From Botryllus schlosseri (lineage: Eukaryota), in NCBI GenBank assembly GCA_051294905.1, contig CM119371.1, positions 14,014,001 to 14,078,000 on the forward strand: a stretch of 64,000 nt of DNA, read 5' to 3'. The notes under the pieces are model-generated. The model worked only from the letters and a program-made list of their open reading frames with translations, ran no database searches and was not told the DNA's origin. This document shows positions 1-64,000 of this stretch, in pieces (within the stretch, counting starts at the first letter, position 1; each line of letters begins with the position of its first letter). The translations under genes were made by a program, and so were the position numbers.

Positions 1-299
1 TCAGAGGGGGCATGCACACAGAATGATAAGTAAAAGAAAATAATACGAAAGGACAAGCGACAAAATGAGGTGGCATGTGACGGAAGGCGAGATTCATATG
101 TCAGGTCGAGGTCCGATAAACTTGAGGGCTGACTAGCATTTATTCAGTAGAAATTGCTTGCATCTCATGACTTGAATGTGAACCTACAGTCGGATAGCCG
201 GCGGGATTAGAACCGCTTTTCCATAGCAAAACTATCAGTTCCATCCCATCATGCGGTCGAATGCTAATGCTGTCGAAAATATATACCTACTGTGTGTGA

Positions 300-460
300 T
301 GTATCAGTATGAATCAAGCTCTCGACATCTCATCCGCGTAAACGCTCTCTTAAAAAAGCCTTACATTGGGCCGTGCTACAAGTCGGCAGCCACGGAATAT
401 TGGCTTGTTGTAAATGACCATTTTAGTCGACGAACACCATAAATACCACAAACAACACAA
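300..460 (+). mobile_element. 3' fragment of tRNA-headed SINE family A
   Basis: Shares 'gggccgtgctacaagtcggcagc...gtaaatgacc...ataccacaaacaac' with the full copy at 62332-62600. Confidence 0.7.
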
Positions 461-1457
461 TTAAGCTCTCTACCTACGCCAAACGTATAGTTCAATTTGC
501 AGTTTTTGACAGTCTATGCGAATGGCGAACATATTATCAACTACTTACGTACTTGAGTAGGCCTATATTTAAAGCCAGCCAATTCTACTTGAAGTAGTTT
601 CAGGTTGCTTTTAAAAGTACTATTTGTACTTGAGTAGATTTTTGCGTCGCCAGTTCTACTTCTACTCGAGTAGCTCTCTTGACCACTTTTTCCACCTCTG
701 CGTAAAAGTAATGTTAACCACTGTATCATGGCTTGACGTCGCGATGTCTAGGCCTACAGTATAACAGGCGGGTAAGCATCAGACCCGGTCAGAGGTCAAA
801 GTAGTCAGCGGTGTTGGTACTCGTGTAGAACTAGAAGTAGCGAAATCGTCACGAAGGTCTACCCAAGGGCATGTAAAACTATCGAAACTACTTCCAGTGA
901 GAAATGAAGGTCTATAAGTAGGCTATTAGTGAGTAGCCTAGCTATTGGGCCGACGCCAAACTGGATTGAAATATCGCATACAATCAGTGGTGGCTTTTGG
1001 GGTGGGCGAGGTGGGCGGTCGCCCGGGCTCCCCCTGGTCGAAGGGCCCCCCTCTTAGATCAATCATCAAATCTCTGCATTTGTTAGAAAAGTCCCATATC
1101 CCGATAATCATCGAGTCTCTGCATGCGGTAGAGGTACTTAGTTTCGATGCATATCCTTGCAACCATGCAATAATAGATATGACCTAATCCAGCGCCTGGC
1201 TCAAACCTTGACGTAGTGTGCTGGCTCATTACTAACGTCAGCCGATAGCTTTCCGGATTGGTGAGGGTCTATTTAGCCCGCAGCAGTTGTATCGCTATCC
1301 TATTATTTCACGCTACATGCCATACATCTTCAACATGAAGACATGAGCTATAATAGTTACCTAGTTCGCTTCTTTTTATAATTTGACAATGTCTGATACA
1401 AGAAGGCTCAGGAGCTAGAGCAATTCAACACTACGGGCTGCTTCAAAGCCTTGTTAT

Positions 1458-1641
1458 CAATGTTCCCTTTAATTTTTGACTGCGCAGTGCGCACATTCAG
1501 CAACTCACTGCGTAGACCCTTGGACAACAGTACGTAACGACAATAAAAGGTCATCACTTCGGATTTTTGGTCCGCAACATGGATTTTCAGTGCGCAGAGA
1601 CGTGCGCGTTTGTGCATGTACGCAGCTTAGAGGGAACATTG
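1458..1641. mobile_element. hAT-type MITE (CAATGTTCCC TIR)
   Basis: TIR caatgttccc/gggaacattg; near-perfect 8-bp TSD cttgttat/cttgtaat; sister copy at 18939-19123. Confidence 0.85.
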
Positions 1642-1786
1642 CTTGTAATAGTGTCATATAGGCTACACATAATGTATTCCCGTACCTTAAGGCACACTCA
1701 TATCAAGTTGGTAACAATGAAAGCGAAAGGGGGTCTGGGGACCCGCCTCGGAAATCTCGCCCAGGGACCGCCCAATCGTAGGGCCA

Positions 1787-2400
1787 CCTCTGCATACAAT
1801 CAATGTCCATATCAAAAAGAATTATCAATTCATTTATCAGTTTAACGGACGCTCCCAAAAAATGTCCGCTAATCAGCTCGTGCAACTTGGAGTCATTCCT
1901 GATAATGGGGTGAGTTGTGGAAAAATTGCCGGAGAGATTAGTCAAACTCGATCAAGGCGAGACTTCATGCAAATATCCCTTCTTCTCCTCATATGTCTCG
2001 ATCCACTTGAGGGACATATCCAGTTTATCTTCTTCCCACAATGCCGTTCCTGAAGACTTCAAAACACTGAAAATATCATCTTTTTCCACGCTTCCAAATC
2101 CGGCATGGTTTGCGATTTCAATAATATTTTCTTGTAAAAATGTGATTCATCGATTAGAAACATAGGCCAGTCCATAAATATCCTCAGCATTTCTTGTAGA
2201 GAAGTAATTCTCCACGGTAATTGATTCATCCAAAATATCGGATATTGCATTCTACAATGATTACGACGTGAAGAAGTGAGTGTGATAGACATCATTTCCG
2301 ACTTGAACTACGATATCACAATGATCTTGATCTTGCTTCATTCGATGTAATTCCTTGAGCATTCTCACTGCGTGTTTCTCCGCACCAAAACTGCACCATG
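1787..2400 (-). pseudogene. Decayed BTB-Kelch paralog (BTB/BACK part)
   Basis: Colinear nucleotide similarity to 9250-10080 with frameshifts and an internal deletion near 2280; truncated at a MITE end near 1790. Confidence 0.85.
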
Positions 2401-3746
2401 ATTGCCAACCACTCGTAATCTAATGGATATACAATAAAGGTTAGTGCTGTTTTAAAAACAAACGTCATTAGGGCAATTATTTTTCGAGATGTCAAAAACA
2501 TCAAATTTTGTCAAAATTGTAGTGTTAGGTCAAAAAACTATTTTGCACACTGTATTTCGTTGGTGTAAAGGTTGAACTTATCATTTGACATTCCACACCT
2601 TGTAGCCTACTTTTAGGCCCACTGTTGTAGATGTCTACTCATTGTGAATCATAAACCATCGAATGAAACAAATAAGTTGACAAAACGTGATCATCAACAC
2701 ACCTTTAACGGGGTGATGCAATGTAGGCCTAGGCAACATTGTCGATTGAAACAACAGGTGTGTCACTAGCAATCCAGCAGTAGGCCTATATACACTGAAT
2801 TTCAATGCTGCCAGTAAACAAATGCACGCATCCCTCCATCCCTGCCAAGCTACTTCGTAACGACAGACACTTCCAACCAGAAATCTATAAAAGTAATATA
2901 ATTCCAACATTTCAAGAGCTTATTGCATATAAATTGGAAAAGTATATTCGTATTGAAATGACCCCGAATATTTTCAGCTGACACTCGTCAGCGGTAATCG
3001 TCAGCTACTAGTAGAGAATTGGAAAGAACATTGTATATCAACAATCGTATCACAAAATTCAAACAGTATATACAACGATGCCTAGTGTAAATAATACTCG
3101 AGGGCAAGATTTTGTCAAAATTAAGTTCCTTATTGTCAGAAATTGTAAATAATTTACATTTTTTGGAGCAAAATCATCTGTTTTAGGTCATAAAATAATC
3201 GCGTTAGTGATTATACATCAACATATGGTTAGTCATTCATAACCTGCAAGAATACACATGAGTCAGCGCTCGAGATTAAAATTACCAGGCCACGATCTGA
3301 CATATCGATATCGCCCCCAGTCACATGCCACCTCATTTTTTTCGCTTGTCCTGTTATGTTATTTCCCATTACGGTATTTTTCATTCATTGTGTATGCCTC
3401 TTCTTTGCATCGCCTAGGCCAGGGTTTGGCAATCTCTTTTGGACGTTGCACATTCGGCGGTTTGAGAAAAATGTTCTGTGGCCCACCTATTAGTCGTTAG
3501 AGTGATACTTCTGCTCAATGCGCTGTAATCGCCGACGCCGATATGACTAATTTCTCTAAAATGATGCGCATTTTTCGTTATTAATTTTAAAATCTAGACC
3601 TCTAGTGACATGGAATCGTGTGAAGTGCAAAGAACACAAAACTCCTAAAAAAAACGACTAACGAAATATTTCAAGCCTCGTTTGAGCCCCCCCCCCCCCT
3701 AATTGGAGGGGGTTTTAGGGTGCGGCCGTTATGGCCCTGGTAGCCT

Positions 3747-4432
3747 GTTCACCGATCAAGGATAATCCCAGAACTATAAAAGAAAAACTGGAATAACCCC
3801 GCTTCTACGGCTTGGAATTGAGTCAAATTTGTTTTGCATAGTTTTTGAATACAGCCCAATAATTTCATGGGGTTGGTAGGAAAATTTGGAAAAAATATTT
3901 TTGCATTTTTGGGCAAATTAAAAATTTTCAAACTCTACAAACCCGCAAATATTGCTTGGAATGAATTCAAATTTGGTGTGCGTCATTTTTTTAAGGCAAC
4001 CCAACGATTTAATTATGTAGCCAGCAAGATTCTGGTAAAAAGGTTATTTTTGAACAGCCCTGAGTGGATATACATTAGGGCTGTTCAAAAATAACTTTTT
4101 TCCTGAATCTTGCGGGTTACGTGATTAAATCGTTAGGTTGCCTTAAAAAACGACGCACACCAAATTTGAATTCATTCCAACCAATATTCGCGGATTTCGT
4201 AGAGTTTGAAAATTTCGAATTTGCCTATGAATGCGAAAAAAAAATTTTTCAAATTTTTCTTCCAACCCCATAAAATTGTTGCGCTGTCTTCAATAACGAT
4301 GCAAAACAAATTTGACTCAATTCCAAGCCGTAGAAGCGGAGTTATTTGAGTTTTTCGATGATAATTCTTGGATTATCCTTGATTGGGGGATAATCCCAGA
4401 ATTGTCATCGAAAAACTCAAATAACTCCATTT
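3747..4432. mobile_element. Two half-copies of the GGGCTGTTCAAAA MITE family arranged end to end as a ~680-bp palindrome
   Basis: 3750-4062 is the reverse complement of 4076-4400 around a ~15-bp spacer; a complete copy lies at 42456-43070. Confidence 0.8.
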
Positions 4433-4669
4433 CTGAATGGTGGGTGTCCCGGACGTTGTTTGTTGCATTGGCATGTCTGAGTGAAGTCAGTGGACCCACG
4501 TTCTTTGTTGCTTCGCGGTCGAAGGATTTGGTGAGTATATTCGTTTATAAAAATATGTATAGGATTCTTTACACCATAAATCACATAACCAGAAGTGTTT
4601 TGGATCAATAATGTGTTATACTTCTTAGCAAAGTTGAAAATGGGGAGTGATGCGAATTTGCGTCATTAG

Positions 4670-6326
4670 CCCTTTGTTGGTAAATTCTGACAACATTCTT
4701 ACTACTGAAATATTTCCATATGGAATAGTTATTTACGTGAGAAAAGAGTGGAATAGATTCACCAACTTCACGAGTTAAGAAAGTGCCTTGATACATCACA
4801 TAATGACAATAAATATGTATACTAACTACTAGAGTAGTGCTAAAAAGTAACAAATATTGTCAATAATTTCAATCAGAAATTGCTGTTGCGGAAATGGATA
4901 CCAGATATGTTTATGGGGAAAAATCACTCATCAAGTGACGGTAAACTGGAAAGGCAGTAAATCTGGTGGCAGTGATTCTGACGATGAAGAACGTTCTACT
5001 ACAGCAACTTCTGCTGCTATGTGATAAATGAGCTCGGATGAATCCTCTTGTACCGATGAATCTGATGATGATTCCTCAATCGTGTTTTAAAAAGTAGGGA
5101 AAGGGAAAACACCGGGTCATAGCATGTACACCGCATGAACCGAAACGAAAACTAGTATGGAAAACAATTCAAGGTGAAAAGATCCCTGGCTACTATTTTC
5201 CTTATGGAAGGCAGAATTGCTCGACAGTGATTCTATTTCTTCTCCGCACGCATATATCGAATATTTTGTCGGAGCGGAATTGCTGGACTGAATTTTTTAT
5301 GAGAGCAATTTATTTGCCGTTCAAACTAATCCAACGAAGGCAATGTAGATGACTGGAGACGGTATTGAAAAAGACTTGGGAAGTTGCATGCATATGTCTA
5401 TCGTGAAAATGCCAAGATCCTATTTGTAATGGGCTAATGATACTAGATATGATAAAGTTTCTGATATCATGTCCCGAGATCGATGGAAGCAGATCAAATC
5501 TTTCTTGCGCATAGTTCATCTCGCATGTGATTTTTTTACAGTAGGATCAAACGTGCGATCAAACATACTGAGTGGCGGTCAAATCAGTAATGGCACAGAC
5601 TTCAGGACAAGGAGAGTGAGATTTGTAATAAAGGAGGTTTCTCTGGACGGCGTTAGTATTTGGGCAGTAAAGTGGTATGACAATCGCAGTGTGATACTGG
5701 CTAGTACCTTTGTCAAAGCTAATCCCGTTAGTAAAATTGAAATTTGGTTGATATTGCTGTCGTCAATAGTTAATTGCTGTACTGACGAGACTGTATTTGT
5801 GCAATTTCCGAAACAGATGCAAAAATATCTGCTTGCACCAAATTATATGCAGAATACCTGGTAAAGTATGGAAAACTAGTGACAAGGGAAAAAGACCGAG
5901 GTCATCTCTCTGTATCCAGCAGGAGTATCATAAGAAAATGAAAAGAGGACCAACAAAGCCCACCCCAACGTGAACAAGTGGGTCACACGCCTTCCATGGA
6001 CACCAGGCAGAGATGCAAGAGACATACCCATGACGAACAACCTGTTATAAAATGTGTCAAATGTCATGTACATCTGTGCCTGAACAAAAACTATAACTGT
6101 TTCGCTCATTTTGACCAATAATTTCAATTGTCAAATTGACCTGTTTTGTTTCGATTTTTGTCGCGAAAGCCTGATGTCGCAAATTTGCGACAAACATTTA
6201 AAATATTTAATAATAAAAGGAAAATTTAAATTTTGTTGACCAATGTCTAAGTTGAGGCAAAACAATTAAAGTTACGCATAGAAATAATTTTTCCAACCAT
6301 AGAGAATATATTCAGTCCACAAAGGG
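4670..6326 (+). mobile_element. Internally deleted, decayed piggyBac transposon
   Basis: Ends CCCTTTGT.../...ACAAAGGG; transposase relics MSRDRWKQIKSFL and VKWYDNRSVILASTF, and a C-terminal Cys-rich KCVKCHVHLCLNKNYNCF near 6050-6105. Confidence 0.85.
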
Positions 6327-7220
6327 CTAATATGCATGCTTGTTTAGTTGTAACTCGGGGTTTGCGCCCTTGAACCCTTCAATTTTGTCCTGATAGCTGC
6401 AATGACTTTCTCATGTACGGGTGAACACCGAACAGGCTAATTTATGTCACACAACCGCCAAAGACTATAATATTTGCGGCTATGTTAGGATAACATCCAC
6501 AGGGCACAGCCACACAGCATTAGCATTGGGCCTGGTATCGTGGATTTTAAAAACGCCCATTTCTTCTCGACAAGAGAAGACACATTCATTTTCCAAGTCA
6601 AGTGTGTACTATTGAAAGCCGACTAGTGCAGCCCTACACAGTGTCCCATTCATTGAATTGCATGCGGACAGAGTTGATACTTGGACCGCTACAGCAATGG
6701 TGACTGATGATGTTTCTAAACTTCATTGTTCAATAGCAATACTTGAAGATACAATATGACTGAATAAAGGCAGTAGACATATTATAATCAAAATGGAACA
6801 GGAAATGGAATAAAAATTAATTGCAGAGGAAACTTTTGAACGCGAGAGGCATCTCATTCATTGAAGTGACAATGACCATGACGATGGCCACTTATGACAA
6901 ATATTCCCAATACCGTAGAATCAATTCTTCTAACACAATGCCAATGATCGTCTGGATTTACGTGTGACATAACGCTAGGATTAGGGGGGGCATGTATAAG
7001 GATTATAGACCAGACCCTGTTTACCCAAAATTATTTTACTTCAGCACTTTCAAATCACAATTTCTCATTCGAGCGAGCTGTCACTCAGTCGTTCTGTCCC
7101 TTACTAGACATACAACCAGGTTGAATAATACCACAATGGCATTACAAATCCAATCAAAATACACTATGACGTTTCCGCACAAATGCAGTCATTTTTAAAC
7201 ACTATTCAGAGGTTCTAAGC

Positions 7221-8399
7221 CAAGGGTGGGCAAACTACGGCCCGCGGGCCGCATGCGGCCCGCCACACCGTTCTGTGCGGCCCGCGAGAGTCTAAAGAAA
7301 CTCTTTAAAAAGATTGATAAAATGCGTACAAAAAATCCAAATAATGCAGGGACTTGATTAAACTATTTCTTAGTATATTTCACCATGATATTCTAACACA
7401 GTGGTTCTCAAACTGGGGGTGCGTGAAAGTATCAGAAGTGGGGCGCGAAGCTGAGCTCAAGTAAAAAAAAAAAATTTACCAACAGTTCCGTAATTGTTGC
7501 TCTGTATTTAGTCTGAATGTCACATTTAAAAACCTCTCATCCATAGTCGTAACCTTCCATGCCATCAAACTATCTGTTAGGTTGCTAACAACCTGGTTGC
7601 GCTTTGTGATATGACGATAAAGGGGTGCGAAATCTTCCACCATCATAAGAGGGTGAGCGTGTCTTAAAAAGTTTGAGAGCCACTGTTCTAAGGAAAATAC
7701 TTCCTATTTTTTTTTTATGTTTAATTTCTGGGGCGGCAGCCCAATCGCAAGGCCCACACAGTTTGACAGGTTTCAACTGCTAAGCATCACAGAAATCCTA
7801 AACGAGATTGACATAATTCGGATCGCGAGTGTGATTTCAGATTGATCACTCCAGTTTTAATTAGTTCAGTGACGTATTTCTAAAAACCGATTCGCGCGTG
7901 TCTCATGTAGATTCGTTCTCATTATGCGTGGAATTGTGGCATTTTTATTTTATCTACACATAGTAGAACCGTGTTTAAAGCTGACATGGTTATGATTCTG
8001 TCAGGGATATATTATCCCTGGATTCTGTGAGCATTGTGTGTCCTGGAACTGAACCAAAAGTGGAATTAGTGAATCTATGAAGAGATCGCTGCTCACCGAT
8101 TTAAATTTCAATACTGTTCTAAGAATCGGGCCCACCGACTTTCATCTCTATAGTTTTGACAAATTGGTTATTGGAGGTCGACCAGCCTATGAAATCTCGC
8201 CACTATCTTTCTGACACGTGTCCGATATCATCAAAGCAATGTTTGTTTTGTAGCACATATATTATCTCCATGTCCTCACTATATAATCAAATACCAATAT
8301 TGCATTTTTTGGTTTATAATCGCATTTTATATAGTGCGGCCCGCGAATGGATTCAGATGTCGAATGCGGCCCGCGAGCTCAAAAGTTTGCCCACCCCTG
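7221..8399. mobile_element. hAT (Charlie/Buster-like) non-autonomous element with a nested MITE at 7399-7685
   Basis: TIR caagggtgggcaaac/gtttgcccacccctg; perfect TSD ttctaagc; inner cagtggttctcaaac...gagagccactg with TSD ttctaaca/ttctaagg. Confidence 0.85.
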
Positions 8400-8460
8400 T
8401 TCTAAGCCCACATTATGTCCTCCTTAGATTCGCGACACCGTCAGTTGCAGAACTACTTAT

Positions 8461-10080
8461 CTACAGCTTCACCAGCACAGATCTGGACACCGCAAAGTCT
8501 TGATCTTCTTCTCGTTTGATGCGACACCATTTGTTGTTCAACAAATCATACTTTACAATGTCATGATAGCAGCCCAGCCCGTCCACTACAAAAATCCAAT
8601 TGCCAATATGATAAGCAGTATCGTAGCCACGATCAAAATTCATAGATGGCAATGAAGTCCATTGTGCTGAAGTGACATCGTAACATTCTACATTGTTGAG
8701 CGTTTTTTTCTCTCTGCTCCATCCACTGATCACAAATATCTTTGGATCAACTGCAACAACACCACAGTCATACGCAGCATATCTCATTGGGTCGAGATCA
8801 ACCCACTCTGATGAGGATGGATTGAATCTGCAGAATGAAGATAGTTCGACGCAATATTGTTCAATACCTCCAATACCTCCGATAGAATAAATGGAATCAT
8901 TCAATGATACAAGACTTGCGCCGCTAATTCCTGTAGGTTTGTTTGGCAGTTGAAACCATCGATTTATCGAGGGGTCGAATCTTTCCACGCCGTTAGTGTG
9001 CATGCGATAACTTCCCACCACAGATATCGATCCGCGCAATACCACCGAGCAGGGGTACTGCCCATGGTCATTAATCATATCTTTCATCTTTTCCCATTCT
9101 GAATTTTTTCGTTGTAAATTGAGTCGATGAACGGACTTATCCTGACATAAGACGTAAATATGCGAGTTCAGAAAAATTGGAGTGAAATGAAGTAGATGCC
9201 TAAACTTTGTATTGTTGAACATGGTGATTTTCTCTGAATTCGGATTAAAGGATCGCATACAATCCATGTCCAAGTCAAAAAGAATCAATAATTCTTTTTT
9301 GTTTACCAGTGCAACTGATGCTTCCTGAATATGTTCACTGATCAACTTGTACGACTGGGAGTCATACCTGATAATGGGGTGAGTTTTAAGGAGACGTTGT
9401 AAAATTTCCAGAGCGATTCTATCAAAGTCGATCAATTTGAGGAATTCATGCAAATGTCCCTTCTTCTTTTCACATGTCTCAATCCACTTGAGCGATAACT
9501 CTAATTTATCTTCTTCCTATAATGTAGTTTCTGAAGACTTCAAAACATGGAAAATGTCATCCTTTTCCACGCTTCCGAATCCGGAATGGTTTGCGATTTC
9601 CATGATATTTTCTCGTAAAAATGTTCTGCATCGAAACGTTACATCGTCCAGTCCGTAAATATCACCAGCATTTCTTGCGGAGAAGTAATTCTCAATGGTA
9701 ATTGATTCTGCCAAATTATTGGATATTGCATTCCTTAGACGTTCCAACTGCAGTATCGCTGCGACGTGAAGAAGTTCAATATTTTTTCCATCCGGAATCT
9801 CATATTTACTGGAATATATAAAATCGATGCAAATTTTCACACACTCGGAATCGACATCTTTGAAAACGACTCTTCCTTCGCGACTCTCCTTTGTGTCGTG
9901 CTTTAACATGGCTCTGAAATAATCCGAACCAGCCGACAAAACATTTTTGTGGGCGTGACAGACATCATTTCCGACTTGAACTACGAAATCACAATGATCT
10001 TCATCTTGTTTCATTCGATGTAATTCCTCCAGCATTCTCACTGCATATTCCTCCGCACCTTCACAAACAAACTGCACCAT
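8461..10080 (-). pseudogene. Intronless Kelch-like (BTB-BACK-Kelch) gene, ~539 codons, interrupted by one in-frame TAG at 9517-9519
   Basis: BTB motif CDFVVQVG..HAHKNVLSAGSDYFRAML; kelch repeats (IYSIGG, VERFDPSINRW, VECYDVTSAQW). ORFs 9517-10089 and 8461-9453 are in the same frame and read TTL*EEDKLELSLKWIE across the gap. Confidence 0.88.
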
Positions 10081-11278
10081 AATTGCCACTTACTCGTAAT
10101 AGATATACAATAAAGACTAGTGCTGGTCAAAAATAAAGTGATTATATTACATATGTTCAGTCATAAGAAGTCAAAATACACCTAAATGAGTCTGCGCTCG
10201 AGATTACCGGGCCACGATCTGATATATCGATCGGGTGATCCGTCACATGCCATCTTATTTGTGAGAGAGAATTTTTTTTTTTATGCAAGCTGTGCGTCAT
10301 TCAATACAATGATCCAAACAATTCATGCGACTCTAACATTATGTAGCCTACAATGATTTGAAGGCCGAACATTTTTAAAACTAGATTTCAAAGATTTATG
10401 CGCTGCTCTAAATCCTCAATCCAATACGATTCGTAGCCTTGGTGTCGCGTACTATCACAGCAGGATGTTAACTGACATTCATAAGCAATGCCAATGCAAT
10501 GTAGAGTACATGGTCTATCAATGGACCAGGTAATAATAATAATAATAGATTTAGAGAACAGAAAACGATCTAGGATGAAGTGATGACTGAAGACAATAAA
10601 CAATTTAGACTTTAGCGAGATCATTGTTCAGGTTCAGGCTATCGCATATCACAAAACATGCATCATAAAGTTTTCAAATAACGAAAACAAACTGTCACAA
10701 GAGGGGTGTTTTCCGTCTTAGCAAAATTATACTGCTTACGACAAAAAATAACTGCTATCTATGACCGCTAACACTATCACATATAGCTGCATCATCGAAT
10801 TTTTCTATTATGGTATTATTAATAAAGACATAGCCTACATGTTCTAACACAGTGCTCTTCAACCTTTTTCGACGTGGTACACCCTTTTAAGGTTTGCTCA
10901 AAACTCGTACACCCCTGTTCATTAGGGGTCTTCAAACATGACTATTTTTCTCAAATCGTACTGGCTACTTGATAAAATTGTTAGGTTACCTAACTTAAGC
11001 CTACACACCAAATTTGGTTCAATTCCAACTAGTAGCCGCCTTGCTACGGGAGAGGAAAGTTTCTATTTACTATACAAAAATAAATACCGAAAAATTTGAA
11101 ATTTTTCTGTTCACCCCATGAAAGTATTAGGTTGTCTATAAAAACTATGTTCTTCAAATTTGGTTCAATTCCGACCAGTAGAAGCGAAGGTATTGCCGTC
11201 AAAAAAATGGATTTGAATAAAATAGTATTTGGTCACAGACTCTATTCGCAGCCAGTTAGGCAGCCCGCCACGCAAATT

Positions 11279-11709
11279 TAGGCTTACAATATTTTGGAAA
11301 TCTAAAAAGTTAACACTTTTTCAAAAATTTGAGACTTGCAAAACCGGAGAAGAATTCTAAAAAACCGGTGAATATTTCCCACTTGGTGATCAATTGACTA
11401 AAAAAAGGTCATCTTTCCGCTCAGAGCTCAAAATATCGTTTTTCTCTCCGCATTGCTAGGTGGATGACTAAAAAAAGGTCAACTTTTCACTCAGAGCTAA
11501 AATCACAGTTTTTCACTCCGAAATACCCGCCGGAGCGTCACTTCTGTGCTGATTTACGGCATATCAATTTGCTCTAAATCTGACCTAAATTTTCAAAAAA
11601 GAGGACAAAATCTCAAAAAAAGAAGACAAAAGGGCGTCCTCCGAGGACACTTTCAAAAAAGTCAAAAAAGAGGACAAATCCTCTTAAAAGAGGACGTATG
11701 GTAACCCTA
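11279..11709. mobile_element. hAT-type MITE (TAGG(G/C)TTACCAT family)
   Basis: Highly similar to 35938-36408 and, inverted, to 28875-29250. Confidence 0.8.
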
Positions 11710-12067
11710 CGCAAATTGGAATTTATTTCGTGTCAGAGCAAAAACAGCATGATATAACGAACGATAATCAACCTAAATGTAATAGTATTGGGGGGAGAGT
11801 AGGTAAAGCTACTGCTGCAGAAGCGGTAATTCAGATCAGCGATGATAGCAGGCGCACCAGCCTATTGCGCATCAGGCCTGCCACATACCACACACAGTCG
11901 ATAGTAGCACATGGGCTGCAAGAGATGTCAGTAACCTCAGATCGTATGCCGCTATACACCGTCTATTGTCGCTAATTTACATCACTTATAACAAAATACT
12001 AGATTGCAAATGTATGGCGAAAGATTGGACATATACAATCGGCATTTTAAAACAAAAGGGTTTCGAC

Positions 12068-13336
12068 TAGGGTTGGACTATCCGGATAACGGTTAACCGG
12101 TTAACCGCAGGTATTTTTAATATCTGATATCCGGATATATTTCGGAAGGTTAACCGGATAAAAGAGAATCGTTTCTAATCCGTTTTACTCTTTTAAGTAA
12201 ACTTCAATAAGTCGCATCAGTGTTGCGCGCGGCCGATTAGCGAGAAGCGTGTTGCCAATTAGCTATATGCGTCTGTGCACATTGCACAATGAGACGCGAC
12301 GCGATATCCTGCTGAGAAGATCGTTAATTTAGGTCATTGATTGTCGCGCACTCGGGCATCTTCTCTGGCCTGATTTATCGCGTCTTCAACAAGGCTATAG
12401 TTCCTCTGGATGGAAGAATTGCATCTGCAATAGACCCTGTGCAGTGTGCACACGATTCCATCGCTGACCTTCACAATCGCATCTGCATTGGCTTGGTGCT
12501 CACGATATTATCGCTGACCTACAAAATCGCATCTGCAATAGGCCTACGAAAGATATCATCGCTGGCCTAACCATCGCGTCCCGGACCTAGCATGTGTTGG
12601 ATCCTATCTTTAGATGGCTTGGTGACGATATGCCGTTAAGTGTATTCTGATTAGCGATTGTGAATGTGACATCGCGAAACTGAGTGACATTGAATGTTCG
12701 CAGACATGTGCGACGTGCGTGCGTGCAAGCGTAATTGATTTCCAATGATACTTAATTCGAAAAAAATCGAAACCCCCTCATTTTATTTCAAACACCCCGC
12801 CCCTTAATTTTCGGCTGGCTGCGTGCCTGATCACGTGAATTTCTTACGGAGGAATTAGAGCGATGTATCATGTCGGCATCAATTCCAGTATCAGCTACTC
12901 ACTGTTGTTGAAGTTTACGTAACGACCTGGCAACCTTTAGACTCTCTACGAAGCGATGCTTGCTTACTATTCAGCCCACTTCTGTGGAAGCTGAAAGAGC
13001 ATTCAATGCATGTGTACGTTTTGTTAGACAATTCCGGTCCCGGCTGGAGGATGCCAAAAATGATGCATTGTGCTTTATAAGGAGGGCGTTGCAGAAGCAG
13101 GGAACATTAAATTTGCCTGGTTTTTCTCGTATTCGCTCGTACTGCGTGTGTACGTATAAGTCTACTCTACAATAACACCGTGTAATGATTTTGCGATCCG
13201 TTTTACATGCAGACCTCGTGAAATCGATTAAATAACTTAGAAGTTACTATCCGGTTAACCGGTTAGATAAATTCCAAATATCCAGATATATCCGTTATCC
13301 GGATAGTGAAAATTATTGATATCCGAACTAACCCTA
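12068..13336 (+). mobile_element. Deleted hAT transposon with a C-terminal dimerisation-domain relic
   Basis: Ends tagggtt/aacccta; perfect TSD gtttcgac; peptide LTIQPTSVEAERAF..RSRL near 12960-13080. Confidence 0.85.
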
Positions 13337-13635
13337 GTTTCGACTTCAATATTGAAGCTGTTTCGACCCTGGCTAGCTACGTCACTTCATTTATGTGCAT
13401 TGCGGTATTTATTAGCGTCGGGTAGGAAGCACGGATTCAAAAAGTCTGAGCTATCGCGGCGGTTTCCTCACAAATCAATAAAATACAAATGACTAGCTGA
13501 ACACATTTTTGTTAACTGCATACTTTACAACACCAAACGGAACCATTGGTCTATTGCCGACGGCTAAATGAATAGAAGAAATATTTGCTTATGACATCAC
13601 AATGAAGCGGTGTACAGTATTACACTTGAGATAAC

Positions 13636-25133: not shown

Positions 25134-25206
25134 CGCCGGATAGCGGACTTGAACCTTTGACCGTTGGATTAAAAGTCCAACGCTCTACCGACTGAGCTAA
25201 CCGGGC
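25134..25206 (-). tRNA. tRNA-Lys(UUU), 3' half with stem mismatches (possible pseudogene)
   Basis: 5' 49 nt identical to copy 1; T stem AAAGG/CCGCT is imperfect. Confidence 0.7.
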
Positions 25207-25239
25207 TGTTACAGTCAGCGTACGATAGAGGTAATAGTG

Positions 25240-26422
25240 TAGGGATGGTGTGAACCTCTGAAAGGTTCAGGTTCGTGTGAACGCGAACCTTTTTGAAAGG
25301 TTCTGTGTGAACACGAACGTGAACCTCGTGACGTCACGTGACGTCATATTGCTAATTCCAACCCTATCCTTCAATGAAATGATAGCCTATATTAATGTGC
25401 ACGATACCTAGTGACGACTCGGGCAACATAGCGTCACAATGCTGAAGTATTGACGTTTTAAACGTCGCCAAATATATCAACTGGGGCAATTAAATGATAT
25501 AATTATCCCATAAAATCAATATCTTCCGCCTTTGCCAACAATTTCGACGTGGACTTACCAGGGAACATAAGAAAGGAAGGTGTATTTTTGTCTTTGATGT
25601 TTTTGCAGCATATACACCGAATCATGATATACATACACACGATCTGCGCATATATGCATACCATGATTACATTATGTACATATGCCGCTGGGCAAGGAAG
25701 ATGCAGATATATAGCCTTGTAGCAGTGTTGGGATGGCTCGAGTCATGACTTGACTCAAATCAGACTTAAATCACCTTTTTCGTGTGACAGACCGGAAAAT
25801 GTATTCGGCATCCGAGTATTGCTACATTGATTTTTATCATGGTGTGAATGTGAACTATGCTTGCTACTGATATTACCCCATTAACAAGATTTATAGCAGT
25901 ATAGCCAACACCTCAGTGGCACCGATTTGGTTTTAATGATACAGTAAACATGAAGTCAAGATTGACCCCGTGCGCCTGCTAGATTTTTTACTTCAGAAAA
26001 CGATATCAATCTCATTGATTGGTCGAATAAGCATCATTCAATGACTACATAGCTTATTTCGCTCGTGATGTTTTGTGATTGCGGGTCAAGCTCGCAGCAG
26101 AGAGTCGCTAAATATTTACAAACGGAAAGCTGGATCTTTCGAGCAAACTTTTGCAACAAAGCAACTGAAACTTTTGAGATTGTCAAGTTGCATGCTCGTT
26201 TAGTGTTGATTATTTTATGCTGACAGCACCATGCATGGAGTGGCCTGCAGTTGAAATGCAATAAATTTAAACCAACGATGTTATAATGAAGTGAAAATTG
26301 TTATATATGAAAAAGGTTCACAGAGCAGAACCTACCAAGGTTCTGTTGTGAACGCGAACCTCTAAATTTCCGAGGTTCACACACAGAACGCGAACGTGGA
26401 CCTCGCGTTCACACCATCCCTA
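25240..26422. mobile_element. hAT-like non-autonomous element inserted in the tRNA array
   Basis: TIR tagggatggtgtgaac/gttcacaccatcccta; GAACC/GTGAAC subterminal repeats; TSD unclear. Confidence 0.75.
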
Positions 26423-26481
26423 GGTAATACCATAATTATCAAACGAAACCGCTGAGTGCTGAGCTTATATACAGACGGACA

Positions 26482-26554
26482 GGCCCGATGAAGGACTTGA
26501 TGCCTTGGCCGATGAAATAAATTTCCAACGCTCCACCGACTGAGCTAACCGGGC
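26482..26554 (-). pseudogene. tRNA-Lys pseudogene
   Basis: Acceptor and D arm retained; anticodon arm destroyed. Confidence 0.75.
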
Positions 26555-27051
26555 TGCGTTAGTGAAGTTGCGATATGGGTTGATCGTAAGGACAAAGGTG
26601 TCAAACATACGGCCGCGGGCGGCATCCGGTCCGCGAAGATATTTTGCACATTTCTTGCAAATGTTGAGATTGTTTGTACGAAATATTATCATCAAATTAT
26701 CCCTCAATAAAGAAAAATGTCGAGTATGTTCATTTAATTGTTCCATCGTTCTAGGCCACATTATAGCCATCCGACAGTAGTGTTGTGGTCTCACTCTTTT
26801 GACCATCAGCAAGGAAGAGCCGTTATTTACGCCAAATTCCGAGAATACAAAAAATGCACACTCAATTCCGAGTTTTATGGAGAAATGTATAAAAAGTAGT
26901 TATTCACAGAAGTGAAACCGTCATAGTGAGAAACCGCTTTATGGAAGTTACATGGAGAATATAATTGTTACTCAAAAATATAATTCAGATATCTGTGGAC
27001 GCACTCCCAATTTCGCTTATGACTTAACAGCACCTCTGCATACGGAGAAAC

Positions 27052-28637
27052 TATAGATATAACTAACCTACGGATAGATGCGCATGACGTGATTCACGGT
27101 TGAGTGATGCTACAGTCGCAGATTTGTTGTCGCTTCATAGCATGAAACGGCAACGCAATTGCTAATCCCATACATGATGACCCGAGCGCTCAAATTTGTT
27201 AAGGTTGATATTATTCGAAAGCTACAGTCGAGCTGATTCTGATAATCTGCATTAAATTTTCATCAAGGCAATGGAACCACCCCGAAATAGCCTTTAAAGT
27301 CTGAAAATCGGCATTGTTGTAAACCAGGGGTGTCAAACACGGCCCGCGGGCCGCATCCGGCCCTTGAAGCAATTCTACCTTGTTTGAAAAGTGCTTGTAT
27401 TATCCAGCATAATTATAACAAATGACGAGATATTTTAGAGAAAATATTTCCACTAAATAATCCCTCAATACGACAAATGTCGAGCATGTTCATTGTTCAT
27501 AGGCCACATTTTATCCTCCTGGCTGCGTCGTTGTGGTTTCACACTGGTAGCAAGTCAGTGGCATTTACACGCAATTTCGAGACGGCAAGAAGAGCAAAAA
27601 ATGGAACAAAAAGTAGTTATTCGCAGAAGTGAAAACGCCAATGAGGAACCGTTATATGTAGCGTAAATGGAGAATATATTAGTTACTTACGCACGCACTG
27701 CTGTGTCACTCCTGGCGGAATAGGTCCCCAGATTTAGACTGGTGATTGAGGGCGGAGATAAATAAGTTTTTATACTAGCTAGCTATAGTTTGTTCCGGTT
27801 TGTTAAATCATGAGATTAACACTAACTTTATGCTCTGCGATCAACCGGTTTCCTTAATCCTGGGTTGATAAATCCTGACGAATGCGATAATCGACTCTAA
27901 TGCTAACCCAACTTTATTATCTCCGCCCTTAATAATAATAATCCAAATTTCAACGTCCACGTTTCACAACGCATACGCAGGGCTGATTCCAGATAACGAC
28001 CAAAGCAAGGGGAGCATGGAAAAATGCCAACGTATGTCGTCATTAGCCCTACTCTTTTATCGGCTCGTAACTGTATTATGTTTGTCAATTTCATTGCTCG
28101 CGAATATTAATGCTAGAATAAAACCGCTATGATCGTGTATTAACTATATATGCGTTGTATAATGAAGTATTGAAGTGAGAAGCAATGACATGAGGATTTT
28201 GGATCAGTTGACTGGTCCGGCCCGCTAGCGATTTCAAGGCTTGAATCCGCCCGCGAGGCAATTTGAGTTTGACACCCCTGTTCTAAATAATCAAAACGAC
28301 GCAGCACAATGACTATAACGATATGGTCCTTGCGCGGTTGCGATTGTTCAGAACAATGCCGATTTTCAGACTTTGAGGGGTATTTAGAGGGGGTCCCTTT
28401 GCCCTGATCAGATTTTGTTGTATATTATCAAAATCAGCGCGACTGTAGCTTTCAAATAAGATCAACTTTATTAAATTTGAGCGCTCGGGTCGTCATCTAA
28501 GGGATTAGCAATTACGTTGCCGTTTCATGCTATATGAAGCGACAGCAAATCTTCGAATATAGAATCACTCGACCGTGAATCACGTGTTTATATAGCTCAG
28601 TGCGTGATGCGCGTTTATCCGTACGTAGTTATCTGTA
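27052..28637. mobile_element. Long-TIR element with 7-bp TSD, containing a hAT MITE at 27325-28280
   Basis: 27052-27320 is an inverted match of 28350-28637; direct repeat gagaaac on both flanks; inner caggggtgtcaaac/gtttgacacccctg. Confidence 0.78.
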
Positions 28638-29431
28638 GAGAAACCGAATCACGATATAATAGTAATCAACCAGCATTAATACCGGTATATGTTTCGTATT
28701 CCTCATAACGCGTATACCGTACACATGAGGTTACTCTTTTAACAGTTTATTATATTACCTTGTTTACTGTTTATAGCCAGCCATAATCTTAATTTTGAAA
28801 ACTCCATTGTTCGCTAATAAAAGTGTTGCTAACGTATAACGTTATGAAACGTTACAATGTGATATATTATTGTATAGGGTTACCATACGTCCTCTTTTAA
28901 GAGGATTTGTCCTCTTTTTTGACTTTTTTGAAAGTGTCCTCGGAGGACGCCCATTTGTCGTCTTTTTTGAGATTTTGTCCTCTTTTTAAAAAAGTTAGGT
29001 CAGATTTAGAGCAAATTACGAGTGATATGCCGTAAATTAGCACAGAAGTGACGCTCCGGTGGGTTTTCCGGAGCGAAAAACGGTGATTTTGGCTCTGAGC
29101 GAAAATAGGGCCTTTTATTAGTCATCCACCTAGCAATGCAGAGAAAAAAACGGTATTTTGAGCTCTGAGCGGAAAGAAGGTCTTTTATTTAGTCAATCGA
29201 TCACAAAGTGGGAAAAATTCACCGATTTCCAAAATATGGTGAGCCTACTTAATAATTGGGCATTCAAGCAATAAAAAAGGGTATGGAATTTCAATCATTT
29301 GCATGGTCAGGCCCGCGAGCGATCAGATGGTTTGAATCCGGCCCGCGAAGTAATTTGAGTTTGACACCCCTGGTTTAGGACTAATAGGGCAATTATTAAA
29401 CGAAACTGAACTAATAATAAACAAACTAACT

Positions 29432-29504
29432 CGCCCGATAAGGGACTTGAACCCTTGACCGTTGGATTAAAAGTCCAACGCTCTACTGACTGAGCTAACC
29501 GGGC
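29432..29504 (-). tRNA. tRNA-Lys(UUU), best-folding copy
   Basis: All four stems pair (GCCCGGT/ATCGGGC, GCTC/GAGC, TTGGA/TCCAA, AAGGG/CCCTT); D-loop reads AG instead of the invariant GG. Confidence 0.85.
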
Positions 29505-29602
29505 TGCGGTAATGAGCGCTCGATAGGGGCTACTTATTTAGAAGTAACAAATAATAATTACAAATTACAAAACATAATTGAACTAATATGTGCAAAAGAC
29601 CA

Positions 29603-29668
29603 CGCTCGATAAGGGAACCGAACCCTTGACGGTTGAATTTTTAGTCAAATGCTCTACCGACTGCGCTA
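29603..29668 (-). pseudogene. tRNA-Lys pseudogene, 5' end lost
   Basis: Degenerate sixth copy with the same flank, abutting a SINE-A fragment at 29690-29895. Confidence 0.7.
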
Positions 29669-30520
29669 TACAGTGTTCGCAGCTGCAATACCAAATAGGT
29701 TGCTGGTTTGATTCCAGCCGAGGCCGACCCCATAACGCCATCTCATTAGCGTAAGCGGTGTCTCATAAAGCCAAGACGTGGATCGTGAAGTGATACCATA
29801 GCAATTTACAGCTACGGAAGCAAGATAGAGAATACTGGTCTGGTGTAAATGGTCATCGCAGTCGGAAAACACCATTAACGCCACAAATAACGACAATGAC
29901 GCATTGTGCGCTGGATCAACCTTTCATTCGTTTTGTCACATAGCCTGTATCATGGTGGGTCGCACAATGAAATTTGGATGAAAAGTGGGTCGCGAACTGA
30001 AAAGGGTTGGAATTTGGAAAGCACTGGTTATAATTCGATTAGCATAGGGTTCGTCGTTTTTAAGAGGATTTATCCTCTGATTTGATCCTTTTGAAAAATG
30101 TCTTAATCATCATCATACATTTAGTATCAGTATCAAACCAGTATACACCACTACGACGCAAAATCGACCCTCTGCTCGCCGACTTCGACTCGGCTGGATG
30201 CAGTGGTGAATTGAAAATGACTCGAATTGACTCGAGTCGAAACTATAGCCTAAAAGTGAGTTTGACTTGTGACTCATCGGAACCTTGTGACTTTTAGGTT
30301 AGAGCCCTGATATATCGTTGGACCAACTACACGTTAGCGATATCGCAGCAATTGGTCGATTTCACGTTAAGTGCGGCTGGGAACTTAAGGCTGTATTAGA
30401 TTCGGTTCGCGTAGGCTCGCAAAGGTCCGCGTCGGAGGTTTATCTGAGTTGCTATCCCCCCGTGTCGGCGTTTTAACGGCTACAAAAAAAGGCCCAGAAA
30501 AGACCCGATAAAGAATAATG

Positions 30521-31094
30521 CAGGGTTGTAACCGAGTCACAATGTTCCGAGTCACAGAATTTTGAATCGAGTCATGTAGAGTCATTTTCAATTCACCACC
30601 GAGTCAAGTCCGACTCCAAGTCATAGTCTCGAGTCCGAGTCACAGTGTTTTGACTCGAGTCCGAGTCGAAAGTCATTATGTTCACTTGTCCTGTTTTCAG
30701 TTCTATCCGGTTCTATCCACTTTTTTTAACTCTGCTTGCGTGATATCGAATGGCTCGAATTCCTAATATATTTAATTTTCCTCAGTTTTAACAGTTTGTG
30801 GCCCCATTTTCCAAGTACCAGGACTGATACACGATAATACCAATATAATTTGGTGACTTTACTATTCCTCGAAGTTACACTGAAATGTCGGTCTATTTGC
30901 CGTCGTAGTCTCGAGTTAATGACTTAATAATTCGAGTCATGCACATTGCACAATGACTCGAGTACAAGTCGAGTCAATAAAAAATTGTCTCGAGTCGAGT
31001 CATTTTAAGCATTTGAAGAAATGACTCGAGTCAAGTCGAGTCATCAAAAAATCGTGACTCGAGTCGAGTCATGACTCAAGTCATTACAACCCTG
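30521..31094. mobile_element. hAT-type MITE with GACTCGAGTC repeats
   Basis: TIR cagggttgtaa/ttacaaccctg; TSD gaataatg/gaagaatg. Confidence 0.85.
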
Positions 31095-31273
31095 GAAGAA
31101 TGTAGTCAAAAAAGCAACTGGAAAGAGCAAGAAAGGGCGTCTAAAAATAGGAACGTCGAATCCTGAAAGCCTCACGGCCACTCACCGCTTCCTAGTCCAT
31201 ACTGCAACTGCGTGCTTGTTGTTGATTGGAGTGACGAATAAAAGCCAATATATATGCTGGGGCCAGGGATATC

Positions 31274-33615
31274 CAGAGGTGGTCAAAGTAGTCAAAAAAG
31301 CTACTCAAGTAGAAGTAGAAGTAGCGACGCAAAAATCTACTCAAGTACGAGTAGAAGTACTTCTTCCATTGGCAACCTAAAACTACTTGAAGTAGAAGTA
31401 GAATTTGCTGGCTTTAAAGTTGTATGGATACGATGTTAACACTTTGCGCGATTCGTATACGATGATAAAAAACATGGCGTAACATAAAAATGCCATATAG
31501 TGTAATTTATTTTAAGAAAATAGACGGCGATGCTACACTTGCTTTTAAACTCAAACATGCATGTTCTCCATACAAAAGAACTGAAACTAATTAGATCTCT
31601 AAGTAATGATACTGCGAATTGAACGTGAAATACCAACACTACACCAGAAAAAGCGGAAAATGTATTTTATGTCTTTTGTCGAGACAGTTTTAACGGTGGT
31701 ATGCTAAAACTGATCCAAAACGCTCACAAAGTTAGAGCCCACGTTTCCAGATTAGGACACGCCATGGGCTGCTGGATTACGATATGATGGGTAAATGATA
31801 GATTGCGAAACGGCAGTTTCAAACGTTATGATGGGCCATATTTACTTTGATGAAATATGTCATACGGGCGACCAGTGGCGTAGCAGTCACTTGGCGGTTC
31901 TGGCTCTGCGCCAGGGGCGCAAGGCTCCAAGGGGTGGGGGGGGGAGCAAAATGAGGCTGCACAGTGAGATAGAGAAAGAGATATGGTCTAGCGAGATAAC
32001 CGCGGATATCAGTTTTCGGAGTCTTTGGTCTGACCCGGCCGGGGATCGAGCCCACGACCTACCGATCAAGAAGACGGACGCATCACCATTACACTATCTC
32101 GCTCGGCACAGTGTACACAGCCGCCTAAAAGAAGCGTAATTGGTAGTCCTATAGCTGGCGTCCCGTGAGCTGAAATTTATTCAAACAGGTCTCAATCGAA
32201 AGCTAGTGACGCGCTGATTTCGAAAACACGAATTAATATGTTAACATGGCGATGGATCCACTCCGAAATAGCCGACAAGGCCGATTGTCGGAGAGTTCGC
32301 AGTAAAAGGAGAATCCATGGCGAACCATCAGAAGATGCTGGCCTCAGTGTTGTTGAAGAAGTTAGACGATGCATGTTTCAAGCTTTGGACAGATTTAAAC
32401 TGGAAGCTGAAACTAGGTTTACCGGCATACACCACTTAAATGATATGTTATGATTTTTGAATTCCCACGCGCTGCTGCAAAGCGAAAGTCACAATTTATT
32501 CACCAGCGCCTTTAGAAGCACTTATGACGACGAGGTGGACTTTTTGTAGTTAGCTGCGAAAATTGTCATGCCTTATACCTTCGAATAAGGGATCATATAA
32601 ATCAGAAGATTGCTAGCTTTTCGTAAAAACCAATATGAGGCCTCTAGGACGAACACAAATTAAGATATGATCATATGAAGTTGTTCAACTTGAGATTTTA
32701 AAATGGTTAAGAGGCTGGTGCGGAGCAGTGATCCACGTTTGATCGTAGCGTTTCATGTTTTACAGTGGTTAGTTAATGTAAAGCTACTTGATTCGACACC
32801 ATATTTATGCTCGTGCCTGAAACTTTATCTGACCATTGGGGTTTCAATTGCGAGCAGTGTGAGTAGCTTCTCAAAGCTGAAACTGATTGAAGTCTTATTT
32901 ACGTTCTACCATGAATGATGATCGGCTATCAGCTCTATCCGTTCTGTCTATAGAAAGAGACTACGTTCAAAAACTTGAATTTGAGGATATTATCGCTGAT
33001 TTTGCTTTAAGGCGGCTATTGATTTTATATTTGCACAATACATTCGTTCGCTATTTCTTGTCTTTATTATTTTTGGCCTTATTAACGTTGAGACGGTGAG
33101 GCTGAGACGCGGCGTATTATTTATAATTATTTTTATTGACAAGATTGCTTGAACATGAATATATGTCGAAATTTGCTGCGGTCTACTTAGGGGGGCGGCA
33201 TTTCAAGCGAGAGCCAGGGGCGGCAGCACATGCTGCTACGCCAGTGCGGGCGACAATGCGGCGTAATGCAACCTAAACAACAGTCACTTTCGTGAAAACA
33301 TATTTGTAACTCTATATCTAGGCTACTTGATGCGAAGCGCGACGGAAATTCTGGGTTGAACTTAAATTTTCTTAAAATTGAAAGTTAGAACTCCGTGAAA
33401 ACAGCCCGAGAATTCCCCAGTTTCTCTTTCTAATTGGAGGGTTACACTACTTCTATTTGACAAACTGAAAATAGCGAAAAGTATGTAAGTAGATCACAAA
33501 ATATTACGAAGTAGAAGTAGCGAATATTCTATTTACTTGAGTAAGTACCAGAAGTAGAGGAAAACTACTTGGGTACTTGGAAAAAGTAGAAGTACTTCGT
33601 TACTGACCACCTCTG
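31274..33615. mobile_element. hAT-type element with AGTAGA-rich subterminal repeats; hosts a second hAT
   Basis: TIR cagaggtggtca/tgaccacctctg; TSD gggatatc/gggatata; related fragments at 545-700. Confidence 0.85.
31873..33246 (+). mobile_element. Deleted hAT transposon (ZMYM1/Tip100-like C-terminus) with an antisense SINE-B head at ~32000-32108
   Basis: TIR cagtggcgtagcag/ctgctacgccagtg; perfect TSD cgggcgac; relic LTIGVSIASSVSSFSKLKLI / KSYLRSTMNDDRLSALSVLSIE. Confidence 0.9.
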
Positions 33616-33623
33616 GGGATATA

Positions 33624-33750
33624 TATGGTTGGGACGTAGAATGCGAGACTTAAGCTATCTGTCGCGTTCAAGTGATGGACGCTTGCTCGCGATGCCAAGC
33701 CGACAATAAGCAGGGCGATTGCGTTTCGTTTGGGGCAAGTGCAATAACTC
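33624..33750 (+). pseudogene. Partial RBX2/RNF7 pseudogene
   Basis: Reads WDVECET*AICRVQVMDACSRCQADNKQGDC and then frameshifts; aligns to 38413-38541. Confidence 0.88.
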
Positions 33751-34609
33751 GAGTCAAGTCGAGTCAAGTCAAGTCAAGTCACGAGTCAAGTCACAATTCA
33801 AGTCAAATTGAATTTTAGAAGGGTGAGTGATGATTCAAACTCATAACATATTGCCAGCTGTGTGAAAGACAGATTAATTAGCCATTTATCTTGAATAAAA
33901 TAACGAGTTTAAAGTTAAATATACATGCAAAAAGAAGTTGTATCGCACACGCACACGTAGAGTTGCTAATAAAATACGTGAGTAACTGTATAGTTATATG
34001 CTACAGTCTGTTATTATCAGCCAAAATAGAGGATAGAATACGAAGCCGCGAGAAGTTTAAACAAATAAATATATGAAACAATACAATACCCATCTACACA
34101 TCCATCTACACATGAGAATATAAACGGATAAACTTTATTCATTCGATTTAAATCATACAAGAGGGTTGATAAAGGTGAGCACTGCGCAATATAAGCAGTG
34201 AGCCGTCCACGAAAAGAAGATACGTTGCTATTAATCTACTACTACTAAGCTATGATCATTTCGTTTCCGGCCAATTTATTTGTGATGTAACAATGGAGGA
34301 CCAATGAAACGTATACAATCAGTGAATGAATGGTTGCTCTCACCGGCGTGTCACCGGCGTATCGCGGATAATCCGAACATTTGATTGACACCATTTACTT
34401 ATTGATGACTTGAAATTGACTCGTAAATTTTGCTCCGAGTCACGAGTCATTCCGCATTTCTGAAGCGCCGAGTCAAGTCAAGTCAAGTCATTTTTCCAAA
34501 GTGACTCGAGTCAAGTCAAGTCATACGAAAAAGTTGACTCGAGTCAGCATGATTCGAGTCATCCCAACACTGTTGGGTACTCTAGGCCGAGGTGGATGTT
34601 AGAGTAAAG

Positions 34610-35819
34610 CAGGGGCGGGCAACTTCTCCAGTCGGCGGGCCGGATGTAGGAAAATTAGGTACTTGGCGGGCCGGATTGCTGAATCGATACATTATTTGCC
34701 CATTTATTCACATACACATTATACATGGTATAAATCGTATTTGATGATAGACATTTTAACGAAGCAATGTTATTTCAAAGCAATTTTTCGCCGATAATGA
34801 CGAAGAGAATGTTGATTTGAGGACAGCATTGTCATGTGGTTCTCAAACTTTTTTGAACACGCCCCCCTTTTTGATAGTGAAAAATTCCGCGCCCCCCTTA
34901 TCGTGATATCACAAATATTAAAGAGGTGAATCAGAATGCTAGCCATCCCAACGGAGAGTTTGATGGCACTAAAGGTTATGGCTATCGATGGGAAAATTCT
35001 CAAATATGAAATTCGGACAATAGACAGAGCATGAGGTTACTGTAAATCGCGTTAACGCGTTCAGTTAACTGTGACTTCGCACCCCCTTCAGATGCTTTCA
35101 CGCCCCCCCCAGCTTGAGAACCACGGTCGCACATGCACCGCCATGTCTGCTTCTCTCTGATCAATCAACACAAGGTTCAATCCTTAATTAAGATTTTAAG
35201 TTGTTCGATAAGCCCGGTACCCCAAATTTACCAAGATATCAATTCATTAGGGTTGAGTAGGTGGCGAGATAGTGGGTGAGATAGCGTAGTGGTATGATAC
35301 ACAGCTACAAAACCCAATGTGTTTTGGGTTCGATTCCGACTCTAGAATTGCTACCTAAATGTTGAAGGTTAATCTAGGCTCCTACTCGCCATCCCATCGG
35401 CATAACTATTAAGCGGTGTCGCACAAAAGCCTGGACGTGTGCCGTGCTACCAGTTGGCGCTCACGGAATCAAAAATAAGAAATATCGGCCTGGTGTAAAT
35501 GACAATTGCAGTCGACAAACACCATGATTACCACAAACAACATTGGGGTTAAGTTCATAGTAAATGCTGACAATGCAAGTCTTTTCGCTTCGACGAACTT
35601 ACTCGTAAGCTCCACTCTCGCACGCTGCGCAGTGCGAACACACGAATATATTAACATACAGTCACTGAAATTTGACGTAGTACCCAAGTAGTGGGAAATC
35701 TCGGCAGACTAATTAGCCACAGGCCACATTATCATGTAAGGCAGGAAGCTGCCCGCGGGCCGGACAAAATGCCGTCGCGGGCCGGATCCGGCCTGCGGGC
35801 CGTATGTTGCCCACCCCTG
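34610..35819. mobile_element. hAT-type element containing a MITE (~34836-35127) and a SINE-A copy (~35262-35542)
   Basis: TIR caggggcgggcaac/gttgcccacccctg; perfect TSD gagtaaag. Confidence 0.87.
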
Positions 35820-35937
35820 GAGTAAAGGATCGGTACTGATGCGTGTCGTTCGGCATCCTCCCATCTGTTCATTACATCGCATTGTGTCTTATCGCATTGT
35901 ACATTGTCTGTAACTTGTTCAGATGAAAATTATAACC

Positions 35938-36144
35938 TAGGCTTACCATATTTCGGAAATGAAAAAAGAGGACACTTTTTCAGAAATTTCAGACATGCAA
36001 AACTGGAGAAGAATTCTCAAAAACCGGTAAATTTTCCCCACTTCATGATCGGTTGACTAAAAAAAAAAGAAAAAAAAAAAAAAAGGTCTTCACTTCCGCC
36101 CAGAGCTCAAAATCACGTTTTTCACTCCACATTACCAGGTGGAT

Positions 36145-36175
<31 letters not shown>

Positions 36176-36408
36176 TCTTCTCGCTCAGAGCTGAAATCAC
36201 CACTTTTCCCTCCGAAATACCCGCCGGAGCTTCACTTCTGCGCTAATTTGCGGCATATCACTCGCAATTTCCTCTAAATCTGACCTAAATTTTCAAAAAA
36301 GAGGACAAAATCTCAAAAAAGAGGACAAAAGGGCGTCCTCCGAGGACACTTTCAAAAAAGTCAAAAAAGAGGACAAATCCTCTTAAAAGAGGACGTATGG
36401 TAAGCCTA
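35938..36408. mobile_element. hAT-type MITE (TAGGCTTACCAT)
   Basis: TIR taggcttaccat/atggtaagccta; perfect TSD ttataacc. Confidence 0.9.
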
Positions 36409-37591
36409 TTATAACCCAATGATTGATTGAAAGGTGACAACGTTGACATTGCCGACATCGCTGACATGGTCAGTTTAAACTCACCCTAGATTTTGGTCAG
36501 CGGATGCTTGCCGCCATCGTTTGCGAACTCAACTCGCTCACTCCAGCACACAGACATAGACAGCGAGCATCCCTCCTTTGTTGTTCATTCGTCGGATTAA
36601 TGTCATTATTCCTTATTACACGGAAGTCATGACGTAAAGAATTTTCACTGCACAATTGTGCGGCAATTATTCTGGTTAGCTTCCCCGAGTTGCCAAGTCT
36701 AATCAAGTTTATTTTTGATCATGAAAATTTTGACGATCGGAAATGTAATGGATGAATGATCACGCCTAGACTGATAGCGATTAGAAAACTTCCGTAGAGT
36801 AATTTTTGAGTCCATCTACTTTGTGAATGTTACAGATTGTTTGCTATGTCGTAGGACAGAACTGATGTTTGAACGGTACTGACAGGCGATATTGAGCATA
36901 TGAAACATAATTCTTTGCGAATGCCGTATATAGAGTGCATCAGCAGATCTGTAAACGTGTAAGAACAAGGACCATAAATCTCAGGGTGCGAGGCTGGTAA
37001 CAAGTGGATATATCACACTGCTTTTTATTATACAATGGTGGGTGTGTACCGTACTGACTGATAGCTGCATGAAAGCATGGCCACGACATTTGTGCCAAAC
37101 GCTATACACCCATTCCACTACGGAATTGATGTCTCTGGGCTGTGGTTGTGGTGTGGTCACTGACTCACTGTGGTGGCACATACGAACAGACAAACTTAAA
37201 CTTTGTGGACTACCTGGTATTGCACGAAAATGCTATATGAATTCATTTTGACATTTGACTAAGGCCGTCGCTATAGATTTGAGCTGATATTGTCTTCTAG
37301 TAGGTATCATCATAATGCGGCACTGACAGGGTTGTGCTTGTGCATATGAAAAGCATCTTCGTGACGTTGTGTTTGTGTATAAAGATATGTATAGTTGTCT
37401 CTTGTGACAGATTCCAGGGAAAATTTCACCGTCAAGTCTACTTTCCTATGCATAACAACATGACCATCACCCGGAATGGAATTGGTGGCAACGTCACGCA
37501 GGATTTTCTGTTTATTTGCTTAATTATTCTATACAGAAAAGCTCTCATCACGCAGGATTTATTTCAAAAAATGAACCGAGATTCCATATAG

Positions 37592-37824
37592 GACCATCAC
37601 CGATCAGAGTTCCCCATGAACATGTCAAAATTTATGGTGTTTATAGTTCTTCCAGTCCATCAGGCAGACTTGCAGTTCCCACAAACTAATGAGTGGAATG
37701 GGAATTTGGTTCTAGTCTACTTTACATCACACTCATTAGTTTGTGGGAACTGGAAGTCAGCCCGATGAACTGGATCAACTGTAGCCTAAACACAATAAAT
37801 TTAGAAACCACGATTGGTGATGGT
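37592..37824. repeat. ~230-bp imperfect palindrome (probable MITE)
   Basis: gaccatcacc...cagttcccacaaactaatgagtg / cactcattagtttgtgggaactg...ggtgatggtc. Confidence 0.8.
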
Positions 37825-38319
37825 CGTGTTGCTGTGGTCTGTGGATAAGAATGCACGCTAGACGCCTGATTTTTTTACTCAGCCAGCTGGAATTCATTTC
37901 AAAAGGATGAAGTTAGTATAGGGTGATATATTGTACTGATGCTACTCGAAAATTGTAGTTGAAATATGGTACGGTAAATCTTGAATGACTAGTGGCCTAG
38001 AGTTTAGCGTGATATGGGTAGCCTAATGGGTATGCCACAATCATCGAATCAATACCAATATAGTTAATAGACCTTTTGTCGTAGTTTCGCTTGGCCCATA
38101 TAGTGTAGTCATTACGATTCTTGAGAAAGATACACATATATTTAAGCTTTTCTGTTCTGTTCTTTTGAAAGTTAACTATATTGTCTTTTTTGCCTGTGAT
38201 ATTTTTAGATTTAACTTTTAATCACATCTTAACGGTAGAAAGGTTAACTGCAACTGACTGGAGATATAACAATATTGTCGACGTAGTTTCGAATCGGATT
38301 ATTATTGGGAAATACCATA

Positions 38320-38634
38320 ATGACCACCACTGAACCGAGCAATGCGCCAGCCGAACCGAAAAAGTCCGCAGACAAACTCTTCACCATAAAGAAATGGAAC
38401 GCGGTTGCAGTCTGGAGCTGGGACGTGGAATGCGACACTTGCGCCATCTGCCGCGTTCAGGTGATGGACGCATGCTTGCGTTGTCAAGCGGACAATAAGC
38501 AGGACGATTGCGTCGTCGTTTGGGGCGAGTGCAACCACTCCTTTCATAATTGCTGCATGTCGCGGTGGGTGACTCAAAATAATCGCTGTCCGCTTTGTCA
38601 GAAAGAGTGGGTCATACAGGGAACTGGGAAATGA
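38320..38634 (+). CDS. RNF7: RING-box protein 2 (RBX2/SAG), single coding exon, 104 aa
   Basis: LFTIKKWNAVAVWSWDVECDTCAICRVQVMDACLRCQADNKQDDCVVVWGECNHSFHNCCMSRWVTQNNRCPLCQ is the RBX2 signature. Confidence 0.96.
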   Translation: MTTTEPSNAPAEPKKSADKLFTIKKWNAVAVWSWDVECDTCAICRVQVMDACLRCQADNKQDDCVVVWGECNHSFHNCCMSRWVTQNNRCPLCQKEWVIQGTGK

Positions 38635-39779
38635 ATGCAGAATTATCGATTTCTTGCGTGTCGTGTTTAGTCTAAAATTATGCGATTGCCCGGATGTACA
38701 TTGGGGCGTCGTCGTTCAAGAAATTGGCCGCAGTTTTGAAACACCACTGATGTAGCCTCACAGTTTCACTGTCGTTGCCTGTGCTCTTGACAACCGATCC
38801 AAAAATTGAATTCATTTGTAACCATGAAAGTATATTGGTGAATTAGAGTCATTAAAATTTCTCGATGAGTCCTGATTGATTTTTTATTTAAAAACAATAA
38901 TCATATTCTCCTGAAATTTTATCGTCAATTACAGTAGGCTACCAGCACTTGTGTATTAGGTAAACTTTGGTTTTTGAGTCTAATTACAGAACAGGTGCCG
39001 CTGTCAATTGTTTGAATTACAATATTCTAACATTAGTCTCTAGTGAAAACAATTTATGCACATCAAAATTCATGTTATTACTTGATATGACCGTCATTAC
39101 TTCATTAGGAATGAATAATGGTTACTTGCAAAACAACAGACTATGTGATTGAAGTTTAGTAGACAGCGAATTACGAATTTCACGACATGTCAAGTTTTAC
39201 AAGCTCGCGTATGTAGGCTAAGACCTTTAACTGTTGTGTCTTGTATGCTTGTCTCGAATCATTACATTTAAAATGGCAAATATCTGCCAAAACTGCAGCC
39301 AATCATCAGCTATCTAGTCAACTATTGGTCTGGAATTTGAATTTCTTTGAATCGCTAGTAGCTAACTAGCAATCACTTATTTCTGGAGCAAGAATTTCTT
39401 GCTGGGGACAATTGTAGGTGTATAATCTCAACTCAGAACTTTCTAATTTGGCGCCATTTGTTCTTCAACTTTGCTACTCCGAAATTAACTGATCACTGAT
39501 GCCCCAGCCCTTTTGTGTGTCCAATATGTAGGCTTTGTAGTGGAATTCAGTTGTGAAATGCACTTATTATAAACCTTTTGTTTATAAATTATTTTGACTC
39601 GACTTTGAGCGAGTCGTGATGTGTCAGAGCCAATTGATAAATTTGTGTTACATAAATGATATCGTCGCTAGGCCTACTATAAATAATATCATGTTTTCTT
39701 GCTATGTTTCAGTTTTATTTCAAAATATTACAATAGTGATCCACATAATTGGTGATAATCTACAAGGACTCGCTTTTGA

Positions 39780-39811
39780 ATGTCTTCGCTCAGCACCAAA
39801 GATTTGGCGAA
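39780..39811 (+). CDS. ERI2: ERI2-like exonuclease, coding exon 1 (MSSLSTKDLAK)
   Basis: ATG at 39780, donor gtaagt at 39812, phase-compatible with the next exon; resembles the recalled vertebrate ERI2 N-terminus MATKRLAR. Confidence 0.7.
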
Positions 39812-41839
39812 GTAAGTTATTTTTTGTGAGTGTGCCTACTGCGAATCGAATGCTTGTTTTGAATTGTGTGGACTGCAGCTTCATTAGTGTTGCCACGTCT
39901 GGAATAATAGGCCTATCTGCATCGTAAATGGTTGCGGTTTTGATATTTCTCCTATATGATCTTTTGTTTTTCATTATTTAAGTAAGTAACTTTTTCATTG
40001 AAACGGTGGACCATGGTTGTTAGCAGAGGTAGCGGAATATATAATAAAAAGAATAAAGAGAGTGTTCGCCTACTTGGGTCAGTTTATCTGATGCAGACTT
40101 AACCACTAGATAATTCTAGTTGTATAATTGGACTAATTAAAAGAATCAAACGTCGGTGAGCTAATTATAATCTAAGATTTCAAATCTTCATTTCTTTCAA
40201 TTCTAATCTAATTTGTGAAACGATTCTATTCGTTAATTTGAATTCTAATCTAGCTTGTGGTTTTCCTGTCAATGTTACAGGAAGACATTATACCGGTAGT
40301 GCAAACCAAGCCGGGCTTGCTGTACAGACATTTGCTATCCTCTTCCTTATAAGAGTGAACCATGATTTGGTATTAATGGAACCCGGTTCGATGTCAAAGT
40401 TTTGGTGATTCGCTAGTTCTAATCTCATTTTGATGTAAAAAAACCCTAGGCTAGCTATAATTCTAATTCTAACCTAATTTGAGAATAACTGTGTAGCTAT
40501 AATTCTAATTCAACTCTAATTTGGAAAACAACTTTGTAGCTGCAATTCTAATTATAATCTACTTGGGGAAGCCGAAAATTCTCTCGAATTGTCCTAGTCT
40601 GTAATGCTGCGACTACTTTCGCAATCGCAAAATGCATCTTCGCCATTAATGTCCAATGACTCAGTTGCAAATAGGTGACACCATCCAAAATTTATCTCTT
40701 CCAGTTACTGGGATACCAGCGCTATTCCAGGCAGTTTTTATGATGCAAACTTTCCCCCCAAATTACTTTTTACCTCTCACAATCATACACAGTCTTACAA
40801 TAAGTAGCTCTGCCTAAAAAAAAACGAGGAGAAATTAGCCTAAGTCAGTGCTTCTAAAAAGGGGGGGTCGGCAAAACCTCCGAATTTGCAAAATGGTTGA
40901 CAACCTAATTTGTAATTTTTTAAATTAGTGAAATCACCTAGTACTTTCACTTCATAACTGCTAAAACTTCAGGACTCAATTACCTAGTAATACAACCATA
41001 ATTGCTGTTTGGAGATGTACTGTTGGGGGTCTGGACAAAATTTGTCTGCAAAACCCCATTTTCTGCTGTGATACACTCAACCATTATTCCAGAATAACTT
41101 CAAGATCAGCTGCTACATAGAAATGACTACGCTGCACGCTATTAGTGCGATATAGGTTGCGAACTTGCGATAATAGCCAAAGGTGTCATCTAAAGCGTCG
41201 GGGTTATTATTACATTCGCCACCACCTATTTTTGTGGAACTTAATGGATTTTCGGCACTCGATCATGTGAAATCGACGGCGCAGATTTACAAGACATGTC
41301 CGTGTATTTGAAGAAGTGTAGCTACATAATTCGCTTTGATATTAAAGTCATCCTTATTCCTACATAAATAGTATATGCATATCATGTTATTTTCAAGATA
41401 GGTTGCTTTATTGCTGTTTATTACTAACATGGATTTAATATTTGCTCCACACAGATGACGGTTTCGCAATTATAGAGCCAAATTTGTACTAAAACTTATG
41501 GGGTCCGCGGGGGCCTGTGACGGCCTAAAGGTGGTCCGTGAAGACAAAAAGGTTGAGAACCACTGGCCTAAGACATAGCTTTTTTGAGTTACCTGAGTAG
41601 TCAAGTACGCAAACGCCGCTGGAGTATTTGTAGACATGCTTTGGTACTTGACACCATGGTTAAGATGAGGGAGGGCGCAGTATTCACAGTAAACAGTCAT
41701 ATTTCTCATTTGTAAAAATGATCCAATAACACCATCTTTTCTGTTGACTGGTTTCATGCAATGTATGTATCGAGATACCTGGGATAGACTGTAACTTGGG
41801 TTAAAAGAGTAGCATAACTACAACTGTATGCTTTTTCAG

Positions 41840-41904
41840 AAAACTTGGTTCGGTGAGGAAAGCAACTCCGTTACAGCAATCAGCGGCAAGAACTAAGTCT
41901 CTGG
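41840..41904 (+). CDS. ERI2: ERI2-like exonuclease, exon 2 (KLGSVRKATPLQQSAARTKSLG)
   Basis: ttttcag acceptor, gtaaga donor; phases 2 and 1 fit both neighbours. Confidence 0.75.
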
Positions 41905-42197
41905 GTAAGATGGTTTACTACATGTATTTTTAATACTGAGACTAGTCTCAAGTCCGAGTCTAAGTCATTATATTATGTTCACTGTTCAGTTTTGGGTTCA
42001 ATCCGGTTCAACCCACATTTCTGAACTGGAATGATATAGAATGACTCGCACTGACGGCGGTCCCTGCTTTAGGCCATCTCCGGTTACCTGTGTGCCTAAT
42101 TTGCAGGACTAGCGTGTATCGGCAGATCAGATTACCATTCATAAGCCTTATCAAAATCGTGAATTCCGTATCATGCTTGTGTGCAGTAGTGTCTTAA

Positions 42198-43348
42198 AGG
42201 GAGACTGCACTCTAAAAATGATGTGGTCTCAAATTAAAGGGCAAAACGAAACAAAAATCTTGTCCGCAGCCGTTTTCCTCAGAACGCCACTGTAATGGAG
42301 CTGCAATTTATTGAAATTCCGATAGCAACATAACGCTCCAGCAGTCACGCAGAGATCAAACTTTATAATATCTTTGTCAGCCAATGTTATGAAGGAAATA
42401 TGTCGTACACGCCAAGGTGGGTTTAGATACCGCGTTAAACGGAAGATGTTCAGTAGGGCTGTTCAAAATGACCTTTTTTCCTGAATCTTGTTGGCTACGT
42501 GATTAAATCGTTAGGTTGCCTTAAAAACGACGCACACCAAATTTGAATTCATTCCGACCAATATTCGCGGGTTACGTAGAGTTTGAAAATTTTGAATTTG
42601 CCCAAAAACGCAAAAAAAAAATTTTTTTTCAAATTTTTCTGCCAACCCCATGAAATTGATGGGCGGTCTTCAAAAACTATGCAAAACAAATTTGACTCAA
42701 TTCCAAGCCGTAGAAGCGGATTTATTTCAGTTTTTATTCGATAATTCTGGGATTATTCTTGATTAGTGGATAATCCCAGAATTATCATCGAAAGACTGGA
42801 ATAACTCCGCTTCTACGGCTTGGAATTGAGTCAAATTTGTTTTGCATGGTTTTTGAGGACAGCGCAACAATTTCATGGGGTGGGCAGAAAAATTGGAGAA
42901 AAATTTTTTTTTGCGTTTTTAGGCAAATTCAAAATTTTCAAACTCTACGTAACCCGCGAATATTGGTCGGAATGAATTCAACTTTGGTGTGCGTCGTTTT
43001 TTAAGGCAACCTAGCAATTTAATCACGTAGCCAACACGATTCAGGAAAAAAGGCTATTTTTGAACAGCCCTAATGTTCTGTCAGGAGATTTATGTCAAAA
43101 TCAGGCCTAGTGTATTCTATTTCCTTAGGACATAGGGCGTGTACGACATATTTCCTTCATAGCATCGGCTGACAACTATATAGAGTTCGATCTCTGCGTG
43201 GCTGCTGGAGCGTAAAGTTGCTATTGAAATTTCAATAAATTGCAGTTCCACGACGGTGGCGTTCTGAAAAAAGTGGCTGCGGCCAAAATTTTCATTTCGT
43301 TTTGCTCTTCAATTTGAGACCACATCATTTTTATAGTGGAGTGCCCCT
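42198..43348. mobile_element. TTAA-flanked long-TIR element (Kolobok-like) with a nested complete GGGCTGTTCAAAA MITE at 42456-43070
   Basis: ttaa|aggg...ccct|ttaa with ~250-bp inverted arms; inner near-perfect palindrome flanked by TA; short relative at ~51102-51252. Confidence 0.82.
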
Positions 43349-43547
43349 TTAAAATTCGATCTGTAGGCTATGTTGGAATTCTAGTAAAGTATTGCGTATA
43401 TATACTGTTAATTCGAATAAAGCCCACATGAGAAATGTGTATTTTTCAAATCCACTTGCTTGAATGTTCCAAATGTTATCTATAATATTCCATATTATGT
43501 TATTCTGTGGTGCAAATTTTGCAATCTGCGTTTTTCATTCTTTGCAG

Positions 43548-43640
43548 GTGTTAAGCAGCCGTTGAGTTATTTGGTGGTTTTGGATTTCGAAGCAACTTGC
43601 TGGGACAAGTCCGCACACTCTTTCGGGAAAAACGAAATAA
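43548..43640 (+). CDS. ERI2: ERI2-like exonuclease, exon 3 (Exo I motif YLVVLDFEATCW)
   Basis: tttgcag acceptor, gtaggt donor; DEDDh Exo I motif of the ERI-1 family. Confidence 0.9.
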
Positions 43641-44568
43641 GTAGGTCGCCTGAAAACTATCTCCTCTCTATCAAATGAAATATGAAATAGAATGAATTTC
43701 CGATTGCTTATTCATTGTACTGTGTGGAGCACAACTTGGCGTACCACAGCTTATTTGTGCAGAATTGTTTTCCGTTGGACGCATAGAAGGCAAAGGCATT
43801 TTTTAGCCTTGTCCATTGACCGTAGCCTATCCAAATTGCAGCCGGTTTTGGTTGCTGCCATTCTGGTCAAGATGGGAGAATGGTTGACCACCACATATAC
43901 CCTCACAGTGGAATCAGAGAAACTCATGTCCATTTTAACACTTGGGATGTTGGGAATATCAAGTTTTTGTCAAGATTCTCATTTTCTGGTCACGACCACA
44001 ATGTGACAAACATGACCAATAGGGTGCATAGTTGAAAGAAGAAAAATTTGAATTTCAAAAAGTGCCATTGATATTTCCTCTCCAATGTCAAATGAATTAC
44101 TTCTATCATGATTTCAGGTTCCTGCACTGCACCCTCTAGCGGCCGTGCAATTACACCGAACGAGCCCAAAATAGCTAATTTTGCCATATCTTTATAACCG
44201 CTTACGCCAGAAAGAGTTTTGGTCTTAAAAGCTGCGGAAGCAACATGGTTCCATCTTACTTCCACATAACTTTGTCTTGGAAATGTACAGAAAAAAGTTA
44301 TAAGCAAATTATTGATATTTAGACCTCATTTAAAAAGTTGGTTAGTTTAACCCTGTTCATGACTAATGCAAAGTGACCAATGTCGCTACAAATGGGTGTG
44401 ATTTTGAAAAATGTATTCAGTTACGAGTTCGGGGATACAGGAACTCTTTCGCCCAGTTGTCATGTCAATCTCCCTCATAAAAGGTGATGAAAACCTATCA
44501 CAAAACTGCCTACTTTCCAAAGTCCTGTTAAAGACCACTAACTTGATTGTGATTGTTCGGTTCCCTCT

Positions 44569-47500
44569 TAGTCCTGTAGAATTTGCGCTCAACCTAGAAA
44601 AAATTCTTATAAAGACGTATTATATACCGTTGGAAAGATAATTTTATCAGCTTTTCAATGATGGGTTTTGTCATTTTTTTTACCTTGGGGAAAAAAAGTT
44701 ATGACCAAAAACGTTCCAGGGGGTAAAGCACTATTTTGCCTGACATTAAAATACAATTATAAACTAAAACACGACACCTTCGTAACAGAATACAACACCA
44801 TAACTTGGAATATCACTCTCAGTAAAGCAAACTAACAATCGAACAGCAAAAAAATGAAACATAACTTTATTAAGAGGTATTTATCATAAGTTAAGGGTGC
44901 AAAAATTGACCGAGACGGAGATAACACTGATTTACGAATTTTGAAAAAAAAATAGCGTTAAAAATTTTAATGATTGATTTAGGCTAATTTATGGTTGCTG
45001 ACTCCGATTCTGTGCTTAATTTCTCGGTCACGTCAGATTTTTCCGTATTAATTTTTCTCATATTCATAAATTAATCAAATTTCAGCTTTCGTTAGTGACA
45101 TCACGGTAAGCATACAATAGCAACAGATCAAATATTGGTATTGAAATCATCTATCATGAAACCTGGGTTGTTGTAATACACAATGAGTGAGTTTTTCGGT
45201 GAACTTGAATACAGTGATTCTCTATCGTCGTCCAATCAGAAGCTCTTTTCGACCCATACATTTACACTGGTGAACAAATACCAAATACCATACTTGAATA
45301 GAGGCAGATATGTTTTTAAATGGTATCGAGGCTTTTTGTTTGTGTTTTGCAATATTAAACGCCAGTTCTAAAAAGCTTTACATTTTCGGCGGTTTCTGAT
45401 TTGCCGTAATATTTTTACTACGAACTTGATCAGTGGTTCTCAACCTTTTTGTATTCGCGGACCCCTTTTGGACCCCCCCCCCGCCCCCCAAGTTTTAGTT
45501 CAAATTGAGCTCAAATATCGTACAATCGTCATCTGTCTTGTGCAACTGATAACTGTATGCTAGTGATAAACAGCAACAGAATTACTTTTCTTGAAAATAA
45601 CAGCATTCTATTTATGTAGAAATTGGGTTGACTTTTCTTATTTCAAAGCAAATTATTCAACTGCATTCATTTTTTGAAATACGCGGCCGTGTCTTTAAAA
45701 TCTGCACCTTCGATTTCATATCAACGAGTGCTGAAAATCCATTTAGACAAAGAAAGACGGTGGCGAATGTAATAATAAGGCATAACGGTTCCGACGACAC
45801 ATTTGGGTATGATCGCAACAATGATGACACCAAAATTGACAAACAATTTTTTTTATTGAACATATAACGTCAAACCTGTTAATTTATATCTAGCAGCTCA
45901 CCTTGAAGTTATTAGTGAAATGGTTATAGGCCTATATCACAGGAGAAAACGGATTTTTGCGAACATTTCAAAGTCTCCGTGATTGACTTTACGTATCAAA
46001 CCATTTATTTTTTACACAATGCCCAGCAAAACACCTCTATACAGTCGAATATTTGTATCAGTGGGCTATTGGCAATTTAGTAACTAAAATGAGTCCACAC
46101 AGCAGGATATTCAATCTCAGACAGCCATCCTGTTGATGTGAGTTCTACTGTAATGAAGCAAAACTGCCTCGTGATTTTCCTAATTTGAAAAATATAAATT
46201 AGCTTATCAACCATTTTGTAAATTCGCTTCGCTTCGTGAACCCCCTGGAAATGCTTCACGGACCTCCAGGGGTCAGGGGTCCGCGGACCCCTGGTTGAGA
46301 ACCACTGAACTATAGTTTGTAGTGATTGGCGTTGCTACTCAAGTAGCACAAGTAACTCCCTATATTTTCTACTCAATTAACAGTATAAGTAGTAATTTTT
46401 AGGACACGTGAAAACTACTTCAAGTGGCAGAAATATCTAAGTATATTTGGTCGGGGGGAGGGTGGTCGGCTGGTCGCATACTTTCGACAGTTAGTCGGAG
46501 GTGGCTACATACGAAATCGCAACATGTATCTTCTCGGGCAACGCAAAATGTTTATAATGACACAATACCCATTGGTAGAACATTCGAAAATATATTCAGT
46601 TACCGCGCTTTAGGGACTGTTAAGTCTACTAGATTCATGAAATCATTTGAAGCCAACATCGTCGCGGAGCGGAGCTTTGTTTGGAATACATTCGTGTTAA
46701 AATTAATAATGTGGGCAGATATCTCCATGACATTCCCAGTTGATTTACTAGACACACAAAGCACTAAAACAAAACCCAATGAAATTAATTTCCCGTATTG
46801 CCAATCACAAATGGGAATTCGGATTGCGTACATCTGGTTCGAAGCACATGGTATGAACCCTTCCCCGATGGCTGTTATAACAACCTTGATTTGACCCCGA
46901 ATATACCACATGCAATTAATATATATATATATGCGATTGAAGCGCAAAATATTTCCAATAGTAAAATCTCAACAGGAAAACAGCGACCGGACTTTGACCT
47001 CTTACCAGGACCGTAACTGCCGCACCCCAAATCGTCCAATTGGGGGTCCCGAAATTATGTCGGTGAATGAACATAAATTATTTATACATCACTTATCGAC
47101 AATTTATGCAACTCTTTTCAAATTTTTTCGCGCTGGTCGCGATTTCATGTTGCCAAATTTTTGATTATTGAGTACCCTTCCCCCACGAAAAGAGCATGAT
47201 TTATAGAAAATAAAAAATAGGCATTTTGGCGTCGACCATTACCACGCCGCGATGCTCGAAAACATACGAAGTATTTGCCAATATGGTACTCTGAAAAGTG
47301 TGCCAATAGATCGCCTGCGATAAAACCTTAGCCGAAAAGGATTGCCCTTATGTCGACCGGGAACTTCGAAATAAATATAAGCCTATCTAATTTTCCATAG
47401 CTGCCTAGATGGCTCGTGTCTAATTATTCTATCGTGGCAATCTGAACCCAACAGGTCAAATAACATTTCTCAGAGAGAAAATATTTGCCAGAGAAGAAAT

Positions 47501-49606
47501 ACGAATTTTCGATAAAGCCTCCACAAACGTTTCTTGGATCTCGCATGGTTTCTCAATAAATTACGGCATGGTGTGTGGATGTACTGTAGGTCTTATGGCC
47601 ATTTTCCTAATTTTTCTGAAAAGTTGTGATCAGCGTTTCACAATTCAGTTTCAAAGCATGACCAATATAGTGTCTAAAGTAGGGTTTCATTTAAAACAAA
47701 CGGTGTTTTGAAACACTTTTTTTAAACATATTTTAAACGAAAGCCTTATTAAAAATCAAAATTGTATTTTTTTTCAAGTTATAAAATTATGCCATAATTG
47801 TGAATTGTGTAAATACTTTCCAAAAATATGTTGTATGAGCACACGGACAATTACCACCAAATTTAGCCGACGTATATCGTTGGGATGGTTGGAACCCTAA
47901 AAAATAGTCGGTTCAACAGTTGTAGTACAGATGTTTTGTCAAAGGGGCTATATTTACCCTATATTTTCAATGGTCAATTTATATCCATTATGACGTCACA
48001 ATTCAATATTCATGACGTCATGGCTTATAAACAAAAAACCAATGAAAAACATGTTTTAAATTAGGGCCTTGTTTTAAGTATGTTTATTTTTAATTGATTT
48101 TTGTTTTAAAAGCAACCCTAGTCTAAAGAGTGTGTGGTACTATCACTCTCGCAGAAATGAGCTCCCGAATGACACAGTGAATCTCCAGTACGATAGCCTT
48201 TTCTACACTTAACACAAACTGCTGGTTTCTTTTTTGACTAAGCACTATCTAAAAAACAAGCAAGGTAAATGAAACAGACTATAGTAAGTAAACAATAACA
48301 TAATGAAGTTATAACAGACAACGACAGCTCTACTTGCGCCCCCCCCCCCATCCCCTGTCTTGCTCACTCTTACTCCCTGAAACAGATATATAATTCTATT
48401 TTATTTTCATATATTCCTTTTGCATATATATCCTGCTTTACATCCTGCTTTTCTGTTGATAATTCATTACTTTCTTGCACTTTGTTCATATTTTTATATT
48501 AATTTTTTCCCTAATTTCAATTTTTACCCCTTGGCACGTTTTTGGTCATAACTTTTTTCCCCAAAGTAAAAAAAGTGACAAAACCTATCATTGAAAAGCT
48601 GGTAAAATTATCTTTCCAACAGTATATAATACGTCTTTATAAGAATTTTTTCTAGGTTGAGCCATTTTTAGACCAAATTCTACAGGACTATAGTCACTCG
48701 CATCTATTTTCAGCTACGCCCTCAGCCAACTCCCTTACTCTACTAAGTCCAAACGCAGTCTCCAGCCGTACCACGCTCAACATAATTTCTAGACGGCAAA
48801 TACAGAATATTCTGGAAACCTCAGGTTTCCACACAAGGTATACAAAGCTGAACATAGTAGGTAAAAATGAAGTTATGACGAACAACGACAGCTCAACTGG
48901 CCCCCCCCTCCTCCAACGCCCCCCCCCTCCCCGTCTTGCTCACTCTTTATCCCTGAAACAGATATATCATTCTACTGTCATTTTCATTGATAGCTTCTGC
49001 ATCTATATCCTGCTCTTCTGTTGATAATTCATTACTTTCCAGCCCTTTGTTCATGTTTATGTCAATTTTTTCCCTAATTTCAATTTCTACCCCTTCGCAC
49101 GTTTTTGGTCATAACTTTTTTCCCTCAACGTAAAAAAATGACAAAACCTATCATTGAAAAGCTGATAAAATTACCTTTCCAACGGTATATCATACGTCTT
49201 TATAAGAAGTAACAGAATGAAGTTATAACGAACAACGACAGCTCTACTGGTGCCCCCCCTCCCCCAACGTCCCCCCCACCCCGTCTTGCTCACTCTTTCT
49301 CCCTGAAACAGATATATCATTCTACTGTCATTTTCATTTATAGCTTCTGCATCTATATCCTGGTCTTCTGTTGATAATTCATTAGTTTCTAGCCTTTTGT
49401 TCATATGTTTATGTCAATTTTTTCCCTAATTTCAATTTCTACCCCTTCGCACGTTTTTGGTCATAACTTTTTTTCCCCAAAGTGAAAAAAATGACAAAAC
49501 CTATCATTGAAAAGCTGATAAAATTACCTTTCCAACGGTATATTATACGTCTTTATAGGAATTTTTTCTAGGTTGACCCATTTTTAGACCAAATTCTACA
49601 GTACTA
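44569..49606. mobile_element. 5-kb composite DNA element with TAG termini and 3-bp TSD (Academ-like), right end tandemly reiterated
   Basis: tagtcctgtagaattt / aaattctacagtacta; TCT on both flanks; ~150-bp TIR also present ending at 48690; nested MITEs at 45431-46307 and 47680-48120. Confidence 0.72.
47680..48120. mobile_element. hAT-type MITE
   Basis: Ends tagggtt/aacccta; perfect TSD gtctaaag. Confidence 0.85.
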
Positions 49607-50469
49607 TCTGTAAGAAATGTGACTTTGCTGTTTGCTACAGCCTCTATTGTGCCCCCTAGTGTCACTTAATAGCACTGTCGGAATTGAACGAAGTTTGTTT
49701 AAAAGTCTTCATAGCATATATATAATTTGAGGTTACCATATTTTGGAATCGGGAAAGGAGGACCAGACAAATCACGAAAGTCAGATTGCCGGACTAGAAA
49801 ACTGCTGATTCTAAAATATGTACTGGAAATCTTATTGCGTTGACCAAAAGAATAAAAATGTCATCTTTTCAGCTCAAGTCCTGCATTACCCACTTTTTAT
49901 CGATACTGCTGTGGTGTTGACCGAAATAAAAAAGGTCATTTTTCCAGTCCCGCACGAACGTCCGAATTACATATTTCACGTCATTTATGGCGTTTTTTTG
50001 TTCAACCTCTCCATTACCAGGCTGTCAAAGCTATAAAGGACGAATTATTTCCAAAAAGGATGTCATTCATCCGATTTCCTGAAAAAGAGGATAAATCTTT
50101 CTAAAGCAGGACGTGTAGTAACCTTGATATAACTTCTCCGAAACGAGTTGTATGCTACTTTTGAAGAGCTTCGTACAACACTTGCACTATTGTGAAGTAC
50201 TTCCGAAATAGACCATAAACTCTCTATTACAACACCATGCAGAAAATTACGTCCCAAGCTTCCAAATGAATTTAAAGCTAGAGATGGTATTTTATTTAAT
50301 TAATTGATGGACAAGCGTCTAACTTTCTTCATTTTTGAATTGAGATATTAAATTTGAAACATTACTGCTTGAGTAAGCAGTAGCCTACAAGTTACCAAAA
50401 TCTACTTAAGAGCTCGGAAAAAGTAGAAGTGATACGGCATTGGAGTTGTTGCTTTGATGCGTTTCAGAT

Positions 50470-50870
50470 GCCGACAAGATAGCGTAATGGTGAAGCGTCC
50501 GGCTTCTTGATCGGTAGGTTGTGAGTTCGATCCCCGGCCGGGTCAGACCAAAGACCTGATTAGTAACACTGGTATCCATGACTTCCCCGCTTGGCGCTCA
50601 ATCCGCTCATGCATTACTGGGATAGCATGGAGGAGTGATGCAAGACTTACAAAGTCGTACCCGGCTATATCTGCACCTTCCTTGTCCAGCGGCATATCCA
50701 CATCATGCACTCATGGTATGCATATGCACAATTTGTGTGTATATATATCACGAGTCGGTGTATATACCGCAAAAACATCAAGGACAAAAATAAAGTACGT
50801 CCTTTCCTTCCTTCGAACCGCCAACGTAGCGAGTGGGAAAAATCTCTATCAAATATCACATAACTGTTAA
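50470..50870 (+). mobile_element. tRNA-headed SINE family B
   Basis: A box tagcgtaatgg, B box gttcgatcc, then cgggtcagaccaaagac; antisense head at 32000-32108; 3' limit approximate. Confidence 0.7.
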
Positions 50871-50917
50871 CGATCCCATCATCCCAATATTGATTCTTGT
50901 CATTTTCTGGGTTTTAG

Positions 50918-51045
50918 TCGAGTTCCCGGCTGTGATTTTGGACGTGGACACGGGTCTTGTCGCCGACGAATTTCAGAAGTTTGTCAGGCCCACTGAGAAT
51001 CCGACATTGTCCGATTTCTGCGTGCAGCTCACAGGCATTACACAG
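50918..51045 (+). CDS. ERI2: ERI2-like exonuclease, exon 4 (IEFPAVILD...FVRPTENPTLSDFCVQLTGITQ)
   Basis: ttttag acceptor, cag|gtatag donor; in phase with exon 3; conserved ERI-1 family block. Confidence 0.92.
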
Positions 51046-52063
51046 GTATAGTAGAAATCTGTTGCGTGCGGATATAAACTGTGGCCATTGTGTCTATTTT
51101 CTAAAGGGGCACTGATCTCTAATATGATGTGGTCTTAGATGTTCGCCAGAAATTTTGCAAAGGGCTATGACTAGTGGTGACCTTGATATAAGAGTTACGT
51201 GGATTTTCATGGTATCTTCCGTGAAAATCTTATAGCTGCAGTGCCCCTTTAATATTCCAACTAACTGCACCAAACCATGACGATGACCTTTCATGTTCAT
51301 GAACAAGACTCGCATTCATGCCAGCTCAACCGTGACAGTGAGTCCCTGTATGTGGGATCAGTAAATTTAATACTCTAATCTTCAATTCCATTCATCACAT
51401 TCGAATTCAAAAATTGGCTTGAGCATTTCTTTGTTTTAATTTATGCGCTGAAGTTGACATGGCGTACTGTACAATTGATGCCTACTGTCAGGTTTGAGGA
51501 ACAGATTTGCAGTGTCCATCAAGGCTGTTAACTGTCTGGCATCGGCGATTTTTTCCGAAAAAGTTTGCTTCACTTTTCAAAACTGTAAAACACGACGTTA
51601 ACGGGATGCGAAACCAACAAGTAATATATCGTTGGATTCAGAATTTCAACGCCTAACCAAGTACGCCACGAAGCTAGATGAGAGCAGGGCAACCGAGCTT
51701 GTATATAATCAAGAAGACTAGATAACCTTGTTGTAAAAATAGGCAAGTTTTGGTTACTTATAGAGTTCACAACTTAACTTGGTGTGGATAAGTACATGCT
51801 ATTCACTGCGACAGAGATGTCTTCTTTCAAAGAAGCCATGAGTGACCACTTTGGCTCAACTAATTCGATCGTCAAGAACATCACACAACAGAACACTGGT
51901 ATCACGATTCACGCCTGATGACGGCACGTGCATTCTAATTGGGCAACTAATTGTTTTTCTAAAAATACACAACTAGAACTTGACTAAACAGTGCAGGTAG
52001 ACAAAACTTGAGTGCTTCGAAAAAGTAGAAGTAGGCCTACTTCATAATGTGCACCCTGTACAG

Positions 52064-52857
52064 TAGGGCTGTTCAAAAATGACTTTTCTGACATTGTACT
52101 AGCTGCCTGATGAAATTATTAGGTTACCTAATTGAAGCCTGCACACCAAATTTGGTTCAATTCCAACCAGTAGCCACAACCTAACAATTTCATGGAGTGA
52201 ACAGAAAATTTTGAATCTTTTTATATCCGTTTTTGTTGATGGATAAAAAAAAGCTTCTTCTCCTGTAGCAATGCGGCTAATGGTTGGAATTGAACAAAAT
52301 TTGGTTTGCAGGCTTTAATTAGGTAACCTAACAATTTTATCAAGCAGCCAGTACAATTAGACAGATAAAATCATTTTTGAACACCCCTACTGTACACTAG
52401 TTTCGTTCAAAACTAACTTTTTGTTTCAAGTTTTTGCGGATATCTGATGAAATCTGCACTCCAAATTTTGGCTCAATTTCAATCACTAGTATCGAAGTTA
52501 TTGGAGTACGAAATTTCGAATTTATTTAATGAAAACAAATAATTTTTTTCAAATTTTACGATGCACAACAACCAGTGGAAGCGAAGTTATTGACGTTCAA
52601 AATTTAGGATTTCAAGTCATAGTAGCCAGTATGGGTAGGCTATTCATGCTGGGCAGATCTATAATGGTACATGACCAATTGTGCATAAAGTGTGAAATAT
52701 TATTTTTAACTGCGTACTCATCTTATATTCACATTATAACCAATTTTGATGGATTCTAATTGAGCCAAATTTGTTGCGCATCGTTTTTTTTCAGGTAACC
52801 TAACAATTTTTCAAGTAACCAGTAAAATCTGAAAAAAATATATTTTTGAACAGCCCT
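52064..52857. mobile_element. GGGCTGTTCAAAA-family MITEs (complete short copy 52064-52389 plus a further arm)
   Basis: Family TIRs at 52064, 52375-52389 and 52843-52857. Confidence 0.7.
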
Positions 52858-52946
52858 GGTGTGTAGTGTACAGTATACCCACGCACTCTGTCACATAATA
52901 AACCAGCTTGTGTATTTTTGCCTGTAATCATTAGAACAGTCATCAG

Positions 52947-53358
52947 TAGGGCAAGTTTTTGCAACTTTTGCAACTTTTCTTACAGCTTCCGGCAGCTTCC
53001 TAAATACTCGTAAGATATGTAGAATGCTGTTTTAAGCTGTTTAAAGGAATCTTATAGTGCAACTTTTTGCAACTTTTGTCCATTTTTTTCATGCAACTCT
53101 TTGCAACATTTTGCAACTTTTTCGATTTTTCATGAAAGTATTTTCGGTTTTGGTGAAATACACGGCCAAATTCGACTGAAACACCGTAAATCAGCACCGA
53201 AGTACGGGTATTTCGGGAGCTGAGCCGGTAAATTGACCTTTATTTTTTAGTCAACCGAGCAAAATGTGGTCTTTTAGTGCAACTTTTGCTACTTTTGTCA
53301 AAATTAAATAAATAAATGCAACTTTTCGCGGATTTAACTGCAACAAAAACTTGCCCTA
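52947..53358. mobile_element. hAT-type MITE with TGCAACTTT repeats
   Basis: TIR tagggcaagttttt/aaaaacttgcccta; perfect TSD gtcatcag. Confidence 0.9.
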
Positions 53359-53684
53359 GTCATCAGTAATCAGATATATTTTGTGTAATGATAGACAGCC
53401 AAACCTTATCGTGAAGTGATCAGCTGTAAAATGCGCTTGGGATGAATACCGTTGTACTTTCCAATATATTGCTATGTGATTTAGTCTGGCTAATACGGGG
53501 GTGTAATTATGTTTCCGATTTTGTTTTGCAGCTGATCTCTTCGTGATACAAGATTGTTCCGCTCGCAGTATAATCACGCAAGTACTCCGAAAAACAGACA
53601 TAATTTTGCACGGTTTAACGTGGATCTCTCGACTTTGACCATGTCCATCGCAAGCTGTATCTCACCTATCGTTTTCCTTGTATA

Positions 53685-56600
53685 ATGGATAATGCTTCTT
53701 CTACGCTGAGAAAAATGGTTGTGGATAACGTTACCTTCGCGAATGTGAAAGAACCGTCGATGGCGGAAATGCCTAATATTTTACCCGATCCCGTGCTGGA
53801 GTCAGCAAAAGCATTGCTGGATTCGTTGACAATGTCGACTACTAACTTGGCTAAGATGTTAAAACCTGTTCCGTCACCTGTTAAAAATGGTACGTCCGGA
53901 GCCACTGTAAACACCAACACAATGCCCAATAGAGATCCTATCAAACAAGAACGGCGAAGTGGGTTAAAAATAACGAATCATGGACTTAACAAATGGAGAC
54001 CTGCCGTCATGCCGAGAACACAAAACTCAGATATGAACATGAGAACGACCATAGAGTCAAATCAGATCACGTTAACGTTAGAACCTGTAGAGCCAGACGA
54101 CAGCTTCTCATTACGTAACGTACCTTACTACGCTAGGGGCCGGCCTGCGGCAGGCTTCCACGCCCAAAATTTTCAACAACTCGAAGACTCCAGCGCTTTG
54201 GACCAGTCTAAAATCTTTGAACGGTGGCACCGTAAGCATATAAACAAGATTTTACGGTATGCCAACAGAGGTAGTACCACAAAACCAATCACTTACAACA
54301 ATAATAGTAAGTTGAGATATGGGTGGAGGCCGTACCAGCCGCCGCCACTAAACCGAACCTACAGCAATGCAGTAGGCGCTGGTCAGAAGAGAAAGTATTG
54401 TGATGTCAGTAATCGATACTATCAATACTTGAACAAGCCAAAGCGAGCGCGACACGATGCGTTTCAGATTATTTTCCGCAGTCATATTATCATTGATGAG
54501 GTCGCTCATACAACCAAAACCGACGACAACACTATCTACCCTCGAAGATTCGTGACTTGGCCCAGCGGTAAGCCGGTGATGCCCGGCTACCATCCCCACA
54601 AAACCGGGGTCAACTATAAAAGAAAACCGTTTTTAAAGAAGAAACGCACTTGGAGTATGTACCGCGTTCCCCGGCCAAAACCGCACCCGGTTTATCGCGT
54701 GCCCCCAAATCGCTACGCGCCGCCTTCGAGCCTGAGAAAAATGTGGAATAAGAAATTGTCTTCTGAGAATAGGCTGAGGTGGGATCCGGCTACTAAAAAG
54801 TTCACTCTGGCGCCAGTGTACCATAGGCCGGTAAAGCCTGCGGCTAAGCAGTGGTTCAGATTCGCCTCAAACACAGCGCCAAAGAACGCAATCACCAACG
54901 CCTTGAATATGTCCCGAGCGTCGTCGATCGTTTCGCAAATGCACAGAAAGCACTCTACTCCCGCGCTCAAAACGCAACACAACTGGCACAGGCCCGTCTC
55001 TTACAAGCCACCACAAACCTACAAACCAATACTCTCTTACAATGCGCCACCCGCTTGTAAACCTTCACTGCCGTACCAAAACGTCTTGCCGCCTTCCGTG
55101 CATTACGTCTTACGGGACCTTAGAGTTATTTTACACTGCAGCAGTGTTCCCGACCCGAGTTTCTTCAACAGCTACAGGAATTACGCCACGAGTTGCGTTC
55201 TGTTTCAAATCAGAAGGCTGATGACCGTGAAGCTTTTGAGGCAGGGTAGATACGAAAAAAGAATTGCGGAAATAAAAAAGAATGTAGACTCTGATTCTGC
55301 GGATGGGCCTGTTGAAACAAAACCGGTTCTTCGCAACAAAATGGTCACGTCATCTGTTTATATTAGTGACTTGACGGAGAAGGCTCTGTCCCAGTGGACA
55401 TCCGATCTTCCTAAAGAGTGCGGTGTAGGAAGTGATCATCCACTTCGCGGGAAAGAGTCTTCCTTATCGGGCGATTGGTTGCATGTTTGCAAAGGTAGGG
55501 TCGTGGACAACATTCCTTTTCGCCCGTCCGAAGACCATGAGCCCGTGCCTGTGAAAAATGTGTTCTTGGCTTGGGCTTTCGATGAACCTCCAAACGACAC
55601 TGTGTCTAGCAGTCGTATAATCGATGCTGGGAAGCCCTCCCCAACGAAGGGCGCGAAACAGCGCGAACTTCAAGTCGGCGAATCCACGGATCGCAATTAT
55701 ATGCTGGCTGAGGGGGTCAAATCAGCAGCTTCTTCAAATCCGCATTTGTCTCAGAGCCAGGTACCAGTTCACCGCCATGGCGCCATAAGCTTTAGGAAAA
55801 GGAGCAGGGCGTTGCCGAAACTTAGTTTTTGTGTCAGATTCCGGTGCAGTCTTTGCACGCGCGATTGCACCTGCCGATTTGACCCCATTTCGAACGCAAG
55901 GTCCGATGTTTGGAACAGCGCGATGTCAGAATTACCCTCCTCGATCGACGAGAGGCGTAGAGTGGTTGACGAAAGCGAGGTCACGGTCAGCAACGGCGCC
56001 CAATATAATTCCGGCGTTACGGAAACGAACCGAAATGAGCCCGTTTTCGAGACTTCTCAGGCCGACGCATCTGGTATACTCGTTAGCGGCAATGCACATT
56101 TCTTGGACACAAACCCCATCCGAATCGGGTTAAACCCTGCAGAATCGATCACGGACGGCACAAGTCAATCACAAGGGAGCGCTTTGGAAGGACCTGGAAG
56201 GTCTATGTTCAATTCACCAAACCACAGATCGGCGTGGGTATTATCGGCCGTCAAAAAAGACTGTTTATTCAGGTCCGATAAAAGATTGATGTCTGAGCTC
56301 AGTAAACACGTGAACGCAATGTGTCGCGGTGCATTAATAAATTATTCTAATCCAGCTGCGTCCACAGCTTTTGACTGCTATGCCGCGAAAAGAGCGGCGT
56401 CGCAAACCGCAGTGAGCGATGTTAGCGCTGGAGGCCATTGCTCGGCTGTGATTGGCCGCGATAGCCTCGCAAGCCGGCAAGCCAACAACCGTACCGTCGA
56501 GCTTCATCGCACACAGCCAACGGAGTGTGACTCCGGCAACAATGCGTCTCTCAAACTCGATTCCGTCGCGGACTCTGTCGAAGGCATGGGAAACAACTTA

Positions 56601-57558
56601 TTAAGGCAGAAACTGCTGTGCGGCGTTACTAGTATATTGCAAGTTAGCGACTGTTCCGAGGGTCACCCGTTTATATTGGGTACAGGGATAGGTTCGGTGA
56701 GCCGTGGTATCGATACGAAAGGCGGACTCTTTTGCCCCGTCAACGGGAAAAGTAACGTAAACTCGCAAACTCAGTCTGATGAACCTGCTGACAGTGAGCT
56801 AGCTCGCGAATCGCACGAAATTAACGGCGGCAGCGGCGCGTGCGAGTCGTCGCGACACTGTAACGGCGATGCTGCTATTTTTGAAGACATACCTTCCACT
56901 TGTTTGCGGTCTTACGCCAGCTCGCCTGGCGATGATAACCGTAAAGGTTCAGTGGTAGCCGAAAGCGATACAGCCGTCGCTTCAACCCCACTCAGTAGTA
57001 ATGCGGAATATACGCGAAACGGTTGTGACGAAACAGTGACTGTCGCTGGCAAGTTACCTGTGCCTGTAGCGAAATCGCGTCAAGCGGCTAAGCCCGCCCG
57101 TGTTTCTCTTAAAAATAACAAGGCAGATACGGCTTCCGCCGAAGGCAAAATAAAGGACTCTGTCAAAACTAGATCGTCGCATCGTTTGCGGTCGAGATTA
57201 AAACGTACGAAGCGCGGGCGGTACGAGACGGACTACATATCCGATTTTCCCAAGGCTGCCAAAAAAGCCAGGAAGATACAGCCTACCAACGATTACGACA
57301 ACGGCGATTTCTGGAAGTTTTACGACAGCTGCGAGAACACGGTGTACGCGCAAAATCTCCTGCTGCAGTACAAGTATGTTAAGCTGTTCAAGGCGAAAGG
57401 CATTACTGCGGAGTGTGCGCCGACCGTGGTCGGGATTTGGGACACGACCACCTACGATTCGTCGAACAGAAAGCGTCCGGTTGTGCCGGAGGATGGGAAA
57501 TTAGCCGTTTTGGAGAAGTACACCAGGCAACGGAAAATGCCGGACCTGCAACAAACAG
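53685..57558 (+). CDS. Large exon of an uncharacterised, probably nuclear and largely disordered protein (reads to a stop at 57596 if unspliced)
   Basis: 1303-codon ORF, GC-richer than its flanks; upstream acceptor ttttgcag ends at 53531; donor CAG|GTATTG at 57558/57559; basic clusters; no recognised domain. Confidence 0.8.
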
Positions 57559-59341
57559 GTATTGTTGATTTAAAATCTTACGTGCTGTCACTTTGAGGGC
57601 GTACGCGCCAACCTGTTTGAACTCGGTCTTGTTTACATTAGGAAGCGAGTAAGCTTCGTATCGCAATATAGCTTAAAACGCCGCTTAAACTCGAGTTTGG
57701 GAGCAAAATATACTGTTGTGAAGTGTACTTGTACTGTTGTTAAGTTTGGTTTGTTAATACATTCGTTATTCCCCAGACGGACGGACTGGTCCTCCAATCA
57801 CGCACACACACACACCTAGCTTAGAATGTGTAAATAACAGGCGTTCACATTGGATTTAAAATAACGGAAGATAGCATAAAACAGACAAGCGATCAAAATG
57901 AATTGGCATGTGTTGATTGGCGAAATAAAAGTGTCCTGGTAATCTCGAACGCAGACTTTTATTCGTTCCGTTCCGTAAAATCTGCTTGTATTTTTACTTG
58001 AATGTGAACAAACGGACATGCTCCGTCTTCAAAAGCACCCGAAACTGAATTTGGGAGCAAAATACAACGGCCTGTAATGCTGTAATTCATTCGATGCGTG
58101 CGTAGATCGATTATATCTCGCTTTTAAAAGCGCGTTCCTGCTCTTTTGACAGGATGTTATCAATAGTTTCGTGACACGCAGTGCTTCTATAGCGATTCGA
58201 TTCGTGTCTCAGCAAGTTGCAACCCCTAACTTCGTAGAGGTAATTCCAAAGCGCTGTTACTAACGCTATGATTTAATAATACGACTACTACTAATCACCA
58301 AATGTCCCGCTGGCGAAGCCCTTGCGCAAAATGAGCATCGAATTTCATGCGGTAAAGTTGACTCATTCGTGCCGGGAGTTATTTTGGGATGAGATAAAAA
58401 CTAGACGCGATTATTCGCTGTTGTTATTATGGTGGGCAGTGTGCATAAAGACCGTCATGGTGTTTGGTTTCCTTCGCCAAAGATTCCGCGTTTTGAATTG
58501 GTCTCATCAACGAAACTCGATCCACCAGTCTTAGTAATAGCTTCAAAACGGAAGCTGGCCACATGTTTTTCATATTTAGACTATAGTTATACGCGACTCG
58601 GCGTATGGAACAAGTTAGCTCTCGCGAAGTAGGTCCTTAGCCGCGTGTGTAGTTGTAATTTCGTCCGCGACCTATATTTAAATTCAGGTCGGAATCAGTA
58701 CCATATCTTCTGCAGTCGTACGCCGATATAAGGCCCGGTGTCTTTGTTGACATGGATACTTAACACAAAATCAAAGACCTGACCAACAACTGTGTTCCTT
58801 AGATCAATATTAACAATGTTCTAATGTTTGCTCGACCGTCAAACCAGTGGTAGCCGTATCGGCGATATATTTGTGATAAAATAATGCTCCAATCGCGGCC
58901 TTGTAGCGCCATCGATACCACAAAACTCGCTGTCGATTTGTTGTCCGGAATCTGACGATATTGATCCCAACAGGCCCAATAAACGTCCTGGCCCACTCAT
59001 GATCAAACTGTTTTCTGTGTTAGGGCTACTGCGTACGCTAGCTTACGTCACTAAAATGCCATTACCTATTTGTAAAACAACAAATGTCAGCTAATATCCG
59101 CACCCTACGTTTGCTTGAATTTATTCTCATTTTAACGTCTAATTAATAGGCTACGTTTTGCATGGGCTTTTTTTCAATGCAATCTTAACTTTCGATGCAA
59201 TACGACAGTTATGATATTGACGTTACTAAACTGCCCTTACCAGCTACGCCGCCTATTTGAAAAACGAACAAATACATCACAGAACAACAAAATTCGGCAA
59301 AAAACACGTGTTTATTTGAATTTCTCTGTTACAACGTTTAA

Positions 59342-60779
59342 CCCTTTGTAACCGGCCGGCCTCCTGACCAAAATTTTACCTCACCCACATAAAAAACGAT
59401 AAAATGTCATCCATATGACTTAAATCGACCCCCAATATATTGCCGTAAACCTGAAGTAGCCGCCTAGCGGTCTGAGATACTCTCGCGGCTCAGACGCCAG
59501 AGGGAATAGCGTTATGCGAGAAAATGTTCTCGGTTTCTTGAAAATAAAATACAATTTTGTTCTTCTATATCTCCTGACGTCATACCTAGGCCCTCTCTTA
59601 TAGTATATGACCACCTGATTGCTTTCCGCATGAATCCCTACGTTCCAACGAGACATTACATGCTACTATAGCGCTTCATAGCCCAGCGCTACGATCTTGG
59701 AAAGGTACAGATGATAAGCACAATCACGTGGCCGCCACCGATGAGTAATCGATTACGTAATCTCGTATTCTCGCTGAAGGCAACACGCGTCCAGTTCGAC
59801 ATAACATAGTAACTGCCTTGGCAATTTTGCCGTTAGCATACATCTCCATGCTATTGAAGTGTTATCAACCCCAGTTGCTTGTTATATGTAACTTGCAACT
59901 GCAAGGGATCCGTAAGTATACGCAATACGCATATTGCCTTATTCGACACTGCCTAGTGCCCATATACGCTCGGGAAGTCATTTCATGTGTTGCATTGCTT
60001 TATTTCGCATCAATTTGAACTGTATTCTACACCGCTAATGTTCCATGTATGATCAACAGTAGTCATAGAAGCCAACAGTAACTTCGTGTGCCATCTAAAA
60101 CAGATATATAACTGCCTCTATATGATGTTGTTATCACAGGCTCGGGTACAAAAATAGCCTAACTCGCACGCTTATTTGTGCGGCGTTAGGGCTGGTGTCG
60201 GCTTTCTTATACAAAACTAAGCTCCATGATAGGGATATTGATGAATATGCCAGGATAATGGCTAACCATATGTATAATTTGCTATTGCCTGAAGCAATTG
60301 TACATCTGTTTGAAACCGCAACGAGTCAGGTCATCTTACGCAGCCATGATTTTCACGTAATAAGGTATGCTTCTTTCGCGTCAATTTGAAACATATTCTA
60401 CGTGCTAATCTTCGATATAAGGACTTTCATAGAATAGTATGACCAACAACAAGTCATAGAAGATAACTGTCATCGGTTATATGACGTCTAGAACGGAAGA
60501 TACAATGGTTTGTATTTCAGGCGGTCACTCACGCGAACATCATTACAAGTTCAATTTTGCGGGAAAAATTTTTGCGTGTTCAATCTGCATTTCAAGCAGG
60601 ATATACATTGCCACATTAGGTTATACATGGTCTGACGTATGCGTATTTATAAGAGCAATACATACAAAGCGATTGCAATCGTTTATGACCAATACAGGTC
60701 TAGCTATCTTGGAATGAATATCGACTCCTCTGCGTTAAACAGTCGCGGTCTAGTATACTAGACCGCCGGTCGCAAAGGG
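59342..60779. mobile_element. Non-autonomous piggyBac-type element
   Basis: ttaa|ccctttgtaaccggc...gccggtcgcaaaggg|ttaa; internal diverged duplication ~59930-60130 versus ~60290-60490. Confidence 0.82.
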
Positions 60780-62331
60780 TTAATGACTAGATTTTGCGCG
60801 CTGCTTTCTAAATGTGCCCTCAGCGGCCGATACAATGCAATTATGATATTCACCTTACTAGAATTGAACATATCAAATGCGGCACCCTAAACGGGTGTGA
60901 AACCTATTGAAAAACGACGAAATCCAGAAAAGATCTACTGCGTGTTGGTTCAAATTTCTCTATGCTTGAACGCCAAACTGCTAGGTTTTGCGTTGACCGC
61001 TCTTTAAGCACGCTTCGTACGTATGGTATATTTAATTATTACTGCCAATAGTAGGTGTCTCGCCACGCCGTATTTTTGCACAAATTTATAACTCGCACGA
61101 ACACAAAACCCTTGCAGGTCCGTAGAGCCTCGTACCATACTCACTGCCGAGTGCCGACAATTGTGATATTAAAGTTCCTACTACGAGATTCGGCAAAAGT
61201 CCACACCGTGTTACCCTGAATTTCGTTGTATTTCAACATATGACTGCGTTTTGCGCGTTCCTCTTTATGCCAGCACGCTTCGCATGTGTTGTATTTTGGA
61301 ATTATCAATTGTCGTGATACGTCCGTAACGAACTTTTAGATTAGTTCGTAGCTCTCACGTATACTATGCAGCGTAGGCCTGTGTAGAGGCTCATATCCGA
61401 ACTACCTCCCGTACGATACGGCAATCATGCGGCGGTGGTCAGTAAGGAAGTCTTCTACTTTTTCGAAACAATCAAGCAGGCATTTGTTGGAGTAGTTATG
61501 ATTTTCGACTGCTTCCGCTTCTCCTTGATAGCTTTCGGTTATATAGGCGATAATAGGCCTGGAACACATGGATTTTTTACTTACTCGGAAATCGCTAGCT
61601 CGGAAATCGTTTCGTATGTACGATATTTCGAAGTTGCGTTGCGACCAAACTAGGCTTGAAATGCTTGCTTTTCACTCGCTTGACGCCACTTCACTCGTAC
61701 TCTAGTAGAAATTTGAGACGTTACTCGCATTTCTACACTAGTACTGTTCCAATGATGACTGCTTTCACCGCCTTCACCGATAACCTGGTTTTTCGCGAGC
61801 CTAAATTCGATTGTCATACGCACGCCGTAGTTGACAACTAGAAAATCGTCTGCTTTTCCGAATTATGTTAGAGTTAGAATTATAGCTACACAATTTTTTC
61901 GAATTAGATTAGAATTAGAGTTTCTGAGTTCTCAAAAACATGGAAATTAAATTCAATTCCTAATCACGAAGATATTGAACAAAAACTAAGTTCACTTCAT
62001 ACCAAATCACAGATCATTCTCGTAACCACGAGAATGGCAAATGGTAACATGGATACATTTAAAACTTCGATTGGAATTAGATTACCGGCATTCCATTTTA
62101 ATTCGTGTAATTGGATAACTGCAAATGTTTAACTCCAAGTCTGACGCGCGCTTCGTTTGTACGATATTTTGAATTAGCGTCGGGACATTACTAGGCCTGA
62201 AATACTTTTTTACTTGTTGGGTAACCGCTATATCTTCTACTCTGTTATGAATTTGCAACGCTGCTCGCACTTATTCTCGAGTACCAACGATGACTATGAC
62301 TACTGTTCTGTTACCAACTCAGCGATTATAA

Positions 62332-62600
62332 GTGGCGAGATGGCGTAGTGGTATAATCCACGGCTACAACACCAACGGGTTTTGGGTTCGAGTCCGACTG
62401 AGGTCGTCTCCAGAAGTCCTACCTAAGTGTTGGAGGTCTATCAAGGCTCCTCGCCATCTCAACCGTGTGTCTTATGAAAGCCTAGACGTGGGCCGTGCTA
62501 CAAGTCGGCAGCTACGAAATAAGAGTAATAAGAAAATTGACCTCGTGTAAATGACCGTAGTAGTCGAGAACCACCATGAATACCACAAACAAACAACAAC
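62332..62600 (+). mobile_element. Full-length tRNA-headed SINE family A
   Basis: A box tggcgtagtgg, B box ggttcgagtcc, (CAAA/CAA)n tail; copies at ~300-460, ~29690-29895 and ~35262-35542. Confidence 0.82.
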
Positions 62601-62662
62601 TATGCTATTATGATATTTCTGTATTCGGCCAACAACATTTGAAACAACCCCGTGTTTTACAG

Positions 62663-63213
62663 ACGATCAATGCGCGTTTTGCGGCCGGTCATTCGAGGGT
62701 ACTGACAAGGCTGGGCGCGACGAACACGTATCAAGACACGGCGCGAGATACAAGGCGCTAGCGGTGCCGCGTTTGCCCAAAAAGAAAAAGATGAAGCCCG
62801 TACAAAAAGCCGGCAAACCCACGCACCTGCCTCACTCCAGCAACGAAAGCCATCAGGAGGTCGTCGAAACTCGGCAAAACGCGCAGGATTTACGTCTGTT
62901 AGCGAGGCCTTCTTCGTTGTCTATGGGCCATCGGAAGCAAACAGCGAGAAAGTCGTTCACGATCAAGTCTACCTTACCAAAAAACGTGCTGATCAAAACG
63001 CTGGAATGCGAGATGAGATCGCCACCCATTCCGGGCAACGGCAAGAGCGGCGAGTCTGTTTCGGACAGAATTAAAAGAGAACAGCGCGACGCAGACCCGT
63101 TTCAAGGCGTGGGTTCTATCTTGAACGGGTGTTCGCCTTTGGCCGTCGGCGGAAGACGCACCATAACGGGTTTACCCGTGACCTACAATCATTTTCAACA
63201 GGATTATTTATGA
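62663..63213 (+). CDS. Putative terminal exon: C2H2 zinc finger, NLS and H3-like KQTARKS motif
   Basis: Acceptor gtgttttacag ends at 62662; the frame is open upstream of the listed ORF and reads DQCAFCGRSFEGTDKAGRDEHVSRH; phase 1 matches the donor at 57558. Confidence 0.68.
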
Positions 63214-64000
63214 CAAGACTTTTCGCGCTCGAGATAAGAGGGATAGATAGATACTTTTGTGGACCTCGTCTCAGTGTCTGTATTGCGACTATTTGAATTT
63301 TTCTAACGCCGAGCGCCTGGCGTGGCGCGAATGTGATCACTTTTTGTGAAGTATTTTTTGTAAATGATGACGTGACTTCAGAAATTCATTGTAACGCAAT
63401 TACTTCACGTGACGTGTTGATTTTTTTAAATGCGAGTGCGCTTTTCGTTCCATAGCCACGCCGCTGGGTGAGAATTTGGATATTTTCGTTTAAAGATAGT
63501 GTGACTTGTGAAATTCGTTGTGACACAGTGACGGAATGTGACGTCACAACGGTCGGGTCTAAGTATTTTAGATGTCGGTGCTACTTTCGCCCGCAGCTAT
63601 GGCACTGTCGTAGCTTGGATGAATGTTTACAGGGAAGCTTTTGAAAAGTCATTGTGATGCTGTGTACGAACATGACGTCACGATTGCCGAGTCTATAAGT
63701 TTCGAGATGCAAATGCGACTTTCGCTCAGTAGCCACCACTATTGAAGCTGTGATGAATATTAGGTCGCTGTGGAATCGAAAGTAGCTTGTGTCCGTGTTC
63801 AAAATTTGAGAAAGTCACGTTTTTGTAAAAAAAAAATCGGCAATATCTTGGCCAAAATTATGTTTGTCACGTTGTTCCAAAAATAACCATGGCCAAGACA
63901 CGGCCGAAACAGAATGAAAAGTATATAAAAACTTGATCCTCTCGAAATGTGTAAAATGGACACGAGCTACTCCGATCCCTCAGCGACGATTTGGAGTGGA

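Follow-up and report, generated by a model that had tools for sequence, protein, structure and literature searches.

A fast-diverging ascidian-type protein family carries an invariant internal copy of histone H3 residues 4-10

Does the forward strand of this 64,000-nucleotide stretch of Botryllus schlosseri DNA (the window) encode a genuine protein at 53685..63213, and what might such a protein do with a peptide that copies the tail of histone H3? A preliminary description had proposed two coding exons joined in frame, with spliced transcripts as the check, and both proposals held up. The 1303-codon open reading frame was confirmed at 53685..57596. Its donor lies at 57558, where the large exon ends in ACAG before GTATTG, and the acceptor ttttacag ends at 62662, with the last coding exon beginning at 62663. 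Joining 53685-57558 to 62663-63213 by script gave 4425 nt, that is, 1474 codons plus a stop and no internal stop. The 57558/62663 junction was recovered in transcript-like contigs of two studies, reported as 57554->62659 (cut +4) with 5104 nt skipped between GT and AG. One X1 contig (study P1) contains the joint at depth 35.1 with 63 letters on the shorter side, and a 3028-nt X2 contig (study P2), placed at 55960-57554 and 62659-63696, contains it at depth 59.1. Depth in X1 and X2 falls to zero across 57939-59339, inside the intron, and the joint is absent from a DNA-like run, X15, that spans the intron (pieces 57459-58224 and 58478-58895). Very high word depth in X15 at 59340-60740 and 62142-62608 marks intronic repeats. 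The features of the locus are collected in Table 1.

Table 1. Features of the locus, in window coordinates.
Feature	Position	Strand	Basis or remark
5' untranslated part of large exon	53532..53684	+	Behind acceptor ttttgcag ending 53531
Large coding exon, aa 1-1291 and first base of codon 1292	53685..57558	+	Open reading frame; relatives begin at same place (MVVEN... block)
Conserved N-terminal region, aa 11-620, with short invariant blocks (LTLEP, YLNKPK)	53715..55544	+	Alignments; without confident fold
Conserved cysteine cluster CVR.R...C..DC.C, aa 716-730	55830..55874	+	Alignments
Conserved C-terminal block of large exon, aa 1162-1241	57168..57407	+	RSS.RLRSR, KRGRYE, FW.FY, helical NL.LQ..YIKLF
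Intron, 5104 nt, GT..AG, phase 1, with repeated elements	57559..62662	+	Joint in X1 and X2
Last coding exon, aa 1292-1474 and TGA stop	62663..63213	+	X2 contig, joined frame
Solitary C2H2-like finger C-x2-C-x14-H-x3-H	62671..62739	+	Four ligands kept in 5/5 covering sequences
Lysine-rich stretch PKKKKMK	62776..62796	+	K/R run at same place in 6/6 sequences
Conserved island RPS..S-MGHRKQTARKSF-....TLPK..LI..LECEMR	62905..63018	+	Alignments
Invariant 11-mer MGHRKQTARKS, aa 1379-1389	62923..62955	+	Invariant in 7/7 sequences
3' untranslated region, at least to 63696	63214..63696	+	X2 contig (record 19) reaches 63696

Upstream of the main frame, the 5' untranslated part holds a 14-codon open reading frame (53641-53685); its stop codon, TAA, shares one base with the main ATG. 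The X2 contig placed from 53529 on (record 17) carries 27 unplaced letters at its 5' end, which fits an upstream exon or a spliced leader. An Rfam scan of 50000-64000 returned no match. Of the 38 allelic differences listed for the large exon, 22 are synonymous and 20 fall at third codon positions, and the last coding exon is single copy in the 495.5-Mb assembly. An erroneous gene model or a non-functional locus (for instance an artefact of the assembly or of the transcripts, or a pseudogene in decay) would suit several observations: that X1 and X2 are RNA is only a tool's guess, a search of sequencing runs listed no RNA holder, the raw-read RNA run X23, of which about 6 in 100 was read, gave a gene depth of 0-2 and no junction read (too sparse for a verdict), and the protein has no Pfam domain. 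Such an error is hardly credible, however, given an identical GT..AG joint in two studies that is missing from intron-covering DNA, a spliced frame open over its whole length, synonymous bias among alleles, and full-length relatives (P0002, P0008 and P0009) that keep the block order, last-exon module included. The locus is a real, single-copy, spliced gene for a 1474-aa protein.

The protein had been described as an orphan, a label that no longer applies; its description as fast-evolving and lineage-restricted was upheld. The family comprises P0001, P0002, P0004/P0008, P0005, P0006/P0009, P0007 and the near-identical P0003. Relatives are few and diverge quickly (24-46% identity), and only 6 proteins among 1.84 billion representatives match the last exon. 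A profile search returned just P0002 and P0001, its word pre-filter having dropped known members, and thus carries no weight on more distant kin. The sole named member is an uncharacterized Styela clava protein, LOC120337746 (XP_039261558; P0006/P0009). It is a true relative, with the same block order, the same finger and an identical MGHRKQTARKSF, but identity is only ~25% over the first 620 residues and 39% over the last exon, and at 1760 aa it has a longer tail behind the island and is likewise without a described function. A search with a neighbouring GNAT-like open reading frame gave no hit, so the ascidian placement comes from this one named relative.

Conservation is confined to short blocks. 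Within the cysteine cluster, C716, V717, R718, R720, C724, D727 and C728 are invariant among three sequences and CVR is invariant in 5, and towards the end of the large exon KRGRYE and RLRS are invariant in 6/6. Two helices are predicted in the P0004 equivalent of the aa 1162-1241 block, at a pLDDT of about 50-57. AlphaFold2, suggested earlier as a check, yielded both models sought, mostly at low confidence: mean pLDDT was 36.9 for aa 1-620 of the window protein (5 alignment rows) and 43.8 for the C-terminal 483 aa of P0004 (9 alignment rows). Pfam searches of both exons and of P0001 and P0002 gave nothing above cut-off, and DUF4125 (E 0.01) and DpdA (E 0.0079), which lie below it, were taken as chance. 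Searches of the PDB by sequence and by profile reached only E 0.98 and 3.6 at best, and ESM Atlas searches with whole P0002 and with its residues 1300-1647 reached 0.82 and 0.86, under the 0.9 lead level. The ESM Atlas rows were assorted C2H2 proteins (ZNF512/512B, ZNF644, ZNF821 and TRPS1), which we take to hint at a disordered nuclear zinc-finger protein and not to signify kinship. No chromatin-linking domain was found for the family in Pfam, the PDB or the ESM Atlas. In these models the protein is largely disordered; it is probably nuclear.

The last exon contains the finger and the lysine-rich stretch that had been reported for it. The four finger ligands are kept in all five relatives that cover it, and the equivalent residues have the best pLDDT of the P0004 model (about 76-77), where they are predicted to form short strands leading into a helix. 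In the classical C2H2 consensus, 12 residues separate the second Cys from the first His. Since family sequences have 13 or 14 at this place and Pfam matches are all sub-threshold (zf-C2H2_4 in 3/7 members, best E 0.0029; zf-C2HC_2, E 0.017, in 2/7; window copy, E 0.25), we refer to the finger as C2H2-like. PKKKKMK, found as described, is likely a nuclear localisation signal.

The most conserved element of the family lies further downstream. KQTARKS (62935-62955, aa 1383-1389) matches histone H3 residues 4-10 at 7/7 positions, as had been claimed, with K1388 equivalent to K9 and S1389 to S10. Own-genome H3 (L016) begins MARTKQTARKS, so that the identity is to the organism's own histone. BLASTP matches the 11-mer to H3 codons 1-11, where 8 of 11 residues are identical, Met included; unlike H3, the protein has no histone fold (Pfam) and no similarity past these 11 residues (BLASTP), and its peptide lies within the chain, at aa 1379-1389 of 1474, whereas the H3 tail is a free N-terminus. 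At the nucleotide level, the seven shared codons agree with an H3 array copy at 17/21 bases, every difference being at a third position; with no likeness in the flanks, this is evidence neither for nor against ancient capture of an H3 gene fragment.

How far could chance account for the match? Composition predicts 9.3e-6 KQTARKS per protein of 1474 aa, and a six-frame scan of the 495.5-Mb genome gave 27 matches, mostly in H3 arrays, against 3 for a reversed control pattern. Because the control still gives 3 matches, the bare 7-mer is not beyond chance genome-wide; invariance across relatives is what lifts it above chance. The preliminary description had proposed conserved islands as a test, and KQTARKS proved invariant in all 6 relatives while its neighbours vary: the 11-mer is kept at 11/11 in each, with identity outside the island of 24-41% in the five distant ones. 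MGHRKQTARKS is the longest invariant run of the family (YLNKPK and KRGRYE follow with 6 residues each), and 0 of 200,000 column shuffles reached 11 invariant residues, the shuffle maximum being 8. The next residue is F in 6/7 and Y in 1/7. In the P0004 model the peptide sits in a predicted disordered stretch immediately before a short helix (residues 402-415, block pLDDT 67), which speaks for its accessibility. Scanning many windows could also turn up KQTARKS by coincidence, as the reversed-pattern matches illustrate.

The main rival to an H3-related role, in our view somewhat less likely than the explanation we prefer, is that the island is a conserved basic motif for docking or regulation that serves some other purpose, its H3 identity a coincidence of composition and constraint. 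It might be a basophilic-kinase site (R-K-S-aromatic, of Aurora or PKA type) with phospho-dependent binding, contact the nucleosome acidic patch through an arginine anchor, or contribute to a bipartite nuclear import signal. The H3-identical part makes up 7 of about 38 conserved island residues, and the island extends past it, with RPS..S-MGHR before and TLPK..LI..LECEMR behind. In front, M, G, H and R show the same invariance as KQTARKS but do not match the A-R-T of H3, and like the conserved helix behind they have no H3 counterpart. As the island is much longer than the H3-identical part, it may be a larger binding element to which the H3 identity is incidental. Lys, Arg, Ser and Thr are, moreover, common in the protein (K 7.2%, R 7.7%, S 10.3%), and the reversed control shows what chance yields per genome. 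Kinase and anchor motifs, however, usually fix 3-5 positions, and here 11 consecutive residues are invariant in a protein of otherwise low identity; the exact match spans the whole K4-S10 stretch, for which composition predicts 9.3e-6 occurrences per protein.

The explanation we prefer, to which we give a little less than an even chance, is that of an H3K9-type motif whose methylation would allow chromodomain readers to bind. MGHRKQTARKS(F/Y) would act as a short linear motif of this type; K1388 would be methylated by a SUV39-family H3K9 methyltransferase (G9a/GLP, SETDB1 or SUV39 type); and HP1/CDYL/MPP8-class readers would bind the methylated peptide. In this way the remainder of the protein, with its conserved blocks, would be tied to the heterochromatin machinery, and the adjacent S1389 could be a phospho-switch. 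Against this reading, RKS followed by an aromatic residue is a good basophilic-kinase site as well. Section 3.1 of PMC8541646 gives TARKSTG as the G9a site: the Arg is essential, the residue before it is hydrophobic (e.g. Ala), and the Lys is followed first by a hydrophilic and next by a hydrophobic residue. The family matches this rule: T-A-R-K-S occupies aa 1385-1389 with Arg directly before Lys, the Ala-Arg-Lys-Ser core is invariant in 7/7, and Ser followed by Phe (6/7) or Tyr (1/7) comes after the Lys.

Precedents for such a motif have been described. A methylated H3K9-like motif in SETDB1 is described as recruiting chromodomain proteins (bioRxiv 10.1101/2025.10.22.683908), and ATF7IP-MPP8 and G9a are presented as further non-histone cases (PMC6172828, PMC2175347). 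The window protein resembles the G9a/GLP automethylation sites, WIZ, ATF7IP K16-MPP8, SETDB1 K1170/K1178 and LIG1 K126-UHRF1 in an A-R-K-S/T core within a disordered stretch of a nuclear protein, and SETDB1 also in a serine beside the lysine that allows a methyl/phospho switch (bioRxiv 10.1101/2025.10.22.683908). It differs from these mimics in that no sequence relation to them was found in Pfam and PDB searches, identity runs 7/7 from K4 to S10 rather than over a 4-residue core, and an 11-residue block is invariant across the family; methylation and reading are here putative. The four-residue R-K mimic motif is very common, being reported in >17,000 human proteins (PMC10611923).

Candidate partners are encoded in the same genome. 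It contains 3 matches to the Pre-SET domain, 2 to the HP1-type chromoshadow domain at one locus, and cellular chromodomain genes L002 (with a CBX7_C motif), L003 and L004. Complex prediction for the 70-aa L004 chromodomain with last-exon residues 66-125, the lysine unmethylated, gave 0.36, a weak-band score, against 0.02 for the best of 3 controls; runs showed at least 86% contact agreement and a partner pLDDT of at least 55. Among solved complexes, 51 of 78 reach the mark used, as do 2 of 108 mismatched pairs, and scores of 0.60 or less came from only 5 of the 78 solved complexes and from all 4 passing mismatches (of 180). As complexes of H3 peptides with chromodomains have already been solved, the L004 result may reflect structures that the predictor had already learned.

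A direct contact with the HP1 chromoshadow domain had also been suggested, from LxVxL-type motifs in the large exon. LRVIL aligns to IHVIF, IHDIF, VKMIF and IREVF in relatives, the central residue being V, V, D, M and E across the five covering sequences, and MTVKL aligns to MSARA, VSFKA, MAAKA and VSFKA. No PxVxL-like motif is common to one column in at least 3 of the 6 aligned sequences. These motifs are not conserved, and the chromoshadow idea accordingly fails. The view of the protein as a chromatin adaptor thus retains the gene model, finger, island conservation and lineage restriction, and loses the orphan status and the LxVxL motifs.

Alternatively, the peptide may act not as a tether but as a decoy or competitor, standing in for H3(4-10) in soluble form and so occupying or titrating H3K9 writers, erasers or readers. 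A parallel is EZHIP (CXorf67), described as lineage-restricted, disordered and little conserved except for an invariant 12-residue H3-like peptide near its C-terminus that inhibits PRC2 (bioRxiv 10.1101/585729). The family is likewise lineage-restricted and mostly low-confidence or disordered in models, and its most invariant peptide is also H3-like and near the C-terminus. We nevertheless find a decoy distinctly improbable. In EZHIP the copied region is that around K27, Met replaces Lys and the enzyme is inhibited, whereas the family copies the K4-K9 region and keeps the lysine in 7/7, not Met, Ile or another inhibitory residue, so that the peptide resembles a substrate. The family also differs from EZHIP in having a zinc finger and many more conserved blocks, over about 600 N-terminal and about 130 further residues, which points to a scaffold that engages several partners. 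Word depths of 3-59 suggest low expression, which is ill-suited to a stoichiometric sink. The principle of a decoy is that of EZHIP on PRC2, but with the substrate lysine retained.

Most histone mimicry known to us in cellular proteins involves four-residue ARKS/ARKT cores, motifs too frequent to be of predictive value for function. Here an uncharacterized animal family retains all seven residues of H3 K4-S10 within an invariant block of 11, and no other part of this quickly diverging protein has changed so little. Tunicates are the closest invertebrate relatives of vertebrates. Were K1388 methylated and read, as the methylated-motif explanation predicts, the family would be a rare, uncomplicated natural system in which to study how H3K9 writers, readers and the S10 switch work on a non-nucleosomal substrate, and a new heterochromatin-linked factor in tunicates. 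If K1388 is not methylated, the family becomes a useful warning that even an invariant, exact histone-tail match can be coincidental. A broader and unlikely reading is that the family is a dedicated portable H3 tail, a non-nucleosomal protein whose invariant 11-mer, aligned codon by codon with the H3 start (Met included), would be open to the full H3K4/K9 machinery for writing, reading, erasing and phospho-switching. Such a protein could seed or buffer heterochromatin wherever its N-terminal blocks and finger bind. Repeats in the ascidian germ line or early embryo are an example of such a setting. In a bolder variant, the invariant Met (62923) could double as an internal start, yielding a 96-aa protein whose free N-terminus would display the H3-like peptide.

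Joining the two coding exons by script (3874 plus 551 nt) gave 4425 nt, an uninterrupted frame of 1474 codons closed by a stop. The large exon derives from an ORF of 1303 codons and ends at the donor ACAG/GTATTG; the acceptor reads ttttacag. Rechecking the ORF, junction and motifs on the sequence found every coordinate of the preliminary description correct. Four public sequencing runs were mapped onto positions 50000-64000. Contigs of X1 and X2, runs from two different studies that are termed RNA-like only because their RNA nature is a tool's guess, carried the same joint (57554->62659, "skips 5104, GT..AG (cut +4)"), which is exactly 57558/62663 and bears out the predicted junction. In X1 the joint lies in one contig of depth 35.1, with 63 letters on its shorter side, and in X2 it lies in a 3028-nt contig of depth 59.1 placed at 55960-57554 and 62659-63696. 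Intron positions 57939-59339 had zero depth in both runs, and the DNA-like run X15 covered the intron in several pieces, among them 57459-58224 and 58478-58895, without the joint. One X2 contig of depth 2.5 (57548-57702) crosses the donor unspliced, as expected of unspliced RNA; X23, a raw-read RNA run sampled at about 6 in 100, showed depth 0-2 and no junction read. The splice is real.

Features of the window and of related loci in assembly G000
Feature	Position	Strand	Remark
Kelch-repeat ORF	8461-9516	minus	same frame as BTB/BACK ORF, one stop codon between; pair spans 8461-10089
BTB/BACK ORF	9520-10089	minus	
Open frame	13660-14802	plus	380 codons; resembles retroelement polymerase tail
GNAT-type acetyltransferase ORF	19063-19947	plus	intronless; Pfam Acetyltransf_1, E 3.4e-07
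High-copy repeats	50467-50933, 51868-53268, 59340-60740, 62142-62608		
Upstream ORF	53641-53685	plus	14 codons; overlap region 53641-53687
ORF containing large exon	53685-57596	plus	
Large exon	53685-57558	plus	
Last exon	62663-63213	plus	
C2H2-like finger	62671-62739	plus	C-x2-C-x14-H-x3-H; last exon
PKKKKMK	62776-62796	plus	last exon
KQTARKS	62935-62955	plus	aa 1383-1389; last exon
H3 tandem array	G000:C8:28366195-28423662		period ~5.8 kb
Chromodomain gene L004	G000:C13:1240263-1243409		intron-poor

Forty differences from the window were listed (326 more exist), of which two, at 52685 and 52714, lie upstream of the coding region and were excluded from the tally. Synonymous changes make up 22 of the 38 coding differences listed, and 20 of the 38 are at third codon positions, a bias that matches purifying selection, as expected. 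The gene is present once in the 495.5-Mb assembly.

The protein had been called an orphan, which is wrong in the strict sense. Searches with the large exon recovered two proteins, P0001 (1331 aa, 33% identity, E 3.1e-195) and P0002 (1647 aa, 35%, E 4.8e-142), and a full HMMER pass of the last exon (182 aa) over 1.84 billion representatives recovered six at E <= 0.001: P0003 (90% identical), P0002, P0004, P0005, P0006 and P0007. Cluster look-up added two full-length forms, P0008 (1553 aa) and P0009 (1760 aa), and a sole named member, "uncharacterized protein LOC120337746 [Styela clava]". Judged by this single name, the window's source probably belongs to the ascidians or a closely related group. 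P0001-P0009 thus form a small, fast-diverging family, and the description of the gene as lineage-restricted and fast-evolving holds as far as the searches reach; the family may have a distant vertebrate relative. P0001 diverges from the other members at the residue of the window's intron position and then stops, as would be predicted if an intron there had been retained or left unspliced.

Within the last exon, residues M87-S97 (MGHRKQTARKS) are invariant in all seven sequences aligned, the window and six relatives. In the remainder of the last exon, identity of the window to the five distant relatives is 24-41%, and to P0003 it is 88%. Seventeen of the 72 columns without a gap in any of the seven sequences are invariant, 11 of them consecutive; none of 200,000 column shuffles reached a run of 11, the maximum being 8. 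In the family-wide alignment (6/6 sequences identical) this is also the longest invariant run, the next longest being 6 residues. By sequence comparison, then, no other part of the protein is as constrained as the H3-like peptide. Composition predicts 9.3e-6 occurrences of KQTARKS per protein of this size. Searched as a degenerate DNA pattern, the 7-mer had 27 genomic matches, mostly H3 arrays, and because the reversed control also matched 3 times, a bare match in a genome or many-window scan is not remarkable. Invariance across relatives argues against chance as the source of the constraint, to the point of ruling it out; being read as H3 is a further claim that it leaves unproved.

Since the genome's own H3, encoded in a tandem array, starts MARTKQTARKS, the identity is to this organism's own H3 residues 4-10. 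BLASTP of the invariant 11-mer against H3 codons 1-11 gave 8/11 identities and no similarity beyond; the seven shared codons differ from those of an H3 array copy at third positions only, and the flanking DNA is unlike. The array holds at least 9 copies with identical motif codons, and additional H3-like copies lie on other contigs. The gene with its conserved H3-identical peptide is solid, and an artefact is highly improbable. In full-text literature searches, the papers listed for the 7-mer concerned H3 peptides, and none of the titles listed in a second search, for non-histone mimics, pointed to an internal 7/7 H3 mimic in a cellular protein. The family is a new carrier, unrelated to known ones, of a known principle, with a copy that is unusually long and invariant.

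The first ~600 residues share short invariant blocks with relatives (e.g. LTLEP, YLNKPK, KQWFRF). A cysteine cluster, CVR.R...C..DC.C, is also common to the relatives; the middle of the protein is variable, and further common blocks lie toward the C-terminus (RSS.RLRSR, KRGRYE, FW.FY and a helical stretch). In the last exon, the four ligands of the finger are kept in all five covering sequences, with x13 or x14 spacing, and a K/R run occurs in 6/6. Pfam gave no match above cut-off for the protein, the finger appearing below threshold as zf-C2H2_4 in 3/7 members (best E 0.0029). No relative was found in a PDB search, and ESM Atlas leads were all below 0.9. AlphaFold2 models from shallow alignments were poor: mean pLDDT was 43.8 over the last 483 aa of P0004 and 36.9 over aa 1-620 of the window protein. 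The finger was modeled best (pLDDT ~76-77), as short strands leading into a helix. Directly after the H3-like peptide a short helix is predicted (block pLDDT 67); confidence is low over the peptide itself, which is probably disordered.

We tentatively favor an H3K9-type tether as the reading of the peptide. Published work describes non-histone H3K9-like motifs to which chromodomain proteins bind once G9a/GLP or SETDB1 has methylated them (bioRxiv 10.1101/2025.10.22.683908, PMC6172828, PMC2175347), including SETDB1 K1170/K1178 with HP1-gamma, CDYL and SUV39H1 (bioRxiv 10.1101/2025.10.22.683908), ATF7IP-MPP8 and G9a automethylation (PMC6172828, PMC2175347). T-A-R-K-S-F/Y fits the G9a site rules in section 3.1 of PMC8541646: an essential Arg preceded by Ala, with a hydrophilic and then a hydrophobic residue following the Lys. 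The genome holds three Pre-SET matches, an HP1-type chromoshadow locus and cellular chromodomain genes that include CBX-type L002 (CBX7_C motif) and L004. In L004 an N-terminal chromodomain precedes a Lys-, Ser- and Glu-rich stretch of over 500 residues, a layout reminiscent of MPP8/CDYL-type readers, with Chromo the sole domain confirmed. When the L004 chromodomain was modeled in complex with residues 66-125 of the window's last exon, the prediction scored 0.36, in the weak band (best of 3 controls 0.02), with runs agreeing in at least 86% of contacts and partner pLDDT of at least 55. The mark for a complex was reached by 51/78 solved complexes and 2/108 mismatched pairs; at scores <= 0.60, just 5 of the 78 solved complexes and all 4 passing mismatches (of 180) attained it. 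The model is blind to methylation, and this pass may reflect memory because H3-peptide/chromodomain structures are already solved.

The conserved island, RPS..S-MGHRKQTARKS(F/Y)-....TLPK..LI..LECEMR, spans ~38 residues, of which only 7 are H3-identical; H3 has no counterpart of M-G-H-R, which is just as invariant, or of the conserved helix that follows. Part of a larger interface, with incidental H3 identity, is thus a possible though somewhat doubtful alternative. R-K-S-aromatic also suits basophilic kinases, which counts toward the same alternative. A decoy role, by analogy with EZHIP, a lineage-restricted, disordered protein whose invariant 12-residue H3-like peptide lies near the C-terminus (bioRxiv 10.1101/585729), appears unlikely, as the lysine is retained here and the protein has many other conserved blocks. 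A chromatin function of the protein is putative, though reasonable to propose. The preliminary description stands in its observations and in part of its interpretation, the orphan status and the proposed LxVxL motifs having failed: LRVIL aligned to IHVIF, IHDIF, VKMIF and IREVF, and MTVKL to MSARA, VSFKA, MAAKA and VSFKA. No PxVxL-like motif was common to at least 3/6 sequences at any column.

Elsewhere in the window, the BTB/BACK and Kelch pair represents a KLHL-type gene that has a tiny intron or uses read-through, or else a recently disrupted copy. A word-indexed search of 5.8 billion proteins returned no relative for the GNAT-type ORF at E <= 1e-5, and the 380-codon frame had no Pfam match at E <= 0.001. 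Because an X2 contig starting at 53529 has 27 unplaced letters at its 5' end and ttttgcag ends at 53531, the large exon is probably preceded by a 5' exon or spliced leader. The TAA of the upstream ORF in the 5' leader shares one base with the main ATG (TAATG), an overlap that could permit termination-reinitiation control of translation. Four stretches, on the gene's flanks and within its intron, exceed the single-copy word depth in X15 (~80) by factors of hundreds to thousands and are high-copy repeats; one stops ~55 bases upstream of the acceptor, and the element at 50467-50933 is also heavily transcribed in X23. Very high heterozygosity or population diversity is known in marine invertebrates, and one X15 DNA contig, which mismatches the window at 58/1394 bases (~4%) over 53680-55073, points to the same here.
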